Source: Vicinamibacterales bacterium
GTDB lineage: Bacteria; Acidobacteriota; Vicinamibacteria; Vicinamibacterales; UBA2999
Direction: 5' to 3'
Assembly (NCBI GenBank): GCA_050748045.1
Contig: JBOGIW010000339.1
Coordinates: 1-63,622 of the forward strand
DNA length: 63,622 bases
In this document: positions 1 through 63,622 of the stretch, piece after piece
How the letters are laid out: the number at the start of each line of letters is the position of its first letter
Numbering within the stretch: position 1 is the first letter of the stretch
The notes under the pieces: generated by a model
Told to the model about the DNA's origin: nothing
The model's input: only the letters and a program-made list of their open reading frames with translations
Databases searched by the model: none
Position numbers and translations under genes: made by a program

Positions 1-140
1 GTGCAAGTCCGGCTGCATTCGGCCAGCGATGCATCCCCGCCGGCTGCGTTGCTCCTCCCTCGAATATTCCCGATATTCTCTGTCGTCGCGCCTTGCCGGC
101 GGGGCGCCTCGCCGGCCTCGGTGCGACGCCGGACTTGCAC
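1..140 (-). repeat. Long-hairpin repeat element, copy A. A conserved two-block core sits inside a perfect 13-bp inverted repeat. The element may continue past the window edge.
   Basis: 1-13 GTGCAAGTCCGGC is the exact reverse complement of 128-140 GCCGGACTTGCAC. Internal blocks at 86-110 and 27-54 (read on the minus strand) match blocks 37124-37148 and 37178-37205 of copy B almost base for base. The element ends 9 nt downstream of the proS stop. Confidence 0.6.
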
Positions 141-149
141 CACGGGCTG

Positions 150-1610
150 CTAGTACGACTTGGCGAACCAGGCGTTGGCGGTCGCCGGTCCCCCGCACCG
201 CAGGCACCGCGTCCCCGCGGGCTTCTCGCCCGTGAACGGGATGTTGCGGATCGTGGCCTGCGTCTCGGCTTTGATCTGCGCCTCGCAGTCCGCCGAGCCG
301 CACCAGGGCGAGACGACGAAGCCCGGACGGCCGTCCATGATGGCCTTGAACTCGTCGTAGGCATCGGTCCACGACGTGTGCTCCTCGCGGTACCGGAGCG
401 CGCGATCGAAGAGCGCCTGCTGGATCGCCGTCAGCAGGTCCTCGACGCGCCCGGCCAGGCCGTCGATCGGCGCGAACGACTTCTCACGCGTGTCGCGGCG
501 CGCCAGCACCACCTGCTGCTTCTCGATGTCCTTCGGGCCGATCTCGAGACGCAGCGGCACGCCGCGCAGCTCCCACTCGTTGAACTTCCAGCCCGGCGTC
601 TGCGAGTCGCGGTCGTCGAGCACGACGCGCACGCCGCGGGCGGCGAGCGCGTCGCGAATCTCCTGCGCCCGCGGCAGCACGGTTTCCTTCCAGTTGCCCC
701 TCGAGATCGGCACGATGACCACCTGGTACGGCGCGATCCTCGGCGGCAGGATCAGGCCCCCCTCGTCGCCGTGCGTCATGATCACGCCGCCGATCATGCG
801 CGTGGAGACGCCCCAGGACGTGCCGTACACGAACTGCACGGACTTGTCGCGCGCCTGGAACGTGATGTCGAACACCTTCGCGAAGTTCTGGCCCAGATTG
901 TGCGAGGTGCCCGCCTGCAGCGCGCGGCCGTCGCGCATCAGCGCCTCGATCGAATAGGTCCGCTCGGCGCCGGCGAACTTCTCGCTCGCGGTCTTCTCGC
1001 CGTCGATGACCGGCATCGCGAGGTCGGTCTCGGCGAAGTCCTTGTACACGGCGAGCATTCTGAGCGTTTCCTGCTGCGCCTCGTCCGCCGTCTCGTGCGC
1101 CGTGTGCCCTTCCTGCCAGAGGAACTCGGTGGTCCGCAGGAACAGCCGCGTCACCTTCTCCCAGCGCACGACGTTCGCCCACTGGTTGATCAGGATCGGC
1201 AGATCCCGCCACGACTGGACCCACTTCGCGTACATCGTGCCGATGATCGTCTCGGAGGTCGGCCGCACCGCCAGCGGCTCCTCCAGCTCCTCGGCGCCGC
1301 CCCGCGTGACCCACGCCACCTGCGGCGCGAACCCCTCGACGTGCTCGCTCTCCTTCATCAGGAGGCTCTCGGGAATGAACAGCGGAAAGTACGCGTTCAC
1401 GTGGCCCGTCGCCTTGAAGCGGCGATCGAGCCCCTGCTGCATCAGCTCCCAGATCGCGTACCCATAGGGGCGGATCACCATGCAGCCTTTGACCGGCGAA
1501 TAGTCCGCGAGCTCGGCGCGCCGGACGACGTCGATGTACCAGCGGCCGAAGTCCTGGGACTGAGGCGTGATTTCGGTCGGGAGGTCGGGGATCTCGGTCT
1601 CTTTGGACAT
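150..1610 (-). CDS. proS: Prolyl-tRNA synthetase, short archaeal/eukaryote-like type (~486 aa)
   Basis: ORF 150..1646. The N-terminal region (FGRWYIDVVRRAELADYSPVKGCMVIRPYGYAIWE) and the remaining class IIa motifs are typical of ProRS. The C-terminus carries Cys pairs and ends ...AWFAKSY. I chose the start at MSKETEI (ATG 1610); the upstream ATG at 1646 is also possible. Confidence 0.93.
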   Translation of the reverse strand: MSKETEIPDLPTEITPQSQDFGRWYIDVVRRAELADYSPVKGCMVIRPYGYAIWELMQQGLDRRFKATGHVNAYFPLFIPESLLMKESEHVEGFAPQVAWVTRGGAEELEEPLAVRPTSETIIGTMYAKWVQSWRDLPILINQWANVVRWEKVTRLFLRTTEFLWQEGHTAHETADEAQQETLRMLAVYKDFAETDLAMPVIDGEKTASEKFAGAERTYSIEALMRDGRALQAGTSHNLGQNFAKVFDITFQARDKSVQFVYGTSWGVSTRMIGGVIMTHGDEGGLILPPRIAPYQVVIVPISRGNWKETVLPRAQEIRDALAARGVRVVLDDRDSQTPGWKFNEWELRGVPLRLEIGPKDIEKQQVVLARRDTREKSFAPIDGLAGRVEDLLTAIQQALFDRALRYREEHTSWTDAYDEFKAIMDGRPGFVVSPWCGSADCEAQIKAETQATIRNIPFTGEKPAGTRCLRCGGPATANAWFAKSY

Positions 1611-1658
1611 GGGCGCATCCAGTGTAGCCCGATGCGCCCCGCCCATTCCCGGAAGGGG

Positions 1659-2519
1659 TCAGCGTGAGGCGGCCGGTGCCTGGTCCAGGAGGGCCATGCG
1701 CGCCTTGACCGTCTCGGCGTCGGGCGCGTCCTCGGCGAGCTCGAGATACCGGCCGTAGGCGGCAGCCGCGTCCGTGGGACGCCCGGCGGCCTCGAGGGCG
1801 AGCCCGTGGGACAGGTGGAAGTCGGCCTGCCCAGGGGCCAGGCGAATCGCGCGCTCGAAGCCCTCGATGGCGCCGGGGAGGTCGCCGCTCGCCTGGAGCG
1901 CCTTCGCGAGATTGAACGCGGTCGCGTAGTCGTCGGGGAAACGCTCGAGCGCGTCGCGGTAGCCCTCGACAGCGGAGCCCCACTGTCCAAGCTCGGCGAA
2001 GCCACGCGCGCGATTGAAGCGGTAGGCCCAGCGATCCGGCGCGATCCTGACGGCGCGATCGAAGAACGGCATCGCCTCGACGGCGCGGCCGCTTCTCACG
2101 AGGAGCTGGCCCAGGTTGTTGAGCGCTTCGGGATCGGTCGGGTCCGCGTCAACGGCCTGTTGAAAGTGATTCAGCGCGGCAGGCACGTCGCCGCGGGCGT
2201 AGGCCGCTTCGCCGGGGCGTCGGGCGTCGATCGAGCGAACGACCCGTGGATAGACCGGCGCGGGCGCCGCACGTCGTGCCGCGCTCCGTGTGTCGGCGGC
2301 CGGCGAGTACTCAAGCGCCGCGGGTCTCGTCGCCACGATCCCGACGAGCGCGACGGCACCAACGACGGAGGCCGCTGCGAAGAGGCCCGCGGGCGGCGAC
2401 AGCCGCTGCGCCCTCCCGCCGGGATCGGCCGCCATCGGCTGGCCGCACCGGGTACAGCGAGGGCGGCCGCCTCGAACCTTGGCGCCGCACGACGCGCACC
2501 GGACGGCGGCCGGCCTCAC
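1659..2519 (-). CDS. Zinc-ribbon / single-TM / TPR-repeat protein, translationally coupled to pilY1
   Basis: This is the C-terminal part of ORF 1659..4838. It contains CASCGAK...CTRCGQP (CxxC-N10-CxxC), a hydrophobic helix LFAAASVVGAVALVGIV, and then several TPR-like repeats. A GTG at 2519 overlaps the pilY1 TGA (GTGA). Confidence 0.7.
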   Translation of the reverse strand: MRPAAVRCASCGAKVRGGRPRCTRCGQPMAADPGGRAQRLSPPAGLFAAASVVGAVALVGIVATRPAALEYSPAADTRSAARRAAPAPVYPRVVRSIDARRPGEAAYARGDVPAALNHFQQAVDADPTDPEALNNLGQLLVRSGRAVEAMPFFDRAVRIAPDRWAYRFNRARGFAELGQWGSAVEGYRDALERFPDDYATAFNLAKALQASGDLPGAIEGFERAIRLAPGQADFHLSHGLALEAAGRPTDAAAAYGRYLELAEDAPDAETVKARMALLDQAPAASR

Positions 2520-5500
2520 CGGACTTCGCGCCACGAGAGGATCCGCACGCCGACCTGGCCGACGCCGTTGTTGAAGTCGTCCGGATCGCCGAACATCTGG
2601 ATCTTGTCGCCGGCGGCGAACGCCACGTGCTGGTCGACGATGAACGGCGCCGTCGCCCGGGCGCCGGCGATCGTCGTCACCTTCTGCTGGTCCGCGTTCG
2701 TGATGCTGCCGCTGTTGTTCGTGTCGTAGGCCGGACCGCCGATGAACGTGAACGCGTAGAGGTTCGCGTCCGGCAGCGCACAGGGCGTGGCCGGCTTGAA
2801 GGTCGTCGTCGTGAAGAACACGATGTCGCCGGCGACGGCCGGGAACGACGTCACCTTCTCGTCGTTGCCCGCCGAGTCCACCCGCTCGAGCATGATGGCC
2901 GCCGTGCGCGTGCCGCTCGCTCCGTTGTCCAGCACGACGAGCAACCGGTACTGCTGGTTCACGCCGTTGCTCGGCAAGAGATCGCTGCCCGTCGCCTGGA
3001 AGAGATACTGGTTCGTGCCGCCGACGTTCACCGTCGCCATCGACGCGAAGAGCGGCTGCGACGTGTTGGACTCGCCCGACGGCAGATTCTGGGTGCTGGC
3101 GTTGTAGAGCTGCACGAGCGCCGCGATCCTCGGCGTGTGCGCCGCGTCCTCCCCGATATCGAAGCGCCAGATCTTTCCGTCGAGATCCCCGATGTACACC
3201 TTGGTCACGAAGCGCGAGTCGGGAGGCCCGGTCGCCACCGGATCGGCTTGCAGCGCGTTCTTCAGCCGCCGGCAGTCGTTGATCGCCTGGCAGTTGTCGA
3301 CTGTCTCCGCGAAGCCGTCGGAGCCGACGCTTCGCGAGTCGAACACCGTGCCGGTCTCGACATCGAGCAGGTAGAAGGTCGTGCCCGCCACGACGCCGCC
3401 CCTGTTGGCCGCCTGCTGCTGCGTGTACGGAAAGGCCCCCGAGCCGGTCAGCACGGCGTACTTCCCGTTGGGGCCGCCAATCTGGCCGACGGCCGGATCC
3501 GACCACGTCTGGCCGACCGTCTTCGCCACCTGGGGCGCCGTGGCGGCGACGTCGCCCCAGGTGCCCAGCGTCACGTCGAAATCGGAGTAGCGCGGGAAGC
3601 TCCACTCGAGCGGGATGCGCGAGGCGTCGCTGAAGTAGGCGAGCACGTTGTCGATGTTGTCGTCGGCCGGCGACACGGCCTGGCTCAGGCTCTCGAGCGT
3701 CACGTCGAAGGTCTGGTAGAAGGTACCCCCGGCGCCCTGGCCGACGACGAGGTAGGTGCGCCACTCCCCGTTGATCTTCACGTCGGCCACCTTCGGCGAG
3801 CTGTCGACGAAGTACCGGAACGCGCCCACCGGCTGACCGAAGGGCAGCGCCTTCAGCTTCGGCAGGAGGTTGAACGGGATGTACGCCCACACTTCGATGC
3901 CGAGCCGTCCGTCGATCGCGCGAAACATGCCGTCGTTGCCGCCGACCCATACGAGGCTGCGGCGGTTCTTGTTCGCGTCGGCGAAGCCCGGGTAATCGCT
4001 GTCCGGCGGCGGATCGAGCGACGGAGCGTCCATCAGGGCTGGCGTCGATCCGACGAAGGCGCCGAGGGGCTGGCTGCGGACGTACTCGATCAGCCCGACG
4101 GTGTCGGTGGTTCGCAGGTACGGCTGCAGCAGTGCGGCGTTGGCGGCCGTGAACGCGACAAGCGTGCCGTCGGGCAGCGACGTATAGATGTTCCGGCTCG
4201 CGGGCTCGGGCGTCGTCGCCACCCAGAGCCGCGTGCCGTCGGCGGAGAACTTGTACCCCGCCGGCTTCGTGGCGTCTACGACCGGCCTGTAGACACGGAA
4301 GGCGCGGAGCTTCCCGTCGAAGCCGGGCAGGGAAAAGCCCGTCGTCAGCATTACGTTCGATCGCTGCGGGATCTTCACGCCGGTCGCCGGGTGATTGATG
4401 ATCGTCAGCGGCAGACCCGATCCGGTGATGTCGCGGGCGTTCTCGAGGTTGACGGAGCCGATAATCGGGCTCGTCACCTGGTGCTCGCTGAAGGGACCGA
4501 TTGGCAGCTCGACGGTCGGATCCGTGTCGAAGTGGCTCTGCTCGGCAAACGCGTGCTGCACCGCGACGTTGACGGCGTTGACGAGCTCCGGCACCGGCCG
4601 GCCAGGAGTCGTCGCGCTGATCATCGCCGGAGTGATATGCGTGAAGCGACCACCGCTGTTCTCGGCAATCTGCCGCAGTTGGGTCGTGTCGCCGAGCGGA
4701 GCGATGGCGATGACGTGAATCGGCACGCGGCGGTTCGCGCCGACGTTGAGGAACTGCAGCGCTTTCGCCGCGGGATCCTCGCCCGTCGTGTCGCCCTCGC
4801 CCCCCCCGACGACGAGGATCGCCACGGTGTTGCGGCACACCGTGTCGGCATTCGCGAGCGTCACGGCTTCGGCCTTGAGGTCGTCGAGCAGGTTGTCGAG
4901 GGGCGCGTCCACGATGCCGGCGCCGTCACGGCCGGCAGGTATCAAGGCGTCAGGCTCGAAGACGCCTTTCCCGAGCGTCGTGAGGATCGTGGCATTCGCA
5001 TTCGGAGCCTCGACCGCCGTCAGCGGCGGCGCCGGGCCGCCGATGGACCCGTTGGTGGAGTTGACGACCGGGCGTGTAATCAGCCACTTGCCCCCGTTGG
5101 ACTCGCTCGAGGCGGCCTGCACCGCGTCGGCCACGTTGACCGGACCTTCGTTCTTCGGACCGGCCCATCTGGGACTGTTCTGGCGCGTCTTGAAGAGCGA
5201 GAACCGCGCGACGGACGCGTTGGCGCTGATCCCTTCGATCAGCCCTCGCCGCGCAATCGCGAGGCGTGTCGTCTCGTCGAACGTCGCGAACCCCGCGTCG
5301 AGATCGGTCACGGTCTCGATCCGATCGGCCGCGAACTTGTCGCCGGCCGAGGCCGCCGGATCGGTGTGAACCAGGTTGATGTAGCGCCGGCGGTACTGCG
5401 TCACCGGGCTCGTCGGCGGGATCCCGATCCCCGGCTCCCACGCGGCGCCGGTCTTTGTGTAGACGTTCGCATCCAGGTACACGTCGTCGGCGTCGCGCTG

Positions 5501-5647
5501 CATGCGGTTGGTGGTCTCGACCGCGATGAGCACGTTCGGCGGCACGCGCTTGATGAACAGCAGCGGATCGAGCTGCGCGGCCGCGTCGCGGGCCGAGCCG
5601 AGCGCGACCAGCGTGAGCGCAACGATGAAGACTGGTTTCCTCGTCAT
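2516..5647 (-). CDS. pilY1: PilY1-like type IV pilus tip-associated protein (signal peptide, vWA-like N-domain, C-terminal beta-propeller)
   Basis: 1043 aa. The N-terminus has a signal peptide (MTRKPVFIVALTLVALGSARDAAAQ). The family-typical propeller signature VYIGDLDGKIWRFDI is present. The gene lies directly downstream of pilX in a minor-pilin operon. Confidence 0.85.
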   Translation of the reverse strand: MTRKPVFIVALTLVALGSARDAAAQLDPLLFIKRVPPNVLIAVETTNRMQRDADDVYLDANVYTKTGAAWEPGIGIPPTSPVTQYRRRYINLVHTDPAASAGDKFAADRIETVTDLDAGFATFDETTRLAIARRGLIEGISANASVARFSLFKTRQNSPRWAGPKNEGPVNVADAVQAASSESNGGKWLITRPVVNSTNGSIGGPAPPLTAVEAPNANATILTTLGKGVFEPDALIPAGRDGAGIVDAPLDNLLDDLKAEAVTLANADTVCRNTVAILVVGGGEGDTTGEDPAAKALQFLNVGANRRVPIHVIAIAPLGDTTQLRQIAENSGGRFTHITPAMISATTPGRPVPELVNAVNVAVQHAFAEQSHFDTDPTVELPIGPFSEHQVTSPIIGSVNLENARDITGSGLPLTIINHPATGVKIPQRSNVMLTTGFSLPGFDGKLRAFRVYRPVVDATKPAGYKFSADGTRLWVATTPEPASRNIYTSLPDGTLVAFTAANAALLQPYLRTTDTVGLIEYVRSQPLGAFVGSTPALMDAPSLDPPPDSDYPGFADANKNRRSLVWVGGNDGMFRAIDGRLGIEVWAYIPFNLLPKLKALPFGQPVGAFRYFVDSSPKVADVKINGEWRTYLVVGQGAGGTFYQTFDVTLESLSQAVSPADDNIDNVLAYFSDASRIPLEWSFPRYSDFDVTLGTWGDVAATAPQVAKTVGQTWSDPAVGQIGGPNGKYAVLTGSGAFPYTQQQAANRGGVVAGTTFYLLDVETGTVFDSRSVGSDGFAETVDNCQAINDCRRLKNALQADPVATGPPDSRFVTKVYIGDLDGKIWRFDIGEDAAHTPRIAALVQLYNASTQNLPSGESNTSQPLFASMATVNVGGTNQYLFQATGSDLLPSNGVNQQYRLLVVLDNGASGTRTAAIMLERVDSAGNDEKVTSFPAVAGDIVFFTTTTFKPATPCALPDANLYAFTFIGGPAYDTNNSGSITNADQQKVTTIAGARATAPFIVDQHVAFAAGDKIQMFGDPDDFNNGVGQVGVRILSWREVR

Positions 5648-5661
5648 GATGTCACCTGCGC

Positions 5662-6486
5662 CTACGGCGTGAAGCCACCGGACGTCACGCCCATCTCGCG
5701 GCGCGTCAGCGCCTTGCCGGGCGTCTGCACGGCGGCCTTCCTGGCACGGCGGTTCTGTTCGTCCTGCCCTCGCTGGCCGGTGTAGCCGCGCTCGATCTCC
5801 GTCGTATCGGTGCGGGCCACCGTGGTTTCGATGACCCGACGCACGCCGCCGGCGCCGTAGGCGTACGCCAGCATCGAGAGGACGCCCTGACCTTCATTCT
5901 TCGTGCACGGGGCGACGGGCGCCGCGCCGTCGACCAGCGGCTGGTTGTCGCACTCCGCCGGGTCGTCGGCCACCCAGACGATCACGTAGATCTCCGAGTT
6001 GAGCGTGTCGGTGGGCAGCAGGTCCGTCACCAGACCGTAGGCGTAGAGCTGCCACCGCGGGTTGTTCGCGCCCCACGGCCGCTCGTCCGTCATCGCATTC
6101 ATCGCCGCCTCGTCACACCCCGCGAGAATGCCGCACCGCACGATGTTCGTCGCCTGGACGAGGTCGATGACGCCGGCCCCCGTCGTGCGCTGTCCCGGCG
6201 GGCCGTCCACGAACGACGAGGTCAGGGTGCCGTCGAGAATGCGGTTCCAGTCGGGCACAGTGAGCAGGTCCTGCATCACCCGCTCGATCGCCGCGTCGGC
6301 GGCATAGAGCGTCTCGGACCCCGCGCGATGATTGCCTGAGATCTTCGTCTCGGTGACGGTCACCAGCGTCAACGCGACGCCGAGCGCCGTCAGCAGCAGC
6401 ATCGTCATCAGCGCGACGACGAGCGCCATGCCGCGCTCGCCGGCGCAGCGGTTCCGGAACGTGGACGGAGAAGGATGTGGCTGCAT
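5662..6486 (-). CDS. pilX: PilX-like minor pilin (PilX N-terminal domain)
   Basis: The N-terminus reads ...ERGMALVVALMTMLLLTALGVALTLVTVTETKISGNH, as in the PilX/GspK-like family. The gene lies between pilW and pilY1. Confidence 0.8.
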   Translation of the reverse strand: MQPHPSPSTFRNRCAGERGMALVVALMTMLLLTALGVALTLVTVTETKISGNHRAGSETLYAADAAIERVMQDLLTVPDWNRILDGTLTSSFVDGPPGQRTTGAGVIDLVQATNIVRCGILAGCDEAAMNAMTDERPWGANNPRWQLYAYGLVTDLLPTDTLNSEIYVIVWVADDPAECDNQPLVDGAAPVAPCTKNEGQGVLSMLAYAYGAGGVRRVIETTVARTDTTEIERGYTGQRGQDEQNRRARKAAVQTPGKALTRREMGVTSGGFTP

Positions 6487-6487
6487 G

Positions 6488-7705
6488 TCAGCGCCCCAGG
6501 TTCATGTTGCGCGGCGTCACGTCGAACCGGATCTCCTGGTCGGGAATCTGCCCGGCCGTCCGTACGGCACTCCCGCCGTAGTGGAACAGCGGCCCCGCCG
6601 GACCGCGCATCCAGGGCTTCGAGACCTGCACGCGGAGTGTCGCGCGGATGCGCCGTATGCGCAGCAGATCCGCGTCGAATCGGCTTATCTTCGAGGCATC
6701 CGGACACCAGGGACCGTCGGTGAGCATGGCCTGCGTCAGCCTCACTTGCCCGAGACCGCCGCCATTCAGCACCGGAAGCCGAGGAACGTGCCGGCCATCG
6801 ACCACGGTGAACACGCAGTTCTCGCCTGCGCCCCACGAGTCCGTGCCGACATCAGTGCCGAGCACCGGCGGCTTGGGCCCGTAGGTCGTCCACGGTCCAG
6901 GGCCACTGAGCGGCTTGTTGGGAATGAGCTGGGGCGGGCTCGGGTCTCCCCAGTACTCGAATTCCAGCTTCACGACGTCGTCGACGACAGGTACCGGCGG
7001 ATCCCATCCGTCGTCGTACATGAGCTGGTACGTCTTGGTGGCATTGTCGGTGTTCAGGTAGTACGTCACGCTCTTGATCTGCGTGACGTTCGCTCCAGCC
7101 TCGTACCCGATCGTGAACTGCTGGCCACGGTGCTGCAGGTGCGCCGCCGCATCCTGCACGTGCGTGACGGTGAACACGTCCCAGTTGCCGCTCGCGTCGA
7201 AAATGATCAACCGCATCCCGACCTCGAACCCGCACAGCTGGTTCTGCTTGTTGCCGGGGCAGTTGGACTGCGGGTTCACCTTGATTTCCGCCGAATTCGG
7301 CGGCATCCCGTCCGAGATCGTCGTTTGCGACGGCGTGGGGGGCACGTACAACAGGCTGATGGTGTCGGGGCGGTAGTACACGCCGCTTTCCGGATCGGGA
7401 TTGTCGCCGGTGGCGCGGTACGGCATCACCGGCGCCATGAAGTTGTAGAGACCACCAGCGTTCGGGCCGGTGTAAGTACCTGCGCCCGCCATGACCAGGT
7501 CCTTCTGCAGCGTGTCGATGCCGACACGCATCCGCTGCTGCATGTCGGACACTTCGGGCTGGGTGTTGAACGCGCCCGACGCGGGGTTCAGGATGTCGAA
7601 CATGGCGCCCGTCACGACGACCATGATGAGCGTCGCGATGAGCATCTCGATCATCGTGAAGCCCGCCTCGGAGCGGAGCCGGCGCCGCCGCTGGATGGAG
7701 GTCAT
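6488..7705 (-). CDS. pilW: PilW-like minor pilin
   Basis: Prepilin N-terminus SEAGFTMIEMLIATLIMVVV. Size (405 aa) and operon position fit pilW. ATGA overlap with pilV. Confidence 0.82.
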   Translation of the reverse strand: MTSIQRRRRLRSEAGFTMIEMLIATLIMVVVTGAMFDILNPASGAFNTQPEVSDMQQRMRVGIDTLQKDLVMAGAGTYTGPNAGGLYNFMAPVMPYRATGDNPDPESGVYYRPDTISLLYVPPTPSQTTISDGMPPNSAEIKVNPQSNCPGNKQNQLCGFEVGMRLIIFDASGNWDVFTVTHVQDAAAHLQHRGQQFTIGYEAGANVTQIKSVTYYLNTDNATKTYQLMYDDGWDPPVPVVDDVVKLEFEYWGDPSPPQLIPNKPLSGPGPWTTYGPKPPVLGTDVGTDSWGAGENCVFTVVDGRHVPRLPVLNGGGLGQVRLTQAMLTDGPWCPDASKISRFDADLLRIRRIRATLRVQVSKPWMRGPAGPLFHYGGSAVRTAGQIPDQEIRFDVTPRNMNLGR

Positions 7706-8271
7706 TGCGATTTCCTCGTCTTGACCGTGGCCACGCGCGCCTCCTGGCCGAGCCGGCCGACGCGGCCCTCGTCGGCCGCGCCGCGGTCGCGGATGGGACC
7801 GACGAGCACCTGGATGATGATCGTGTTGTTCGGGTTCGTCGGGAGCGGCTCCACCGACCAGCGCCGGAAGTAGAGCGCCGACGCGGGCGGGATGGCATCC
7901 GAGCCGACGATCCGGCCGTTGCGATCGATGTAGTCAACCCATCCCGGCGTGTTCTGCTGCAACGCGGTGCCGGGAGACGGCGTGAGACCCGTGCCGCCAA
8001 CGGGCGCCTCCGGATCCACCGCCGTGTTGGTTGTGGTGTCGGTCAGCGGGAGGCCCAGAGGATCGAACCCCCAGGCGAGCGCGCGAAGCTGTTCGAGCTT
8101 CTGCTCCGCCAGCACCGTCGCGAAGGTCGTGTTCTTCGCCGCCGTGTTGGCGCTGATGGCCATCGCGAAGAGCTGCGCCAGCGCCAGGAGCGCCGACGTC
8201 GTGATGCCGATGGCGACGACCACCTCCGCCAGCGAGAAGCCGCGGTCGTTACTTGAGCTGAATTTTGCCAA
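7702..8271 (-). CDS. pilV: PilV-like minor pilin
   Basis: Prepilin N-terminus NDRGFSLAEVVVAIGITTSALLAL. The only possible start is TTG at 8271, which overlaps the fimT 3-prime end by 23 nt. Confidence 0.8.
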   Translation of the reverse strand: MAKFSSSNDRGFSLAEVVVAIGITTSALLALAQLFAMAISANTAAKNTTFATVLAEQKLEQLRALAWGFDPLGLPLTDTTTNTAVDPEAPVGGTGLTPSPGTALQQNTPGWVDYIDRNGRIVGSDAIPPASALYFRRWSVEPLPTNPNNTIIIQVLVGPIRDRGAADEGRVGRLGQEARVATVKTRKSQ

Positions 8272-8839
8272 GGCCGTTCACCGTGATGGTTTTGACCGTC
8301 GCGCCCTTCGTGAGCGTGATGGCCGTTCCAGTTCCAGCCACCAGGGGCCACGGGGTGATCGAGCCCGATGGCATGTGCACACTGCCGTCGGGCCAGAACT
8401 CGAGCGGCGTCGTCGCGCCGAAGGAGACCGACGGGTGGATCCGCCGCAGCGGACCGTCGTGGTTTGGCACCGTGAGCGGGTTGTTGTCCCCGGCGCCCGG
8501 CGGGTACGCGGACTCCTGGCACCGGTTGGCGGCATCGTCGGCAGCGGCGGGGATCGAAGGCGTGCCGATGAGCTCGACCATCCGGAACTCGCGGGCGCTT
8601 GGGCAGTTGAATCGCACGCGGATCGCGCGGTTGGCCGTCACGGCCTTCAAGCGCGCGGTCTGCAGCTCGCGCTCGACTTCGCGTGCGGCCTGGCCGAGGC
8701 GCATCCCATCGGCGGCGTCCTTCAGTGCCGGCACCGCCATGCCCGCAATAATCGCGAACACGACCATCACGCCCATCAGCTCGACGAGCGTGAATCCGCC
8801 CTCGTCTCCGGCACGGCGGTGAGCATGTCTCTTGAGCAC
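8249..8839 (-). CDS. fimT: FimT/FimU (GspH)-like minor pilin
   Basis: Prepilin N-terminus GDEGGFTLVELMGVMVVFAIIAGMAVP, followed by a GspH-like domain. GTG at 8839 is the only in-frame start before the cleavage motif. Confidence 0.78.
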   Translation of the reverse strand: MLKRHAHRRAGDEGGFTLVELMGVMVVFAIIAGMAVPALKDAADGMRLGQAAREVERELQTARLKAVTANRAIRVRFNCPSAREFRMVELIGTPSIPAAADDAANRCQESAYPPGAGDNNPLTVPNHDGPLRRIHPSVSFGATTPLEFWPDGSVHMPSGSITPWPLVAGTGTAITLTKGATVKTITVNGLGKIQLK

Positions 8840-8851
8840 GGCCCGGACAGG

Positions 8852-8866
8852 GCAACGGCTGGGCCA
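8852..8866 (-). promoter_or_regulatory. Sigma-54 type promoter (-24/-12) of the fimT-pilVWXY1 operon
   Basis: The minus strand reads TGGCCC-AGCCG-TTGC, with GG-N10-GC spacing as in the consensus TGGCAC-N5-TTGC. The -12 C is 13 nt from the first base of the fimT GTG. Confidence 0.55.
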
Positions 8867-8868
8867 GA

Positions 8869-8890
8869 ATCGCCCCTTTGTCGGGGCGAT
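8869..8890. other. Perfect 8-bp palindrome ATCGCCCC-N6-GGGGCGAT. It lies between the nadB stop and the fimT promoter and could be a terminator-like hairpin or a protein-binding site.
   Basis: Read directly from the sequence. No U-tract follows it on the minus strand. Confidence 0.4.
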
Positions 8891-9002
8891 GTCGGTAAAA
8901 GCCTTGAAGCTCTATGACTTACGGCTCCAGATCCGGCCCTGATCCCCGTCGCGGCCAGGACGGGCATGGGTCGATCTGAGACACGAACTTACAGGTGCGA
9001 AA

Positions 9003-10607
9003 TCAGGCGGGGAGCCGATCGCCGATGTGATGTTTCCATGCCAGATCGTCGCGACCCGGCGCATCGGATCGGAAATGCGCGCCGCGACTCTCGTCGCGCC
9101 GCAGGGCGGCCCGCGCGATGAGGAAGGCGACCGTGACGAGGCTCTCGAGGCGGCACAGCCGGCGTTCAAGCGGCTGCGCGGAGCCGGCCGCGAGCGACAC
9201 CGCTCGCCACCACGGGCCGAGGGCCTCCACGGCGGCTTCCAAACCCGCTCGATCGCGGAGCATCCCCACCTGCCGCCACATCAGGTCGCGGACCTGTGCT
9301 TCCGATGGGATCGCGCCCGGCGCCGGACGCGGAAGATCGCAGGTGCGCGCAGTCCTGAGCGCCGCGGCGCAGCGCGGCTGCATCATCGCCACAGCCGCCC
9401 GGGCGCCGAAGACGAGCCCTTCGAGGAGCGAATTGCTGGCAAGACGGTTGGCGCCGTGCACACCGGTGCACGCCACTTCGCCGGCCGCAAACAAGCCGGG
9501 CACCGAGGTCCGGCCGTCGAGGTCGGTCGCGACACCGCCCATCATGTAATGCGCCGCGGGGCTCACCGGGATGCGATCGCGCGCGAGATCGAGGCCGGCG
9601 CGCCGACAGGCGGCGGCGATCGTCGGAAAACGCCGCACGACGTACTCCGGGTCGAGGTGCTCGAGCACGAGGTAGACGTGCGCACCGGTGCGCGCGGCTT
9701 CGCGAACCATCGCCCGTGCCACCAGGTCGCGCGAGGCGAGATCGCCGGCCGTCTCGTAGCGGTCCATGAAGCGCTCGCCTGCGTGGTTCACAAGGGTGGC
9801 GCCCTCCCCTCGCAGGGCTTCGGAGAGCAGGAACCGGGGCACGCCAGGGGCGCTCATGACGGTCGGATGGAACTGCACGAACTCGAGGTCCGACACCTGC
9901 GCGCCGGCCCGGAGGGCGACGGCGATGCCATCGCCCGTCGCAATCCCGGGATTGGTGGTCTCGCGAAAGACCTGGCCGGCGCCGCCCGTGGCGAGGAGCG
10001 TGGCGCGCGCGGCAGCCACGCGCTGCACACCATGGCCATCGAGGAAGGTGGCGCCCGCGCACGCCCCGTCGGGCACCAGCACGTCCGTCACCAGCGCGTC
10101 GTCGAGGACCCGGATGCGCGGATTCGCGGCCACGCGGTTCCACAAGACGCGGGCGATCTCGCGTCCCGTGGCGTCGCGCGCGTGAAGCACGCGGCGCACG
10201 CTGTGCGCTCCTTCGCGCCCGAGCGCCGGCTGTCCTCCTGGGTCGCGATCGAACGCCGCGCCCCACTCGATGAGCTCGCGCACATAGCCTGGACCTTCGC
10301 CCACGAGCACATGCACGGCGTCCTCGTCGCAGAGGCCGTCGCCGGCGGCGAGCGTATCGCGCGCGTGCAGCGCCGGGGAGTCATCGGGCCCGAGCGCCGC
10401 GGCTATGCCGCCTTGCGCGTAGCCCGTATTGCTTTCGCCCGGTTCCGCCTTGGTGAGCACGATCACGTCGCCGGCATCGGCGAGGGCACTCGCGGCCCGC
10501 AGGCCGGCGATGCCGCTGCCGACGACCAGGAAATCGCCGCTGACGTTCACCGGAGGTATCCTATCAAGGCACCGCGGATCGTGGGCTGCGGATGGCGGAT
10601 CGATCAT
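9003..10607 (-). CDS. nadB: L-aspartate oxidase
   Basis: FAD-binding DFLVVGSGIAGLRAA, followed by NTGYAQGGIAAAL and HYMMGGV motifs typical of NadB. The start is uncertain (GTG 10616, ATG 10607 or GTG 10550). Confidence 0.9.
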   Translation of the reverse strand: MIDPPSAAHDPRCLDRIPPVNVSGDFLVVGSGIAGLRAASALADAGDVIVLTKAEPGESNTGYAQGGIAAALGPDDSPALHARDTLAAGDGLCDEDAVHVLVGEGPGYVRELIEWGAAFDRDPGGQPALGREGAHSVRRVLHARDATGREIARVLWNRVAANPRIRVLDDALVTDVLVPDGACAGATFLDGHGVQRVAAARATLLATGGAGQVFRETTNPGIATGDGIAVALRAGAQVSDLEFVQFHPTVMSAPGVPRFLLSEALRGEGATLVNHAGERFMDRYETAGDLASRDLVARAMVREAARTGAHVYLVLEHLDPEYVVRRFPTIAAACRRAGLDLARDRIPVSPAAHYMMGGVATDLDGRTSVPGLFAAGEVACTGVHGANRLASNSLLEGLVFGARAAVAMMQPRCAAALRTARTCDLPRPAPGAIPSEAQVRDLMWRQVGMLRDRAGLEAAVEALGPWWRAVSLAAGSAQPLERRLCRLESLVTVAFLIARAALRRDESRGAHFRSDAPGRDDLAWKHHIGDRLPA

Positions 10608-11706
10608 GCTCAACACTCAGCGCGACACCCCTGTGCGGCTCGACGTGCGTGCGGGGTCTCGTCCGTCGACGCTCTGGATCGGGGAAGGGGTCAGCACCCG
10701 GCTGCCGTCGCTGCTCGACGAGGCCCGTATCGGCGCGCGGCGCTTCGTCGTCTCGAACCCGACCGTCTGGAAGCTGCACGGCCCGGCGCTTCAGCGAATC
10801 TCGGCCGCGGAGCCCATCCTCATCCCGGACGGGGAGCGGTACAAGACCCTCCAGACGACCGCGCGCATCTACGATGCGCTCATCCGCGCCGAGGCGGATC
10901 GTGCTTGCGCCATTGTCGCGGCCGGCGGCGGCGTCGTCGGAGACGTGGCGGGATTCGCCGCGGCCACCTATCTGCGGGGCATCACGCTGGTGCAGGTGCC
11001 GACGACGCTGCTGGCCCAGGTCGACAGCTCCATCGGCGGGAAGGTCGGCGTCAACCATCAGCTCGGCAAGAACCTGATCGGGGCGTTCCACCAGGCGGCC
11101 CTCGTCGCCATCGATCCGCTGCTGCTGAAGACGCTGCCGCGGCGTGAGTTCCGATCGGGGTTGTACGAGGTGGTGAAGTACGGGATGATCGCCAGCCGGA
11201 CGCTCTTCGACCGGGTCGCGCACGACTCGAAGGCCATCTTCGCGCGCGAGCCGGAGGTGCTCCTTCCCGCCATCGCCGAGTCGTGCCGCATCAAGGCGGA
11301 CGTGGTCGCCTCCGACGAGCGCGAGTCGGGACCGCGGCGCGTGTTGAACTACGGGCACACGATCGGGCACGCCCTCGAGGCCGTCACGAAGTACCGGCGA
11401 TTCCGTCACGGGGAGGCGATCGCCTACGGGATGCTGGCGGCCGCGGACCTCGCCACCGCGCGCGGCGCGCTCGCACCGATCGAGCGGCAGGCGCTGGCCG
11501 ATCTGATTGCGCTCCTCGGACCGCTGCCGGCCATCAACGACCTCTCGGCGGCACAGGTCCTGGAGGCGATCCGCCGGGACAAGAAGGTCGTCGGCGGCCG
11601 CCTGCACTTCGTGATCGCGATTGCCATCGGCGCAACCACCATCGTCGATGATGTGACGGGTGAGGAGCTGACGGCGGTGCTTCGCGCGATGGGGCTGAAG
11701 CCTTAG
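10606..11706 (+). CDS. aroB: 3-dehydroquinate synthase
   Basis: Contains GGGVVGDVAGFAAATYLRGI...VPTTLLAQVDSSIGGKVGVN and HGEAIAYGM motifs. Start at MLNTQRD (ATG 10606). Confidence 0.92.
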   Translation: MLNTQRDTPVRLDVRAGSRPSTLWIGEGVSTRLPSLLDEARIGARRFVVSNPTVWKLHGPALQRISAAEPILIPDGERYKTLQTTARIYDALIRAEADRACAIVAAGGGVVGDVAGFAAATYLRGITLVQVPTTLLAQVDSSIGGKVGVNHQLGKNLIGAFHQAALVAIDPLLLKTLPRREFRSGLYEVVKYGMIASRTLFDRVAHDSKAIFAREPEVLLPAIAESCRIKADVVASDERESGPRRVLNYGHTIGHALEAVTKYRRFRHGEAIAYGMLAAADLATARGALAPIERQALADLIALLGPLPAINDLSAAQVLEAIRRDKKVVGGRLHFVIAIAIGATTIVDDVTGEELTAVLRAMGLKP

Positions 11707-13148
11707 GACTCCGGAATCCCGTATTCTTTCAGCTTCTGGACGAGCGACTTGTAGCTGATTTGCAGGATGTCGGCGGCCCGCTGGCGGTTGTCGCCGGAAT
11801 CGCGGACGGCCCGCTCGATCTTCCGCTTCTCGACTTCCGCGGTGACGCGTCCCATCACCTCGTGCAGCGTGCCGTCCAGGTCGATCTGATCCCACGGGTT
11901 GAGGGGCGGCGGCGCAGCGCCCGGCGGACGGGCCGAGAGGCTCAGGTGGCGCGGCTGAATCGCCTCGCCCTCGCAGAGGATCACCGCGCGCTCGATGCAG
12001 TTCTGCAGCTCCCGCACGTTGCCCGGCCAGGCATACGCCTTCAGCTCCTCGACCGCCGCAAGCGACAGCGCCAGTGACTTCTTCTTCATGTCGCGGCAGA
12101 ACCGCTCGACAAACGTCGTCGCCAGCAGCGGGATGTCGTCGGCCCGCTCGCGCAGGGGCGGAATGGTGATCGGGAACACCGAGAGGCGGAAGTACAAGTC
12201 CTCGCGGAACAGGCGAGCCGCCACGCTCTGCTTGAGATTCCTGTTGGTCGCGGCCACGACGCGCACGTCCACATGCAGCGACTGCGTGCCGCCGACGCGC
12301 TCGAAGCACCGTTCCTCCAGCGCGCGCAGGATCTTCGACTGCAGACCGAGCGGCATCTCGCCGATCTCGTCCAGGAAGAGCGTTCCCCGGTGCGCCACCT
12401 CGAAGCGCCCGGGTTTGCGGGTGTTGGCGCCGGTGAAGGCCCCCTTCTCGTAGCCGAAGAGCTCGGTCTCCAGGAGATTGTCCGGAATGGCCGCGCAGTT
12501 GATGGCGACAAACGGTCCGTCGGCGCGCGGGCTCAAGGCGTGCAGCGAGCGCGCGAAGAGCTCCTTCCCCGTGCCGCTCTCGCCCTCGAGGAGGACCGTC
12601 GCGTCGGTGCCCGCTGCGCGGTGCAGTTGCTGCGTCACCTGCCGCAGCTTGGGATCGTCGCCGATGATGCGCGGCGCGCCACGCCGGGCCGCCATCTCCT
12701 CCTTCAGGAGGAAGTACTCCGTGAGCATCCTGCGCTGCGCGATCGCGCGCTCCACGAGCAGCAGCAGATGATCGGGATCGACCGGCTTGGCGAGGAAGTC
12801 GAGCGCGCCTTCCTTCATCGCCGTCACGGCGTCCTGGATGCTCCCATACGCGGTCATGACGATGACCGGGAGCTCCGGATCGAGCTCCTTCGCCGCCTTC
12901 AGCACGCCGAAGCCGTCGCCGGCCGGCAGCCGCAGGTCGGTCAGCACGACGGCCGGCCGTGCTTCGCGAAGGGCCTCCACGGCCTCCGCTTCGTCACGCG
13001 CCTCGACGACGACGTGGCCCTGCGCTTCGAGCGCATGCCGCAGCATCGCGCGAAGCGAAGCCTTGTCTTCGACGAGCAGGACTGGAAAAGTGGACGGGGA
13101 CGGGGATGCGGATATTCTCGTGGCGGATGCTCGATCCCGACTCGTCAT
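11703..13148 (-). CDS. Sigma-54-dependent response regulator (NtrC family: REC + AAA+ + HTH)
   Basis: REC domain (VLLVEDK...DLRLPAGDG), Walker A GESGTGKE, GAFTGA loop (EKGAFTGA) and a C-terminal Fis-type HTH. Its stop codon overlaps the convergent aroB stop by 2 nt. Confidence 0.9.
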   Translation of the reverse strand: MTSRDRASATRISASPSPSTFPVLLVEDKASLRAMLRHALEAQGHVVVEARDEAEAVEALREARPAVVLTDLRLPAGDGFGVLKAAKELDPELPVIVMTAYGSIQDAVTAMKEGALDFLAKPVDPDHLLLLVERAIAQRRMLTEYFLLKEEMAARRGAPRIIGDDPKLRQVTQQLHRAAGTDATVLLEGESGTGKELFARSLHALSPRADGPFVAINCAAIPDNLLETELFGYEKGAFTGANTRKPGRFEVAHRGTLFLDEIGEMPLGLQSKILRALEERCFERVGGTQSLHVDVRVVAATNRNLKQSVAARLFREDLYFRLSVFPITIPPLRERADDIPLLATTFVERFCRDMKKKSLALSLAAVEELKAYAWPGNVRELQNCIERAVILCEGEAIQPRHLSLSARPPGAAPPPLNPWDQIDLDGTLHEVMGRVTAEVEKRKIERAVRDSGDNRQRAADILQISYKSLVQKLKEYGIPES

Positions 13149-13166
13149 CGGAGGTCCGCTTACCGC

Positions 13167-13703
13167 CTACCGCAACCAGCCGGGAGGCACGCCGGCCTTG
13201 CGCGCCTCTTCCTCGATGTCTCGAATCGCCTGCTCGTAGTCGGCGATTTCCTTGGTGACACGGTCGAGCTCGGCGATCGCTTTCTGGCGGTTGTTGGAGA
13301 GGACCGCGCGCTGCGCCGGATCGTCGCGCGCGGTGAAATCAGCGGTCAAGGCGTTGATACGGCTCTGGAGCGCCTCCTGGAAGGTCTTCGCCCGATCGAG
13401 GGCCTCGCGGGCCTGTGTGATACGGCCGCGCCAGTAATTCTCGTCCTTGCGTTCCTCGTCCGGTGCACCCGGCGTGGGCGTGGGCTGAGCCGCGGGCACG
13501 GGGACGGCCGCAGCCGCCGATGGCGCCGGCGCCGTGTCACCGGGGCCGCCCAGGCTCTCGTTCGTATAGACCTTGCCAGGCCGTGTCACACCCTTGCGCC
13601 GCGCTTCCTCCTTCTTCGCCACCTCCCCGAGCGACTGCGCAACGAGGGAGGAGGCCGACCCGGCCATGAGGGCGGCGACGACCACGATGACGGCGTGCTG
13701 CAT
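13167..13703 (-). CDS. Hypothetical secreted protein with a Pro/Ala-rich linker and a coiled-coil C-terminal half
   Basis: Signal-like N-terminus MQHAVIVVVAALMAGSASSLVAQ. The C-terminal half is heptad-like (RITQAREALDRAKTFQEALQSRINAL...). I recognise no family. Confidence 0.55.
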   Translation of the reverse strand: MQHAVIVVVAALMAGSASSLVAQSLGEVAKKEEARRKGVTRPGKVYTNESLGGPGDTAPAPSAAAAVPVPAAQPTPTPGAPDEERKDENYWRGRITQAREALDRAKTFQEALQSRINALTADFTARDDPAQRAVLSNNRQKAIAELDRVTKEIADYEQAIRDIEEEARKAGVPPGWLR

Positions 13704-13789
13704 GAGTGTAGTGTAGGCCCCGCTCTGTTATCGGCGGCACGGCCGGCCTTCGCCAGTGCGGGCGCCGGGCGCCCCCCTCCACGGGGTCG

Positions 13790-14341
13790 CTACCGCAGCT
13801 CGTGCCATGACAGCCGTCGCAGCGTGTCCCCGTCGCGCCTGACCACGACCTGGACTTCCCGTCGCAGGCCGCCCGGCGTATAGGCATGCGCCAGCGCGGC
13901 AAGCGCGTCAGGTCCCGAGTCCACGGCCGGCGCAACCCACACGATCACATACGCGTTCGAGGTCACCCCCTCGAGCCGCACGAGGTCGCGCAACGCGCCG
14001 TACGCATGGAGCCGCCACCCCGGGTTGTGCGCCGCCTGCGTGAGATCGATGGCACCTGCCGGTGTATCGCGCATGCCGGCCGGCACGCCGTCGGCGAACC
14101 GCGACGTGACGGCGCCTGCAAACAATCCGCTCCAGTCGCTGATGGCACCCACCTCGCTCAGCACCAGCTCGACGGCCGCGTCTGCGGCGTGCAGCGCCTC
14201 GGCCCCGGCCCGGTGGCTGATGGAGATGCGTGTCTCGGCCGCGGCGAGGAGCGCCAGAGCCGTGCCGAGGATCACGAGCAGCAACAACGCCATCAGCGCC
14301 GCCACGAGCGCGACACCGGATTCGTCCAACGCGCTCCGCAT
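13790..14341 (-). CDS. PilX-like minor pilin, second copy
   Basis: MRSALDESGVALVAALMALLLLVILGTALALLAAAETRISISHRAG parallels the pilX N-terminus at 5662..6486. Start taken at ATG 14341. Confidence 0.72.
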   Translation of the reverse strand: MRSALDESGVALVAALMALLLLVILGTALALLAAAETRISISHRAGAEALHAADAAVELVLSEVGAISDWSGLFAGAVTSRFADGVPAGMRDTPAGAIDLTQAAHNPGWRLHAYGALRDLVRLEGVTSNAYVIVWVAPAVDSGPDALAALAHAYTPGGLRREVQVVVRRDGDTLRRLSWHELR

Positions 14342-14342
14342 C

Positions 14343-15080
14343 TCAGCGCTCCAGGTCCAGGTTCCTCGGCGACACATCGAAGGTCAGCTCCTGGTCAGGA
14401 ATGGAGCGCGACGGCGCGCCAGTCCCGGGATTCATGAACAGACGGGATGCCGGGCCACGGAGCCACGCCGCCCCGGCCTGCACGCGCACAGTCACACGGA
14501 TTCTCCGGATGCGGAGCAAGTCGGCGTCGAAGCGCCCCGGGTGCACATCGTCGGGAAGCCATGGTCCATCGGTGAACGTGGCGGGGTCGAGCTCGGCCGG
14601 CCCCTCCGCGAAGTACCCGAACTCGAGCTTCACTACGTGGTCGGCGACCGGCAGGTCCGTCACCGCGCCGTCGTAGTGCATCAACTCGCAGGTCCCGGCG
14701 AGGGCGTCGGCCCTCAGGTAGTAGGTATGTCTCGAGAGCTCCGCGACCGCACCGGGTGGAACGTAGATCACGCTGATGACATCGCGGCGAAACGTGCCAG
14801 GGGGATCCGGGTTCTCGGCGCCGGCCCGATACGGCATCACCGGCGCGAGGTGCCGGTTGAGCGGACCGGCCATCGCCCCCGCCGAGGGGCCCGCGCCCGC
14901 CATGGCCAGCTCTCGCTGGAGCGCCCAGACGCTCACCCGCAACCGCTGCTGAAGGTCCGCCACCTCCGGCTGGGTGTCGAAGAAGGCGAGCGCCCGGTTC
15001 ACCACGCCGGCAACCGCGCTCAACATCGTCACGACGAGCAGCGTCGCGATCAACACCTCGACGGCCGAGAATCCCCTCAT
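14343..15080 (-). CDS. PilW-like minor pilin, second copy (shorter, 245 aa)
   Basis: MRGFSAVEVLIATLLVV...DTQPEVADLQQRLRVSVWALQRELAMAGAG aligns with pilW (NTQPEVSDMQQRMRVGIDTLQKDLVMAGAG). The C-terminal DADLLRIRRIRVTVRVQ is shared too. ATGA overlap with the upstream gene. Confidence 0.78.
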   Translation of the reverse strand: MRGFSAVEVLIATLLVVTMLSAVAGVVNRALAFFDTQPEVADLQQRLRVSVWALQRELAMAGAGPSAGAMAGPLNRHLAPVMPYRAGAENPDPPGTFRRDVISVIYVPPGAVAELSRHTYYLRADALAGTCELMHYDGAVTDLPVADHVVKLEFGYFAEGPAELDPATFTDGPWLPDDVHPGRFDADLLRIRRIRVTVRVQAGAAWLRGPASRLFMNPGTGAPSRSIPDQELTFDVSPRNLDLER

Positions 15081-15478
15081 GGCGCCGCTCCGCGAACGAT
15101 TGCCGTCACGCGAGCCGCAGAACCACCTCCGCTCGCCGGGACAACCGCCTGCACACGCACCTGCAGCACGAATGCATTCGGGGCAGCAGGGACGGGTTGG
15201 ACCGTCCAGGTCCGGCGATAGATGGTGCCGCTTCGGCTGTCGCCGCTGACGACGATGCCGCGCTCGCCGATGGCATCGGTCGATCCGGCGAGGTCGCGAG
15301 TCGCCCGAAGCTCCTCGATCTTCTGCTCCGCGAGGACCGTGGCATGGGTCACGTGTCTTGCGGCAACGCCGGCCGCTGCAGCGGCAGCCATCACATGAGC
15401 GAGCGCGAGAAGACCCGTGGCCAGGAGCCCAGCGGCCACGACGGCTTCGACAAGCGAGAACCCGCGCGCCTCGCGCAT
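15077..15478 (-). CDS. PilV-like minor pilin, second copy
   Basis: MREARGFSLVEAVVAAGLLATGLLAL, then ATVLAEQKIEELRA. pilV has ATVLAEQKLEQLRA at the matching position. Confidence 0.78.
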   Translation of the reverse strand: MREARGFSLVEAVVAAGLLATGLLALAHVMAAAAAAGVAARHVTHATVLAEQKIEELRATRDLAGSTDAIGERGIVVSGDSRSGTIYRRTWTVQPVPAAPNAFVLQVRVQAVVPASGGGSAARVTAIVRGAAP

Positions 15479-15490
15479 GGCATCGGCTGA

Positions 15491-15505
15491 GCAATGCGTG
15501 CGCCA
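15491..15505 (-). promoter_or_regulatory. Sigma-54 type promoter of the second minor-pilin operon
   Basis: The minus strand reads TGGCGC-ACGCA-TTGC. The -12 C is 13 nt from the A of the pilV-like ATG, the same geometry as at 8852..8866. Confidence 0.55.
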
Positions 15506-15573
15506 ACGAGCCAGCCGGCGGAAATCGGCCCGTTTTTCACGGCGCGGGGGCGGTGCCGCAGCCGCGTGTCAAC

Positions 15574-16851
15574 TCAGGTTGGCGCGGCCTCGATCGCGTG
15601 CAGGGGGAGGGTCACGTGCACGCGAGCGCCGCCGGTGGCGGAGCGTCCGATGCTCACCCGGCCGTTGTGGGTGACGACGATCTTCTGCACGAGCGCCAGG
15701 CCGAGCCCGGTGCCCTGCGGCTTGGTCGTGAAGAAGGGGGCGAAGACCTTTTCGGTGTGGCCGGCCGGAATGCCGGGCCCGTTGTCCTCGATCACCACGT
15801 GCGCCAGCCCGCGGGACGCATCGATGGATCCGGAAACGGTCACGTGTGGCGGCACGCCTCCGCCCTCGCAGGCCTCGACGGCGTTCCGCAACAGGTTGCT
15901 GAAGGCCTGCCGCAGCAGCACGTCATCGGCGGCGATGGTGGCGAAGCGGCCCTGAACTTCCAGCCGGCACCGATGGCCGCCTGGCGGCATCACATCCTCC
16001 GACGCGCGCTGCAGTACGTCGTGCAGATCGACGGGATGGAACGTCACCTGCTCGGGCCGCGCGAAGCTCAGGAAATTGGTCACTACTTTCTCGAGCGAGT
16101 CGGTCTCCTGCCGAATCCCCTCCACATACGACCCGTACGGCGCCGGCAGCGCCGTCGGATCGATCAGGCGTCCGTACCCGTGAATCGTCGCAAGCCCGTT
16201 GCGGAACTCGTGCGCGAGGCCGGCGGTGAGCTCGCCGAGCCGCGCGAGCGTCACCTTCAGCCGGAGCTGTTCCTCGAGCTCGACGACGTTGGTCAGATCC
16301 TGGAAGAGGCAGATCACGCCGTGCGGTCCCACGTCCGCCGACCCGAACAACGAGACCGTGACGCCGAGGTGCACGGTCCGCTGCGGCCGCTCGATACGGA
16401 GGGCGCGCCTCAGAATCGGCCGGCCCGTCGTCATGCACTCGTCGATCGCGTCGGCGACGGGCGCGGCCTCGGCCAAAAGCTCACGGTACCCGTGCGGGAG
16501 GGGTCTCTCGGTTGCGCGAAGGAGGCGCCGGCCCGCGGGGTTCAGGATCTGCACGGTCCCGTCGGCGCCGACGACGAGGAGCCCCGCGGTGAGGCTGGCG
16601 ACGATCTGCTCGCTCAGATGCTCCGAGGCGTGGGCGCGCGCGCTCATCGCCTGCTCCTGCGCCTTGAGCTTCTGCAGTGCCTCCTGCATCGCCGACGCGA
16701 CGAACACCCGCTCGGTGTGGCCTTCGCGCAGGCGATGCCGCGCGTCGCGCGCCGCACGGGCGAAGCGCAGCAGGGCGAAGACCAGGACCACCATCATCAG
16801 CACGGCGAGCACACCGGTCAGCAGAACGAGCGCGTAGCCGGTGGAGCTCAT
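15574..16851 (-). CDS. Sensor histidine kinase (TM, coiled coil, PAS-like, HisKA, HATPase_c)
   Basis: H-box LAHEFRNGLATI, N-box NLLRNAVEA, and G-boxes EDNGPGI and GTGLGLALV. One N-terminal TM helix. Confidence 0.88.
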   Translation of the reverse strand: MSSTGYALVLLTGVLAVLMMVVLVFALLRFARAARDARHRLREGHTERVFVASAMQEALQKLKAQEQAMSARAHASEHLSEQIVASLTAGLLVVGADGTVQILNPAGRRLLRATERPLPHGYRELLAEAAPVADAIDECMTTGRPILRRALRIERPQRTVHLGVTVSLFGSADVGPHGVICLFQDLTNVVELEEQLRLKVTLARLGELTAGLAHEFRNGLATIHGYGRLIDPTALPAPYGSYVEGIRQETDSLEKVVTNFLSFARPEQVTFHPVDLHDVLQRASEDVMPPGGHRCRLEVQGRFATIAADDVLLRQAFSNLLRNAVEACEGGGVPPHVTVSGSIDASRGLAHVVIEDNGPGIPAGHTEKVFAPFFTTKPQGTGLGLALVQKIVVTHNGRVSIGRSATGGARVHVTLPLHAIEAAPT

Positions 16852-16855
16852 GGGC

Positions 16856-17620
16856 TCAGTAGTGAGAGAGGTACCAGGCGAGCATCGCGTCGCCGCGGAT
16901 GGCCGCCACGACCGCGCCGGCGGCGAGGAACGTGCCGAACGGCAGCGCGAACCTCCGGCCGTACCCGGCGGCCAGGAACCCGAGCCCCACGACCGATCCG
17001 GCGAAGGAGGCGAGCACGAGCGTCAGCAGCATCAGCTTCCACCCGAGAAACGCGCCGATCATCGCGAGCATCTTCACGTCGCCCATGCCGAGCCCCTCTT
17101 CGCCCCGCAGGCGGAAGTAGGCCTCGGCAATCGCGTACGGCACGGCGCCGCCGAGAACGATGCCGATGAGCGAGTCCACCCACCCGGGCGGGACGAATAC
17201 GCTGAAGAGCAAGCCGATGACAATGCCCGACAGCGTGATGACGTTCGGCAGGAGCTGGTACTCCAGGTCGATCGCGAAGAGGACGATGAGCGAGCAGGCG
17301 AACACGAGACGTGAGAGCCCGAGCGGCGTCGGACCGTATAGCGTGAACAGGGCGGCAAATACGATGGCCGTGCACAGTTCGACGATCGGGTACATCCAGG
17401 AGATGCGCTCGCCGCACATCCTGCAGCGGGCACGCAGGAGCACCCAGCTCACGACCGGCACGTTCTCGTACCACGCGAGGGCACGCCCGCACCGCGGGCA
17501 GCGCGACGCGGGCCACACGATCGATTCCTTCCGCGGCAGCCGGAAAATGCAGACGTTCAGGAAGCTGCCGACCAGAAGGCCGAACAGCGCGGCGATCCAC
17601 GGAGCGGCGTCAGGGCTCAC
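16856..17620 (-). CDS. pilD: Prepilin peptidase / N-methyltransferase (A24 family)
   Basis: N-terminal Cys motif CPRCGRALAWYENVPVVSW...CRMCGERIS and an active-site region GMGDVKMLAMIGAFLGW. Confidence 0.92.
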   Translation of the reverse strand: MSPDAAPWIAALFGLLVGSFLNVCIFRLPRKESIVWPASRCPRCGRALAWYENVPVVSWVLLRARCRMCGERISWMYPIVELCTAIVFAALFTLYGPTPLGLSRLVFACSLIVLFAIDLEYQLLPNVITLSGIVIGLLFSVFVPPGWVDSLIGIVLGGAVPYAIAEAYFRLRGEEGLGMGDVKMLAMIGAFLGWKLMLLTLVLASFAGSVVGLGFLAAGYGRRFALPFGTFLAAGAVVAAIRGDAMLAWYLSHY

Positions 17621-18506
17621 TGGGCGCAGGACGCTCTGGAAGCGGGTAGAGGCGCGAGGAGGGGGAAACCGTCACATTGCCCCACTCTTCGATCACGAAC
17701 GGCGTGCCCGCCGGATCCAGCGGCACGCCCCGGACAAGGCCCGAGTGGACGAGGTCTTCCCACGTCGAGGGCGGGCGGCCGTGCCCGAGCGCAAACGTCG
17801 TGACGATCTGCTCGAGCGCGTCGATGGCGGTGTAGGCCTCGACCTGCAGCAGCCGGAACACGGCCGTCTCGCGCATCCAGTCGGATTCCGCCGTGTCGAT
17901 CATCTGCTGCCAGAGCCGGCGGGAGGCTTCGAGGTCGCCGCCCTCGGCCCGCGTGGTCGCCTCGAGGGCCACGACCCAGGCGGGCGCATCCGGCAGCGAC
18001 GCAGCACGCCTGAACCACTCGGCCGCCGCCTGATAGTCGCGGCGGTACCAGTAGTGAATGAATCCTGCCTGCTGGGCCAGCCGCCAAGCCGTCGGCTGGA
18101 ACTCCATCGCGCGCGCCAGCAGCGTCACGGCGAGATCGGGCCGCCCGGCTCCACCCGGGAACGGCTCGGCGAGGAAGAAGGAGCCGAAGTAGTAGGCGGC
18201 GGTGAAATACGGATCGAGCGAGGTCGTGAGGTCGAGGAGCGGATAGAGCAGGTCGTATCGCCGCTCGCCCATCTCGGCGCGCCGCTGTCCCCCGTAATGC
18301 TGAATCACGCGCATCCAGTAGACGTCGGCGACGAGGGCGTCGTAGGAAAGAGCGGCGCGGTCGAGGAACGTCGCCGATCGCACGTAGAGCTCCCCGCTCT
18401 CGAGCGCGCCAACCGGGCGCCGGCCGTCGAGCCGCGCCTGCACCACGCCCGCGGCGCCGATGAGCGGCGCGATGAGGACGAGCAGGAAGGCGGCGGCGCG
18501 TCGCAT
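17610..18506 (-). CDS. Hypothetical exported helical-repeat (TPR-like) protein
   Basis: Start at MRRAAAFLLVLIAPLIGAAG (ATGA overlap with the permease stop). The protein is rich in W/Y helical repeats. I recognise no family. Confidence 0.5.
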   Translation of the reverse strand: MRRAAAFLLVLIAPLIGAAGVVQARLDGRRPVGALESGELYVRSATFLDRAALSYDALVADVYWMRVIQHYGGQRRAEMGERRYDLLYPLLDLTTSLDPYFTAAYYFGSFFLAEPFPGGAGRPDLAVTLLARAMEFQPTAWRLAQQAGFIHYWYRRDYQAAAEWFRRAASLPDAPAWVVALEATTRAEGGDLEASRRLWQQMIDTAESDWMRETAVFRLLQVEAYTAIDALEQIVTTFALGHGRPPSTWEDLVHSGLVRGVPLDPAGTPFVIEEWGNVTVSPSSRLYPLPERPAPSEP

Positions 18507-19324
18507 CACTTGAAGTCCCGGCGCGAGAAGACGAGCATCGCGGCGGCCAGGAGCGCCGAGGCGTAGATCGCGACGTAGCCGAGGCCCGACGCCACGTAGC
18601 TCCACTCGACGGGCCGGCCGTGCACGACCGCGGCCTTCACGTCGAGGACGGAGAAGTTGGGCAGGATGTACGCGACGGCGTTACAGAGGGCCGCCGCGAC
18701 CGGCGACTCCACGATGCTGCCGAACTCCCGGAGATCGGCGCCAAAGTGCCCGGCGACGTAGAGCGCGAAGCTGAGCGCCGCCGAGAGAAACGGCGTCGAG
18801 AAGGTCGAGAAGAAGAGCGCGATGGCGGTGACGAGGCCGAACTGCGCCACGATGAGGACGATCGCCTTCATCAGGCCGGGATCGAGCGCCGGCACCGCCC
18901 ACACCTTGCGGGCCTCCTCGCTGAAGGTCTGCGCGATGCCCCAGAGGACCGCATAATAGGCGACGGTCATGATGGCGACGTTGATCCCGAGCGTCAGCAT
19001 CAGGCCGGCGTACTTGCCGAGAATGAATTCGTGGCGCTCGACCGGCTTGACGAGCAGCGCGTATACGCTGCGCCGCTCGAGCTCCTTCGCGACCAGGCCG
19101 ACGCCGATGAAGATGGCGATGAACAGGCCGAACACCGACATCGCGGCCAGTCCGAGATCCTTCACGATCTTGACGTCCTGGCCGGCCGTGAGCTGGCCGA
19201 TGAGGTACGACACGGCAATCAGCAGCACGGCGAAGGCGAGCAGGTTGTACAGCACCTTGTCGCGGACCGACTCCTTGAAGACGTGCGTCGCCACGAGGGC
19301 GATCGTGCGGGGGCGCATGGTCAT
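18506..19324 (-). CDS. ABC-2 type transporter permease
   Basis: 272 aa with about six hydrophobic segments. ATGA-coupled to the upstream ATPase. Confidence 0.75.
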   Translation of the reverse strand: MTMRPRTIALVATHVFKESVRDKVLYNLLAFAVLLIAVSYLIGQLTAGQDVKIVKDLGLAAMSVFGLFIAIFIGVGLVAKELERRSVYALLVKPVERHEFILGKYAGLMLTLGINVAIMTVAYYAVLWGIAQTFSEEARKVWAVPALDPGLMKAIVLIVAQFGLVTAIALFFSTFSTPFLSAALSFALYVAGHFGADLREFGSIVESPVAAALCNAVAYILPNFSVLDVKAAVVHGRPVEWSYVASGLGYVAIYASALLAAAMLVFSRRDFK

Positions 19325-20292
19325 CAGCTCGCCCGCTCCCCGCAGCTGTCCGCGTCGAGGGCGCGCGCGCCGCTCACGTGCTCCAGGAACACGTCCTCGA
19401 GCGTCTGGCGCACGGGGTTGATCGACACGAGCCGGGCGCCGCCGATGGCCAGCTCGCTCATGACGCGCTCCGGCGAGAGATCCGCCGGGAGCTGGATCTC
19501 GTGACGAGTGCCGCCCAGGCGGGTCACGCTCCGTGCCACGTCGCGCAGCCGCTCCACGGCGGCCTCGGGCAGGTCGGATACCACGAGCTCCCAGCCGCGC
19601 ACCTGGAAGTCGACCATCTCCGCCAGGCTGCCGGTGGCCACGAGACGCCCGCGCGCGAGGATGGCGACCCTGTGGCACAGCACCTCGGCGTCGGAGAGCA
19701 CGTGCGACGAGAAGAACACCGTGCAGCCGCGATTCCGGAGCTGCAGGATCAGCTCCCGCACCTGGCGGCGTCCGATGGGATCGAGACCCGACATCGGCTC
19801 GTCGAGGAAGACCACGTCCGGATCGTTCAAGAGCGCCTGCGCCAGACCGACGCGCTGCACCATTCCCTTCGAGAACCGCCGCAACTGAAGCCGGCGCTCG
19901 GGACCGATGCCGACCTCGTCCAGCACCCTTGCGACGCGCGTCCGCCGCTCCCCCGGCGAGTACCCGAAGAGTGCCGCGAAGTAGGTCAGCACCTCCTCGG
20001 CCGTGAGGTTGTCGTAGAAGTACGGGTTCTCGGGAAGAAAGCCGATGCGGCGGCGCACCTCGAGATCGCCCGCCGGCCGGCCGAGAATCTCGGCCCGCCC
20101 GGCGCTGGGATAGATCAGCCGCATCAGCAGCTTGAGGGTCGTGCTCTTGCCGGCACCGTTGGGGCCGAGGAATCCGAACACCTCCCCCCGCGCGACTTCG
20201 AGGGTGAGGGCGTCGAGGGCGAGCCGTGGCTTCGGACGCCAGAACCCGACGGGATAGTACTTGGTGAGGCCTTCCGTCCTGATCGCAGCCAT
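19324..20292 (-). CDS. ABC transporter ATP-binding protein
   Basis: Walker A GPNGAGKST, signature-like FSKGMVQR, Walker B VVFLDEP, H-loop SSHVL. Confidence 0.9.
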   Translation of the reverse strand: MAAIRTEGLTKYYPVGFWRPKPRLALDALTLEVARGEVFGFLGPNGAGKSTTLKLLMRLIYPSAGRAEILGRPAGDLEVRRRIGFLPENPYFYDNLTAEEVLTYFAALFGYSPGERRTRVARVLDEVGIGPERRLQLRRFSKGMVQRVGLAQALLNDPDVVFLDEPMSGLDPIGRRQVRELILQLRNRGCTVFFSSHVLSDAEVLCHRVAILARGRLVATGSLAEMVDFQVRGWELVVSDLPEAAVERLRDVARSVTRLGGTRHEIQLPADLSPERVMSELAIGGARLVSINPVRQTLEDVFLEHVSGARALDADSCGERAS

Positions 20293-20295
20293 CCG

Positions 20296-21567
20296 TTACT
20301 GCCGTGCGGCGGTGCTCCTTTTCAGCTCGTATGCGATGGCGGCGTCGAAGAACTGGGGACGAAGCCCGCCCTCGATCTTGACGCCGTTGATGAAGAAGGT
20401 CGGCGTCCGGTTCACGCCCAGTTGCCGCCCCTGGGCGGCGTCGGCTCGGACCTGCTCGAGCACTTTCGGATACTGTGCATCGAAGTCGGTGACGCCCGCC
20501 ACCTGCCGCACGCCTTGCCGCACGAGATCGGGAGACATCGACGCCTGGTTGTCGAAGAGCCAGCTCTCCATCGCATCGGCGCGGTTGCGGTTCCTCGCCA
20601 TGCGCACCGCCGCGGCCGCCTCGCAACCGGCCACGTGTACGCCGCCGGTATTGCACTCGGCCTCGAGCGGGAAATCCTTGCTGACGTACTTCACCTTGCC
20701 GGGATGCTGCGCCTGGTACCGCTCGAGGATCGGCTTGTACTCGGTATACGTCTGCCGGCACGGCGGGCACTGATAATCGTTGAACTTCACAATCACCACC
20801 GCCGCCCCATCGTCGGCCACCATGACCGGCACGCGGGGCTGCGCAGCCATCCACCTCTCGAACTCGACGAGCTGCGACTCCTGGACGGCGGGCAGGACGG
20901 CTGGCGCGGCAGCCGAGGGGGCGGCGGCCGGCGCCGCGGGCGCCGGCCGCGGGAAGAACGCAATGGCCGACGCCGCGCCGACCAGGTAGACGCAGGCGAT
21001 CGTCAGCGCCACGGGGCTCTTGAGCAGCCGGCGGAGATCGGCGGCCAGCCGTCCGGGCACAAAGCGCATCGCCGACTGCGAGGCGGCACCGGAGATGACG
21101 AACACCCCGATGACGGCGACATAGGTGACCGCACAGAGCACACAGAGCGTCTTCAGCACGAAAAAGGAGGCATAGGCCATGTAGAGCACCACCGCGAGAG
21201 CCGCAGTTGACAGCACGAACAAGTACGAGGATGTCTCGCTGGCCGGCGGCGCGGGCGCGGCGGCCGGAGCGCGTCCCCGTCGTGCCTCGGCCGGACCGAG
21301 TGCGACGGCTGGCGCCGGGCGATCGACCCACGCCAGCAGCAGCACGAGCAGAAACCAGAGCAGGCCCGCCAGCGCCACCGGGACCCCGAGCACCGTGCCA
21401 TATACGCTCTGGTAGACGCTCTCGCAGTTCACCGTGGCGCTGATGTCGCAGAAGCTCGTATAGCCCGGGTTCCGCAGCAGTTGATAGTGGACGTAAGTCG
21501 ACGCGCCCGTGGCCGCGAGGCCGCCCAGGGCGAACAGAAGCACGAGCAGGCGGTGGCGGGAGGACAT
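20296..21567 (-). CDS. VKOR (vitamin K epoxide reductase)-DsbA-like thioredoxin fusion protein
   Basis: The N-terminal membrane domain has a loop Cys pair (FCDISATVNCE) and a CxxC (LCVLCA). The C-terminal domain has CPPC (YQCPPCRQ) and a DsbA-like fold. Confidence 0.82.
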   Translation of the reverse strand: MSSRHRLLVLLFALGGLAATGASTYVHYQLLRNPGYTSFCDISATVNCESVYQSVYGTVLGVPVALAGLLWFLLVLLLAWVDRPAPAVALGPAEARRGRAPAAAPAPPASETSSYLFVLSTAALAVVLYMAYASFFVLKTLCVLCAVTYVAVIGVFVISGAASQSAMRFVPGRLAADLRRLLKSPVALTIACVYLVGAASAIAFFPRPAPAAPAAAPSAAAPAVLPAVQESQLVEFERWMAAQPRVPVMVADDGAAVVIVKFNDYQCPPCRQTYTEYKPILERYQAQHPGKVKYVSKDFPLEAECNTGGVHVAGCEAAAAVRMARNRNRADAMESWLFDNQASMSPDLVRQGVRQVAGVTDFDAQYPKVLEQVRADAAQGRQLGVNRTPTFFINGVKIEGGLRPQFFDAAIAYELKRSTAARQ

Positions 21568-21577
21568 TGGTCGATCT

Positions 21578-21731
21578 TATTCGGATTCCGGATTCTCATT
21601 CGGATTCGGGATTCTCAGCGGAACTCGAGCTCCCTGGATTGCCGAGTTCCCGGAATCAGAATGGGAATCCGGATTACCAATCGGAATCAGAATTGTAGTC
21701 GGAATCAAGAATAGGAATCCCGAATTCCCGT
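21578..21731. repeat. AT-richer array of degenerate 6-7 nt repeats (GGATTC-type on the left, the complementary GAATCC/GGAATC-type on the right) around a central 8-bp hairpin
   Basis: ATTCGGATTCCGGATTCTCATTCGGATTCGGGATTC ... GGAACTCG-N15-CGAGTTCC ... CGGAATCAGAATGGGAATCC...GGAATCCCGAATTCC. It fills the pilA2 stop to VKOR-DsbA start interval. Confidence 0.8.
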
Positions 21732-21743
21732 GCCAATCGCCGC

Positions 21744-22247
21744 CTACTGCAGCACGGTGACGTTGCCGCCGATGACCGGGGGGTCCGCGATCGGCGCGCC
21801 GGTGATGTCCTGGAAGAGCGTGCCGGGCTCGCGCAGCGCAAATGATCGCCGGCCCGACGAGCCGGCGCTGATGGGCATGGCGGTCGTGAAGAACGCGCTC
21901 TGCCCCCCGGCGCACATCCCGGCGCCCGAACCGGCCGGGACGCCCCCGGCGCCGACCGCGAGCGTGAACTGGTAGCCGCTCTTGAGCGGCGTCACGCCCG
22001 TCAGCGGCTCGGGCAGATACCGGTTGCTGGACAGTGTGGTGAACGTCACCGCGTATCCGCCGCATGCCGCCTGGTAGGCGATGTTGGCGCTCGAGGTCGA
22101 ACGGACCGTCGAGATGGCGGAGGCTTCGTTGGCCGACAGCCGCGACCGGAGCAGCCCCGGGATGGTCATCGCGGCGAGAATGGCCAGGATGGCGATGACG
22201 ACCAGCAGCTCGATCAGCGTGAATCCACGTTCGTTGCTGGGGGTCAT
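21744..22247 (-). CDS. Type IV pilin, paralog 2
   Basis: MTPSNERGFTLIELLVVIAILAILAAM. It has the conserved Cys pair (ACGGY ... MCAGG) and a C-terminal GGNVTVLQ shared with paralog 1. Confidence 0.88.
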   Translation of the reverse strand: MTPSNERGFTLIELLVVIAILAILAAMTIPGLLRSRLSANEASAISTVRSTSSANIAYQAACGGYAVTFTTLSSNRYLPEPLTGVTPLKSGYQFTLAVGAGGVPAGSGAGMCAGGQSAFFTTAMPISAGSSGRRSFALREPGTLFQDITGAPIADPPVIGGNVTVLQ

Positions 22248-22261
22248 GGGCGTGAGTGCGC

Positions 22262-22287
22262 GTCCGGGGAGCTGACGCTCCCCGGAC
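22262..22287 (-). terminator. Perfect 11-bp stem hairpin between the two pilin genes (attenuator/terminator-like, no U-tract)
   Basis: GTCCGGGGAGC-TGAC-GCTCCCCGGAC. It starts 12 nt downstream of the paralog 1 stop codon. Confidence 0.5.
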
Positions 22288-22299
22288 AGCATTGGAACG

Positions 22300-22833
22300 T
22301 TACTGCAGGATCGTGACGTTGCCGCCGACGACCGGCTGCGGGTCCGCGTCCACGATGGCCGCGTTCGTGGTGTCGACGAAGATCGTGCCGAGCTCGCGGA
22401 TCGCGAACGTGCGCTGGCCGCTCGTGCCGAACACGATCGGACGGCCCATCGCGAAGAAGGTCACACGGCCGCCGGCGCACATGCCGACGTTCGATCCGCC
22501 GGGACCCGCCGGAAGCCCGTCGCCGAGCGTGAAGTTGTAACCGCTCTTCGCGATGGGCTGCAACGCGTTGAACTCGCCGGGGAGGAAGCGGTTCGCCGGA
22601 TCCGCCAGCCCCGCCGCGCCCTGGAACGCGATCGAGTAGCCGCCGCACGACGAGAAGTACGAGAGGTTGCCGCTGTGGATCGACCGCATCGATCCGATCG
22701 CCGACGCCTCGTTGCCCGACGCGCGCGCGCGCAGCAGGCCCGGCACCGCGATGGCCGCGATGATGCCGATGATCGCCACCACGATCAGCAGCTCGATGAG
22801 GGTGAAGCCCTCGCTGTTCCGCATCTTCTTCAC
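22300..22833 (-). CDS. pilA: Type IV major pilin, paralog 1
   Basis: MKKMRNSEGFTLIELLIVVAIIGIIAAIAVP, with Cys pair SCGGY ... MCAGG. GTG start is preceded by AAGGAG at a 7-nt spacing. It is the first gene downstream of a consensus sigma-54 promoter. Confidence 0.9.
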   Translation of the reverse strand: MKKMRNSEGFTLIELLIVVAIIGIIAAIAVPGLLRARASGNEASAIGSMRSIHSGNLSYFSSCGGYSIAFQGAAGLADPANRFLPGEFNALQPIAKSGYNFTLGDGLPAGPGGSNVGMCAGGRVTFFAMGRPIVFGTSGQRTFAIRELGTIFVDTTNAAIVDADPQPVVGGNVTILQ

Positions 22834-22975
22834 AGTGATACTCCTTGAGAGCGCTCGGGCCGGTCAGGCCCGACCTACCTGGTTGCGTGTCGCCGCTCCG
22901 ACCACGGCGCCTCGTGCCCTCGACGTTGCTCGGGCCACCCCGAGCCCTGTCGCGGGATGAACGGTTCAGGTAGCG

Positions 22976-22991
22976 AGCAACCACGGTGCCA
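22976..22991 (-). promoter_or_regulatory. Sigma-54 promoter of pilA
   Basis: The minus strand reads TGGCAC-CGTGG-TTGCT, a perfect match to TGGCAC-N5-TTGCW. It lies ~143 nt upstream of the pilA start and next to pilR/pilS. Confidence 0.8.
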
Positions 22992-23153
22992 ACCTGAACC
23001 GCTCCAGGAGCGTATCTGATAAGACGCTTGCGATGAGGGCTTTAGCCGGTTCCGCCGAACGGTCCACACGACCGGCCGAACCCTTCCAGGGTATGGGGGC
23101 TGACACAAAACGTCAACCCTGGCAGCCAATTGTTGTCACGCCGACGAGAATCG

Positions 23154-24560
23154 TTATTTCAGGTTGTATTTCTTCACGTAGTACCGGAACGACCGGAAGC
23201 TCATACCCAGGAGGTCGGCCGCCTTCACCTGCACGCCGCCCGCACGTTTCAGCGCTTGCGCAATGTAGTCCCGCTCGATGGCCTTGACGTGCTGCTCGAG
23301 GTCGAAGCCCCCGTCTGGAAGGTGGCCGTTGGCCGCCGGCGCCGGCGGTCGTGCCCCGACGTATCCGGCGATCGTCTCCGGCAGCAGCGCCTCGTGCGTC
23401 TCGAGCGCCACGCCGCGTTCCATCAGGTTCTCCAGCTCGCGGACGTTCCCCGGCCAGGCGTGCTCCTGCAGGAGCGCCATCGCCTCGGCCGTGATCGTGC
23501 GGACCGGCTTTCCCATCGCGTCGGCGAACTTCGCCAGGAAGTGCTCCGCCAGGAGCGGGATGTCCTCCCGCCGCTCGCGCAGGGGCGGCAGCGGGACCGG
23601 GATGACGTTGATCCGGTAGAACAGGTCTTCCCGGAGCTTCCCCTCGGCGACGAGCTTCTGCAGATCCTGATTGGTGGCGGCGATGACGCGAATGTCCGCC
23701 TGCACCTCCTCGGTGCCGCCGAGCCTCCGGAATTTCTTGTCCTGCAGCACGCGCAGGAGCTTCACCTGCATGGTGGCGTTCATCTCGCCGATCTCGTCCA
23801 GGAAGATGGTGCCGCGCTCGGCGACTTCCATGAGCCCTTTCTTGTTCTGCTCGGCCCCGGTGAAGGCGCCGCGCACGTGCCCGAAGAGCTCCGACTCGAG
23901 GAGCGTCTCCGGCACGGCGCCGCAATTGAGGGCGACGAACGGGTGCTCGCGGCGGAGCGAATGGAAGTGAATCGCGCGGGCGACGAGCTCCTTGCCGGTC
24001 CCGGATTCGCCGGTCACGAGCACGGTGCTGCTCGTCCGCGCGATCGTCTCGATCATGCGGAAGACGCCGAGCATCGCGTCGCTGCGGCCGATGATGTGAC
24101 AGAACTCGTGCGTCGTCCCGAGCACGCGCTTGAGCAGCACGTTCTCCTGGCGGAGGCGGCGCGTATCGAGATGGTGCCGCACCTTCAGCCGCAGCTCGTC
24201 CATGCTGAAAGGCTTCGTGAAGTAATCGTTGGCGCCGAGGCGCAGCGCCTCGACGGCCGTGTCGGTGGAGGCGAAGGCCGTCATCATGATGGCGATGACG
24301 TCGCGATTGAGCGCCTTCGCCGCGCGCAGCACGTCGACGCCGCTCACGTCGGCCATGCGGATGTCCGAGAGCAGGAGATCGACCGGCTCGCTTCGCAGCC
24401 GCTCGAGCGCCTCGTGGCCGTTGCGGGCGACGACCACGTCGTAGCCGTCGCGGCGCAGCACGATGCGCAGCATGTCACGCATCGACGCCTCGTCATCGAC
24501 GACGAGCACGCGCAGCGCGGCGGCGGTCGCGGCCTGGGGATCCATGGCGGACGAGCTCAT
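23154..24560 (-). CDS. pilR: Sigma-54-dependent response regulator PilR
   Basis: REC domain (RVLVVDDE...DIRMADVSG), GESGTGKE, GAFTGA (VRGAFTGA) and a C-terminal HTH. ATGA overlap with pilS. It sits directly upstream of the sigma-54 pilin promoter. Confidence 0.9.
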   Translation of the reverse strand: MSSSAMDPQAATAAALRVLVVDDEASMRDMLRIVLRRDGYDVVVARNGHEALERLRSEPVDLLLSDIRMADVSGVDVLRAAKALNRDVIAIMMTAFASTDTAVEALRLGANDYFTKPFSMDELRLKVRHHLDTRRLRQENVLLKRVLGTTHEFCHIIGRSDAMLGVFRMIETIARTSSTVLVTGESGTGKELVARAIHFHSLRREHPFVALNCGAVPETLLESELFGHVRGAFTGAEQNKKGLMEVAERGTIFLDEIGEMNATMQVKLLRVLQDKKFRRLGGTEEVQADIRVIAATNQDLQKLVAEGKLREDLFYRINVIPVPLPPLRERREDIPLLAEHFLAKFADAMGKPVRTITAEAMALLQEHAWPGNVRELENLMERGVALETHEALLPETIAGYVGARPPAPAANGHLPDGGFDLEQHVKAIERDYIAQALKRAGGVQVKAADLLGMSFRSFRYYVKKYNLK

Positions 24561-26254
24561 AGGGCGGCGGCGCCTCCCGTCGCCTGGATGGCGGCCGGGG
24601 GCTCGACGCCCGGTCTCACCGGCATCCTGACGCGCATCGTCGTGCCGCGGCCGGGCGTCGAGGACACGTGGATCGTGCCGCCGTAGTCGGTCACGATGCG
24701 GTGCACGATCGCGAGGCCGAGGCCGGTGCCCTTGTCGAACGAGCTGCTGAACGGCTGGAAGATCGTCTCCAGCTCGCCGGCCGGCATGCCGCGACCCTCG
24801 TCCTCCACGGCCAGCACCACGTCGAGGTCGCCGCCGGGCCCGGTCTCCTGCGCCACCGACAGGCGCAGGCGCCCGCCCTCGGGCATGGCGCGCAGGCTGT
24901 TGGTCGCGAGGTTCCACACGATCTGGCGGAGCTGGTGCTCGTCGGCGTCGAACCAGACGGGCGCGTCGGGGACGCCGACCTCGACGATGTGATCGTCGCG
25001 GACGTCGGAGCCGTTGCGGATGAGGAGCGCCGTATCCTGGAGCGTCTTGCGGACGTCGAGCCGGGCCACCGCGAAGCGCTGGGGCCGCGCGTAGGCGAGG
25101 AACGAGCGGATGGTGTCGTTCAGCCGCTCCGATTCGCGCAGCACGATGTCCATGAGCTGTGCCTGTTCCTCGCTGAGCGGCAGCTCCTGCCGAAGCACCT
25201 GGATCGATCCGGACATGGCGGCGAGCGGATTGCGGATCTCGTGCGCGATGCCGGCGGCCATTTCGCCGACGGCCGCGAGCCGCTGCTGGAGGCGGCCGTG
25301 CCGCTCGAGGCGGCGGACGTCGGTGACATCCTGGAACGTGAGGAGCAGCCCGAGCCGGCCGTCGGGAAACGCGAGGTTCGATACGGTGAAGCCGACTTCG
25401 ATCGTGCGGCGATCGGACCGCCGATAGCGCGTGTCCAGGCGGAAGCTGCGCGCCTCGGCGAGGCTGGCGAGCCGGCTGCGGAAGAGGTCGCCGAGCTGCA
25501 GCAGCTCGCTCACGTCGCGCCCGACGGCCTCCTGCGCGGGCACGCCGGTGATGGCGGTCGCCGCGCGGTTGAAGGTCAGCACGCGGCCCCGGTCGTCGGT
25601 CGTCACCAGGCCGCTCAGCAGGTTGTCGATGACGTACGCGTTGAAGGCGCGCAAGTCGGCGATCTGGTTCGACGCGCGCTCGAGATTGACGCCCGCCGTC
25701 CGCAGCCCCTCCGCCAGCGACCCGCCGAGGAGCGCCACCGCGAAGAACCCGAAGAGATTGATGCCGACGGTGTACTGGGCGTATCGGACCGTCGGCAGGT
25801 CGAACCCGTCGCGCGGGATCAGCCACTCGGCCGAGAGCAGATTCGACGCCGCCAGATACTGCGCCGCCACGAGCCCCAGGTACAGCAGCGCGCTGAGGGC
25901 CGCCACCTGCACGGCGCCCCGGCGGAACCGCACCGTGCTCGCCGCGACGATCGCCAGCAGGTACAGCGACGAGAAGGAGCTCGTGATGCCGCCCGTGATC
26001 GCAATGAACCCGGACACGAGGATCGCATCGCACGCCAGCTGCGCGTCGATGACCCAGGGACGCCGGACCGCCATCCTGAGCGTCGCCAGGAACACGACGC
26101 TCAGGGCGTAGGTGAGGCCGATCAGGAAGAAGAACGGATCGACGGGGAGCGACCCGGGCCGGCTGATCTGGACGACGATCGCCGACCCCATCAGCAGCGT
26201 GCTGACGATGACCCGGACCGCAATCAGCGTCGAGAGACGTCCCCGCAGATCCAT
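24557..26254 (-). CDS. pilS: Sensor histidine kinase PilS (multi-TM N-domain, PAS, HisKA, HATPase_c)
   Basis: About six N-terminal TM helices. H-box IAHEIRNPLAAM, N-box NLATNSLRA, and G-boxes EDEGRGM and GTGLGLAIV. Start at MDLRGRL (26254). Confidence 0.88.
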   Translation of the reverse strand: MDLRGRLSTLIAVRVIVSTLLMGSAIVVQISRPGSLPVDPFFFLIGLTYALSVVFLATLRMAVRRPWVIDAQLACDAILVSGFIAITGGITSSFSSLYLLAIVAASTVRFRRGAVQVAALSALLYLGLVAAQYLAASNLLSAEWLIPRDGFDLPTVRYAQYTVGINLFGFFAVALLGGSLAEGLRTAGVNLERASNQIADLRAFNAYVIDNLLSGLVTTDDRGRVLTFNRAATAITGVPAQEAVGRDVSELLQLGDLFRSRLASLAEARSFRLDTRYRRSDRRTIEVGFTVSNLAFPDGRLGLLLTFQDVTDVRRLERHGRLQQRLAAVGEMAAGIAHEIRNPLAAMSGSIQVLRQELPLSEEQAQLMDIVLRESERLNDTIRSFLAYARPQRFAVARLDVRKTLQDTALLIRNGSDVRDDHIVEVGVPDAPVWFDADEHQLRQIVWNLATNSLRAMPEGGRLRLSVAQETGPGGDLDVVLAVEDEGRGMPAGELETIFQPFSSSFDKGTGLGLAIVHRIVTDYGGTIHVSSTPGRGTTMRVRMPVRPGVEPPAAIQATGGAAAL

Positions 26255-26256
26255 CG

Positions 26257-27474
26257 CTAGCCGGTCAGGTTGCTGATGAGCGCGAAGATCGGCATGTACA
26301 TCGCGATGACGATGCCGCCGACAATGCCGCCGAGGAGCGCGATCATCATCGGCTCCAGCAGCGTCAGGAGCCCTGCCACGGCGACGTCGACCTCCTCCTC
26401 GTAGAAGTCCGCGATCTTGCCGAGCATCGTGTCGAGGGCGCCCGTCGCCTCGCCGACGCCGATCATCTGCACGACCATGGGCGGAAAGACGCCGCTGTCC
26501 TTGAGCGGCTGGGCGATCGTCTCGCCGCGCTCGATGCTCTTGCGCGTGGACTGGATCCCCTCTTCGACGACGGCGTTGCCCGAGGTCTTCGCGGTGATGT
26601 CGAGCGCCTCGAGAATCGACACGCCGGAGGCGAGGAGCGTCGAGAGGGTGCGGCAGAAGCGCGCCACGGCAATCTTGCGCAGCAGGTCGCCCATGATCGG
26701 CAGCTTCAACAGGAACGCGTCGATCATCCGCCGGCCGCCGGGCGTGCCGTAGTACGCCTTGACGCCCCAGGCGAGGGCGCCGAGGCCGATGATGAGGATC
26801 CAGCCGAACCGGACGAGGCCGTTGCTGGCCGAGATGACGACGCGTGTCGGCAGCGGCAGCTCGGCGCCAAGGCCGGCGAACAGGTTCGCGAACGTCGGGA
26901 TGACCTTCCAGAGGATGACGCCGACGACCACCGCGGCGATGAGGATGACGGCGACCGGATAAATCATCGCCGACTTGACCTGGTTCTTGAGCTTGACGGC
27001 CTTCTCGATGTAGGTCGCCAGGCGCTTGAGAATGGTGTCCAGGATGCCGCCGGCCTCGCCGGCGGCGATCATGTTCGTGAAGAGCGGGTCGAAGGCCTTC
27101 GGGTGGCGCTTCATGGCATCGGCGAGCGACATGCCGCTCTCGACGTCGCCGCGCGTGGCGAGGATGACGTACGAGAAGTTCTTGTCCTCCTCCTGCGTGC
27201 CGAGGATCTCGAGACACTGCACGAGCGGGAGGCCGGCGTCGATCATCACCGAGAACTGGCGCGTGAAGACCGCCAGGCTCTTGGCGCCGACGCTCTTCGC
27301 CTTCCTGACCTTGACGGCCTTCGGCCTGGCGTCCTCCTTGACGGGGTTGATCCTGGTGACCATGACCTGCTCGCGCCGGAGCGCCGCGACGGCGGCGTCC
27401 ATCGAGTCGGCCATCCGTTCGCCGGTGATGTTCTCCCCGGCGCGAGTACGCCCAACGAATGCAAATGTCGGCAT
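26257..27474 (-). CDS. pilC: Type IV pilus platform protein PilC (GspF family)
   Basis: 405 aa with a duplicated GspF domain and three TM segments. Confidence 0.92.
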   Translation of the reverse strand: MPTFAFVGRTRAGENITGERMADSMDAAVAALRREQVMVTRINPVKEDARPKAVKVRKAKSVGAKSLAVFTRQFSVMIDAGLPLVQCLEILGTQEEDKNFSYVILATRGDVESGMSLADAMKRHPKAFDPLFTNMIAAGEAGGILDTILKRLATYIEKAVKLKNQVKSAMIYPVAVILIAAVVVGVILWKVIPTFANLFAGLGAELPLPTRVVISASNGLVRFGWILIIGLGALAWGVKAYYGTPGGRRMIDAFLLKLPIMGDLLRKIAVARFCRTLSTLLASGVSILEALDITAKTSGNAVVEEGIQSTRKSIERGETIAQPLKDSGVFPPMVVQMIGVGEATGALDTMLGKIADFYEEEVDVAVAGLLTLLEPMMIALLGGIVGGIVIAMYMPIFALISNLTG

Positions 27475-27477
27475 GGC

Positions 27478-28614
27478 TTACCGTCCCATCGCGGGCCGCG
27501 GCGGCATCCCGGCCGGCCGGCCCATCCCGGCGCCGGCCACCACGCCGACGCCGCGGTTGATCAGGTCCTGCAGCTCGTCGCGGTTCGAGGAGGCGCCGAG
27601 CGACACCTCGAGCGAGATCTGCTTCTTCAGGTAGAGCGTCGCGAGCGACTGGTTCATCGTCTGCATGCCGACCTTCTCCTGGCCCGTCTGCATGGCGGAG
27701 TAGATCTGGTGAATCTTGTCCTCCCGGACGAGGTTCCGGATGGCGGGGGTCGGAATCATGATCTCGAGCGCCACGACGCGCCCGCCGCCGATCTTCGGCA
27801 GCAGCGCCTGGCAGACGATGCCCTCGAGCACGAGCGAGAGCTGCGTGCGGATCTGCGACTGCTGGTTCGCCGGGAAGATGTCGATGATGCGGTTGATCGT
27901 CTGCGCGGCCGAGTTCGTGTGGAGCGTCCCGAACGTCAGGTGGCCCGTCTCGGCAATCTTGAGCGCCGCCTCGACGGTCTCGAGGTCACGCATCTCGCCG
28001 ATGAGCACGATGTCCGGGTCCTCGCGGAGCGCCGCGCGCAGGGCGTTCGAAAAGCTCTGCGTATCGCTGTGCACCTCGCGCTGGTTCACGAGACAGTTCT
28101 GGTGCTGGTGGACGAACTCGATCGGGTCCTCGATGGTGAGGATGTGGTCGTGGCGCTCCTTGTTGATCTTGTCGATCATGGCGGCCAGCGTCGTCGACTT
28201 GCCGGACCCGGTCGGCCCGGTGACGAGCACGAGCCCGCGCGGACGCTCGGAGAGCGTCGCGATGACCGCGGGCAGCGCCAGCTCCGGGAAGCTGCGAATC
28301 TTCTCGGGGATGACGCGATACACCGCGCCCACGGCGCCCCGCTGGTTGAACATGTTGCAGCGGAAGCGCGCCAGCCCCTTCAGGCCGAAGGAGAAATCGA
28401 GCTCGAGGTGCTCCTCGAACCGCTTCTTCTGCAAGTCGGTCAGCACGCTGTAGGTGAGCTGCTTCGTCTCCGAGGGCGTCATCTCGCCCCCCTCGAGCCG
28501 CTGCAGGTGCCCGTGCACACGCACCTGGGGCGGGGTGCTGGTCGTGATGTGGAGATCCGAGCCCTCCATCTCTACGAGGGTCTTCAACAATTCGGGCAAC
28601 GTCGGCATATTCAT
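27478..28614 (-). CDS. pilT: Twitching-motility retraction ATPase PilT
   Basis: Walker A GPTGSGKST, plus HLTFGTLHTNSA and AIRNLVREDK motifs. Start at MNMPTL (28614). The C-terminus has a Gly/Pro/Met-rich extension. Confidence 0.92.
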   Translation of the reverse strand: MNMPTLPELLKTLVEMEGSDLHITTSTPPQVRVHGHLQRLEGGEMTPSETKQLTYSVLTDLQKKRFEEHLELDFSFGLKGLARFRCNMFNQRGAVGAVYRVIPEKIRSFPELALPAVIATLSERPRGLVLVTGPTGSGKSTTLAAMIDKINKERHDHILTIEDPIEFVHQHQNCLVNQREVHSDTQSFSNALRAALREDPDIVLIGEMRDLETVEAALKIAETGHLTFGTLHTNSAAQTINRIIDIFPANQQSQIRTQLSLVLEGIVCQALLPKIGGGRVVALEIMIPTPAIRNLVREDKIHQIYSAMQTGQEKVGMQTMNQSLATLYLKKQISLEVSLGASSNRDELQDLINRGVGVVAGAGMGRPAGMPPRPAMGR

Positions 28615-28794
28615 CTCAACTCCCCACTCTTCAACTCCCAACTCCCAACTTCCAACGTCCAATCCTCAACTTCCAACTCCCAACTCCCAACTTCCAACTC
28701 CCAATCCTCCAACTCCCAACTCCCAATCCTCGACTCCCAATCTCGACTCCCAATCCTCGACTGCCAATCTCCACTTCCAATCCTCGACTCCCAA
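28615..28794. repeat. About 25 degenerate heptanucleotide tandem repeats (CTCCCAA/CTTCCAA/TCCTCAA on the plus strand) abutting the pilT start codon
   Basis: Read directly from the sequence. The heptad register holds from 28615 to ~28794 with one 8-mer slip. On the pilT-sense strand the units read UUGGGAG, UUGGAAG and UUGAGGA. Confidence 0.9.
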
Positions 28795-28904
28795 AACGAC
28801 TGCGCGTGCGCCACGAGCCTGCTCGCAACCAATGAATGAAAGGGGTGCGTGCTCGGGCCGATTGGCAAGGTAAGACGGCGCGTGAGCGCACAAGCGACGT
28901 TTCC

Positions 28905-28929
28905 TTGGGAGTTGAGAGTTGGGAGTTGA
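28905..28929. repeat. Three inverted copies of the pilT-leader heptad (TTGGGAGTTGAGAGTTGGGAGTTGA), immediately after the pilB stop
   Basis: This is the reverse complement of the 28615-28794 repeat unit. On the mRNA it reads UCAACUCCCAACUCUCAACUCCCAA. Confidence 0.85.
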
Positions 28930-28930
28930 A

Positions 28931-30688
28931 TCATTTCACCGTCTCCCTCACCACTTCCTCGATCGTCGTGAGGCCGTCCTTGATTTTCCGCAGCCCGCTG
29001 TCGCGCAGCGTGATCATCCCGTCCTCGATCGACTTGCGCCGGAGCTCGAGGGCGGATGCGCCGACGAGGATCAGCTCGCGCAGCTCCTCGGTGACCTCCA
29101 TCACCTCGTAGAGGCCGACGCGTCCCTTGTAGCCGGTGTTGTTGCACTTGTCGCAGCCCTTGCCCCGGTTGGGGACCACCGCCTTGGCGTCCTGCGGGCT
29201 GAAGCCGGCCTGCGCGAGCGCCTGTGGCGGCGTGGGGTGGGGTTCCTTGCAGGCGGCGCAGATGCGGCGCACGAGGCGCTGCGCGCAGATGAGCTGGAGG
29301 GAGCTGGCCACCAGGAACGGCTCGATGCCCATGTTCATGAGGCGGTTCACCGTGCTCGGCGCGTCGTTGGTGTGGAGCGTCGAGAGCACGAGGTGGCCCG
29401 TGAGCGCCGCCTTCACGGCGATCTCCGCCGTCTCGAAGTCGCGGATTTCGCCGACGAGGATGATGTTCGGGTCCTGCCGCAGGAAGCTCCGGAGTGCGGC
29501 GGCGAAGTTGAGGCCGATCGACTCGCGCACCTGCACCTGGTTGACGCCCATCAGGTTGAACTCGACCGGGTCTTCGGCGGTCATGATGTTGGTGTCCACC
29601 GTGTTGACCTTCGAGATCGAGGAGTAGAGCGTGTTCGTCTTGCCGCTGCCGGTGGGACCCGTGACGAGCACCATGCCCCACGGCTTCCCGATCGCGGTCT
29701 CGAACTTCGTGAGCGACTCCTGCTCGAAGCCGAGCTTCGTCATGTCGAGCATCAGCTTGTTCTTGTCGAGCAGACGCATGACAATCTTCTCCCCGAAGAG
29801 CGTGGGGAGACACGAGACGCGGAAGTCGATGTCGCGAAGCTCGCCGTTGTCCTGGAAGCGGATCTTGATGCGGCCGTCCTGCGGAAGGCGCTTCTCCGCG
29901 ATGTCGAGCTTCGACATGATCTTGATGCGCGACGTGATCGCGTCCCGGTACTTCATCGGCGGCGCCATGATGTTGTAGAGCAGACCGTCGATGCGGTAGC
30001 GGACGCGCAGCTCCTTCTCGTAGGGCTCGATGTGGATGTCGCTTGCGCCCTTCTGGATCGCCGACATCAGGATCACGTTGACCAGCTTGATGACCGGGGC
30101 TTCCTCGCCCTGCCGCGCGAGCGCCTCGGCGCTGATCTCCTCGAACTCCTCGAGGACCTCGACGTCGCCGGCGTCGGCGAGCATCGGCATCTCGTCGAGC
30201 GCCTTCGACGCCAGCTCGAGCGCGCTCGGCCCCTCGGATTGCGCGGCCGCCGCCTTGCCCGCCTTGCTCCCGTAGTACTTCTCGATGGCCTCGATGACGG
30301 CCGTCTCGGAAGCCACCACCGGCTCGACGTTGTAGCCCGTCATGAACTTGATGTCGTCCATGGCGAACACGTTGGTGGGGTCGGTCATCGCGATCGTGAG
30401 CGTGGCGCCCGCCCGCGACAGCGGCACAATCTGGTACTTCTGGGCCGTCTCGGACGGCACGAGCTTCACCACCGCCGGATCGATCTCGAACTCGCCGAGG
30501 GCGATGGAAGGCACGCCGTACTGCTTGCTGAGCAGCGACGTGATCTCCTCGTCCTTCACGTGCCCGAGCTTCACCAGGTTGAAGCCGAGCTTCCCCCCGT
30601 GCTGGCGCTGATAGTTCAGCGCCTCCTGCAGTTGCTCGGGCGAGATGCGCTTCTCCTTGAGAAGCAGTTCACCGATCCGGACGGCCAT
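28931..30688 (-). CDS. pilB: Type IV pilus assembly ATPase PilB
   Basis: N-terminal T2SS-E N-domain ([24 protein letters not shown]), Walker A GPTGSGKT and a tetracysteine motif (CAACKEP...[12 protein letters not shown]). Start at ATG 30688. Confidence 0.93.
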
Positions 30689-30697
30689 GTGGAGCGT

Positions 30698-30790
30698 CTT
30701 GGGTCTTCGGTCCTTGGTCTTTGGTCCTTGGTCTTTGGTCCTTGGTGCCTTGGTCTTTGATTCCGTGGTCCTGGGATCGCTGGTCCAGGG
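30698..30790. repeat. Heptanucleotide tandem array GGTCYTT (about 8 clean units, then degenerate), 10-14 nt upstream of the pilB start
   Basis: GGTCTTC GGTCCTT GGTCTTT GGTCCTT GGTCTTT GGTCCTT GGTGCCT TGGTCTT ... On the mRNA the units are AAGGACC/AAAGACC. Confidence 0.88.
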
Positions 30791-30887
30791 GCCTTCCGGT
30801 ATCGAGTGCCGTCTCCAGTTCTTCAGGCCTGAGTGCGACTCGTGACACCGCGACTCGTGGAGCCTGACGGCGGGCTCGGCGGCCTCC

Positions 30888-30922
30888 AATCACGAATCAC
30901 GACTGCAGGATCACGAATTCAA
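30888..30922. repeat. Short heptad array AATCACG AATCACG ACTGCAG GATCACG AATTCAA, abutting the OMP stop codon
   Basis: Read directly from the sequence. It lies in the same intergenic region as the pilB leader array. Confidence 0.7.
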
Positions 30923-31989
30923 AAGCTCAGCCGGGCCGCCACGCCCCAGCCTCGGTCGTCCATGCTTCCGCCTCCGGCGACGTGCGCCTCGACGAACCAC
31001 CCCGCGCGAACGGCGATGCTGACGCCGGCCGTCGCCGCCCGTTCTCGGGCGCCAGCGGTGTTGAACCGTGCGCCGCCGCGCAGGGCCAGCCGCTCCCGCG
31101 CGACCCACAGCTCGGCGCCAATCGCCACGTTGCGGCGATCGCCCGACGCCGTCGCCAGCGTGGACAGGTCCGCATCGAGCGCCACGACGAGCGGCGGGCC
31201 GTCAGCCTGGGCGGCGTCATACGCGACACCCGCCCGAAACAGCCGATCGAGGCGCACGACGCCCGCCTCAAGCGCCAACTCCGGCTCGATCGCATTCCGT
31301 ACGAGCAGGCCCGCTCGAACCGGCCCGGCCGTGCCGATGAGCCCTACGTCCGCGCCAAAGGCGCCGTCGCCTTCGCCGCCCTCCAGCCCCTCCGCCCGGT
31401 CGAGCAGCTCCCCGGGCGGCAGCAGGCTGTCCCCGCTCCCCGCCCGCAGCGTGCCGCGCACGTATTTCAGCGTCGCCCCGGCATGTACGCCCGGCACGAG
31501 CGTCTGAATGAGTGTGATGCCCAATTGGCTGGCCAGGAGCGATCGCACCGGCGGTCCAGCCCGTCTATCTTCTCGGCTGCCACTTTCTGTCACTGTAGGG
31601 TCGAACGCCCCCTCGACGGGGCTCCGGGCGGGCCCCTGGACTCCGCTCGGAGCGGGCACGACGTCTGTAAGCCGAAGGCGGTAATAGCTGAACCCGAAGG
31701 GTGGCGTGCCCAACGCAAACCAGGTCGCCGTGTCACGCCGTGCAGGCAGCGCCTCGCTCGACTCCGTCGTGGCGCGGGCAAGCGCCATGTCGAGAAATGG
31801 GCCGGCCGCCAGACCGGCCGGATTCCACCAGGTCGCACTGCTGTCCGACGCGACGGCGACAAAAGCGCCGCCCATCCCGAGCGCCCGGCTGCCCACGGTT
31901 TCCACCACTTGCGCAGCGGCCCACGTGACCTGTGTCACGAGGACGCATGCACACACGGGAAGACAATGCTTCAGCTTCGGTGTGCTCAT
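30919..31989 (-). CDS. Outer-membrane beta-barrel protein (FadL/TodX- or PorV-like N-terminal motif, C-terminal Phe)
   Basis: Signal peptide, then RALGMGGAFVAVASDSSATWWNPAGLA. The protein has alternating beta-strand character and ends ...GVAARLSF. The start is ATG 31989 or TTG 32013. Confidence 0.6.
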   Translation of the reverse strand: MSTPKLKHCLPVCACVLVTQVTWAAAQVVETVGSRALGMGGAFVAVASDSSATWWNPAGLAAGPFLDMALARATTESSEALPARRDTATWFALGTPPFGFSYYRLRLTDVVPAPSGVQGPARSPVEGAFDPTVTESGSREDRRAGPPVRSLLASQLGITLIQTLVPGVHAGATLKYVRGTLRAGSGDSLLPPGELLDRAEGLEGGEGDGAFGADVGLIGTAGPVRAGLLVRNAIEPELALEAGVVRLDRLFRAGVAYDAAQADGPPLVVALDADLSTLATASGDRRNVAIGAELWVARERLALRGGARFNTAGARERAATAGVSIAVRAGWFVEAHVAGGGSMDDRGWGVAARLSF

Positions 31990-32020
31990 CGACGTATAAT
32001 TTTGATTGGTCAAAAACAGG

Positions 32021-32755
32021 ATGGTGAACCGAACCGCCCCGCCATCGTATCAGGAGTCTGAAAGGCTCCCAGCCCGGGTTGTCGGGGTCGTCCGCTCGCC
32101 GAGCGCAGTGTTTCCGCGCGTCATCGCACGTCCTCACTGGGCGGCCATGATGCTGGGGACCTTCCTCGTCCTGGCCGTCTGCAACGTGACGTTCATGGAG
32201 ACAACCGTCGGACGCCGGGCCCTGGTCGATCAGTGGGAACGCACCGCGCTCGCCTTCGGGCAGGAGGTGGACGACGATCGCTATGCCGAGCTGACCAGGC
32301 TCAGCGAGTACGGAGCCGCATACGCCGTGCTGAGCGCGCTCCTGGGCGGCCCGGTCCTGGCAATCGTGATCGCAACGCTCGTCTTCGGTGTCTTTAGCAG
32401 TGTGCGCCGGGGCAGCGCGACGTATGCCCAGGTCCTGGCGGTCGTCGCGCACGCCGGCGCGATCCTGGCCCTGCGGCAGGTCGTCGCCACGCCGGTCAAC
32501 TATGCCCGGGAAAGCCTGGCGAGCCCGACGACCCTCGGCCTGTTCTTCCCGATGCTCGACGAGGCGTCGCCGGCGGCGCGCTTCCTCGGGGCAATCGACC
32601 TGTTCGTGGCCTGGTGGGTGATCGTGCTCGCAATCGGCGTGGCCCTGCTCTATCGCCGTTCCGCGGGCTCGATCGGTCTGGCATTCATGGGCGTATACGT
32701 CGGCGTCGCGGCGGGGCTGGCGATTGCGATGACGCTGTCCGGGGGAGCGCTGTGA
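32021..32755 (+). CDS. Yip1-domain integral membrane protein
   Basis: Five hydrophobic segments. Size and topology resemble the Yip1 family. A TATAAT box sits at 31995-32000, 20 nt upstream of ATG 32021; TTG 32006 is an alternative start. Confidence 0.55.
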   Translation: MVNRTAPPSYQESERLPARVVGVVRSPSAVFPRVIARPHWAAMMLGTFLVLAVCNVTFMETTVGRRALVDQWERTALAFGQEVDDDRYAELTRLSEYGAAYAVLSALLGGPVLAIVIATLVFGVFSSVRRGSATYAQVLAVVAHAGAILALRQVVATPVNYARESLASPTTLGLFFPMLDEASPAARFLGAIDLFVAWWVIVLAIGVALLYRRSAGSIGLAFMGVYVGVAAGLAIAMTLSGGAL

Positions 32756-34098
32756 GTCGAAAGAGGAAGGTCATCATCGGTGTCGTGCTGCTGGTGCTCG
32801 TCGCGGGGGCCGTGAGCGCAGGCCTGTACTTGCGCCGCCCCACGCTGCTGACGGTGAGCACGGAGACAATCCGCACGCGCGACCTCCAGGCGATCGTCTC
32901 GGCGTCGGGAAAGATCCAGCCGAAGCGGCAGGTCAACATCAGCGCGAACACGATGGGCCGCGTCACCCGGCTCGCCGTGGAGGAAGGCCAGCGCGTCCGG
33001 CAGGGACAGTTCCTGCTGGAAATCGATCCACGCTCGCTGAGCGGCCAGCTCCAGCGCGGCGAGGCGAGCGTGGCCGCCGCGCAATCGTCGCTGCAACACG
33101 CGCGTACGCTCGTCGAGCAGGCGCGCGCGACCGTCGAGCTGGCGGAACAGAACCTGAAGCGCCAGCAAGAGCTCTGGAAGGAAGGCCTCACGACGCGCGA
33201 AACCCTCGAGCGCGCCCAGAACGACCTCGACGTGCGCCAGGCGGAGCTGCGCGCCCGGCAGCAGGAGGTCCAGACGCGCGAGCAGCAGATTCGCCAGGAG
33301 CAGGCCGGCCTGGAGACGACGCGCTACAACCTGAGCCAGATCGTCATCGAGTCGCCGATGGACGGGCTCGTCACGCGCCGCAATATCGAGCAGGGCGAGA
33401 ACGTCGTCGTCGGCACGATGAACAACGCCGGCACGGTCCTGCTGACGATTGCCGACATGTCGGTCATCGAGGCGGAGGTGGAGGTGGACGAGACCGACAT
33501 CCCGCACGTGCAGTTCGGGCAGCCCGCGATCGTCACCATCGACGCCGTCGAGGGGCGGACGTTCACGGGGCGCGTCACGGAGATCGGCAACAGCCCGATC
33601 CAGGCGGCGGCGGGCCAGGCGGCCACGGGCCAGCGGCAGGCGACGAACTTCAAGGTGGTCGTGACGCTCGACGGGGAGGTGCCGGAGGTGCGGCCGGGGT
33701 TCACGTGCACGGCCGAGGTCACGACGGCCACGCGCGCGCAGGCGGTCTCCGTGCCGATCCAGGCCCTCACCGTGCGCGAGATGCTCTTCGATGCAACGGG
33801 GACGCTCGTGCACGAGCCGCCGCCCGAACGCCGCCGCGGCCCCGCGGCCAGCGTCGAGCCGACGGTCTCGGCCGCGGAGCCGCCGCCGGGGCACACGCGC
33901 AAGGAAGTCGAGGGCGTGTTCGTGATGCGCGACGACCGGGCGGTGTTCGTGCCCGTCACCGTCGGGATTGCCGGCGAGCGCTATTTCGAAGTGCTGTCGG
34001 GGATCAAGGCAAGCGATCGCGTGATCACGGGGCCCTTCGCGTCGGTGCGGCAGCTCGCCGACGGCGAACGGGTCAAGGCAGAGGACAAGAAGCCGTGA
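32752..34098 (+). CDS. macA: Efflux periplasmic adaptor (HlyD/MacA family)
   Basis: N-terminal TM helix, a long coiled-coil hairpin (LQRGEASVAAAQSSLQHARTLVEQARATVELAEQNLKRQQEL...) and a beta-barrel domain. The GTG start overlaps the Yip1 stop (GTGA). Confidence 0.85.
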   Translation: MSRKRKVIIGVVLLVLVAGAVSAGLYLRRPTLLTVSTETIRTRDLQAIVSASGKIQPKRQVNISANTMGRVTRLAVEEGQRVRQGQFLLEIDPRSLSGQLQRGEASVAAAQSSLQHARTLVEQARATVELAEQNLKRQQELWKEGLTTRETLERAQNDLDVRQAELRARQQEVQTREQQIRQEQAGLETTRYNLSQIVIESPMDGLVTRRNIEQGENVVVGTMNNAGTVLLTIADMSVIEAEVEVDETDIPHVQFGQPAIVTIDAVEGRTFTGRVTEIGNSPIQAAAGQAATGQRQATNFKVVVTLDGEVPEVRPGFTCTAEVTTATRAQAVSVPIQALTVREMLFDATGTLVHEPPPERRRGPAASVEPTVSAAEPPPGHTRKEVEGVFVMRDDRAVFVPVTVGIAGERYFEVLSGIKASDRVITGPFASVRQLADGERVKAEDKKP

Positions 34099-34114
34099 TG
34101 CCCCGCCTGAGCGG

Positions 34115-35338
34115 ATGAATCAGATTTTCGAGTCCGTCGTCATCGCGCTCCAGGCCATCTGGGCCAACAAGCTGCGATCGTTCATGACCGTGCTCGGCAA
34201 CATCGTGGCCGTCACGTCCATCGTGACGGTCGTGTCGCTCATCCAGGGGATGAACGCGTACGTCACAAACGCGATCGTCTCGGACGTCGGGGCGGACTCG
34301 TTCACCATCCAGCAGTTCGGCGTCGTGACGTCGGACGAGGACTTCGACCGGGTGCGCGGCAACCCGCGCATCACGCTCGACGAGGCTGACGCGATCCGCC
34401 GCTTCAGCCCGGTGGTGGCCGCCGTCATGGCGCAGGCCCAGCGGGCCGGGCAGGTCACGTACAAGGACATCGTGCTCGACCGCGTGCAGGTCCAGGGCGT
34501 CACCGGCGAGTACGTGGAGTTCACGAACTTCGATGCCGAGCGCGGGCGGATGATGAGCCCGATCGAAGTCGAGCGGAGCCGGCCCGTGGCGATCATCGGC
34601 TGGCAGACGGCCGATCGCCTCTTCGGCCGCGAGGATCCCCTCGACAAGGTGATCAAGATCGAGGGCGTGCACTTCCGCGTCGTGGGCGTCAGCTCGAAGA
34701 AGGGGTCGTTCCTCGGCAACTCGCTCGACGAGATTGCGGTGATCCCGCTGAAGGCGTTCCAGAAGCTGTACGGCGCGCGCGCGCAGCTCTCGATCGTCGT
34801 GAAGCCGAAGGATCCCTCGCTCGTGCAGGCGGCCATGGACGACGCGACGGTGGCGCTCCGCGTGGACCGGCGGCTCAAGCCGAAGGAGCGCGACAACTTC
34901 GGCCTCTTCACGGCCGACACGCTCCTCGGCCTGTACCGCCAGGCAACGACCGGGATCTTCGCGGTGCTCGTCGGCGTCGTCGCGCTGTCACTCGTCGTCG
35001 GCGGCATCGTGATCATGAACATCATGCTGATGGTGGTGAGCGAGCGCACGCGGGAGATCGGGCTCCGCAAGGCGCTCGGCGCCCGCCGCGCGGACATCAT
35101 GTCGCAGGTGCTCACCGAGTCGGTGACGCTCTCGACCTTCGGCGGCGTCGTCGGGATCCTGCTCGGGTTCCTCGTCGCCCGCGGCATCGCCACGGTGACG
35201 CCGCTGCCGGCACGGCTGGAGCTGTGGTCGGTGGTCCTCGGGATCGGCATCACGGCCGCCGTCGGTCTCTTTTTCGGGGCGTATCCCGCCTCGCGCGCCG
35301 CGCGCCTGGATCCGATCGAGGCGCTGCGGCGGGAGTGA
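34115..35338 (+). CDS. MacB/FtsX-type ABC permease with periplasmic domain (no ATPase domain)
   Basis: N-terminus ALQAIWANKLRSFMTVLGNIVAVTSIV. C-terminal FtsX region ERTREIGLRKALGARRADI. Confidence 0.85.
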   Translation: MNQIFESVVIALQAIWANKLRSFMTVLGNIVAVTSIVTVVSLIQGMNAYVTNAIVSDVGADSFTIQQFGVVTSDEDFDRVRGNPRITLDEADAIRRFSPVVAAVMAQAQRAGQVTYKDIVLDRVQVQGVTGEYVEFTNFDAERGRMMSPIEVERSRPVAIIGWQTADRLFGREDPLDKVIKIEGVHFRVVGVSSKKGSFLGNSLDEIAVIPLKAFQKLYGARAQLSIVVKPKDPSLVQAAMDDATVALRVDRRLKPKERDNFGLFTADTLLGLYRQATTGIFAVLVGVVALSLVVGGIVIMNIMLMVVSERTREIGLRKALGARRADIMSQVLTESVTLSTFGGVVGILLGFLVARGIATVTPLPARLELWSVVLGIGITAAVGLFFGAYPASRAARLDPIEALRRE

Positions 35339-35358
35339 TCGAGAAGTCGACGTTCAAA

Positions 35359-35435
35359 ATTCGAGCTTCACGATTCACACATCGAAGTCAGAAGCCAGAA
35401 ATCAGCAGTCAGCAGTCGAAAGACAGAGGTCAGAC
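35359..35435 (+). repeat. Eleven heptads (ATTCGAG CTTCACG ATTCACA CATCGAA GTCAGAA GCCAGAA ATCAGCA GTCAGCA GTCGAAA GACAGAG GTCAGAC) running exactly up to the macB2 GTG
   Basis: Read directly from the sequence. The 7-nt register is uninterrupted to position 35435 and the start codon is at 35436. Confidence 0.8.
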
Positions 35436-36752
35436 GTGGCGGCGAAGACGTTCAACCCGGCGATGCGGCTGGCGCTCCTCGGCGAGGTCGTCGGGATGGC
35501 GCTCGACACGCTGCGGTCGAACAAGCTCCGGTCGGCGCTCACGGTGCTCGGCGTGGTCATCGGCATCACCGCCATTGTCGGGATGACCTCGCTCATCCGG
35601 GGCTTCGACGAGTCGCTGCGCGACGGCATCCGCGAGCTCGGTCCCGAGACCATCTTCGTCGCCAAGTTCAGCGGCGTCAGCCTGGCGGCGGGACGCGAGT
35701 TCGCCCAGCTCATCCGCCGGCCCAACCTGACGATCGACGACGCGAAGGCGATCGAGAAGCTGGCGCCGTCGGCGGCGATGGTGGACGTGTGGCTCGGCGC
35801 GGGCGGCCCGCCCACCCAGGAGCGGGTGTTCTACCGCGGCGAGCGCACCAAGCCGCTGGCCGTGATGGGCGTCACCGAAAACTTCGCCAACATCAGCTTC
35901 CTGAAGATCACCACGGGACGCTTTTTCACGGCGTTCGAGGTGGAGCGCCGCCGGAACGTGGCCGTGCTCGGCCAGACGCCGTATCAGGCGCTCTTCGCGG
36001 AGCAGGGCCTGGACCCGGTCGGCAAGAAGGTCCGCATCGGCGCCGTCGAGTACACGATCGTCGGCGTCACGGGGAAGCGCCCGGCGATGGGAGGCTTCAA
36101 TCTGGGTCAGGACGACTTCGTGGTCATCCCCGAGACGACGTACCGGAAGCAGTTCGGCATCCGGCTGATCCGGGGGCCCGGCGGCGCCACGCACCAGAGC
36201 CTGCTCATCGCCGCGCTGCCGCACGAGGAGGCCACGCGCGCCCAGCTCATCTCCGAGGTCGAAGAGATCATGCGGGTGCGGCACGGGCTCAAGCTCGACG
36301 ACGAGAACGACTTCGACATCCTCACGCAGGACGCGGTGCTCAAGACGTGGGACCAGGTCAGTGCGGCGACTTTCTTCGCGCTCGTCGTGATCTCGTCGAT
36401 CGCGCTGATGGTGGGCGGCATCGGCGTGATGGCCATCATGATGATCTCGGTCACCGAGCGCACGCGGGAGATCGGCGTGCGGAAAGCGCTCGGCGCGCGG
36501 CGCCGCGAGATCCTGTGGCAGTTCCTGCTCGAGGCCGCGGTCCTGACCTCGGTCGGCGGCATCCTCGGCATCGTCCTCGGCGCGTCGATCGGATTCGCCG
36601 TCCACTTCGCGACGGGGTTCCCGATCTCGCTGCCGTGGTGGTCGTTCGCGCTCGGCATCGGCTTCTCGGCGAGCGTCGGGATCTTCTTCGGGATGTTCCC
36701 CGCCATCCGCGCGTCGCGGCTGGACCCGATTGAGGCCCTGCGCTACGAATAG
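35436..36752 (+). CDS. Second MacB/FtsX-type ABC permease
   Basis: ALDTLRSNKLRSALTVLGVVIGITAIV ... ERTREIGVRKALGARRREI. GTG start. Confidence 0.85.
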   Translation: MAAKTFNPAMRLALLGEVVGMALDTLRSNKLRSALTVLGVVIGITAIVGMTSLIRGFDESLRDGIRELGPETIFVAKFSGVSLAAGREFAQLIRRPNLTIDDAKAIEKLAPSAAMVDVWLGAGGPPTQERVFYRGERTKPLAVMGVTENFANISFLKITTGRFFTAFEVERRRNVAVLGQTPYQALFAEQGLDPVGKKVRIGAVEYTIVGVTGKRPAMGGFNLGQDDFVVIPETTYRKQFGIRLIRGPGGATHQSLLIAALPHEEATRAQLISEVEEIMRVRHGLKLDDENDFDILTQDAVLKTWDQVSAATFFALVVISSIALMVGGIGVMAIMMISVTERTREIGVRKALGARRREILWQFLLEAAVLTSVGGILGIVLGASIGFAVHFATGFPISLPWWSFALGIGFSASVGIFFGMFPAIRASRLDPIEALRYE

Positions 36753-36755
36753 GGG

Positions 36756-37031
36756 TCAGAACGGGGTCAAAGTGAGGGTACGCGTCGACTCAACCTGTGG
36801 GGATGGGCGCCGAGAAAAGGCCGCCATGTCCTTGTGATTGGCCAGCACACCCTCGTCGTAGTCGCTCCGGATGCGCACCATCCTCTGCGCGAGCGCCACG
36901 AGGTCGGCTTCCTTGATGTGGCTCGCAATGTCCTGGCGTGCCTGCGAACGCGCGGCCCCTTGGCCGGCGCCGGAGATCGTGGCGGACAGCACGATGGCAC
37001 AAACGACAACGCACCTGCCTTTCGGACGCAT
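36756..37031 (-). pseudogene. N-terminal remnant (~70 aa of homology) of an M20-family peptidase
   Basis: IKEADLVALAQRMVRIRSDYDEGVLANHKDMAAF aligns with IDRQEAVDLTRALVRIRSEYSEGRLAVHREIAGF of the intact M20 gene at 50612..51937. Similarity then stops, and the frame ends 3 nt from the macB2 stop. Confidence 0.5.
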
Positions 37032-37089
37032 GATGAACGGCGCCTCCCACAACACGAACTGTACCCGACTCGAGCGCGGGTCTAAAGGA

Positions 37090-37238
37090 CCCTGATCGGA
37101 ATAAGGTGGCCAGCTTGGGCGTCGAGGCGCCCGCCCGGCAAGGCGCGAGGAGCGCATACCCGGAGTCTGGAAGCGACGAGCAACGCAGCCCGGCGGGATG
37201 CATCGGCAGCCAAGGTGGCCACCTTATTCCGACCAGGG
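37090..37238 (+). repeat. Long-hairpin repeat element, copy B (29-bp closing stem with 2 mismatches plus the conserved two-block core). Candidate structured ncRNA or palindrome-nested miniature element.
   Basis: 37090-37118 CCCTGATCGGAATAAGGTGGCCAGCTTGG pairs with 37210-37238 CCAAGGTGGCCACCTTATTCCGACCAGGG. Core blocks at 37124-37148 and 37178-37205 are shared with copy A. Confidence 0.6.
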
Positions 37239-37279
37239 TTCTTAGGGACAGATCTCCGCCGATCGGGAAATTGTCACGG

Positions 37280-38824
37280 CTACCGACGCCGCCAGCAGGT
37301 GATGCCGTGATCCTCGGCGGTGCCCGGACAGAAGACCTGCTGAAACGAGCGCTCGAGTCGCTGCAGCAGGAGCGCGTTGGCACGAGGAAGATCTCGTGAG
37401 TGCAGGATCCAGAGGAGCCGATCGCCGGTGAGCGTTTCCTGCAGGGCTCGGGTCAACCGATCGGCATCCGACCTCAGCAAGGCCGCATCGGCCAGCTCGC
37501 GCTCGTCGACCCAGCCCCTGTGCGCTCCCAACGAAGGCGGAAACGAATGGAAGGCCATCGTCCTGCCGCGCTCGCGCGTGAGGTACTCGACTCCGTTGCG
37601 CGTGAAGCCGGTGGCGAGCACGGCGTCCCGCGGCCCGGCGTGCTGAAGCAGGCTCGCCGCCTGGCGGCGCGACGACTGGGCGATGGGAAGCGTGTGCAGC
37701 CTGTACACAGCCGTCGTTGCGAGAGCCATGAGGAGGAGCCATGCCGACACGGCTGTGCCGCCGCGGACGAGCGCGACGCCGCGACCCGCCAGGAGCAGAA
37801 ACAGCGGCAGCGCGATCACGTCGTGCCGGCCGACGAGGAAGATCGGGGTGATGAAAGACAGCGCGGTCGGCACGGCGAGCAGCACGCCGACGACGAGCGC
37901 GATCCTGCGGGCGTCGTCCACGGGCCTTCGAACAAGCGCCGCGCCAATCAGCAGGGCGAAGGCGGCGTACGCGAGCGTCTGCAACCACACCGGCACTGCA
38001 TCCGACCCGGTGCGAATGTACTCGGGCGTGTGCCCGCCGATGCAGAAGCCCGCCAGGCTGAGAAGCGGCGCCAACGCGGGAGGAGTCCCGACCCAGAGGC
38101 GTTCCACCCACTGTGTCGCACCGGAGGTCGTCTGTGTCACGAGCACAGGCAGCCAGGGGAGATACGCCGCTACCACGACCCCCGCGGCCCTGGCCGCCGT
38201 TGCAGCCGGCACTCGCCGGATGAGTACCCAGAGACCGAGCACGACGAGCAGGAAGAGTCCGTAGTTGTGCGTCCAGGTCGCCGCCGCGGTTGCCCCACAA
38301 TAGGCGGCGACGCTGGCGGGGCGGCTCCGCGACATAGCTTCCAGGGCCATCAGAGACGCGAGCACGAACACAATCAGAAGGGCGTAGGGCCGTACCTCCC
38401 GGCTGTAGTGGATGTGCAACGGAGAAACGGCCATCAGCGCGGCGCTCGCCAGCCCGGCACGTGCTCCCCACAGGCGGCACGCGGCGACAAACGTCGCCCA
38501 GACCGCGAGGAGCCCGCAGAGCACGGAGAACAAGCGGAGCGTCCAGGCATCGGCACCCAGCAGGAGCGACCAGCCGCGCAGCAGGAGGAAGTAGAGGGGC
38601 GGAGCGGTATCGCCCGCCAGCTCGGAGAGGAGCGCCCTTGTCGGCTCCATCACCACCAGTGCGGCAAAGGCTTCGTCGAACCATAACTCGGAGCGATCGA
38701 GGCGGAGCAGCCTCAGGCCCAGGGCAACTGCCGACGCAGCAACCAGCAGCGACCACTCCGCCCGTGTCGGGGCGATCGACGCGGACCAAGACGGCTCACC
38801 TGTAGCCACGTCGATCGAGGGCAT
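37280..38824 (-). CDS. GT-C fold glycosyltransferase (PMT_2 / ArnT-like, family 39/83-type)
   Basis: Many TM helices. N-terminal motif LWFDEAFAALVV...APPLYFLLLRGW, typical of the dolichyl/undecaprenyl-phosphate-sugar transferase family. The start is uncertain (ATG 38824 or GTG 38809). Confidence 0.7.
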   Translation of the reverse strand: MPSIDVATGEPSWSASIAPTRAEWSLLVAASAVALGLRLLRLDRSELWFDEAFAALVVMEPTRALLSELAGDTAPPLYFLLLRGWSLLLGADAWTLRLFSVLCGLLAVWATFVAACRLWGARAGLASAALMAVSPLHIHYSREVRPYALLIVFVLASLMALEAMSRSRPASVAAYCGATAAATWTHNYGLFLLVVLGLWVLIRRVPAATAARAAGVVVAAYLPWLPVLVTQTTSGATQWVERLWVGTPPALAPLLSLAGFCIGGHTPEYIRTGSDAVPVWLQTLAYAAFALLIGAALVRRPVDDARRIALVVGVLLAVPTALSFITPIFLVGRHDVIALPLFLLLAGRGVALVRGGTAVSAWLLLMALATTAVYRLHTLPIAQSSRRQAASLLQHAGPRDAVLATGFTRNGVEYLTRERGRTMAFHSFPPSLGAHRGWVDERELADAALLRSDADRLTRALQETLTGDRLLWILHSRDLPRANALLLQRLERSFQQVFCPGTAEDHGITCWRRR

Positions 38825-40619
38825 CCGCTCGCTGCCGTGCCACGTCCAGGGATGCATCCAACGCATAGGCGCGGCGATAGTGCTCGAGTGCGGCCTCGTG
38901 GTCGCCCTGCAGCTCCGCCACCAGGCCGAGATTCACGTGAGCGACAGCCATCGACGGATCGGCGGCAACCGCCCGTTCGAGCAACGTCCTGGCCTCCGCC
39001 AGGCGCCCTTCGCGGCGGCGCACCGTCCCCAGGTTGGCCAGCGCGGGTGCATACTCCGGCGCATCGCCAAGGGCCGCCTCGAACGAGCCGCCCGCCCCGG
39101 AGAGGTCGTCGGCCAGCAGCGCCAGCGTCCCGAGCAGGTTATGGGCCTCCGGATACGCCGGCGCGATGGCCACGGCTGATTCGAGCATCGCTCGCGCAGC
39201 CGCCGTCTGGCCCGATTCGACGAGCGCCGACGCGTAGTTGAACCGGGCCTTGGCACTGGCGGGCGACGCCCGCACCGCGGCAGAAAAGAGCCGTTCCTCC
39301 GACGACCAGTCTCGGTTGCGCGCCAGCGCTCCCGCCGTGTGAGCGCCGAGCAGCACGATGATGAACCATGCGAGGACGATCTTCATCCGCGGACCGCCGA
39401 TGCCGTGCAGCCGAACGAGCCAGAGACCAGAGAGCAGGCAGAGCGCAGCGGACGGCAGATACAGGATGCGCTCGGCCATGATCGTCCCGATCGGCACGAT
39501 CAGGTTCGACACCGGCAGCAGCAGCACGGCAAACGCCCCAGCGAGCAGGATCGTTCGCGGCACGCGCCGTTCGAGCCGCGCGAGCAGCACAACGGCGCCC
39601 CCGAGCGCCGCCGCGACGGCGATGGCTCTGGGATCGGCAGCCGTTCGTACGAGCGGGATCTGGTCGTAGGCATAGTCGGCACTGAGCGGGTACGGCAGGA
39701 TGAACAGCCCGACGTACTTGATCGCCACCCACAACGCCGTGAGGAGGCGCGCGGCGGGCTCGGCGGTCACCAGGGGATTCTCGATGTAGCGGACGTGCGA
39801 GCCCGTGGCGAAGACGCCCCCGGCTGCCGCATACCGCAGCGCACTATAGCCTGCCGCACCGATGAGCAACGCTGCGTACAGCGACCAGCGCTGCCGGAGC
39901 AGCTCACGCGCGTCGTGCGTGAACGTGCGACGCCTGACGTGCATCGCCAGGTCGGAGAACACCAGCAACGCCGGGAACGCCGCCGCGTTCTCCTTCGCCA
40001 GGAGGCCCCCGGCGAACAGGAGCGTGACCGCTGCCGTCCGCGATCGGCGCGGCTCGCGCGAAGCGATCGCCAGCCGCCATGCAAGCAGCACGAACGACGC
40101 CGCCAGGAGATCGGCTCGTCCGAAGACCGGCGACACCGCTTCGGTGTGGACCGCATGCACCGCGAACAGCGCGGCACCTGCGGTAGCCGGCCACCAGTCG
40201 AGCAGACGGCGACCGATCGACCACACAAGCAGCGTGTTCACGGCGTGCAGTCCGACGTTGACGGCATGATAGGAGAACGGCGCCAGGCCGGACACGGCGT
40301 AATTGACCGCAAGCGTGTAGACAGCGAGCGGGCGGTACCACTCGACCTGCCCGTGGGTGACGGCGCCGTGCTGAAAGGCCAGCAGTGGATCCAGCGAGCG
40401 AACCAGGTCGTTTCGAACGACCTGGGCGACATCGTCGTAGACGAACGCGTTCGACAGGCCGTTGAGGTACGGGATCGTCGCCAGGAGCGCCAGGACTATC
40501 GCGGCATGCGCAGCGCGAGATCCGTGTAGAGCGGAGCGTGCCCGACCAGCGAGTCGATCGCCACCGACTGGCCGGCCCCCTGCGCGCGGTCTCCGACCAC
40601 GATGCCGAAGGAGATCCAT
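38796..40619 (-). CDS. Membrane PMT/TMTC-like protein with C-terminal TPR repeats
   Basis: N-terminal multi-TM region with IPYLNGLSNAFVYDDVAQVVRN and HAVNVGLHAVNTLLVW. The C-terminal ~200 aa are TPR repeats. The start is uncertain because third-position GC in this frame is low upstream of ~40500. Confidence 0.7.
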   Translation of the reverse strand: MDLLRHRGRRPRAGGRPVGGDRLAGRARSALHGSRAAHAAIVLALLATIPYLNGLSNAFVYDDVAQVVRNDLVRSLDPLLAFQHGAVTHGQVEWYRPLAVYTLAVNYAVSGLAPFSYHAVNVGLHAVNTLLVWSIGRRLLDWWPATAGAALFAVHAVHTEAVSPVFGRADLLAASFVLLAWRLAIASREPRRSRTAAVTLLFAGGLLAKENAAAFPALLVFSDLAMHVRRRTFTHDARELLRQRWSLYAALLIGAAGYSALRYAAAGGVFATGSHVRYIENPLVTAEPAARLLTALWVAIKYVGLFILPYPLSADYAYDQIPLVRTAADPRAIAVAAALGGAVVLLARLERRVPRTILLAGAFAVLLLPVSNLIVPIGTIMAERILYLPSAALCLLSGLWLVRLHGIGGPRMKIVLAWFIIVLLGAHTAGALARNRDWSSEERLFSAAVRASPASAKARFNYASALVESGQTAAARAMLESAVAIAPAYPEAHNLLGTLALLADDLSGAGGSFEAALGDAPEYAPALANLGTVRRREGRLAEARTLLERAVAADPSMAVAHVNLGLVAELQGDHEAALEHYRRAYALDASLDVARQRADALDRRGYR

Positions 40620-40818
40620 GTGGAACCGAGCTGCTACAGGTCCGGGCGTCCGCCTCCCGCCGACATCCGCCACTCCGGCGTCGTGCCCGTGCTCATGGAC
40701 ACCACCCCGAAGATCGCGGCAATGAGCGGGTCGTGTTCGGTCAGCGCGTCCCAATGATGATAGGGCACCCGGGATCGGCCTTCTTCATCTGTTCGAAGAG
40801 CGCGTTGAAGTCCGCCAC
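40496..40818 (-). pseudogene. Coding-like remnant disrupted by one frameshift and one in-frame TAG
   Basis: Manual translation gives three segments:
- VADFNALFEQMKKADPGCPIIIGTR* (frame c).
- ...HHWDALTEHDPLIAAIFGVVSMSTGTTPEWRMSAGGGRPDL* (frame b).
- In the same frame, QLGSTWISFGIVVGDRAQGAGQSVAIDSLVGHAPLYTDLALRMPR*.
Third-position GC is ~84-88% in these frames, versus ~60% in the annotated overlapping frame. Confidence 0.4.
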
Positions 40819-40820
40819 CC

Positions 40821-42644
40821 TCAGTCGGAGCCGTTATCGGCCTGCGCTCGGGGCCTGGCGGCCGAAGGCAACGGCAGCTTTGCCGCGTCCCAGATCTGTC
40901 CTATCTGGTCGTCCAGGCCCGTCATCTCCCAGCGCAGGAGCGCAATCGGGATCGACCCAATCCCGAGCAATCGGTCGTGGAACTCCCGCAGGTCGAACGT
41001 GTCGCCGAGCTGCATCCGCCGATCGGCCAGGAGTTGGTAGATCTGAGCCTTCCCCACGAGGCACGTGTCGGTCGTACCACGCTGAATGACCGGGTAGGTC
41101 TCCTCGAAGACTTCTTCAGGTCGTGCCCCCAGGCTCGGGCCCATCGGGGGCAACCGGTCCATCAGCCACTTCAGCGCCGCGCCCATCGACATCTCGCCAT
41201 TGAGGAGCTTGATGCTCTGAATCACGCGCAGCGCGCGCTGGACCTGGTTGATGAACACGTGCTCGCGCGCGCGAGGGCCGCGCACGTACGGGAAGTCGAG
41301 CATGAGCGGCATCTCCTCGTTGTAGAAGCACCAGCCCTGGCTATGGTGCGGGTCGCGATGCCGCGCACGAATCGGGCAGGGGTTCCTCCGGTGCAGCTCG
41401 CCCTCGAGATAGTGGCCCGGATAGTACTCGTGCATGTGCAGGATGCCCGGATCCGTGCGGAATCCCATGTTCGAGTGGCGCCACTTCCAGTTGTCGACGG
41501 GGTAAATGACGATGCGGTGCGAGGGGTCGTCAGAGCTGCCGTTCTGCGCCTCCTCCTGGCGAGCCGGGAAATACAGCTCACCGAACGGTGGCTGGTGCAG
41601 GCCCACCGCCGACTTCACGGGCAGCGCGTAGTCGGGATCGGTCAGGAGATTCCCGTAGAAGCGCCGAATGAGAAGCGCCGTCTCGTTGTCCCAGGCGAGG
41701 TACTCCTCGGCCGTGGTTGCGGGCCCTATGTTCGGCAGGCCGCGATTCTTCTCGTGCTCGAACTGGAAGAAGGCGAGCGAGCGTGCGCGCTCCATTTCCG
41801 CCATCACGAGAAGGTCGTCGGCCGTGTGTGGAACGAGCAGCACGCGCTGGAGGTGCCAGGTGAACGCATCCTTGCCGAGGGCGTACGACCCGGTCATCCG
41901 GGATCGGTTCTGCTCGATCCACTCGCCGAACCGGAACAACGCGTCGGCCGCGCGGGCGGCGGCCGGCCCCAGCTGGCTCGCCTCCGGCTCGGGAAAGTGA
42001 GGTGCCGTGAGCCTGGCCCAGTCGGCCATGTCGCGCACGATGTCCTTCAAGCCGCGCGACGTCTCGAAGTCGGCGATGTAGCCGCCTCCGGGGTGCTTCG
42101 TGGCCATATCGGCCAGCTCCGGCACGGCCTCGGTCAGGTGCGTGGGGCCCTGCGACACGATGGCATCCACCTCGCCGAGGGCTTTCAGCACGGCCTGAGC
42201 GCGCGCCCTCGGATACGGCACGGTTCCCGGGCGCACGCGGCGACCGGCGATCAGGTGCCGCCGAACCGTGCCGATCGCGGTCTCCGTGTAGAAGACCGGG
42301 CTTCGGCTCCACGGACGGAGGACCTTCAGTCGAAACTCTTCGGCATCGATCAGCGACCGTAACAGCAGGTAGTCGACCTGGGCGTGCGTGTGCCATTGGC
42401 GCACGTTCACCATGGCCTCGAGCCGTGCGCGAAAGGCGGGGAGCGCCCTGAGCTGCTGCGCCGCCAGCGCCGCGAAGTCGGGAACGGCTGGTGGCTGCTC
42501 CTTCCACACCCGGAAGTCGTCGGACAGCGTCAGCAGTTCGGGCGGGTGTGTAACGCCCTGCGACTCCTGTGCGGCCAGGTCCGAGGCCGACAGAGGACCG
42601 GCGAGCGAGACGAGGACGAACAAGGTGAATGCGGTCCGTGACAT
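40821..42644 (-). CDS. DUF885-family protein (secreted, metallopeptidase-like HExxPGH motif)
   Basis: Signal peptide MSRTAFTLFVLVSLAGPLSASDLAAQ and the motif MHEYYPGHYLE. Overall it is a paralog of 57141..58973. Confidence 0.8.
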   Translation of the reverse strand: MSRTAFTLFVLVSLAGPLSASDLAAQESQGVTHPPELLTLSDDFRVWKEQPPAVPDFAALAAQQLRALPAFRARLEAMVNVRQWHTHAQVDYLLLRSLIDAEEFRLKVLRPWSRSPVFYTETAIGTVRRHLIAGRRVRPGTVPYPRARAQAVLKALGEVDAIVSQGPTHLTEAVPELADMATKHPGGGYIADFETSRGLKDIVRDMADWARLTAPHFPEPEASQLGPAAARAADALFRFGEWIEQNRSRMTGSYALGKDAFTWHLQRVLLVPHTADDLLVMAEMERARSLAFFQFEHEKNRGLPNIGPATTAEEYLAWDNETALLIRRFYGNLLTDPDYALPVKSAVGLHQPPFGELYFPARQEEAQNGSSDDPSHRIVIYPVDNWKWRHSNMGFRTDPGILHMHEYYPGHYLEGELHRRNPCPIRARHRDPHHSQGWCFYNEEMPLMLDFPYVRGPRAREHVFINQVQRALRVIQSIKLLNGEMSMGAALKWLMDRLPPMGPSLGARPEEVFEETYPVIQRGTTDTCLVGKAQIYQLLADRRMQLGDTFDLREFHDRLLGIGSIPIALLRWEMTGLDDQIGQIWDAAKLPLPSAARPRAQADNGSD

Positions 42645-42682
42645 CAGACCCTCTGAACTTGACGCGGACGCCCGCGCCGAGC

Positions 42683-42714
42683 GCCCCCGGTGAGCCTCGT
42701 GCTCGCCGGGGGGC
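42683..42714. terminator. GC-rich hairpin between the TonB-receptor stop and the DUF885 start
   Basis: GCCCCCGG-T-GAGC-CTCGT-GCTC-G-CCGGGGGGC. A short U-run follows only on the plus strand. Confidence 0.35.
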
Positions 42715-42739
42715 TTTCCGCGGGTGTCGCGTGAAGCGG

Positions 42740-45700
42740 TTAGAAGAGGAACCGGACGCCGATGCGCGCGCGGACCGGAGCCTCGATGAGCTCGGGCAAC
42801 AGATAGTTCACGAACTCGATCCGCTGAGCCTGCACGTGCGTGACGGCGCTGCTGTTGAAGACGTTGAGCACATCGAGCAGCACGCCCAGCCGGCGATCCG
42901 TGCCGACCGAGAACGTCTTCTCGGCGCGGAGATTGAGCATGTTACGGAAGTCGACACGCCGCGATCCGCGCGGGTCGATCGGCAGCGTGACCGAGCTTTC
43001 GGTGTACTGGACGCCGGCGGCGTTCACCGCGGGATAGTCCCTCCCGCGGATGAACTGGAAATACGACGAGCCGCCGAAGCCGCCGCCGATCTCGCTGACG
43101 AACGAGCGGATCGGATAGCCCGTCATCCCGAGGTACGACAGACCGAGGATGACGCCAGCCGGCGCGTGAAAGGAGCCGCTCATCTTGAACTGGTGGGTCG
43201 AGTCGAGCGACAGCGGACCGGCCGAATTGATCAACTGGTTGGGATTGGTCACCGAGCGGCCGATGCCGTCGTTGAAATGCGTCCCGATGTTGCCGGTCGC
43301 CTCACCGACGAGATACGACCCCAGCATCTGCCATCGGTTGCTGAACCGCTTGCGCGCCACGAGCTCCACACCGCGGTAGCTGGCCTCGGCCTCCGGTGGA
43401 TTGGACAGGAACGTCTGGGTCGGCAGCGACGCCAGATGCGGCTTCTGGAGGTAGATGGTCATCGGCTCGCTCGTCACAGGGTTGGCTACCTGCACGGGAT
43501 CGTAGAACTGGTCGAACGGCCGGCGGCTCGGGTCGAGTGAGCCGATCACGTCGCCGTACTTCTTGTAGATCCCCTGCACCCCCACCGAGAAGTCCGCGGT
43601 CAGCCCGACCTCGAAGCCGAAGTTGAACGCATCGACATACGGCTGTCTCAAGTTGGGATCGTGCGTGACGACGTTCGCGAACCGCGCGGGCGAGAGGACG
43701 TTGGTCGCAAGAAGCCGTCCGAGCTCCTCCGGCTGGAACAGGAGGTCGCCGTTGACCTGGCTCGCTGGAAGGCCCTGACACAGAATCGGCGTGCCTGCGG
43801 CGTTGCGGCAGTCGAGCCAGTCATGCCGCGCGCTGCGGAGGCTGTTCGGGTTACCGCTCCCAACTTCCTGTCCCACCTTGCTGTGCCACCGCCCGTAGCT
43901 CGCTTTCACCACGAAGCGGGACGTACCGCTGGCATCCCACGTCATGCCGAGGCGCGGCGCCACGCTCTTCCAGTCGATCAGACCGCGCCGTTCGGGCCAG
44001 ACCTGGCTCGGGAACCAGGCGATCGTCGGAAACGTGTTGCTGTTGCCGTCTTCGTCCGGGTCGAAGCCGTTCGGCACGAGGTCGGCGCCCTGCCGCTGCT
44101 CCGGCGTCCATCCGTCCGTGCGCTCGAATCGAAGGCCGAGATTGAGTGTCAGCCCGTTCCTGAACGACCACTGATCCTGGGCGTACGCGTTGTACATCAG
44201 GTACTCGTCCTGCGTGTCGGCCGGGCCCGCGTGGAGCGCCACGTCGAGCGGCACGGCGCAGTCGAGAGACAGGCAGGTGGGAGCGCTCCTGAGGCGCAGC
44301 AGCAGGTTGTTCGGAATGACGTTCCAGCGCTGCGTCCACCCCTTCTCGCGGTGGAAGCCGGCCTTGATCTCGTGCGTGCCGCCCAGGAACGTGCCGGCGA
44401 AGTAGGTCATATTCGCCTTCAGATCCCAATGATCGCGTCCGTCGAAGCGGCCGCGCGCCCGATCCCACGTGCCGTAATTGACGCCGCTGCCGATGTCCGC
44501 ATAGCCGTTCACTTCCGACGGATCAAACGAGCCCAGCGGGAACGTGTTGTCCTCGACCACCTTCAGCATGCCCCCCTGCGCTTCCAGCATGAGGTTCCTG
44601 CCGAGCACCGACGTCCACTGAAGGCTCGTCAGCTTCGGCAGCCAGTACTGTTTGCGCCACGCGCGAGGATCGAGCCGGTAGTCGGCCCCTGGATTCGATG
44701 GAAGCATCCAGCGCCGCTGGTGATTGAAGGAGCCCGAGAACCGGTTGTTCGGGGAGACCTGCCAGGTCCCTTTCGCGAAGATCAGGCGCTTGGAGTCTTC
44801 CACGTTCGCCAGAGGGAAGCCGGCGATGCTCTCCTCGCTCCTGGCGAGATTGAGGTCCCCGAAGAACCAGAGCTTCTGCCTGAGGATCGGTCCGCCGAGG
44901 TTCACGCCGTAGTTCAAGTCTCTCACGATGGCGTTGCCACGATCGATCCCCTGGCGCTCGAGGTCGGACGTCACGTTGTCTCCCTGAAGCGCCTCGTCAA
45001 CCAGGTAGGAATACAGCGTTCCCTTGAACTGGTCGCCGCCCGACTTGGTCACGAAGGTGAACACGCCTCCGCTCGCCTGGCCGAACTCCGCCGAGATGCC
45101 GCCGGTCGTCACCTGCACCTCTTCGATCGCTTCGATCGAGAACTCGGTGCCCGAATACCCGGAGGGATGCTTCGTGCTCTGGCCGTCGATGACGTAATCG
45201 TTGTCGCGCACACCGCTGCCGTGCACGGTCTGCGTCAGCGAGTACGTGTATTTGCTTCCGTCAGTGATGCCGGGCAGTGCGTTGATCACGTCGGCGTACG
45301 TCCGGCCGCTCATCGGCACCTCCTCGATGAGCTTCGTGTCCACGGTGTGGACCTGCCGCGTGCTCCGCGTATCGACGATGGGCGACTCGCCGACGACGGT
45401 GACCGATTCCTCGATGGCCGAAACGGCCAGCGCGAAATCGGTGCCGATCTGAGCCCCGGCCTGTGCCGTCACGCGCTCGCGGATCATGGTGTTGAAACCG
45501 GACAGTTCAACCTTGATGGTGTAGGTCCCGGGCGGCAGGTTCGGGATGCGCCATTCGCCGCTCGCATCGGTGACCGTTGATTGTTCCCCGGTGATGAGCT
45601 GGGGACTGGCGATGGTGACCGCGACGCCCGGCAGCACCCCACCGCTCGCGTCAGTGACCCGTCCGTACAGCGTCACCGAACGACCCTGAGCCGCAGCATC

Positions 45701-45793
45701 GATCGTCAGTGGGCCTACAAGAAGCAGGAGAGACGCGAGAAGCGCACGAAAAACGCCGGCTGCGAACCTCGTCTTCGACTTTCCCGAGAGCAT
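42740..45793 (-). CDS. TonB-dependent receptor with N-terminal carboxypeptidase-regulatory-like domain
   Basis: GRVTDASGGVLPGVAVTI...TDASGEWRIPNLPPGTYTIKVELSGF, then a plug region and a ~800 aa barrel ending RIGVRFLF. Start at MLSGKSK (45793). Confidence 0.88.
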   Translation of the reverse strand: MLSGKSKTRFAAGVFRALLASLLLLVGPLTIDAAAQGRSVTLYGRVTDASGGVLPGVAVTIASPQLITGEQSTVTDASGEWRIPNLPPGTYTIKVELSGFNTMIRERVTAQAGAQIGTDFALAVSAIEESVTVVGESPIVDTRSTRQVHTVDTKLIEEVPMSGRTYADVINALPGITDGSKYTYSLTQTVHGSGVRDNDYVIDGQSTKHPSGYSGTEFSIEAIEEVQVTTGGISAEFGQASGGVFTFVTKSGGDQFKGTLYSYLVDEALQGDNVTSDLERQGIDRGNAIVRDLNYGVNLGGPILRQKLWFFGDLNLARSEESIAGFPLANVEDSKRLIFAKGTWQVSPNNRFSGSFNHQRRWMLPSNPGADYRLDPRAWRKQYWLPKLTSLQWTSVLGRNLMLEAQGGMLKVVEDNTFPLGSFDPSEVNGYADIGSGVNYGTWDRARGRFDGRDHWDLKANMTYFAGTFLGGTHEIKAGFHREKGWTQRWNVIPNNLLLRLRSAPTCLSLDCAVPLDVALHAGPADTQDEYLMYNAYAQDQWSFRNGLTLNLGLRFERTDGWTPEQRQGADLVPNGFDPDEDGNSNTFPTIAWFPSQVWPERRGLIDWKSVAPRLGMTWDASGTSRFVVKASYGRWHSKVGQEVGSGNPNSLRSARHDWLDCRNAAGTPILCQGLPASQVNGDLLFQPEELGRLLATNVLSPARFANVVTHDPNLRQPYVDAFNFGFEVGLTADFSVGVQGIYKKYGDVIGSLDPSRRPFDQFYDPVQVANPVTSEPMTIYLQKPHLASLPTQTFLSNPPEAEASYRGVELVARKRFSNRWQMLGSYLVGEATGNIGTHFNDGIGRSVTNPNQLINSAGPLSLDSTHQFKMSGSFHAPAGVILGLSYLGMTGYPIRSFVSEIGGGFGGSSYFQFIRGRDYPAVNAAGVQYTESSVTLPIDPRGSRRVDFRNMLNLRAEKTFSVGTDRRLGVLLDVLNVFNSSAVTHVQAQRIEFVNYLLPELIEAPVRARIGVRFLF

Positions 45794-45918
45794 CACTTCC
45801 TCCTCGATGGCCTGGAACCGCGGCCATGGGCCCTGGCGAGAAACTCCACCTCTTTCCCTGATGTCCCGAATTTCTACTCTTCGCAGCCGCGGGCCAGAAG
45901 GGACAGACAACACAGCCG

Positions 45919-45951
45919 AAGAAAACTGTCCTGTGACGGGCTGGTGACAGG
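45919..45951 (-). terminator. Intrinsic-terminator-like hairpin plus U-tract after the RraA-like gene
   Basis: The minus-strand RNA reads CCUGUCAC-CAGCCC-GUCACAGG (7 of 8 positions pair) followed by ACAGUUUUCUU. It starts 8 nt after the stop. Confidence 0.45.
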
Positions 45952-45958
45952 TGTGCCG

Positions 45959-46723
45959 TCACGCCTTCCGCGATACTGCGCGCATGAACCGTCGCATCCT
46001 ATGGGCCGTCGACCGACCAGTCGCCAGCGCCCGCGCGACCTTGGCCCGCCGCGCGCAGATGCGCCACGTCTCCTCCACCATCTCCAGGGGCACGATGGCA
46101 ATGCCCTGGTCGTCCGCCACGACCAGATCGCCCGGCCTGACCTGGACGCCGCCGCACGACACGACGGCGTTGATATCCATCGTCTCCACGCGATGGTTCC
46201 CCGTGAGGGTCGTCGCACCTCGCGCCCAGACGGGATATCCCAGCCCAACCATCTCGGCGACGCCTGTCACCGGCCCGTCGACGATGGCGCCGGCGCACCG
46301 CCGCTCTTGGGCCGCGCGTACCGAATGTCCGCCCATGTTCGACGCGTCCATCCGGCCGCCGCCGTCGATGACGATGACGTCGCCCGGACGCGCGACGAAG
46401 TAAGCGTCACGCTCGCCCATCAGGCTCCCTTCGGCCCGCTGCCACTTCCGGTACGGCACGAATCGATCGGGGACGTTCCTGACGGTGATGGCTGGCCCGA
46501 CGAGGCGCTGCCTCGACGCGATCGGTGCGATGACGTGCGCGGGGATCGCGCCTCGCACACCCAGCTCATCGAGGGCGCGGCTGACGAGCCCCGCCAGGTC
46601 GTGCAGCTCCAGAAACCGGGCGATCAGCCGGGCCGGCGGCCGCCTCACGGTCAGCAGGCGGATGCGGTCGCGCGGGACGATGCCGGGCAGGCGCCGGCCG
46701 CGTGAGGACGAGGATGGTGGCAT
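45959..46723 (-). CDS. RraA-family protein (RraA / 4-hydroxy-4-methyl-2-oxoglutarate aldolase-like)
   Basis: VGPAITVR...PGDVIVIDGGGRMDASNMGGHSVRAAQERRCAGAIVDGPVTG...GYPVWARG, typical of the family. Confidence 0.8.
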   Translation of the reverse strand: MPPSSSSRGRRLPGIVPRDRIRLLTVRRPPARLIARFLELHDLAGLVSRALDELGVRGAIPAHVIAPIASRQRLVGPAITVRNVPDRFVPYRKWQRAEGSLMGERDAYFVARPGDVIVIDGGGRMDASNMGGHSVRAAQERRCAGAIVDGPVTGVAEMVGLGYPVWARGATTLTGNHRVETMDINAVVSCGGVQVRPGDLVVADDQGIAIVPLEMVEETWRICARRAKVARALATGRSTAHRMRRFMRAVSRKA

Positions 46724-46740
46724 GAGGCACGACTCTCTTT

Positions 46741-48390
46741 CTATTCGCGCTGGACGGCCGCCACGTCCTCGACCACGACGCCGCCATGGGCCCTGTACTC
46801 CGCGGGATCCACGAGCGCCTCGATGACCACCGGGCCGCGTACGCTCGAGGCTTCCTCGAGCGCACGGTCGAGACCCTCGAGCGAATCGACCCTGCGCGAC
46901 CAGGCGCCGAGCGCCCGGCAGGCGGCGGCGAAATCAACCGGTCCGTACTCGACGCCGTAGTTCGGATACCGCTTCTTCTCCTGTGACACCTGGATGAGGC
47001 TCAGGCTGCTGTCGTTGTAAACGACCGTTACGAATGGAATGTCATGCCTGACGCACGTCTCGACGTCGGCGAGCCGCATGCCGAAGCCTCCGTCGCCGAT
47101 CGTGCAGAGCACCGGCCTGGTCGGGAATAGGAGCCGGGCCGCCATGGCAGCGGCAAAGCCATACCCCATCGCCGACAAGCCGTTGGACTCGAAGAACGAG
47201 AGCGGCTCAAACGACGCCCATGCCTGGGAGGTCACCGATTTGATGGATCCCACGTCGGTGGTCAGAATGGTGTCCCGTGGAAATCGCGCGCGCAGCCTCT
47301 CCGTGAGCTCGCACGGCGAGAGCCTGCCGGCGGGTCGGCTCGACGGTTGGAGCGTGGCCGCCATCTCGCGACGGAAGTCGGCCAGCTCCGCCGCCTGCCA
47401 CTCGAACGGCCCCGACGCGGCCCGCTCGATCGCGCCGAGGGTCGTGCTGACCTCGCCAATGACCTCGAGGGCGGGCCGGTACTGCCCGGCGGCCACCGAG
47501 ACCGGCCCGATGGACGCAAGGCGCATCGTGTAGTGCCACAGCTTGTCGGATTCCACCGGTTCGAAGCCGACGCCGACGAGCAGGTCCGCGCGCTCGAACA
47601 ACCGCACGATCACGTGGTCGGCGGCGACTCCGGCGCACACGCCGAAGAAGAGGGGGTGATCCTCGGAGAGGATGCCCTTGGCCTTCGGCGTCACGAACAC
47701 GGGCACGCCCAGATGATCGACAAATCGGCGTACGCCCGGCGTGTCAACCCGGGGATTGAGATCGAGGCCGAGAATCAGGATCGGACGCTTCGCGCTTCGG
47801 AGAGCCGCGACGACCCGCTGGATGTCGTCGGGACGGGGCGCCGGCGGCGGCGGCGGCTCCAGGGGCTGCGAGTCTTCGTCAGCCGTCGCAAGATCGATCC
47901 GCCGCGCCACGTCGCTCGGCAGCGCGACGTGGACCGGGCCCATCCTGGGCGCGATGCTGGTTCGGTACGCCTGTCGCACCTTCGCGGCCGTGTTCGTGCC
48001 GTCAAGCGTGACCGTGCTCTTGGTGAACGGCCGGTACACGGCGTTGAGATCGAGGTTCTGGTGCGTCGCGTATGGCTCGATCGACGCCGCCATCGACGCG
48101 GTGATCGCGATGAGCGGCGAGCGATCGAGATAAGCATTGGCGACGCCGAGCGTCATGTTGATCGCGCCCGGGCCGAGCGTCGAGACGCAGACGCCTGGCC
48201 TGCGCTGGATCTGCCCTGTGACGTCGGCCATGAACGACGCCGTGCTCTCGTCGCGCGTCAGCACAAACTCGATGCCCTCGCGCCTCGCGGCGTCGATGAA
48301 ATCGAGAATCTCCCCTCCAGGCAATCCGAACATCCGCGTGATGCCAGCTTCACGCAGCGTACGGGCGAACACTTCAGCACAGGTCGACAT
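46741..48390 (-). CDS. Thiamine-diphosphate-dependent enzyme (acetolactate synthase-like large-subunit family)
   Basis: N-terminus FARTLREAGITRMFGLPGGEILDFIDA...STLGPGAINM and a ThDP motif region GDGGFGM. Start at MSTCAEV (48390). Confidence 0.82.
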   Translation of the reverse strand: MSTCAEVFARTLREAGITRMFGLPGGEILDFIDAARREGIEFVLTRDESTASFMADVTGQIQRRPGVCVSTLGPGAINMTLGVANAYLDRSPLIAITASMAASIEPYATHQNLDLNAVYRPFTKSTVTLDGTNTAAKVRQAYRTSIAPRMGPVHVALPSDVARRIDLATADEDSQPLEPPPPPAPRPDDIQRVVAALRSAKRPILILGLDLNPRVDTPGVRRFVDHLGVPVFVTPKAKGILSEDHPLFFGVCAGVAADHVIVRLFERADLLVGVGFEPVESDKLWHYTMRLASIGPVSVAAGQYRPALEVIGEVSTTLGAIERAASGPFEWQAAELADFRREMAATLQPSSRPAGRLSPCELTERLRARFPRDTILTTDVGSIKSVTSQAWASFEPLSFFESNGLSAMGYGFAAAMAARLLFPTRPVLCTIGDGGFGMRLADVETCVRHDIPFVTVVYNDSSLSLIQVSQEKKRYPNYGVEYGPVDFAAACRALGAWSRRVDSLEGLDRALEEASSVRGPVVIEALVDPAEYRAHGGVVVEDVAAVQRE

Positions 48391-48455
48391 CCAGCACCTC
48401 CACCAACGAGACCGTACCGACCACGGCTGTTCGCCCGCGGGGGCGTCCTGGGCCA

Positions 48456-49469
48456 TCAGAAGGGCTGAGCATCCGAACCGGCGTCCTGCGGCAGCAGCCC
48501 GCGCGCGCGGTAGAACCGCTCCGCGCCGGGGTGCAGCGGGACCGGCACTTCGTCCGGCAGGTCCGCCGGATCCCACCGCTCGAAGCCAGGGTGCACCTTT
48601 CGCAGGTAATCCTGATGCTCATAGAGTGCTTTCGTCACGGCGTAGACGATGGACTCGTCGACCGCGTCGACGGTGAACAGCAGGCTCGGCAGCGCCACAG
48701 TTTCCACCGTGTAGTCCTGGTTCGGGTAGCTGCCAGGGGCCACGGTCAGGTCCACGAACCCCCATCGCTCCGCCATCGTCTTCCGCAGCCCGGCGGGAAC
48801 CGAGAGAAACCGTGCCGGACGGGTCACCATCAGCTCGGTGAGCTGCGGCGACGGGTCATTGACGAACGTGAAGACGGCGTCGAGCCGCTCGTCCTTCCAA
48901 TCGTCGAATCGCTGACCCGTGCCGGACAGGCGCAGGGCGTGCCCGCGCTGCTGCCAGCGGTCCAGGGTCACGTGCTTCACGTCCAGAATTGCGGTGAGGC
49001 AGAAGAGCTCGCCCGAGCCCGGCGGGCCGCTGCCCAGACGAATGGTCCGCTCGAGCGACACCAGGTCCTCGACGGTCTCCAACTGGAGATCACGTTCGGC
49101 CAGAACGTGCAAGGTGTTGAGCACCAGCGAGGCGACCATTCGCAGCTTTGGCTGCGCCTCGCGGAACGGGGGCTCGCCGCGGTACGCGGCCGTGAGGAAC
49201 GGTCCGTACGAGATGCCGAGGTCCATGCCGGTCATCGAGACGCGAACGGGGTTCGAGACGCCGCCGGCGCCGGGCACGGCCGTGATCGGATGGCCGTTGA
49301 AGGCGAGGTTCGCTTTTTCGGCGAGCGCAGAGCCGATCGTGTACCAGGTGCTGCCGGTGCTGCCCGTGATGATGTTGGTGCGAGGGGCCACGCGTCCGTC
49401 GCGCGCGGCGTCGGCGCATGAGGCGAGGAGCGCACAGGTGGCGATGGCTGCCGCGGATCGGGTCTTCAT
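48456..49469 (-). CDS. TAXI-family TRAP transporter solute-binding protein
   Basis: Lipoprotein-like N-terminus (ALLASCADA), then ITGSTGSTWYTIGSALAEKAN and a C-terminal LHPGAERFYRARGLL, as in TAXI receptors. Confidence 0.78.
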   Translation of the reverse strand: MKTRSAAAIATCALLASCADAARDGRVAPRTNIITGSTGSTWYTIGSALAEKANLAFNGHPITAVPGAGGVSNPVRVSMTGMDLGISYGPFLTAAYRGEPPFREAQPKLRMVASLVLNTLHVLAERDLQLETVEDLVSLERTIRLGSGPPGSGELFCLTAILDVKHVTLDRWQQRGHALRLSGTGQRFDDWKDERLDAVFTFVNDPSPQLTELMVTRPARFLSVPAGLRKTMAERWGFVDLTVAPGSYPNQDYTVETVALPSLLFTVDAVDESIVYAVTKALYEHQDYLRKVHPGFERWDPADLPDEVPVPLHPGAERFYRARGLLPQDAGSDAQPF

Positions 49470-49481
49470 CGGATCGTCCCT

Positions 49482-50615
49482 TCAGTACGCCACGGCGAAG
49501 CGCTCCAGCTTCGCCAGGTCGAGCTCGATGCCGAGGCCGGGCGCGTCCGGGACGGCGAGCGTCACCGCGCTCTCCGGCACCGGCTCCTTGACGATATCGT
49601 CGATCGTGCGCGCGAGGGGCGACCCGTGGATCCCGCGCGCGAACGAGGGCCACGACGCCGCGAAGTGCAGGGCCGCGGCAAGGCCCACGCCTGACGCCGT
49701 GTCGCTGCCGGGCAGCGCGTCCAGGTGAGCGGCTTCGGTCACCGCAAGGAGCTTCCGCGCCACGGTGAAGCCGCCCACGACGGGGAGCTTGATGTGCACG
49801 CCGTCGGCGGCGCGCGCCTTGACGACGGCCAGCAGGTCCTCGACGGTCGTCGCGCTTTCGTCGACAACGATGGGGGTCGTCACCGCCTCGCGCACGTCGC
49901 GCAAGCCCTCGAGCTGGGTGTGGTGCACGGGTTGCTCGATCCACTGTACGCCAAACGGTTCCAGGGCGCGGATCGCGCGGATCGCATCCTTGACGCCGTA
50001 CCCCTCGGTCATGTCGATCTTGAGCGACGGCCCGGACCCGATCGCCGCCCGAACCTTCTCGAGGCGCCGCACGTCCTCGGTGAGGTTGCCCGAGATCTTG
50101 ATCTCGATCTGGGTCAGGCCCAGGTCCGCGGCACGCCGCGCCGCCTCGGCCATCTCGCCAGGCGACATGACCCCGATGCCGTACCCCGGCCCTTCGATCG
50201 GCACGTGGGCAGCCGATCGCCCGCCGAGCAGCGCCCACACGGGCACGTCCAGCAGCTTGCCTGCGAGATCGTGAAGGGCGATGTCGATGCCGCCCTTGGC
50301 AAACGTCTCCCCCAGGCGCGCGCGATTCATGCGCGTCCAGATCTCGTGAACATTCAGGGGATCCGCGCCGAGAATGGCGGGGGCGAGATGATCTCGAATC
50401 GCCAGCGCCGTGCCCACCAGCGAGTTCGAATTGAACTTGTTCGTCGAGAGCGCCTCGCCGATGCCTGTCACGCCGGCGTTGGTCTCGATGCGCACGAGCA
50501 CGTTCTCGAGAGCGTCGAGCGCGCCGATGGCCTGCCAGTGGACCCGCCGATAGGGAATGCGGAACGGGATGGCCGTGACGGCGGTAATGCAGGCGCCGGT
50601 GCGAGCGTGCCTCAC
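49482..50615 (-). CDS. Enolase-superfamily enzyme (MLE-subgroup-like, possibly an amino-acid or dipeptide racemase/epimerase)
   Basis: Metal-ligand pattern KIDMTEGY / WIEQPV / VVDES, plus HIKLPVVGG. The GTG start at 50615 overlaps the M20 stop (GTGA). Confidence 0.75.
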   Translation of the reverse strand: MRHARTGACITAVTAIPFRIPYRRVHWQAIGALDALENVLVRIETNAGVTGIGEALSTNKFNSNSLVGTALAIRDHLAPAILGADPLNVHEIWTRMNRARLGETFAKGGIDIALHDLAGKLLDVPVWALLGGRSAAHVPIEGPGYGIGVMSPGEMAEAARRAADLGLTQIEIKISGNLTEDVRRLEKVRAAIGSGPSLKIDMTEGYGVKDAIRAIRALEPFGVQWIEQPVHHTQLEGLRDVREAVTTPIVVDESATTVEDLLAVVKARAADGVHIKLPVVGGFTVARKLLAVTEAAHLDALPGSDTASGVGLAAALHFAASWPSFARGIHGSPLARTIDDIVKEPVPESAVTLAVPDAPGLGIELDLAKLERFAVAY

Positions 50616-51937
50616 TCCCCTGCCTCGGCCAGCACCCGCATCATGATCTCCGCGTAGATGCGCGCACACTGATAGACGCCGTCGATGTCGACCCACTCGT
50701 CGGGCGCGTGAGCGTTGCCTCCGACGTTCGCGCTCCAACTGATCCACTTCGTGCCGATCCGCCACAGATCCGGGCGACCGCCGCCGCGGCTGCCGACGAA
50801 GCCCGGCGTCCGGCCCAGGCGCGAGATCGAGACCTCGCGGATGGTCCTCACCAGCCGGTCGTCCACCGTGATCGACGTCCAATGGCGATAGGGCACGACC
50901 TGCGTGCCGGGAAGCGTCTCGATGGTCACGTCGATCCGGGGATCGGCGGCCTTCAGCCTCGCCAGCATCGCCTCGAGCTCCCTCATCACGCCCTCGACCG
51001 TCTGCTTCGGATTGAGCCTGATGTCCACCTGCGCGACGGCGCGGTCGGGAATCTGATTCACCGCCTGCCCGGCCTGGATGGTGCCAATCTCCACGCGCGG
51101 CGTGCCGCCCAGGCTGGTAAACAGTGGGTGCTTCTCGAACGTCATCCACGAGTCGACGTCCCCCAGGGCCACCAGCACCTTCGAGAGCGTGGAGGCGGCG
51201 TTCACCCACGGGGTGTCTCCGCCCGGGTGCGCCGACCGGCCCCGCGCGGTGATCCTCAGCCAGATGTGGCCGGCCGCGACCTGCACGATGTCCGGTCCTC
51301 CGTCGGTATCGAGATACCAGTCCGTCTTGATCAAGTCCCTCTGGGTATCGACGACCCGCGGCAGCACGTGGTCCTGGGCGCCTTCTCCGGGAATGTACGC
51401 GTGGACGAGGTCGCCGCGCAGCCGGACCCCTGCGCGCCGCAGCGCGCGCGTGGCGACCAGCAGCGCCGCGATGCCACCCTTCTGATCCGCCGCGCCGAGG
51501 CCGTAGATCCGTCCATCGCGGACCTCGGCACCGTACGGATCGACGCTCCATCGCGTGCGATCGCCCACCGGCACGGTGTTGTAGTGCCCCATCATCCCGA
51601 GCGCCGGGCTACCCGTTTCGCCGCGGAGACGCCCGATGACGATCGGGTAGTGCGGCGTCGGCTCGAGAACGTGCACCGTCATGCCCAGCTTCTTCAACTC
51701 GCCCTCGAGGAACCCGGCGATCTCGCGGTGCACCGCCAGGCGTCCCTCGCTGTACTCGCTCCGAATCCGCACCAGTGCGCGCGTCAGGTCCACGGCCTCC
51801 TGCCGATCGATCGCGGCGAGGACCCGATCGAGGGCCGGCGGCGTCCGGGACGATTGGGCCAGAACGTTCATGGCCAGGCACGCCGCCAGCGCGCCGGTCG
51901 CGAACACCCGCCCGAGGGCCTGGATCGAACCCACCAT
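50612..51937 (-). CDS. M20-family metallopeptidase / deacylase (ArgE/DapE/CPG2-like)
   Basis: LVRIRSEYSEG..., HYNTVPVGD, GLGAADQKGGIAA and PGEG motifs. Start taken at MVGSIQAL (51937). Confidence 0.82.
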   Translation of the reverse strand: MVGSIQALGRVFATGALAACLAMNVLAQSSRTPPALDRVLAAIDRQEAVDLTRALVRIRSEYSEGRLAVHREIAGFLEGELKKLGMTVHVLEPTPHYPIVIGRLRGETGSPALGMMGHYNTVPVGDRTRWSVDPYGAEVRDGRIYGLGAADQKGGIAALLVATRALRRAGVRLRGDLVHAYIPGEGAQDHVLPRVVDTQRDLIKTDWYLDTDGGPDIVQVAAGHIWLRITARGRSAHPGGDTPWVNAASTLSKVLVALGDVDSWMTFEKHPLFTSLGGTPRVEIGTIQAGQAVNQIPDRAVAQVDIRLNPKQTVEGVMRELEAMLARLKAADPRIDVTIETLPGTQVVPYRHWTSITVDDRLVRTIREVSISRLGRTPGFVGSRGGGRPDLWRIGTKWISWSANVGGNAHAPDEWVDIDGVYQCARIYAEIMMRVLAEAGE

Positions 51938-52103
51938 GTGAGATCTCCAACACGACAACCGGCACAGCCCGTCGACTCTCGCGTCAACCGGACACGACGG
52001 CGAGGCGCCGCTGAGCTTCCAGGCGGCGCCACTGCGATGCATACACGGCCGACATCGCCGCCAACCCGCCGAGCAGCCACGGGAGGCTGGAGGCGAGCGA
52101 CGG

Positions 52104-53951
52104 CTAAGCCGTCGCCAGGAGGCAGGCCAGTGCGGCCGGCGCCAGAATCAGGCGCCGGCCGACGCTCAGCGGGCCGCGCAGGTACCCCTGGAAGATCGCC
52201 GGCAGGAGGGAGAGGCCGACGAGCGCTGCCAGGAAGTCGTAGAGCATCAGCGCGACGTTGCCGCTCAGCAGGTGCGAGTAGACGAGGAGCAGCGGCACGA
52301 TATACAGCGCCTTGGCGACTCGAAACGTTTCCCACCCTGTGCGCATCGGCGGCGAACCCGCAATCGAGGCTGCCACGAACGCGGTCGTGCACACCGGCGG
52401 CGTGATCGTCGAGTCCTGGGCGAACCAGAAGATCACGAGGTGCGCGGTGAGCAGCGGCACGCCGAGATCCGCGAGCGCCGGGGCCGCCAGCGTCGACACG
52501 AGGATGTACGACATCGTGGTGGGAAGGCTCATCCCCACGACGAACGAGATGAGGGCCACGAGCACGAGCCCGAGCAGGACCGAGTCCTGCGCAAAGGCGA
52601 GCGTGATCGACGTGACCTTGAGCATCAGCCCGGTGCTGGTGATGATGCCCATCACGACGGCCGCCGTGGCCGAGGTCACCGTGACAATGAGCGCGCCTCG
52701 CGACGTCATCTCGAAGGCGGTCACGAGCTTCGCCGGCGTGATACGCGTGTCCCGTCGCGCGTAGCTTACGACGATGAGCGCCACGATGCTCAACGCCGAG
52801 GCATAGAACGGCGTGTAGCCCGCTATCAGCAGGGCCACGAGGAACACGAGCGGCGTCACAAGGTGAATCCCCCGCCCGAGGATCGCGACTATCGCCGCCG
52901 CGTCCGACCCGACGCCCCGCGCGAGCCCACGCTTCGCCGCCTTCACGTGCACGTGGGCGAGGACGCTGGCGAAGTAGAGGATCGCCGGAAGAATGGAATA
53001 CGCGAGGATCGTGATCAAGGGAATGCCGGTCAGCTCGGACATGATGAAGACGCCGGCGCCCATAATTGGCGGCATCATCGCCCCGCCGACGCCCGCCGCC
53101 GTCTCGATCGCCGCTGCCTCCACCGCCCGGAAGCCGTGGCGTTTCATCAACGGAATCGTGACGCTGCCGGTCGTCACGACATTCGCGGCGGTGCTGCCGG
53201 ACACCATCCCGAGGAGCGCGCTGCTGACCACGGCCACCTTCGCCGGCCCGCCGACGAAGCGGTCGCCGAGGGCGCTGGCGAGATCCATGATGATCTGCTG
53301 GCCGCCTCCGACCTGCAACAGGCTCGCGAAGATCAGGAAGGTGAAGAGGTAGGTGGCCATGATCCCCGTGATCACGTTGAAGAGACCTTCGGGCACCAGA
53401 TACAGGTGGTCCACCAGCAGCGAGAGCCGCACGCCCTGGTGCTCGAGCGCGCCGGGCATCAGGGGCCCGCCCAGGGCGTACACGAAGAAGAGCAGTGTCG
53501 TGACGACGAGCGTCCACCCGATCATGCGTCGCGTGGCCTCGAGCACGACGGCGATGGCGGCGAGCCCCAGGATGAAGTCGGGCCACGACAGCGGGTCGAC
53601 ATACACCATCCGCCACATCAGCCGTTGCTGATTGACGACGATCCAGCCGAACGCGGCCACGCTGACGATCGCGAGCGCGAGGTCGGCGATCGAGATCGGC
53701 GCCCGCCGGCGCGCGGGATAGTAGAGGAACACCAGCGGAACCGTGAACATCAGGTGCCCCGCCGCCCTCGTCATGGCGTCCCACCAACCGGAGAACGCGC
53801 ACCACAGTGTCAGAAGCGGCAGCGCGATGGCCGCGGCCCTGGCGATGCCGCCGAGCGGGCCCGTCAGAGGACGCTGTGCGGCCTCGGTCTCCTCGGCCTC
53901 GAAGGCGGCGGGGACGTGGCCGTCCCTGAGCTCCGCGGCATCGCCGGTCAC
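52104..53951 (-). CDS. TRAP transporter fused permease (TAXI-type, 4TM+12TM)
   Basis: About 18 hydrophobic segments. Contains GGPAKVAVVSSALLGMVSGSTAANVVTTGSVTIPLMK. The GTG start at 53951 overlaps the upstream stop (GTGA). Confidence 0.82.
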   Translation of the reverse strand: MTGDAAELRDGHVPAAFEAEETEAAQRPLTGPLGGIARAAAIALPLLTLWCAFSGWWDAMTRAAGHLMFTVPLVFLYYPARRRAPISIADLALAIVSVAAFGWIVVNQQRLMWRMVYVDPLSWPDFILGLAAIAVVLEATRRMIGWTLVVTTLLFFVYALGGPLMPGALEHQGVRLSLLVDHLYLVPEGLFNVITGIMATYLFTFLIFASLLQVGGGQQIIMDLASALGDRFVGGPAKVAVVSSALLGMVSGSTAANVVTTGSVTIPLMKRHGFRAVEAAAIETAAGVGGAMMPPIMGAGVFIMSELTGIPLITILAYSILPAILYFASVLAHVHVKAAKRGLARGVGSDAAAIVAILGRGIHLVTPLVFLVALLIAGYTPFYASALSIVALIVVSYARRDTRITPAKLVTAFEMTSRGALIVTVTSATAAVVMGIITSTGLMLKVTSITLAFAQDSVLLGLVLVALISFVVGMSLPTTMSYILVSTLAAPALADLGVPLLTAHLVIFWFAQDSTITPPVCTTAFVAASIAGSPPMRTGWETFRVAKALYIVPLLLVYSHLLSGNVALMLYDFLAALVGLSLLPAIFQGYLRGPLSVGRRLILAPAALACLLATA

Positions 53952-56875
53952 GGGTGCGCCGCCCCATCGTCCAGGACGATGCGCAGCGGCTGGGTCTGCT
54001 CCCGGCCTCCGATCGAGAGCGTCACCTCGTAATCGCCGATCGGCACCACAGGGCCGGGTCGGCCCGCGTTGCCCGCTGCCAGCAACCGCCTCGAGTCGTT
54101 GCCGCCGACGCGACGCCACATCGGAAGCGGCGCCGCATCTGCGCCACGGAGGTCCCAGAGTACGCGGTTGATACCAGCCTGGGACGAGCCCACCAGCTCC
54201 CGAACCAGCGTGCCCGTGTTGTCCCGAACGGTGATCCGAGCCGGCCCGGTCGACCCGGCCTTCAAGTAGTAGTAGATGCCCGCTCCGGGCGGCGCCATCC
54301 CGCTCGAATCGCCTTCCCGCACGAGCTCGGCGTACGGATTCGGCGCCGCGAATCGCCTGGCGCCGCTCGCCGCTTTGTTCTTCGTCAGGTCGATGTTCCA
54401 GAGGACCGCGGGCGCCGGCGGGAAGAGGTGCGCGTCGCGCGCGCGTACCTGAGGTGACAGCGCCTGGAGCGCGCTGATGTCCAGCACGTACAGGCTCCGA
54501 CCGTGCGTGCCGGCGACAAGCTCCGGCTCGCGCGGATGGATGACGAGGTCGTCGACGGGAACGGTGGGCAGACCAGTGCTCAATCGCTGCCATGACCGCC
54601 CGCCATCCACCGATGTGAAGACCGATGTCTTCGTGCCGGCGAACAACAGATCGGGATTGCGCCGATCGCCACGGATGACGCTCACCGGGACGCGCCTGGG
54701 CAGGTTGCTGACAATGGAGACCCAGGTCTGGCCGAAGTCGCCGGTGCGATAGAGGTGGGGCTCGAAGTCGTTGTCCCGATGGGCGTCGAGGCTGACATAG
54801 GCGGCGCCCGCGTCGAAGCGTGACGCCTCGACCCGGCTCACCCAGGCCGTCATCCGCCCATCGGGTCCCTTCGGCGCCCCCGGAAGCCGGTCCGCAAGAC
54901 TGATCCACGACCCGCCGCCGTCACGTGTCACCAGCAGGTTCCCGTCGTCGGTGCCCGCCCAGAGCACCGATGGGTCCTTCGGCGATTCGGCAAGCGTGGT
55001 GATCGTCGCGCCTTCGCCTGTGCGGGGGCTCGGCTGGCCCTTGGTGAGATCGGGGCTGATGGCCGTCCACGCGTCGCCGCGGTTCGTGCTCCGGAACACC
55101 CGCTGCGCGGCGATGTAGAGCGTCGCTGGACCGTGGGAGGACAGCAGCACAGGGGTGGTGAAGTTGAAGCGGAGGGCCGGTTCTCCTCGCCCGGCTCTCG
55201 GGCGAATGCCGCGCCGCGCGCCGGTGCCGAGGTCGATTCGGAGCAGGTTGCCGTTCTGCGACGCCGTGTAGATCAAGTTGTGATTGGTGGGATCGACGTG
55301 CGTATACGCGCCATCGGCGCTGGCGACCTTGTACCAATCATTGGCGGTGACGCCGCTGCGATGACGCGTGGCGCTCGGTCCTCCCCACGTACCGTTGTCC
55401 TGAAGTCCGGCGTAGACGAAGTACGGCTTGCGCATGTCCACGCCGATGCGCACGACCTGGCCGATCGGCATCTGGTGAGCCTCCCAGTGCGCGCCGCGGT
55501 CGTAGGTTGTGTAGAGGCCGCCGTCCGAGCCGACGATCAGGTGATTGGAGCTTGCGGGATCGATCCACATCGCGTGAAAGTCGCCGTGGATGAAATCGCT
55601 CGTCAGGAACGAGGAGAACGCCCACTCCTCCTCTTCGAACGACTGTCCGCCGTCGTTCGAGGACCACGTGCGGACCATCAGGGCGTAGACGCGGTCTGGA
55701 TTGTTCGGATCGACTCGAACCTTCGAGTAATAACCCTCTCGTTCGTTCAGCGGGCTCGTCCGGATCCACGTCCTGCCGCGATCGTCCGAGCGGAAGACGC
55801 CTCCCCCGGTGTCCAGCTCCGGCATTGCGAGGAGCACGCGGAGCTGCGCCTGTTGCCCGCGGCTCATGCCCGCCACCACGGCGCTGCGGGGCTCGCCGGG
55901 CGCGCCCGCCTCGATGAGCCGTCGAAGTCCCGCCGCTTCCTCGGCATCAGGCGGATCGCTGCCGGCCAGCAAGTCGCGAAGGCGATTGGCAACCGCCGTG
56001 GTCAACGTCACCCAGACGGGCGCCACCTCCACGATCGCGTAGATCCGGTCAGGCCGGCTCGGCGCCACCCGCAGGCCGATCCGTCCGACGCGCCGGGTGG
56101 GCAGTCCCTGCGTCAGCGGCGTCCAGCTCTCGCCGCCGTCGGTTGTCTTGTAGATGCCGCTGCCTTCCAGTATGGAGATGCCAACGCTGTCAAAATCGTC
56201 GAAGCGCTCGCTGCGGCGCCCGTAGGCCGCCGCGTACACCACCTGCGGGTCGCGAGGATCCATCGTCATGTCGACGAAGCCGGCATCCTCGCTGATGAAC
56301 TTTACGTGCCTCCAGGTGCGCCCTCCGTCACGCGTGCGGTACAGGCCCCGCTCAGGGTTCGGTCCCCACAGATGCCCCGCCGCCGCTACGTAGACAATGT
56401 CCGGGTTGCCGGGGTGGATGATGATGCGGCCGATGTGGTGCGTGTCGGCAAGGCCCATGTGCGAGAACGAGCGGCCGCCGTCGAGCGACTTGTAGACGCC
56501 GTCGCCCCAGGGGGCATAGCTGCTGGCATTGACTTCTCCGGTGCCGACCCACACGATGTCCGGATTGGAGTCGGAGACGGCGAGGGCGCCGATTGATCCC
56601 GAGCCGTAGCGGTCGAAGATGGGGGTCCAGGTCGTGCCCCTGTTGACCGTCTTCCAGACACCCCCCGACGCCGTGGCGCAGTAGACCGTCGTCGATTGGC
56701 CGTTCGGGACGGCGATGTCCGTCACCCGGCCGCTCATGTTGGCGGGACCAATCGAGCGCCAGGGCACGTTGGCGAGACCCGCGCCGGGCGTGTCCGGCTC
56801 GCCGGCCGCCGTCGCCGCGCCGGCAACCAGCAGGAGGAGCGGCAGCACACGCAAGAACGGAAGGCCAGAACGCAT
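53948..56875 (-). CDS. Secreted BNR/Asp-box repeat double-beta-propeller protein (sortilin/VPS10- or GH74-like)
   Basis: Signal peptide MRSGLPFLRVLPLLLLVAGAATAAG. About 10 SxDxGxxW-type motifs (SLDGGRSFS, TRDGGRTWR, TTDGGESWT, SDDRGRTWI, SVDGGRSWQ ...). Confidence 0.8.
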   Translation of the reverse strand: MRSGLPFLRVLPLLLLVAGAATAAGEPDTPGAGLANVPWRSIGPANMSGRVTDIAVPNGQSTTVYCATASGGVWKTVNRGTTWTPIFDRYGSGSIGALAVSDSNPDIVWVGTGEVNASSYAPWGDGVYKSLDGGRSFSHMGLADTHHIGRIIIHPGNPDIVYVAAAGHLWGPNPERGLYRTRDGGRTWRHVKFISEDAGFVDMTMDPRDPQVVYAAAYGRRSERFDDFDSVGISILEGSGIYKTTDGGESWTPLTQGLPTRRVGRIGLRVAPSRPDRIYAIVEVAPVWVTLTTAVANRLRDLLAGSDPPDAEEAAGLRRLIEAGAPGEPRSAVVAGMSRGQQAQLRVLLAMPELDTGGGVFRSDDRGRTWIRTSPLNEREGYYSKVRVDPNNPDRVYALMVRTWSSNDGGQSFEEEEWAFSSFLTSDFIHGDFHAMWIDPASSNHLIVGSDGGLYTTYDRGAHWEAHQMPIGQVVRIGVDMRKPYFVYAGLQDNGTWGGPSATRHRSGVTANDWYKVASADGAYTHVDPTNHNLIYTASQNGNLLRIDLGTGARRGIRPRAGRGEPALRFNFTTPVLLSSHGPATLYIAAQRVFRSTNRGDAWTAISPDLTKGQPSPRTGEGATITTLAESPKDPSVLWAGTDDGNLLVTRDGGGSWISLADRLPGAPKGPDGRMTAWVSRVEASRFDAGAAYVSLDAHRDNDFEPHLYRTGDFGQTWVSIVSNLPRRVPVSVIRGDRRNPDLLFAGTKTSVFTSVDGGRSWQRLSTGLPTVPVDDLVIHPREPELVAGTHGRSLYVLDISALQALSPQVRARDAHLFPPAPAVLWNIDLTKNKAASGARRFAAPNPYAELVREGDSSGMAPPGAGIYYYLKAGSTGPARITVRDNTGTLVRELVGSSQAGINRVLWDLRGADAAPLPMWRRVGGNDSRRLLAAGNAGRPGPVVPIGDYEVTLSIGGREQTQPLRIVLDDGAAHP

Positions 56876-57140
56876 GGGGCCAGTCTTTCGCTCAAGACCT
56901 CCCGATCGAAGAGACAGACAGGGTGTACGAACCGAACTGTCGTGCCAGCTCAGGCGAGGGTTGCAGGGGGTCATGTGTCGAAGTCTCCAAAACTGGCGCG
57001 GGACACGAGGGGACCGGCGGGCACGGGGTACGACAGTTTCGATAGGTCGCGCCCGGCTGTCGCTCGCAGGGGCCGGGGCTCTCTGCCATCATGGCGGCGC
57101 GTGAAGGACGGCCGATGGTAAACCGGCCGGGAGGAGCGAG

Positions 57141-58973
57141 ATGGACACGAAGCGCCTGCATGGCACGGTCGCGGTGATTGCGACGATCGTCGTGCTTTCA
57201 TCAGTGGTTGCGGCCGGCACCCTGGGGTCGTGGGACGCTGACGAACGGCAGCCGGCCCGCCCGGCTGATTGGAGCCCCGTCCAGCTGCCAGGCCCTGACC
57301 AGCACCCGCCGGAGCTGCTGCAACTGGCGAAAGAGGTGCGCGCTCTTCGAAGCGCCACCGTGAGGGCCGGCACGGTACAAGACTACGCCGCGACCGCAGC
57401 GAAGCAGAAGAGCGCGTTGCCGTCCCTCAAGCAGAAGCTGAACGGCACCAGGACCGATGGCTGGTCGGTGCACAGCAAGGTCGACTACCTCCTGCTCCGC
57501 TCGGAGCTGGACAACCTCGAGTTCACGCTGCGAGTCTGGCGTCCCACCTCCCGCAACCCGAGCTTCTATGTCAACGCCGCGATCAACGGCGTCGGTCGTC
57601 ACCTGACGGGCGGGCGCTACATGCGCGGGGACGCGATGCCGTACAGCCGCGAGCGCGCGCAGGCCATCCTGCAGGCGCTGGCGGACACCGGCCCGATTCT
57701 CGACCAGGGGCGGAAGAACCTCACGGAAATCGTGTCTGCGCTGGCCGACGTCGCTCTGGAGCATCCCGGCGGTGGCTACTACACCGAGGGCGGGCAACTG
57801 ACGTTCATCGAGCAGAACTACGAGAAGTGGGCCAGACTCACCGCCGCGCACTTCCCGCAGCCTGAAGCCGGCCAGTTGGTGGCGACGGCGGCCAAGGCGG
57901 CCGGCGAGCTGAAGGCGTTTGGCGGATGGCTCGAGTCGAATCGCGGCCGGATGTCCGGCACGCCCGCGATCGGCCTTGACGCCCTGAACTGGTACACGAA
58001 GCACGTGCTCCTGATGCCCTACGACGCCAGCCAGCTCCAACTGCTGGCGGAGATGGAGCGCGGGCGTGCCGTGTCCTTCTTCCAGTTCGAGTCGCACAAA
58101 AACCGGCACCTGCCGAGGATCGACCCGGCCAAGACGTACAGGCAATATCTCGCATGGGACGACGAGACCGCGCTCATCATCCGTCGCTGGTATGTCGAGG
58201 ATCAGCAAATCCTCAGCGACCGCGACTACCTGCTCGACGTGAAGTCGGAGGAAGGCCTCTACCTGCTGCCCTTCGGCCTGATTTCGTTTCCGAAGGAAAA
58301 CAAGCCCGACGTGAAGCGAATCCTGCTGGTGCCGCCCGATCACTGGCGCGCGGTCTACTCGAACATGGGATTTCGAACGGATCCCGGAGTCCTGCACGGG
58401 CACGAGTACTGGCCTGGGCACTACTACGAGGGCGAAGTGCAGCGGCGCAACCCCTGCCCCGTGCGGCCTGCGCATCGTGACGGCGCGCACAGCCAGGGAT
58501 GGTGCAACTATCACGAGGAGCTTCCGGTCCATCTGGACTTCCCGTTCGTACGCGGGCCACGCGCGCGCGAGCTCGTGTACATCAATAATCTCCAGCGCGC
58601 CGACCGCATCCTGATGGGTCTGAAGGTCCTGAGCGGCGCGCTCTCGCCGAAGCAGGCGATGGCGGAGATGACCAAGACGGTGCCGCCCCTTGGTCCCGGC
58701 CTCGGCGTGCGGCCCGAGGAGGCGTTCGAGGAAATCGAGGGAATCATCCAGCGCGGCCTCGATCACGGGATGACGGGCAGGCTCCAGATCTTCCAGCTCC
58801 TCGCGGAGCGGAAGCTGCAGCTCAAGGACGCGTTCGACTTCCGGGAGTTCAATGATGCTCTCATCAGCATGGGCTCGGTACCGTTGTCCTTGCTGCGCTG
58901 GGAGCTCACGGGACTTGACGATCAGGTGAAGCAGCTGTGGAGCGCGGAGCCGCTCAGAGCGACCGAACCATAG
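57141..58973 (+). CDS. DUF885-family protein, paralog 2
   Basis: GHEYWPGHYYE motif. It is collinear with 40821..42644 at roughly half identical residues by eye. GGAGGAG lies upstream of the ATG. Confidence 0.8.
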   Translation: MDTKRLHGTVAVIATIVVLSSVVAAGTLGSWDADERQPARPADWSPVQLPGPDQHPPELLQLAKEVRALRSATVRAGTVQDYAATAAKQKSALPSLKQKLNGTRTDGWSVHSKVDYLLLRSELDNLEFTLRVWRPTSRNPSFYVNAAINGVGRHLTGGRYMRGDAMPYSRERAQAILQALADTGPILDQGRKNLTEIVSALADVALEHPGGGYYTEGGQLTFIEQNYEKWARLTAAHFPQPEAGQLVATAAKAAGELKAFGGWLESNRGRMSGTPAIGLDALNWYTKHVLLMPYDASQLQLLAEMERGRAVSFFQFESHKNRHLPRIDPAKTYRQYLAWDDETALIIRRWYVEDQQILSDRDYLLDVKSEEGLYLLPFGLISFPKENKPDVKRILLVPPDHWRAVYSNMGFRTDPGVLHGHEYWPGHYYEGEVQRRNPCPVRPAHRDGAHSQGWCNYHEELPVHLDFPFVRGPRARELVYINNLQRADRILMGLKVLSGALSPKQAMAEMTKTVPPLGPGLGVRPEEAFEEIEGIIQRGLDHGMTGRLQIFQLLAERKLQLKDAFDFREFNDALISMGSVPLSLLRWELTGLDDQVKQLWSAEPLRATEP

Positions 58974-59011
58974 ATGCCCATCCGTTCGACGTCAATGCAA
59001 AGGAGCATGTT

Positions 59012-60184
59012 TTGACACTTGGGACGGCCTCGCTCACCAATCAGAACAAGCCCGGCCTCACGGCTCCCGTCGAGACGGTTGAAGCCCGGACGCTCTCGAT
59101 TCCACTGCGCAAGCCGCTCGCGTTCTCGACACGGTACGTCGTGCGCCGCGAATACACGGTCGTCCGCGTGCGCACCGCAGACGGCCGCGAGGGGGTCGGG
59201 TACTGCTACTGCGGCAATCGTTCGGGCATTCTGGTCACGCAGTTCGTGCGTGAGCTGCTCCGCGAGCACGTGATCGGGCTGGATCCGCTGTCGGTCGAGA
59301 CCATCTGGTCGAATATGTACCGCGACGCAATCCTGCTCGGCCGCTGCGGAGCCGCGGTGCGGGCGATCAGCGCCATCGACGTAGCGCTGTGGGACCTGAT
59401 CGGCAAGGCCACGAGCCTGCCGCTCCATCGCCTGCTGGGTGGCCCGAAAGCGGACCGCGTTCCCTGCTACGCGAGCGGCGGCTACTACTGGGAAGAGGTG
59501 GACCCCTGCCGGTATGTCGCCGAGGAGCTCGAGGGCTACGTCGCGGCGGGCTTCACGGCGGTGAAGATCAAGGTCGGGCGCCTGTCGGCCCAGGAGGAGA
59601 TTCGACGGGCGCGGGCGGCGCGGGCGGCCATCGGCCCGGATGTCATGCTGATGATGGATGCCAACAACGCGTGGCCAGACGCAGCGACCGCCATTCCGGC
59701 CATCAACGCGCTCGCCGAGGTGCACCCCTTCTGGATCGAGGAGCCGCTCATGCCGGACGACCGGCGTGGCCACGCGGCCATCAGGCGCAAAGTGTCGGTT
59801 CCAATTGCCACCGGCGAGATCGAAGCGACACGTTGGGGATTCGGCGAGCTGCTCGAGGTGGACGCGGTCGACATGCTGCAACCAGATGCCACAGTCCTCG
59901 GCGGGATCACCGAGTTCAGGAGAGTCGCGGGCATGGCAGCGGGCCGGAACGTTCCGCTGTACCCGCACTGGATGCACCACCTGCACACGTCGCTGGTCGC
60001 CTCCATCCCGAACGCCGTCATGGTGGAGTTCTTTCCCGACCGCAGCGTCCTCAACCTCGGCGAGGTGCTGGAGGAGGAGATTCGCGCCGACCACGGAACG
60101 CTGCCGGTGCCCCAGGAGCCTGGCATCGGCCTGCGGTTCGACATGAAGGCGCTCGACCGGTTTGCCGTCGATCGCTGGTCATAG
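59012..60184 (+). CDS. Enolase-superfamily enzyme (mandelate racemase / acid-sugar dehydratase-like subgroup)
   Basis: VKIKVG (KxK), MMDANNAW, WIEEPL, IATGE and LQPDATVLGG motifs. A TTG start at 59012 follows AAGGAG (59000-59005) with a 6-nt spacer. Confidence 0.8.
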   Translation: MTLGTASLTNQNKPGLTAPVETVEARTLSIPLRKPLAFSTRYVVRREYTVVRVRTADGREGVGYCYCGNRSGILVTQFVRELLREHVIGLDPLSVETIWSNMYRDAILLGRCGAAVRAISAIDVALWDLIGKATSLPLHRLLGGPKADRVPCYASGGYYWEEVDPCRYVAEELEGYVAAGFTAVKIKVGRLSAQEEIRRARAARAAIGPDVMLMMDANNAWPDAATAIPAINALAEVHPFWIEEPLMPDDRRGHAAIRRKVSVPIATGEIEATRWGFGELLEVDAVDMLQPDATVLGGITEFRRVAGMAAGRNVPLYPHWMHHLHTSLVASIPNAVMVEFFPDRSVLNLGEVLEEEIRADHGTLPVPQEPGIGLRFDMKALDRFAVDRWS

Positions 60185-60190
60185 CGCGAG

Positions 60191-60381
60191 GCGGGAGCGA
60201 TTCTCGACGTCTTCGACCGTGAGCCGCCTCCAGAGCGTGAGATCTGGTCGCTCCCGACGTCGTGGTGACGCCGCACATCGCCGCCGAGCCGGACGGGTGG
60301 CCGGTGGAACTGGTGCGGCTCTTCTGCGCCAACCGGCGACGATGGATGAAGGATGAGCCTCTCCGGAATGTCGTCAACCCG
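60191..60381 (+). pseudogene. C-terminal remnant of a D-isomer-specific 2-hydroxyacid dehydrogenase, with a 1-nt frameshift
   Basis: Frame A reads GAILDVFDREPPPEREIWSLP. It then shifts within a C-run at ~60253-60256 to frame B, DVVVTPHIAAEPDGW...FCANRRRWMKDEPLRNVVNP. The roughly 230 N-terminal residues expected in this family are absent. Confidence 0.6.
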
Positions 60382-61543
60382 GCCTCCGGCGACTGGCGGC
60401 CCCCGCGGCGAAGCCCATGTGTGCGTGATTGGCGCAGGCGTGATGGGCGCCTCCGCTGCCTTCCAGCTCGCGAGGCACGGGATGAGCGTGCTGCTCGTCG
60501 ACCGCTCGATGCCCGGCTCGGAGGCCTCGGGCGCGACGGCGGGAACGCTCGCCGTCCAGAACAAGAAGCCGGATCTGATTCCGATCGTTCTCCAATCGCT
60601 CGACATGTGGGCCGAGCTGTCGGACTGCCTGGGCTCGGACGTGGAGTACGAGGTCCGCGGCGGCTTCCGCCTCGCGCACACCGACGAGGACGTCGAACGG
60701 CTCGAGCAGGCAGTGAAGGCGCAGCAGGCGCTTGGCGCTCCGGTCGAAATGGTCTATGCACCGCAGCTCCATGCCGAGGCCCCGTACCTCGCCGCGTCGG
60801 TTCGTGCGGCCAGCTACTGTCCCCGAGACGGCATGGCGAACCCGTTCGCGACGGTTCGCGCCTTCGTGCGTGCCGGGCGGGCGCTCGGAGTCGAGTGCTG
60901 GTTCAACTGCGCCGTCACCGGAGCCGACGTCCGCGGCGATCACGATTTCGCGCTCAGGACCACCCGCGGTCCTGTGTCCTGTTCGGCTGTCATTGCTGCG
61001 GCCGGAGCCTGGAACCTCGAAGTTGCGCGGCTGGTCGGCGTGGAGCTCCCGATCCACACGGAACTGCTCCAGGCCATCATCACCGACGTCGGCCCGGCGA
61101 TCTTTCCGCACGTCGTCACGCACGTGCGAGGCAACCTCACGCTCAAACAGCAGAGGGTCACCGGAAAAATCCTGATGGGAGGCGCGTGGCCCGGCCAGGG
61201 CGATCGGCAGACGGGGACAAAGCACGTGCGCCGCGACAGCCTGCTCGGAAATCTCAAATGGGCCACCGAGACGATTCCCGCCATACGCCGGAGCCGGCTG
61301 TTGAGAAGCTGGGTGGGATTCGAGGGACGGACGCCAGACAAGATGCTGCTGTGCGGTCCGATGGGTCCGAAAGGCTTTTACATCCTTGGCTGCTCGGGTG
61401 GAGGATTCACGCTGGCGCCGGTCGCGGGGCGAATCGCGGCCGAGTTCGTCGTGTTCGGCGCGCCGCGGATTGCCTGCGAGGAGCTGAACGTGCGCCGGTT
61501 CCTGCGCGAGCCGGCCGCGCAACCGTCCGGGGGGACGTCATGA
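60353..61543 (+). CDS. FAD-dependent oxidoreductase (DAO family; D-hydroxyproline dehydrogenase beta / opine oxidase B-like)
   Basis: HVCVIGAGVMGASAAFQLARHG Rossmann motif. The family-typical C-terminus GFYILGCSGGGFTLAPVAG is present. Confidence 0.85.
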   Translation: MSLSGMSSTRPPATGGPRGEAHVCVIGAGVMGASAAFQLARHGMSVLLVDRSMPGSEASGATAGTLAVQNKKPDLIPIVLQSLDMWAELSDCLGSDVEYEVRGGFRLAHTDEDVERLEQAVKAQQALGAPVEMVYAPQLHAEAPYLAASVRAASYCPRDGMANPFATVRAFVRAGRALGVECWFNCAVTGADVRGDHDFALRTTRGPVSCSAVIAAAGAWNLEVARLVGVELPIHTELLQAIITDVGPAIFPHVVTHVRGNLTLKQQRVTGKILMGGAWPGQGDRQTGTKHVRRDSLLGNLKWATETIPAIRRSRLLRSWVGFEGRTPDKMLLCGPMGPKGFYILGCSGGGFTLAPVAGRIAAEFVVFGAPRIACEELNVRRFLREPAAQPSGGTS

Positions 61544-62454
61544 ACAACAACAAAGTGAATTGGAAAGGCAGCTTCATCGCGGCCGTCACGCCGTTCACCG
61601 CCGACGGTGCCGTCGACGAGCGAGCGTTCGTAGACAACCTCTCGCTTCTCGCCGGCGAAGGCGCACATGGCTTCGTCGTGTCCGGATGCACCGGCGAATC
61701 ATGGGCGATGACGGCGGCCGAGAAGGCCCGCCTCTTCCGGCTCGCCGTGGAGAGCGTGGGGCGGCGCGTGCCGGTCATCGCGGGAACCGGAACGATTTCG
61801 ACCCAGGCCGTCATCGACCTGAGCCTCGAGGCGAAGAAGGCAGGCGCCGAGGGCGTCATGGTGCTCCCGCCGTACTACTGCATGGCGGGCCGGCGCGAGA
61901 TCGTGGAGCACTATCGAACGATCTCGAACGCCATCGAGCACCCGATCCTGGTGTACAACGTGCCGCGGCGCACCGGTTTCAACCTGACGCCCGACGTCCT
62001 CGAGGAGCTCGCCGAGATCGAGTGGGTCGTCGCCGTCAAGGAGAGCTCGAACGACTTCATCCAGACTGAACTGACCGTACGCCGCCTGGGCGGCTGCATC
62101 CGCGTGTTCACCGGTCATTCGGCCGAGCGGGGCGTGCCGGCCGTGTTGATGGGCGCCGACGGCTACGTCAGCTCGACGGAATCGCAGGTCATGGGGCGTG
62201 AGGCGATTGCGATGTACGACCTCGCGGCACGCGGCGACATCGCGACGGCGCAGGCCGTGCAGATGCGGGCGCTGACGCTCGACGAGCTCCTCAAGCCGAT
62301 CGGCACGTTCCCCTGCAACCTCAAGACCGCCATGAATCTGCTCAGGCGTCCAGGGGGAGACCCGCGACGGCCGCTGCTGCCCCTGACGGCAACGCAGGTC
62401 GAGAGCGTTCGTGTCGCGCTCGATAAGCTGAAGCTGACGGCTGGGGTCGCATGA
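61540..62454 (+). CDS. Dihydrodipicolinate synthase-family lyase (DapA/LhpC-like)
   Basis: AAVTPFTADGAVDE...GFVVSGCTGESWAM...VYNVPRRTG...AVKESS (Schiff-base Lys). ATGA overlaps at both ends. Confidence 0.85.
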   Translation: MNNNKVNWKGSFIAAVTPFTADGAVDERAFVDNLSLLAGEGAHGFVVSGCTGESWAMTAAEKARLFRLAVESVGRRVPVIAGTGTISTQAVIDLSLEAKKAGAEGVMVLPPYYCMAGRREIVEHYRTISNAIEHPILVYNVPRRTGFNLTPDVLEELAEIEWVVAVKESSNDFIQTELTVRRLGGCIRVFTGHSAERGVPAVLMGADGYVSSTESQVMGREAIAMYDLAARGDIATAQAVQMRALTLDELLKPIGTFPCNLKTAMNLLRRPGGDPRRPLLPLTATQVESVRVALDKLKLTAGVA

Positions 62455-62735
62455 GCGGGCGCCGCCTGACCACCGGCGTGGAACGCGGGCGACCCGTCAC
62501 GCTCCTGGTTGACGGAGCGCAGATCGAGGCGTTCGAGGGCGAGTCGATCGCCGCGGCCCTGCTGGCCGACGGACGCCGGGTCCTTCGGTACTCGCCCCGG
62601 GAGCACGAGCCCCGCGGCCTCTTCTGCGGGATGGGAATCTGTTTCGAATGTGTCGTCGCGATCGACGGCGACCGGCGCGTGCGTGGCTGTGTGACTCCTG
62701 TGCGTGACGGCATGACGATCGCCACACGCGGCTGA
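62451..62735 (+). CDS. Small (2Fe-2S)-binding subunit (sarcosine/opine oxidase alpha N-terminal-like)
   Basis: 94 aa with VDGAQIEAFEGESIAAALLA and CGMGICFEC...C Cys cluster. Confidence 0.8.
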   Translation: MSGRRLTTGVERGRPVTLLVDGAQIEAFEGESIAAALLADGRRVLRYSPREHEPRGLFCGMGICFECVVAIDGDRRVRGCVTPVRDGMTIATRG

Positions 62736-63622
62736 TGACTGCGCACGACGCGGACCTTGTCGTCGTGGGCGCAGGACCCGCCGGGCTCTGCGCCGCCATC
62801 GAGGCAGCACGGGCGGGCCTGGACGTGCTCGTCGTGGACGAGAATGCGCGGCCGGGCGGCCAGATTTTTCGACAAGTGCCCGGAGCGTTCAGCGTCACGC
62901 ACGCGGCAGGCCTCGGACGGGAGCACGCGCAAGGCCAGGCTCTCTTCGACGAGCTGAAAGGGCTGCCTATCCGGTTCCTGCTCGAGTCCACCGTCTGGGG
63001 CAGCTTCGAGGAACGCGTGCTGGAAGTCGCCCTTGCCGACCGGACGTTGCAGCTCCGGGCCCGGGCGATCGTGCTCGCCGCGGGTGCCTACGACCGGCCG
63101 GTTCCGCTGCCGGGATGGACGCTGCCGGGCGTCTTCACCGTCGGGGGCGCGCAGACGATCCTCAAGAGCCAGCGCATCGTGCCGGGCCGCCGCATCCTGA
63201 TGGCAGGGACCGGTCCGCTCCAGCTCGTCGTGGCGAGCCAGCTCGCCAAGGCCGGCGCGGAGATCGTGGCCGTGGCCGATCCGGTGCCGACGTGGCGGAC
63301 GCTGCGGTATACGGCGGCGCTGCTGCGCGCCTGGTCGATCACGCGAGACGGACTCGCCTACCGCCGGAATCTGCTGAAAGCCCGCGTCCCATGGATCACA
63401 CCGACCGTGCTGGTGCGCATCGACGGCCGGGAGGGAGTAGAACGCGCAACCATCGCCCGCGTCGATGCCGCGTGGCGGCCGATTGCCGGAACGGAACGGA
63501 CCTTCGAGGTCGACACCGTGTGCATCGGATACGGCCTCGTGCCATCAATTGAGCTGCCGCGGTTGCTGGGGTGCCGCCTCGAGCTCGACGAGGCGGCGGC
63601 GGTGTGGGTGCCGCGCCGGAAC
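62735..63622 (+). CDS. FAD/NAD(P)-binding pyridine nucleotide-disulfide oxidoreductase subunit (partial, runs off the window)
   Basis: Manual translation from ATG 62735 gives MTAHDADLVVVGAGPAGLCAAIEAARAGLDVLVVDENARPGGQ... and a second Rossmann motif ILMAGTGPLQLVVASQLAKAG. There is no stop before the window end, so it is missing from the ORF track. Confidence 0.8.
   Translation, partial: MTAHDADLVVVGAGPAGLCAAIEAARAGLDVLVVDENARPGGQIFRQVPGAFSVTHAAGLGREHAQGQALFDELKGLPIRFLLESTVWGSFEERVLEVALADRTLQLRARAIVLAAGAYDRPVPLPGWTLPGVFTVGGAQTILKSQRIVPGRRILMAGTGPLQLVVASQLAKAGAEIVAVADPVPTWRTLRYTAALLRAWSITRDGLAYRRNLLKARVPWITPTVLVRIDGREGVERATIARVDAAWRPIAGTERTFEVDTVCIGYGLVPSIELPRLLGCRLELDEAAAVWVPRRN

Follow-up and report, generated by a model that had tools for sequence, protein, structure and literature searches.

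The pilB–pilT spacer of a Vicinamibacterales bacterium is probably an expanded copy of a dispersed, hairpin-forming heptad-repeat element

What is an array of about 25 Shine–Dalgarno (SD)-like heptads doing in front of the pilT start codon of a Vicinamibacterales bacterium, with a short run of inverted units placed directly after the pilB stop codon? The original prediction offered several possible roles, among them an SD/anti-SD switch that couples pilT translation to pilB translation. We analysed the whole 63,622-nt stretch of DNA that carries it (the window) together with the corresponding loci of relatives. We consider it probable that the pilT leader belongs to a dispersed family of hairpin-forming elements, that its pilT-side arm has expanded in this copy, and that no pilT-specific switch is present. 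The features of the locus are as follows.

27478–28614, minus strand: pilT, T2SSE ATPase (Pfam; homologues).
28616–28794, minus strand: 3′ (pilT-side) arm, about 25 degenerate heptads (TRF; motif counts; folding).
28620–28624, minus strand: terminal GGGAG in the last heptad, 5 nt (UUGAG) 5′ of ATG 28614.
28795–28904, minus strand: core, 110 nt, imperfect palindrome (nhmmer alignment).
28905–28929, minus strand: 5′ (pilB-side) arm, UCAACUCCCAACUCUCAACUCCCAA (TRF, inverted-repeat pairs, family termini).
28933–28931, minus strand: pilB stop codon TGA, 1 nt from the start of the element (sequence).
28931–30688, minus strand: pilB, 585 aa, MshEN and T2SSE domains (Pfam).

The spacer between the two genes (28616–28929, 314 nt) is wholly occupied by one element. 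Its sense strand reads TGA-T-TCAACTCCCAACTCTCAACTCCCAA ... GGGGAGTTGA-G-ATG, the last triplet being the pilT ATG at 28614–28612. Judged from the sequence, pilT would start either at this codon (378 aa) or at a second, in-frame ATG at 28608 (376 aa). The latter fits the N-terminus MPTLPEL... of the homologues in relatives, and the gene call in strain L195 is 378 aa. An exact-product look-up returned no record of PilT with either start. PilC was assigned to T2SSF by Pfam. The final pilB codons, AGG GAG ACG GTG AAA TGA, include a GGGAG. In three compact relatives (L003, L007 and L014), in which the genes overlap as TAATG, this pilB-internal GGGAG is located approximately 11–12 nt 5′ of the pilT ATG. 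A consensus scan of 28400–31200 predicted no sigma-70-like promoter and no intrinsic terminator in the spacer; the 3′ end of the element is GUUGA, with no U run. Rfam gave no matches at the gathering score across the whole window, and nothing relevant at E ≤ 1 on 28400–31100.

Using TRF, we delimited the array to 28617–28794 with a period of 7, 25.4 copies, 68% matches and a score of 134. A 27-nt higher-order repeat is nested inside it (28719–28794, 2.8 copies, 91%). The units are UUGGGAG, UUGGAAG, UCGAGGA and others, and the terminus GUUGA is that of the repeat family described below. On the minus (mRNA) strand there are 11 GGGAG, 5 GAGGA and 4 GGAAG, exactly as originally predicted, along with 13 GGAG, 23 GGA (in 186 nt) and 10 exact TTGGGAG. 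C accounts for 6 of the 178 array bases on this strand. Exact TTGGGAG occurs 14 times in the window against 4.7 ± 2.5 times in shuffled sequence, and 0 of 100 shuffles reached 14. Twelve of these occurrences fall in the spacer: the array accounts for 10 (minus strand) and the inverted run for 2 (plus strand). The predicted dip in GC content is also present, with values of 0.527 for the array and 0.596 for 28795–28930 against 0.679 for the whole window. From standard SD spacing, the terminal GGGAG is likely to be the pilT SD in this copy.

The inverted units that had been noticed at the pilB stop codon form a run of 3.6 heptads, which has no G in 25 nt and starts with the family terminus TCAAC. 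The proposal that this run could pair with the array in many registers held up: we computed 16 registers, the five longest measuring 24–26 nt with 88–92% complementarity. The nhmmer alignment places one core half (plus strand, GCTCGCAACCAATGAATGAAAGG) against the family core consensus GTTCGAACCAACGGGGTGAAAGT, which it resembles; the window core carries an 18-nt insertion relative to the family. Positions 28768–28930 fold as a single long hairpin (−67.7 kcal/mol; shuffles −51.9 ± 3.6; z = −4.36). The array alone is the least structured 178-nt stretch of the window: its minimum free energy (MFE) is −18.3 kcal/mol, compared with −75.1 ± 10.9 in a set of 159 equally long genomic windows. When the full spacer was folded (351 nt), it showed no excess of stability over shuffles (z = +0.38).

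The same arms occur far beyond this locus. Among GTDB representative genomes, more than 114 stretches contain the exact arm 28-mer; one MAG has at least 22 of them and a second at least 14. The 28-mer is absent from viral contigs. In Acidobacteriota loci we identified about 45 copies of inverted arm pairs around a core of 80–99 nt. The element consists of a pyrimidine-rich CAACTCC heptad arm, a palindromic core and a purine-rich TTGGGAG heptad arm, with termini TCAAC...GTTGA, and it has the same layout on either strand. The usual copy has approximately 4 + 4 heptads flanking a core of about 85 nt, whose consensus, GTTCGAAC..GGGGTGAAAG ... CTTTCACCCC..GTTCGAAC, is palindromic. The copies were collected through the exact arm 28-mer, which inflates the apparent conservation of the arms. 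A search with a core-only 20-mer gave 12 matches, all in three MAGs and nearly all with both arms; in one exception (L209) the right arm is absent, and one of the copies found in this way has a compensatory arm change. The arms thus form an integral part of the element. A profile built from 30 copies matched the window at 28768–28928 (nhmmer; model positions 6–142; 31.5 bits; E = 1.6e-7 and 1e-6 for the plus and minus strands, respectively). A core-only profile did not detect the window copy, so its assignment to the family depends on arms, termini and one core half. On these sequence grounds the window element is assigned to a dispersed repeat class: it has the family termini, the inverted arms, the match to the whole-element profile and an end within 25 nt of a stop codon.

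The family consensus folds as a hairpin of about 72 bp. In it 81.8% of cells are paired, against at most 52% in slid controls, and the compensatory changes in the family alignment exceed those in all 500 shuffles. This test combined a consensus fold with pair counting; RNAalifold on a MAFFT alignment gave part of the hairpin. The sense strand is the more stable in 16 copies and the antisense strand in 13 (p = 0.17, not significant), and G·U pairs are commoner on the sense strand (19 vs 7 copies). As a test of RNA-level selection on the family hairpins, this strand comparison is weak. Among stop-adjacent arm ends, 58 of 68 lie within 25 nt of the stop codon. With genes called in the family loci by a GC3 heuristic, the contexts are 29 tandem, 15 convergent and 6 divergent, and the enrichment at convergent sites is a trend (p about 0.08–0.10). 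Since the arms often lie between convergent genes, with no start codon following, they are not specific to pilT. The proposed pilT-specific SD/anti-SD device is thus not supported, its two halves being the arms of a palindromic element found at unrelated intergenic sites. Inspection of about 30 family flanks revealed no consistent target-site duplication, none of the nine window proteins scanned with Pfam is a transposase, and no clean pair of filled and empty sites was found; mobility is therefore inferred only from the dispersal of the shared core. Rfam searches on 18 family loci returned only a tRNA.

A sister species with a PilT 92% identical to that of the window has the same spacer with the same layout and an equally long array. 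Its units are AGAGACC/GAAGACC, which contain no GGAG, GAGG, AGGA or GGA. Among its strains the spacer measures 232, 344, 365 and 456 nt between flanks that are 99.7–100% identical, and all length differences are multiples of 7; the lengths were read from metagenome assemblies, which can collapse tandem arrays. Relatives with PilT 93% and 91% identical have a spacer of 2 nt or about 29 nt and no array. Neither the SD reading nor the CsrA reading is conserved, since the units of the sister species lack both motifs and the other relatives lack the array. These comparisons argue against an SD platform or a CsrA sponge as a conserved feature. The suggestion of a slipped-strand repeat fared better: the homologous leader of the sister species differs by exact multiples of 7 nt between strains, which supports slippage-driven length change. 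The unit sequence is not conserved among the relatives. The only near-identical strain of the window organism is L195 (99.66% identical), whose contig breaks within the array. Exact and degenerate searches for strain variants in metagenome contigs gave 0 matches.

Heptad arrays also occur elsewhere in this phylum. We found 11 inverted heptad-array pairs in 1.09 Mb of unbiased Acidobacteriota DNA, 9 of them with the pyrimidine-rich arm leading. When multiples of 3 are left aside, 7 is the most frequent repeat period in 1 Mb of relatives. In about 20 species, a single orthologous convergent gap is occupied by palindromes, heptad-armed or plain, whose units differ. A C-rich (rut-like) first arm was considered as the feature that unifies the class and was dropped; the first arms of other heptad-armed palindromes, e.g., GGTCTCT and GGATTCN, contain G and are neither C-rich nor G-poor.

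We suggest the following course of events for the window copy. The pilT-side arm would have grown from about 4 to about 25 heptads, most likely by slipped-strand mispairing or unequal exchange, a process that shifts such arms in 7-nt steps among close strains. If transcription runs from pilB into pilT, the RNA would carry a hairpin of about 160 nt directly 3′ of the pilB stop codon, followed by a predicted C-poor, unstructured G/U/A tail of about 150 nt. The last unit of this tail would supply GGGAG as an SD 5 nt before the ATG. It would replace the ancestral GGGAG in the last pilB codons, which the insertion would have displaced by 315 nt. The downstream arm carries an SD, and this may be why the element is tolerated at a tight operon junction. 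Its role would likely resemble that of the REP, ERIC and Correia palindromes, as a generic 3′-end hairpin that can affect mRNA stability, read-through or processing. The element might also affect the PilT level.

That the leader is instead a dedicated translational device for pilT seems unlikely to us. In such a device ribosomes would stand by or load on the SD-like heptads, which the anti-SD-like short arm would keep covered until it was melted by ribosomes completing pilB 1 nt upstream; pilT translation would thereby be coupled to that of pilB. Several local features agree with such a device: GGGAG lies 5 nt before the ATG, 13 GGAG are found in an almost structure-free 178 nt, and the short arm begins 1 nt past the pilB stop with its 16 registers. 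Several family copies also end 0–13 nt 5′ of a start codon, and among the start-abutting heptad arrays of relatives a purine-rich sense strand tends to predominate (27 vs 14; p = 0.06). However, identical arms are present between convergent genes and at many unrelated loci, the equally long leader array of the sister species has no SD-like units, and the relatives at 93% and 91% PilT identity have only a 2-nt or ~29-nt spacer. The 25-nt arm could cover just 3–4 of the 25 units, and the full-spacer fold is no more stable than shuffles. Of the SD-loading idea, the placement of GGGAG and the lack of structure in the array are supported; conservation of the units is not. We regard an adaptive contingency (tuning) locus, in which selected variation in heptad number would vary pilB:pilT ratios and twitching behaviour, as quite unlikely. 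The sister-species spacers of 232 to 456 nt, stepping by 7 nt between near-identical flanks, speak for it, as do arrays in the pilB–pilT, pilT–pilC and pilC-downstream spacers of many Acidobacteriota and another array before pilB in the window itself. On a rough tally, made without formal computation, pil spacers are nevertheless not visibly richer in arrays than other spacers, and similar arrays adjoin housekeeping-type genes such as those for MacB-like permeases and VKOR–DsbA. The degeneracy of the units (68% matches) lowers slippage rates, and the length-variant assemblies may have collapsed repeats. The array also lies between a stop and a start codon, outside ORFs and promoter hexamers, with no sigma-70-like promoter predicted; phase-variation contingency repeats lie within an ORF or between promoter elements, and this assignment was rejected.

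Rho favours C-rich, G-poor, unstructured RNA. A Rho-loading and insulator element, in which RNA polymerase arriving from either side would transcribe a C-rich, G-poor arm first and read-through or antisense transcription would end via Rho, is in our view improbable. It would account for a short arm with 0 G in 25 nt, an antisense array with an MFE of −1.4 kcal/mol and 6 G in 178 bases, the pyrimidine-rich arm leading in 9 of 11 inverted pairs, and copies near stop codons that are somewhat enriched between convergent genes. The first arms GGTCTCT and GGATTCN of other palindromes do not have this composition, however, and a rut site would be expected to exceed the typical 28-nt arm in length. 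It is highly improbable that repeated GGA motifs make the leader a CsrA/RsmA binding or titration site, despite the 23 GGA in 186 nt. The GGA motifs stand in unstructured repeats and not in hairpin loops, the arms are those of a dispersed element, and the GGA count of the sister species stays at 5–7 as its array doubles, its units containing none. For these reasons the predicted CsrA sponge was abandoned; a titrating RNA of the CsrB/RsmZ type was likewise rejected, as the GGA motifs are unstructured and the units of the homologous sister leader lack them. A tblastn search with E. coli CsrA of the window and 1.8 Mb of loci gave no match, a result that is weakly informative on the whole genome. 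We give an equally small chance to a G-quadruplex (G4) forming in the pilT 5′ UTR. The sense strand has 11 G3 tracts and 4 motifs with loops of ≤12 nt, and in-vitro G4 formation by G-rich heptamer repeats is known (PMC4692102). With loops limited to ≤7 nt, however, the count of canonical motifs is 0, G tracts are missing from other arrays of this class, and the strand is opposite to that reported for Xanthomonas, where the G-rich strand is the antisense one upstream of ORFs (PMC4692102). A repeat of the Xanthomonas/Nostoc type, with at least four G3 tracts and short loops, was rejected on the same count of 0.

We compared the element with known repeats. Heptanucleotide LSSRs in bacterial intergenic regions were described by Mrazek, Guo & Shah in 2007, and heptanucleotide repeats have been known since then as the commonest long simple repeats in many bacterial genomes, with mechanism and function not established. 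As summarised in PMC4679880 and PMC4692102, the LSSRs and the cyanobacterial STRR heptamers share with the window array 7-nt tandem units that are intergenic and excluded from ORFs. LSSRs are there said to be typical of large, high-GC, non-pathogen genomes and to change length in unit steps, as in the sister species, and polymerase slippage with a 7-nt preference is proposed. The window array shows 7-nt head-to-tail units beyond chance (14 vs 4.7 expected) in non-coding DNA, as expected of an LSSR. Unlike the LSSRs as so described, it has an inverted partner on the other side of a palindromic core and is part of a dispersed multi-copy element. The TAACTGA heptamer direct repeats of marine Beggiatoaceae, Cyanobacteria and Bacteroidetes (MacGregor 2015; PMC4679880) are likewise forward arrays ending a few nucleotides before starts, the largest class ending 1 nt upstream. 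They are patchy across phyla, and translational roles (S1, Csp, CsrA) were proposed for them without testing. They differ in the unit and in having 2–6 copies per set in Beggiatoaceae; a single inverted set was reported (PMC4679880), whereas inverted pairing is the rule in the CAACTCC/TTGGGAG family. The quadruplex-forming GGGAATC and GGGGA(C/T)T heptamers of Xanthomonas and Nostoc (Rehm et al. 2015; PMC4692102) are also G-rich, genome-wide and over-represented in non-coding DNA between co-oriented ORFs. There they have 2 to 26 units and are mostly transcribed, near starts and stops. The CAACTCC/TTGGGAG family has no preference for four G tracts as such; its 4 units per arm form the hairpin stem.

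The other point of comparison is the extragenic palindromes. REP/BIME, REPINs (mobilised by RAYT), ERIC and Correia/NEMIS are likewise imperfect palindromes of 100–170 nt in tens to hundreds of copies, and REP-type repeats are likewise extragenic, often touching stop codons (PMC3733652). Both REP/ERIC/Correia and the present family favour the 3′ ends of genes over divergent promoter regions, and both preserve hairpin potential through compensatory change. In contrast to these repeats, the present arms are expandable tandem heptads, and no target-site duplication was seen. A REP unit is a 20–40-nt palindrome with a terminal GTAG or CGTC tag (PMC3733652). Assignment to REP/REPIN was rejected: the termini are TCAAC/GTTGA, and neither tag stands at the ends in the family alignment. 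A MITE has terminal inverted repeats, a target-site duplication and a related autonomous IS; in the present family terminal inverted repeats are present, and the inspected flanks showed no consistent target-site duplication. A literature search for heptanucleotide repeats of Acidobacteria, or for this repeat sequence, found nothing relevant. Extragenic palindromes and heptanucleotide long SSRs are both known kinds of repeat; the element is apparently a variant of the two that has not been described before.

Many heptad arrays of Vicinamibacterales are inverted pairs that form long hairpins beside stop codons. At least one heptad-armed family is dispersed, and a genome can hold tens of its copies. 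Arm length shifts by 7 nt at a time, and at orthologous sites the arm sequence is replaced without loss of complementarity. Inverted pairing, dispersal and 7-nt turnover together make the old question of heptad repeats a testable one. A broader reading, which we hold only tentatively and consider doubtful, is that hairpins with inverted heptad arms are a distinct, lineage-wide class of Acidobacteriota element that is register-tolerant, polar and persistent at orthologous gene ends. Register tolerance would mean that slippage in either arm leaves the stem intact, and polarity that the pyrimidine-rich arm comes first on either strand in most copies. With this polarity any downstream gene would receive a purine-rich, unstructured leader, to which the TTGGGAG family would add an SD. 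Persistence would mean that the element stays in place at the ends of orthologous genes as its two arms change their unit together. Selection might maintain such elements as portable terminators, insulators or leaders; alternatively, a dedicated heptad-generating or heptad-binding activity might produce them. For annotation, it is better to treat such leaders as insertions of a repeat element than as riboregulators of one gene. Short-read assemblies also break at them, as in the sister strain, whose Logan contig stops within the array.

The spacer between the pilB stop and the pilT start, two minus-strand genes, is built largely of heptads. Tandem Repeats Finder returned a period-7 array at 28617–28794 (25.4 copies, 68% matches, score 134) that contains a higher-order repeat of 27 nt, and an inverted heptad run at 28905–28929 (3.6 copies) that begins 1 nt after the pilB stop codon. 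At the pilT junction, the array end reads GGGGAGTTGA-G-ATG, and the GGGAG of its last unit lies 5 nt 5′ of the ATG at 28614. On its minus strand, the sense strand for both pilB and pilT, the array carries 11 GGGAG, 5 GAGGA, 4 GGAAG, 13 GGAG, and 23 GGA motifs. The window has 14 exact TTGGGAG copies (4.7 ± 2.5 in shuffles), of which 12 are inside the spacer. Pairing between the short run and the array is possible in 16 registers, and the GC content of the spacer is 0.53–0.60 versus 0.68 window-wide. The original prediction had thus described the pilT leader correctly (~25 heptads, inverted units abutting the pilB stop, pairing in many registers, a drop in GC), and its counts of the first three motifs were exact. 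Pfam identified PilB (MshEN + T2SSE), PilT (T2SSE), and PilC (T2SSF), with a PilS-like kinase next after pilC; the closest PilT relatives (91–93% identical) are MAGs of Vicinamibacterales (Acidobacteriota). The pilT frame is open 54 nt 5′ of ATG 28614, into the array (28612–28665, minus strand), and ten GGAG motifs in the array region have a TTG 5–9 nt downstream. A start inside the array could in principle give PilT a short N-terminal extension.

An exact 28-mer of the array, TTGGGAGTTGGGAGTTGGAAGTTGGGAG, is present in more than 114 stretches among GTDB representative genomes. About 85 among the matches listed are Acidobacteriota/Vicinamibacterales, with at least 22 stretches in one MAG and at least 14 in another. 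In the genomes sharing it, the TTGGGAG run forms the right-hand arm of a larger, palindromic element.

Parts of the palindromic element of Vicinamibacterales
Left arm: TCAAC-TCCCAACTCCCAACTTCCAACTCCCAA, 4 heptads
Core: palindromic, 80–99 nt, roughly GGGGAGCCGTTCGAACAACGGGGTGAAAGTCG...CGACTTTCACCCCGTTGTTCGAACGGCTCCCC
Right arm: TTGGGAG x4, with TTGA at its end

Copies of this build numbered about 45, and there were further variants with short cores of ~30 nt. The element is identical when read from either strand, so any transcript opens with the C-rich arm and closes with the G-rich arm. Folding of the family consensus gives a ~72-bp hairpin. In an alignment of 30 copies, partners pair in 81.8% of cells, compared with at most 52% when the partners are slid; 30 of the 70 stem pairs show changes on both sides, and compensated cells outnumber those in all 500 shuffles. 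A core 20-mer matches 12 sites only, confined to three MAGs. Nearly all copies located through it are two-armed (locus L209 is without the right arm), and the copy in locus L210 (about 6230–6420) has a complementary change in both arms, CCAACGATCCAACGATCCAA with TTGGATCGTTGGATCGTTGG, an example of concerted arm evolution. These observations indicate that the arms are integral to the element. A weak test for selection at the RNA level found the sense strand more stable in 16 copies versus 13 (p = 0.17) and G·U pairs commoner on it in 19 versus 7. No Rfam family matches the element, and its sequence was not found in a relevant context in the searchable literature.

The ends of the window spacer are the family termini, 28929 (TCAAC) to 28616 (GTTGA). 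The 30-copy profile aligns to 28768–28928 on both strands over nearly the full model (E = 1.6e-7). Of the core, one half can be recognized, with an 18-nt insertion relative to the profile, and a core-only profile scores the window copy below significance. The short arm, core, and first long-arm units (163 nt) form one hairpin (−67.7 versus −51.9 ± 3.6 kcal/mol, z = −4.36). The other ~150 nt of heptads have next to no structure, and the whole 351 nt shows no excess folding stability. Folded alone, the array has an MFE of −18.3 versus −75.1 ± 10.9 kcal/mol, the weakest against 159 same-length genomic windows; 6 of its 178 bases are C. The spacer is a hairpin-forming repeat element with an expanded, unstructured, C-poor arm. 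We read it as a divergent copy of the family in which the arm next to pilT grew from ~4 to ~25 units, probably by slipped-strand mispairing.

Close relatives differ at this position. In locus L197 (PilT 93% identical), the junction is pilB TAG-AC-ATG pilT; a relative with 91% identical PilT has a spacer of about 29 nt, and other Acidobacteriota pil loci without a spacer have an overlapping TAATG. In the spacer-less relatives, the GGGAG of the last pilB codons (AGG GAG) lies about 11–12 nt before the pilT ATG. The insertion has shifted this GGGAG to a distance of 315 nt and brings a substitute of its own. A sister species (P0008; PilT 92% identical, 12 metagenome contigs) has the layout of the window with a different unit: pilB TAG, a GGTCTCT/GGTCTTC run, a short core, a long AGAGACC/GAAGACC run, ~30 nt, and ATG. 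Its spacer (L198–L204, JGI metagenomes 3300059412–3300059433, positions about 1044–1500) measures 232, 344, 365, or 456 nt depending on the sample, and all pairwise differences are divisible by 7, with the caveat that short-read assembly can collapse tandem arrays. The flanks, 1,800 nt on the downstream side and about 1,100 nt on the upstream side, are 99.7–100% identical. The contig of a strain near-identical to that of the window (99.66%, Logan run ERR14225085) stops in the array, 47 nt short of the ATG. A relative at 87% identity (L196 3001–4809, ENA contig_131395) has a 602-aa gene call that joins the C-terminal portion of PilB to PilT, probably through a frameshift or assembly error in pilB.

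By a GC3-based gene call, 65 of 163 family arm ends face a gene start and 68 the stop of an incoming gene (30 were unassignable). Of the stop-adjacent ends, 58 are no more than 25 nt from that stop; the spread of distances to starts is broader, and several copies finish 0–13 nt before an ATG. By the same gene calls, complete elements occupy 29 tandem, 15 convergent, and 6 divergent gaps versus a background of 223, 68, and 68, which is a trend only (p about 0.08–0.10). This pattern resembles that of REP-type palindromes, which touch stop codons (PMC3733652). It cannot be reconciled with a function that depends on a start codon downstream.

In an unbiased set (80 PilT loci of other Acidobacteriota plus the window, 1.02 Mb), the most frequent repeat period, leaving aside multiples of 3, is 7 (58 arrays, and 25 more of period 14). 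These arrays are outside ORFs or at ORF ends, whereas period-21 arrays are within ORFs. The pilB–pilT, pilT–pilC, and pilC–downstream spacers of many genomes in the set contain heptad arrays, with a different unit each time. The set has 11 inverted array pairs within 350 nt; the pyrimidine-rich arm precedes the other in 9 and follows it in 1, and the remaining pair has equal arms. Arrays at most 30 nt upstream of a start codon tend to be purine-rich on the sense strand (27 versus 14, p = 0.06). One orthologous convergent gap, followed through about 20 Vicinamibacterales species, mostly holds a palindrome or heptad arrays with differing units.

Elements in the orthologous convergent gap
TTGGGAG family
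GGGCTCT/AGAGCCC and AGGCTCY/RGAGCCT, around a shared core
CAGTCGN/CGACTGN, with ~20 or more units in each arm
GGGGATC/GATCCCC, polarity opposite
Period-10 pair
Plain palindromes

Such hairpins are thus retained at the 3′ ends of genes as the sequence and length of their arms change. In this gap (L218 4090–4340; also L222–L225), the inverted CAGTCGN/CGACTGN arrays are very long in some Vicinamibacterales, and a single arm is left in others.

Among the possible roles listed in the original prediction were a ribosome standby or loading platform and a register-slipping RNA switch coupling pilT to pilB translation. A dedicated switch of SD-like standby heptads and an anti-SD-like triplet is possible for this copy, though improbable; it is not conserved, and the genomic context of the family speaks against it. 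Titration of a CsrA-like protein by GGA motifs, also proposed there, is unlikely: the sister-species array is without GGA, and neither GGA nor SD-like motif counts rise with its length. A G-quadruplex is likewise unlikely, as the array has no canonical G4 motif. Of the suggested slipped-strand contingency repeat, the slippage is supported by the 7-nt length steps in the sister species, subject to the assembly caveat; that the locus tunes length adaptively seems to us improbable. A Rho-loading role would suit the G-free first arm of the TTGGGAG family but fits other heptad-armed families poorly, and we give it very little weight. We favor an element that would be co-transcribed with pilB and pilT and may act as other extragenic palindromes do, on 3′-end stability, read-through, or processing.

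In many bacteria, heptanucleotide repeats are reported to be more abundant than any other class of long SSR, and polymerase slippage is their proposed cause (Mrazek et al. 2007, as summarized in PMC4679880 and PMC4692102). TAACTGA arrays of Beggiatoaceae stop a few nt short of start codons (PMC4679880). The Xanthomonas GGGAATC arrays form G4 and have the strand orientation opposite to that of the present array (PMC4692102). In the element described here, a dispersed extragenic palindrome is joined with heptad arms that can expand. Limited literature searches found no description of this combination, nor of such heptad-armed repeats in Acidobacteriota. The class would matter more if arm polarity and orthologous persistence hold genome-wide.

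Heptad arrays elsewhere in the window have units unrelated to that of the pilT leader.

Other heptad repeats of the window
30696–30772, minus-strand sense: AAGGACC/AAAGACC array, ~9 copies, with its end 8 nt short of the pilB ATG (30688)
30888–30918: TCGTGAT run, 4.4 copies, directly past the stop codon of the gene that precedes pilB
35384–35434: AGAAGTC/AGCAGTC array, 7.3 copies, ending 1 nt before the GTG at 35436
21579–21738: inverted pair GGATTCN/GAATCCN, a palindrome with heptad-like arms of at most 41 nt, 76% complementary

No inverted partner was found for the pilB-leader array, whose unit resembles the sister-species pilT-leader array; the gene upstream of pilB (30919–32013) had no Pfam match. 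The AGAAGTC/AGCAGTC array sits between two MacB-like (MacB_PCD + FtsX) permease genes, and the palindrome is flanked by a pilin-like gene (N_methyl motif, 22300–22863) and a VKOR-thioredoxin/DsbA fusion gene (20296–21567). Long plain TTGGGAG/TTGGAAG arrays also occur in unrelated phyla: Thermoguttaceae (L082, L146, L180), Tepidiforma (L091, L125), cyanobacteria (L092, L111, L152, L153), and goat-rumen Proteobacteria (L101, L107, L140, L156). Tepidiforma has various heptad arrays side by side, and in a rumen proteobacterium the unit faces inverted AACTCAT/AACTCAA arrays across a conserved core.

What the first reader, a model, noticed from the sequence alone, without database searches (positions are those of the whole stretch)
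37090..37238. Two copies of a ~140-150 nt hairpin element: conserved internal blocks, unrelated but fully complementary outer stems
Copy B (plus strand, 37090-37238) and copy A (minus strand, 140-1) share two near-identical internal blocks.
- The blocks are GAGGCGCCC(C)GCC(C)GGCAAGGCGCGA and GAGCAACGCAGCC(C)GGCGGG(G)ATGCATCG. They pair with each other through CCCGCC/GGCGGG.
- The closing stems are unrelated in sequence. Copy B has 29 bp with 2 mismatches; copy A has a perfect 13 bp (GTGCAAGTCCGGC/GCCGGACTTGCAC).
- The ~30-nt apical segments are also unrelated.
- Copy A carries an extra pair of mutually complementary inserts (GGCCGG on the 5-prime side, CTGGCC on the 3-prime side) that simply lengthens the helix.

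Conserved loops combined with stems that change sequence while keeping their pairing is the signature of a structured RNA family. The alternative is a small non-autonomous element that lands inside pre-existing palindromes; the copy B arms contain the self-complementary AAGGTGGCCACCTT. I could not place it in any RNA family I know.
Basis: seen in the sequence. Interest (0 to 1): 0.75.

Follow-up and report, generated by a model that had tools for sequence, protein, structure and literature searches.

The report
Hairpin mini-transposons sharing a structured core
The two hairpins are copies of a widespread ~163-base non-coding mobile element (a MITE) that inserts at TA within CTAG, and that carries an undescribed, strand-specific folded core which is conserved across many bacterial phyla and sits between ends borrowed from unrelated transposons.

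Summary
Both copies exist, but they are slightly longer than reported: B is 37083-37244 (+), and A is 152-1 (-), cut by the window edge. A covariance model finds only these two copies in the window (75 and 91 bits; next best 14.6).

They are neither an Rfam family nor a stand-alone RNA gene. They belong to a multi-copy family of about 163 nt, bounded by TA inside CTAG.
- An exact-core scan found at least 119 loci whose record titles name about a dozen phyla.
- Vicinamibacterales relatives lack copy A after proS, so it is an insertion. Its end supplies the proS TAG stop codon.

The outer 20-35 nt of each arm are transposon ends.
- Copy A's ends match an IS1182-like IS: 18 full-length copies, all encoding the transposase.
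- A sister subfamily's ends match IS630-family ISs.
- Copy B's parent IS was not found.

The inner 95-125 nt is absent from both ISs and is shared by all subfamilies.
- It covaries strongly.
- It is strand-asymmetric. G:T outnumbers A:C by 224 to 74, A/G outnumbers C/T by 153 to 21, and the core strand folds better in 56 of 58 elements.
- It is therefore selected as a single strand, either RNA or ssDNA.

Its function is unknown, and its orientation relative to neighbouring genes shows no sense bias. I classify it as a new variant of a known kind (MITE).

The parts
37083..37244 (+). Copy B, complete element (162 nt) including both flanking TA dinucleotides. The context is C(37082)-TA...TA-G(37245). 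It belongs to the c-type end subfamily (TAAAGGACCCTGATCGGAATAAGG...).
   Evidence: inverted repeat I1; 88% identical to the L057 element.
37121..37206 (+). Copy B structured core: the match to covariance model R1.
   Evidence: 75.1 bits, E 9e-17. The apical hairpin is slightly decayed.
37137..37148 (+). Copy B 5' conserved block, GGCAAGGCGCGA.
37178..37190 (+). Copy B 3' conserved block, GAGCAACGCAGCC.
1..152 (-). Copy A, cut by the window edge. It runs on the minus strand from TA at 152-151 to base 1, and about 12 nt of the 3' arm are missing. Its b-type end, TAGCAGCCCGTGGTGCAAG, differs by 1 mismatch from the IS1182-like IS terminus.
   Evidence: 89% identical to L069 3279-3441.
26..113 (-). 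Copy A structured core: the match to covariance model R1.
   Evidence: 91.4 bits, E 8e-21.
150..152 (-). TAG stop codon of proS. Its TA is the element's flanking TA, and its G is the first base of the element's terminal repeat.
   Evidence: Relatives end proS with TGA or TAA and have no element there.
150..1646 (-). Prolyl-tRNA synthetase gene, the host gene that abuts copy A. It is not part of the element.
   Evidence: tRNA-synt_2b, HGTP_anticodon, ProRS-C_1.
37280..38866 (-). PMT_2-family glycosyltransferase gene. It ends 35 nt from copy B's 3' flanking TA (37245-37279 lie between). It is context, not part of the element.

Best explanation
Both hairpins are copies of a non-autonomous foldback transposable element (a MITE) of about 163 nt.

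**Ends (shown).** The outermost 20-35 nt of each arm are terminal inverted repeats taken from autonomous insertion sequences.
- These ISs insert at the TA of 5'-CTAG-3', so the element is flanked by TA.
- Because the repeats begin with G or A, the element can replace or supply a TAG/TAA stop codon, as copy A does for proS.
- Copy A carries the ends of an IS1182-like DDE element.
- A sister subfamily carries IS630-family ends.
- Copy B's parent IS was not found.

**Mobilisation (inferred).** The cognate transposases act in trans.

**Core (shown).** Between the ends lies a 95-125-nt module that the parent ISs do not contain and that all subfamilies share.
- The consensus is GGC-AAG-GCG-C-GA-N-GA-S ... 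4-6 bp hairpin ... S'-GA-N'-GA-G-CAA-CGC-A-GCC, set inside covarying helices.
- The module keeps its pairing through compensatory changes.
- It keeps G.U and tandem G.A pairs on one strand only. It is therefore under selection as a folded single strand.

**Function (inferred).** Most likely the module acts as RNA when the element is transcribed by read-through.
- The near-perfect ~30-bp duplex formed by the terminal repeats is a natural RNase III substrate. Cleavage there would release a stable GA-rich hairpin able to bind a conserved host factor.
- This could make the element better tolerated or better propagated.
- A single-stranded DNA role is the main alternative.
For: **Family and copy number**
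By their record titles the hits fall in about a dozen phyla, and several genomes hold 2-5 copies.
- There are two copies in this window.

**Ends**
- 41 elements have TA...TA ends. Median length is 163 nt (interquartile range 163-164). The flanking bases are C and G in 27 of 41.
- Tandem elements share one CTAG.

**Insertion**
- The four closest proS relatives (74-85% identity, Vicinamibacterales/Acidobacteriota) have no element and end in TGA or TAA.

**Parent ISs**
- The b-type terminus bounds 18 elements of 1.36-1.54 kb. All 18 encode a DUF772+DDE_Tnp_1 transposase whose best NCBIfam match is IS1182.
- In 80 loci encoding IS630-family transposases (query 273.8 bits, cut-off 100), most of the 1.15-1.2-kb ISs, those where clear inverted ends could be found, end in TA-GTGTCCTG... 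These are the a-type MITE ends.
- IS630-family elements duplicate TA. PMC2170065 cites an IS630 preference for the TA in CTAG.
- No core lies inside either IS.
- No protein family recurs near the elements.

**Structure**
- Core-selected set: 88.1% of cells paired against 66.5% shuffled, 0 of 500 shuffles as high. The N/N' pair is CG 51, GC 40, UA 22, AU 6, with 1 broken.
- Set selected by terminus, not by core: 90.9% paired against 69.9% shuffled, and 19 of 23 pairs show compensatory change.

**Strand asymmetry**
- The core strand folds on average 12.7 kcal/mol better, in 56 of 58 elements.
- In the arms outside the search pattern, G:T is 224 against A:C 74, and A/G is 153 against C/T 21.
- The asymmetry holds in three subgroups. 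It is strongest in the inner 22 positions and weaker in the terminal-repeat zone.
Against: - **Copy B's parent IS.** No IS with c-type ends was found in the DNA held, so for copy B the transposase link is by analogy.
- **No mobility or empty-site evidence.** Mobility was not observed. No precise empty site was recovered.
- **No expression data.** I have no evidence that the element is transcribed.
- **Orientation argues against a simple cis role in mRNA.** The core orientation shows no sense bias relative to flanking genes. Crude ORF calls give (-,-) 13 versus (+,+) 5.
- **No signals detected.** No promoter-like or terminator-like site was found.
- **No known single-stranded step.** DDE cut-and-paste transposition has none that would explain strand-specific selection.
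- **Related copies.** Copies are related by descent, so the asymmetry counts are not independent events.
- **Taxon labels.** Many taxon assignments come from MAG bins.
Confidence: 0.7

Rival explanations
1. The conserved core works as single-stranded DNA, not RNA. On this reading a hairpin extruded from one DNA strand, for example on the lagging-strand template, would be recognised by a host or transposon protein. Known analogues are single-strand initiation sites, ssoA-type origins, integron attC sites and REP/RAYT substrates. The hairpin would help the element replicate, excise or be retained.
For: - The strand-specific G:T and G:A enrichment is equally compatible with ssDNA.
- There is no sense bias relative to host transcription.
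- No promoter was found.
- 'Doublet' forms in Pseudomonas, Steroidobacteraceae and Verrucomicrobiota put one sense core on each DNA strand.
Against: - Core orientation shows no bias relative to local GC skew, 48 versus 59. This is a weak test.
- The identified parent ISs encode DDE transposases. From established knowledge of IS630/Tc1 elements, these act on double-stranded DNA (PMC2170065).
- No HUH or tyrosine recombinase recurs nearby.
Confidence: 0.2
2. This is the first reader's main reading: a family of stand-alone structured non-coding RNA genes. On this view the flanking TA/CTAG and the long outer stem belong to the RNA, not to a mobile element.
For: - Loops are conserved, helices covary, and the fold is strand-specific.
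- Length is tightly constrained to 163 nt across subfamilies.
- There is no Rfam match.
Against: - The outer arms are identical to the termini of transposase-encoding ISs.
- Elements are multi-copy and sit in unrelated contexts.
- The element is absent from the orthologous proS site in relatives.
- Orientation relative to genes is random, and no promoter or terminator was found.
Confidence: 0.07
3. There is no selection on structure. On this view arm complementarity only reflects foldback origin from one IS end plus recent amplification, and the one-sided mismatches are inherited from a few master copies.
For: - Copies are related by descent, so cells are not independent.
- The outer 30 bp are near-perfect, as expected of terminal repeats.
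Against: - Compensatory changes occur at 19 of 23 pairs in a set chosen by terminus, not by core.
- The G:T over A:C and A/G over C/T excess holds in three subgroups with different arms.
- The same core sits between ends of two different transposase families and in other backbones.
- The core is near-invariant across genomes labelled as about a dozen phyla while the adjacent stems vary.
Confidence: 0.05
4. The ~90-nt core hairpin is itself the mobile unit. On this view it inserts into the loops of pre-existing hairpins or MITEs, which would explain why it appears inside several unrelated backbones.
For: - The same core lies inside a-, b- and c-type TA elements, inside doublets ending in GGGG..., and inside betaproteobacterial elements with other inverted repeats.
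- A b-type hairpin without the core exists (L057 4574-4650).
Against: - There are no recognisable boundaries or duplications around the core.
- The L057 case reads as an internal deletion.
- All TA-type subfamilies share one overall length.
- They also share a second loop, GCACCGAG/CGAATGC, outside the core. This points to a common ~125-nt scaffold whose ends were exchanged.
Confidence: 0.08

Closest known systems
IS630/Tc1-mariner-derived MITEs. Examples recalled from memory: pneumococcal RUP, Neisseria Correia/NEMIS elements, plant Stowaway.
   Same: - Small, non-coding and multi-copy.
- Terminal inverted repeats match an autonomous IS.
- Flanked by TA.
- Foldback hairpin potential.
- Often located at gene ends.
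- The a-type sister subfamily has IS630-family ends.
   Different: - The two window copies do not carry IS630 ends. Copy A has IS1182-like ends and copy B's are unassigned.
- The family carries a strand-specific, covarying core that is conserved across phyla, absent from the parent ISs, and shared with MITEs of another transposase family.
- Length is fixed at about 163 nt across subfamilies.
IS1182/IS5-superfamily insertion sequences and their MITEs (for example MITEPsy1 from ISPsy2, PMC3189936)
   Same: - Copy A's terminus, TAGCAGCCCGTGGTGCAAG, matches with 1 mismatch the ends of 1.36-1.54-kb ISs that encode DUF772+DDE_Tnp_1 transposases.
- The target is CTAG.
   Different: - The transposase scores below NCBIfam's IS1182 cut-off (156.9 versus 270), so it is IS1182-like and not a certified member.
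- MITEPsy1 duplicates 4 nt (CTAG or YTAA). Here the c-type ends (CTAA...TTAG) fit a 2-nt TA duplication.
- MITEPsy1 is reported as a 100-nt element with 18-nt terminal repeats, and no conserved structured core is described for it (PMC3189936). I did not compare its sequence with the core.
REP / REPIN elements mobilised by RAYT (Y1 HUH) transposases
   Same: - Intergenic, multi-copy hairpins.
- Doublet forms with two inverted units exist in some lineages.
- The structure is relevant as a single strand.
   Different: - No GTAG or CGTC head.
- The units are 163 nt, not 20-40 nt.
- The ends match DDE-transposase ISs.
- No RAYT-like gene recurs nearby.
TIMEs (Tn3-derived MITEs, PMC4133298), BRE (betaproteobacterial repeat, PMC3110155) and R178 of P. 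fluorescens (PMC2718517)
   Same: - Small intergenic repeats of similar size in Pseudomonas or Betaproteobacteria.
- They are predicted to fold as RNA.
- BRE is transcribed.
   Different: - The TIME in pDC3000A has Tn3-type GGGG ends and no core.
- The BRE sequence is unrelated.
- No R178 sequence was available, so identity with the 99-nt Pseudomonas hairpin could not be tested.

Membership tests
MITE (non-autonomous DDE-transposon derivative) | Short, with no coding capacity | tested here: met
   The elements are 162-166 nt and no transposase gene recurs nearby.
MITE (non-autonomous DDE-transposon derivative) | Terminal inverted repeats that match those of an autonomous IS | tested here: met
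   Copy A / b-type: the terminus is identical at 18 of 19 positions to the ends of 18 transposase-encoding ISs. a-type: it matches IS630-family ends. Copy B / c-type: no parent was found, so the feature is met for the family and for copy A and is inconclusive for copy B.
MITE (non-autonomous DDE-transposon derivative) | Target-site duplication | tested here: inconclusive
   TA lies at both ends within C...G in 27 of 41 elements, and adjacent elements share one TA. No matched empty site was recovered to prove duplication.
MITE (non-autonomous DDE-transposon derivative) | Multi-copy, with presence/absence polymorphism | tested here: met
   There are 2-5 copies in several genomes within a capped sample. 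The element is absent after proS in four relatives.
MITE (non-autonomous DDE-transposon derivative) | Mobilised in trans by the cognate transposase | not testable with these tools
   This needs a transposition assay.
IS630 family (parent of the a-type subfamily) | Transposase passes the curated family model; the IS ends are flanked by TA | tested here: met
   NCBIfam IS630 gives 273.8 bits against a cut-off of 100, and Pfam finds DDE_3 plus HTH domains. Most of the 80 loci show TA-flanked ends.
IS1182 family (parent of copy A's subfamily) | Transposase passes the curated family model | tested here: not met
   IS1182 is the best hit at 156.9 bits, below the cut-off of 270. Pfam DUF772 and DDE_Tnp_1 both pass. 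I therefore call it IS1182-like.
Any Rfam 15 RNA family | Match at or above the family's gathering score | tested here: not met
   There were 0 hits in the window and none on the elements in 10 related loci. At E up to 10 the only hits were a generic long-hairpin match to MIR918 (36 bits against a gathering score of 268) and a chance-level DUF3085 match (16.9 bits, E 1.2).
REP/REPIN-RAYT | A 20-40-nt palindrome with a GTAG or CGTC head, associated with a RAYT gene | tested here: not met
   The ends are TA-G/A... and match DDE-transposase ISs. No gene family recurs nearby.
TIME (Tn3-derived MITE) | 38-bp Tn3-type GGGG inverted repeats, 5-bp direct repeats, about 262 bp | tested here: not met
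   The window copies have TA ends and are 163 nt. The reference TIME in pDC3000A has no core.
Integron attC site | R''(RYYYAAC)/R'(GTTRRRY) boxes at the hairpin base, located in cassette arrays | tested here: not met
   By inspection, the conserved bases sit in the middle of the hairpin, the ends have no AAC/GTT boxes, and there is no array.

The most novel reading that the evidence does not exclude
The inner ~95-125-nt hairpin may be a functional structured RNA (or ssDNA) module in its own right, for example a protein-binding or even catalytic fold. On this reading it has repeatedly become the cargo of miniature transposons built from the ends of unrelated transposase families (IS630, IS1182-like and others). 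It would then be the reason these elements have spread through genomes labelled as about a dozen bacterial phyla. That would make it a 'hitch-hiking RNA' class with no Rfam entry and no description in the literature I searched.
Probability: 0.35. Interest if true: 0.85.

Novelty: new variant of a known kind. Interest (0 to 1): 0.62.

Why it matters
MITEs are usually seen as deletion derivatives whose only functional parts are their terminal repeats. Here the part under the strongest and oldest constraint is an internal, strand-specific fold.
- The parent insertion sequences lack it.
- Elements carrying the ends of at least two unrelated transposase families share it.
- By the record titles, it occurs in about a dozen phyla, from Pseudomonas isolates to genomes labelled Acidobacteriota, Binatia, Myxococcota and Verrucomicrobiota.

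If the fold is a working RNA, or a single-stranded DNA signal, it would be a new widespread structured motif. It would also be a concrete case of a nucleic-acid 'cargo' that promotes or rides on miniature transposons.

This is testable in culturable Pseudomonas carriers. In practice the element also needs annotating:
- it supplies stop codons, as with proS here;
- it creates long hairpins at gene ends;
- it regenerates CTAG targets that attract further insertions.

Tried and rejected
**RNA family searches**
- Rfam at gathering thresholds on the window and on 10 loci found nothing at the elements.
- A permissive scan gave only a generic hairpin match to MIR918 and a chance-level DUF3085 match (16.9 bits, E 1.2).

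**Literature searches**
- Searches by core sequence and by terminus sequence found nothing relevant.
- Keyword searches for MITEs, IS630 and Acidobacteria did not describe this element.

**Named elements compared**
- TIMEs: rejected. The pDC3000A TIME has other ends and no core. A BLAST of the Pseudomonas doublet against plasmids gave only 4 unannotated hits.
- BRE of Bordetella: a different sequence.
- R178/R200 of P. fluorescens: no sequence was available, so this was left untested.

**Other collections**
- E. coli genomes: no match.
- Viral contigs: no match.

**Attempts to place the window or find an empty site**
- The window's genome was not found in genome contigs or metagenome contigs.
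- It was not found by exact ProRS look-up either, so copy A could not be completed.
- A search for an empty site of copy B in metagenomes gave no hit.

**Orientation and signal tests**
- Orientation relative to local GC skew was uninformative: 48 versus 59, and the window's skew is flat.
- The promoter/terminator scan found nothing.

**Parent IS for copy B**
- I searched all held loci for an IS with c-type ends and found only MITE-sized pairs.

**A correction to my own notes**
- I first thought copy B also abuts a stop codon. This was wrong: ORF 37242-38789 is spurious, and the real PMT_2 gene ends at 37280.

**Motifs considered by eye and not matched**
- K-turn, hammerhead, hairpin-ribozyme, SRP and attC resemblances were all considered and none fitted.

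Full report
**1. The observation**

Copy B (plus strand) and copy A (minus strand, at the window's start) are both present, and both carry the two quoted blocks.
- Each copy folds into a long irregular hairpin far more stable than shuffled controls: B -98 kcal/mol (z -9.8) and A -89 kcal/mol (z -8.0).
- I built a covariance model (R1: 88 positions, 23 pairs) from 120 family members and ran it over the whole window without filters. It finds exactly these two places, at 91.4 and 75.1 bits. The next hit scores 14.6 bits.
- The two copies differ by compensatory double substitutions in the helix next to the 5' block and at the N/N' pair.

The true limits are wider than reported.
- B runs from TA 37083-84 to TA 37243-44 (162 nt), inside C...G.
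- A starts at TA 152-151 and is cut by the window edge.

**2. It is a large family and is not in Rfam**

- Rfam 15 gives no hit at gathering thresholds, either in the window or on the elements in ten related loci.
- A permissive scan returns only a generic long-hairpin match to a plant miRNA model and a chance-level DUF3085 match (16.9 bits, E 1.2).
- I scanned one genome per species with GGCAAGGCGCGA-N20-50-GAGCAACGCAGCC.
  - By their record titles the hits include Acidobacteriota/Vicinamibacterales, Binatia, Myxococcota, Desulfobacterota, Pseudomonas isolates and other Gammaproteobacteria, and Betaproteobacteria.
  - They also include Verrucomicrobiota, Actinomycetota, Planctomycetota, Bacteroidota, Methylomirabilota, Fibrobacteria and Eisenbacteria.
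  - Many of these are MAG bins, so the taxon labels carry some uncertainty.
  - Several genomes hold 2-5 copies within this capped sample.
- None was found in 2.9 million viral contigs or in E. coli.
- No protein family recurs within 4 kb of the elements.

**3. Anatomy**

- Of the 124 core matches, 41 could be bounded by a TA on each side with at least 8 of 10 terminal bases paired. These have a median length of 163 nt (interquartile range 163-164). The flanking bases are C and G in 27 of 41, so the ends lie inside CTAG.
- Adjacent elements share one CTAG.
- Three end types occur:
  - a: TA-GTGTCCTGTC...
  - b: TA-GCAGCCCGTGGTGAAAGT... (copy A)
  - c: TA-AGGGCCCG... / TA-AAGGACCCTGATCGGAATAAGG... 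(copy B)
- Each window copy has near-full-length relatives in other genomes. B is 88% identical to an element in L057, and A is 89% identical to one in L069.
- Inside the ends, all types share one scaffold: often a GCACCGAG/CGAATGC internal loop, then a covarying helix, then the core.
  - The core reads GGC-AAG-GCG-C-GA-N-GA-S ... 4-6 bp hairpin with a loop like CGGGA ... S'-GA-N'-GA-G-CAA-CGC-A-GCC.
  - N/N' and S/S' are Watson-Crick pairs that covary. They flank two tandem G.A/A.G pairs.

**4. It is an insertion**

- Copy A begins at the TAG stop codon of a prolyl-tRNA synthetase gene.
- The four closest ProRS relatives (74-85% identity; three labelled Vicinamibacterales or Acidobacteriota MAGs, one a complete chromosome) end proS with TGA or TAA and have no element downstream.
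- The window genome is therefore a Vicinamibacterales-like acidobacterium in which the element has been added.
  - The element supplies the present stop codon.
  - The target is C-TA-G, and the terminal repeat begins with G, so TAG is regenerated.
- Copy B lies between the convergent ends of a MacB-like permease gene and a PMT_2 glycosyltransferase gene, 35 nt from the latter's stop.
- My earlier idea that copy B also abuts a stop codon rested on a spurious ORF, and I withdraw it.

**5. The ends are transposon ends from different transposase families**

b-type ends (copy A):
- Among 113 new loci, 18 elements of 1.36-1.54 kb are bounded by this terminus in inverted orientation.
  - All 18 encode relatives (50-61% identity) of one transposase. 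Pfam finds DUF772 plus DDE_Tnp_1.
  - The best NCBIfam match is IS1182, but at 156.9 bits it falls below the curated cut-off of 270, so I call it IS1182-like.
- About 36 MITEs of 163-166 nt carry the same ends.

a-type ends:
- In L231, an IS630-family IS directly abuts this IS and shares its TAG. Its transposase scores 273.8 bits on NCBIfam IS630 (cut-off 100). Its ends are TA-GTGTCCTGT....
- I collected 80 loci encoding relatives of this IS630-family transposase. In most of them, those where clear inverted ends could be found, the IS is 1.15-1.2 kb and ends in TA-GTGTCCTG(A/T)...GAAGTTCG..., flanked by C and G. These are the a-type MITE ends.
- IS630-family elements insert at TA and duplicate it. 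The ISY100 paper cites a preference of IS630 for the TA in CTAG (PMC2170065).

The core is not in the ISs:
- Neither IS contains the core.
- The single core hit among the IS630 loci belongs to a b-type MITE that abuts the IS end.

c-type ends (copy B):
- No IS with c-type ends turned up in the DNA held, and my genome scans were exhausted.

**6. The core is selected as a single strand**

Covariation:
- In the core-selected alignment, 88.1% of cells pair against 66.5% in shuffles, with 0 of 500 shuffles as high. Sliding the partners drops pairing to 27-46%.
- In a set chosen by terminus rather than by core, 90.9% pair against 69.9%, and 19 of 23 pairs show compensatory change. This alignment was fitted to the model, which leans it towards the structure.
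- In that set, G25/C78 changes to A/T and C26/G77 changes to T/A. This supports a continuous helix through the tandem G.A pairs.

Strand asymmetry:
- The core strand folds better than its complement in 56 of 58 elements, by 12.7 kcal/mol on average.
- In the arms outside the search pattern, G:T outnumbers A:C by 224 to 74, and A/G outnumbers C/T by 153 to 21.
- The bias holds in three subgroups with different arms. It is strongest in the 22 positions next to the core and weaker in the outer, near-perfect terminal-repeat zone.

Variant forms:
- About ten b-type 164-nt MITEs carry a diverged 'type 2' core (...CAAGGCGC-stem...GCAACGCAG...) with the same strand preference.
- Some elements have extra small hairpins on both arms.
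- In Pseudomonas, Steroidobacteraceae and Verrucomicrobiota the module occurs as a doublet inside a longer outer stem. The doublet is a sense hairpin, then CCTWYGG, then an antisense and more degenerate hairpin.
- In Betaproteobacteria the core sits in ~230-nt elements with yet other inverted repeats.

**7. What the core does is not shown**

- Its orientation shows no sense bias relative to neighbouring genes. Crude ORF calls give (-,-) 13, (+,+) 5, convergent 8 and divergent 5.
- It shows no bias relative to local GC skew, 48 versus 59.
- No sigma-70-like promoter or intrinsic terminator is present.

My preferred reading is as follows.
- Read-through transcripts of sense-oriented copies fold.
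- The ~30-bp terminal-repeat duplex is processed, with RNase III as the obvious candidate. This draws on established knowledge of Correia elements.
- A stable GA-rich hairpin is left that binds a conserved host factor. This benefits the element's tolerance or spread.

The main rival is a single-stranded DNA role. The data do not separate the two.

**8. Comparison with known elements**

- The element has the defining features of a MITE. They are met for the family and for copy A. For copy B the parent IS is missing, and the target duplication is not proven by an empty site.
- It is not a TIME, not BRE, not REP/REPIN, not attC, and not any Rfam family.
- P. fluorescens R178 (101 bp) could correspond to the 99-nt Pseudomonas hairpin, but no sequence was available.

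What appears new:
- an internal structured module that is strand-specific, covarying and conserved across phyla;
- the parent ISs lack it;
- MITEs built on the ends of at least two unrelated transposase families share it, at a fixed overall length of about 163 nt.

Text searches by core and terminus sequences found no description of it.

**9. Verdict**

- Novelty: a new variant of a known kind.

Noticed in passing
window 28630-28935: An intergenic stretch holds tandem heptamer-like repeats (CAACTCC/CAACTTC)n. An inverted partner, TTGGGAGTTGAGAGTTGGGAGTTGAA, lies about 200 nt downstream. Similar CCCAAGA/CCCAAGT heptamer runs follow proS in relative L124.
   Followed up: no
L231 1427-5897: This is an insertion hot spot. 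Two IS1182-like ISs of 1,541 bp lie in direct orientation, separated by a 203-nt spacer (2968-3170). The second IS is directly abutted by an IS630-family IS, and these two share one TAG. Both IS families regenerate and re-use CTAG targets. L347 shows an IS630 end abutting a b-type MITE in the same way.
   Followed up: partly
L122 3018-3135: A different CTAG-bounded hairpin element of about 115 nt, without the GGCAAGG core, lies downstream of proS in an Acidobacteriota relative. Other foldback MITE families therefore use the same target.
   Followed up: no
L002 2026-2292; L023 5017-5288; L096 6268-6545: These are 'doublet' forms of 260-290 nt: an outer stem enclosing a sense-core hairpin, a conserved CCTWYGG linker, and a second hairpin with a degenerate antisense core. 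In Pseudomonas and Steroidobacteraceae the outer ends begin GGGG..., unlike the TA-type ends. Their parent transposon is unknown.
   Followed up: partly
L226 2589-2752; L243 4816-4980; L254 2958-3122; L202, L256, L267: These b-type 164-nt MITEs carry a diverged 'type 2' core (...CAAGGCGC-6/7 bp stem-GGAG...GAGGAT-stem-GCAACGCAG...). Model R1 misses them, so the family is broader than the exact-core scan shows.
   Followed up: partly
L010, L110, L113 (near the core); L057 4574-4650: Two kinds of structural variant were seen. In the first, extra small hairpins (CCCCAGCGCGGCTGCCGCGCTGGGG) sit on both arms beside the core. The second is a ~75-nt derivative that keeps the b-type ends and the GCACCGAG/CGAATGC loop but lacks the core.
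   Followed up: no
window 36756-37032 (-): A short ORF (MRPKGRCVVV..., preceded by GGGAGG) starts 51 nt from copy B's 5' flanking TA. It overlaps the region just after the convergent MacB-like gene. It may be a small or truncated gene; I did not verify it.
   Followed up: no
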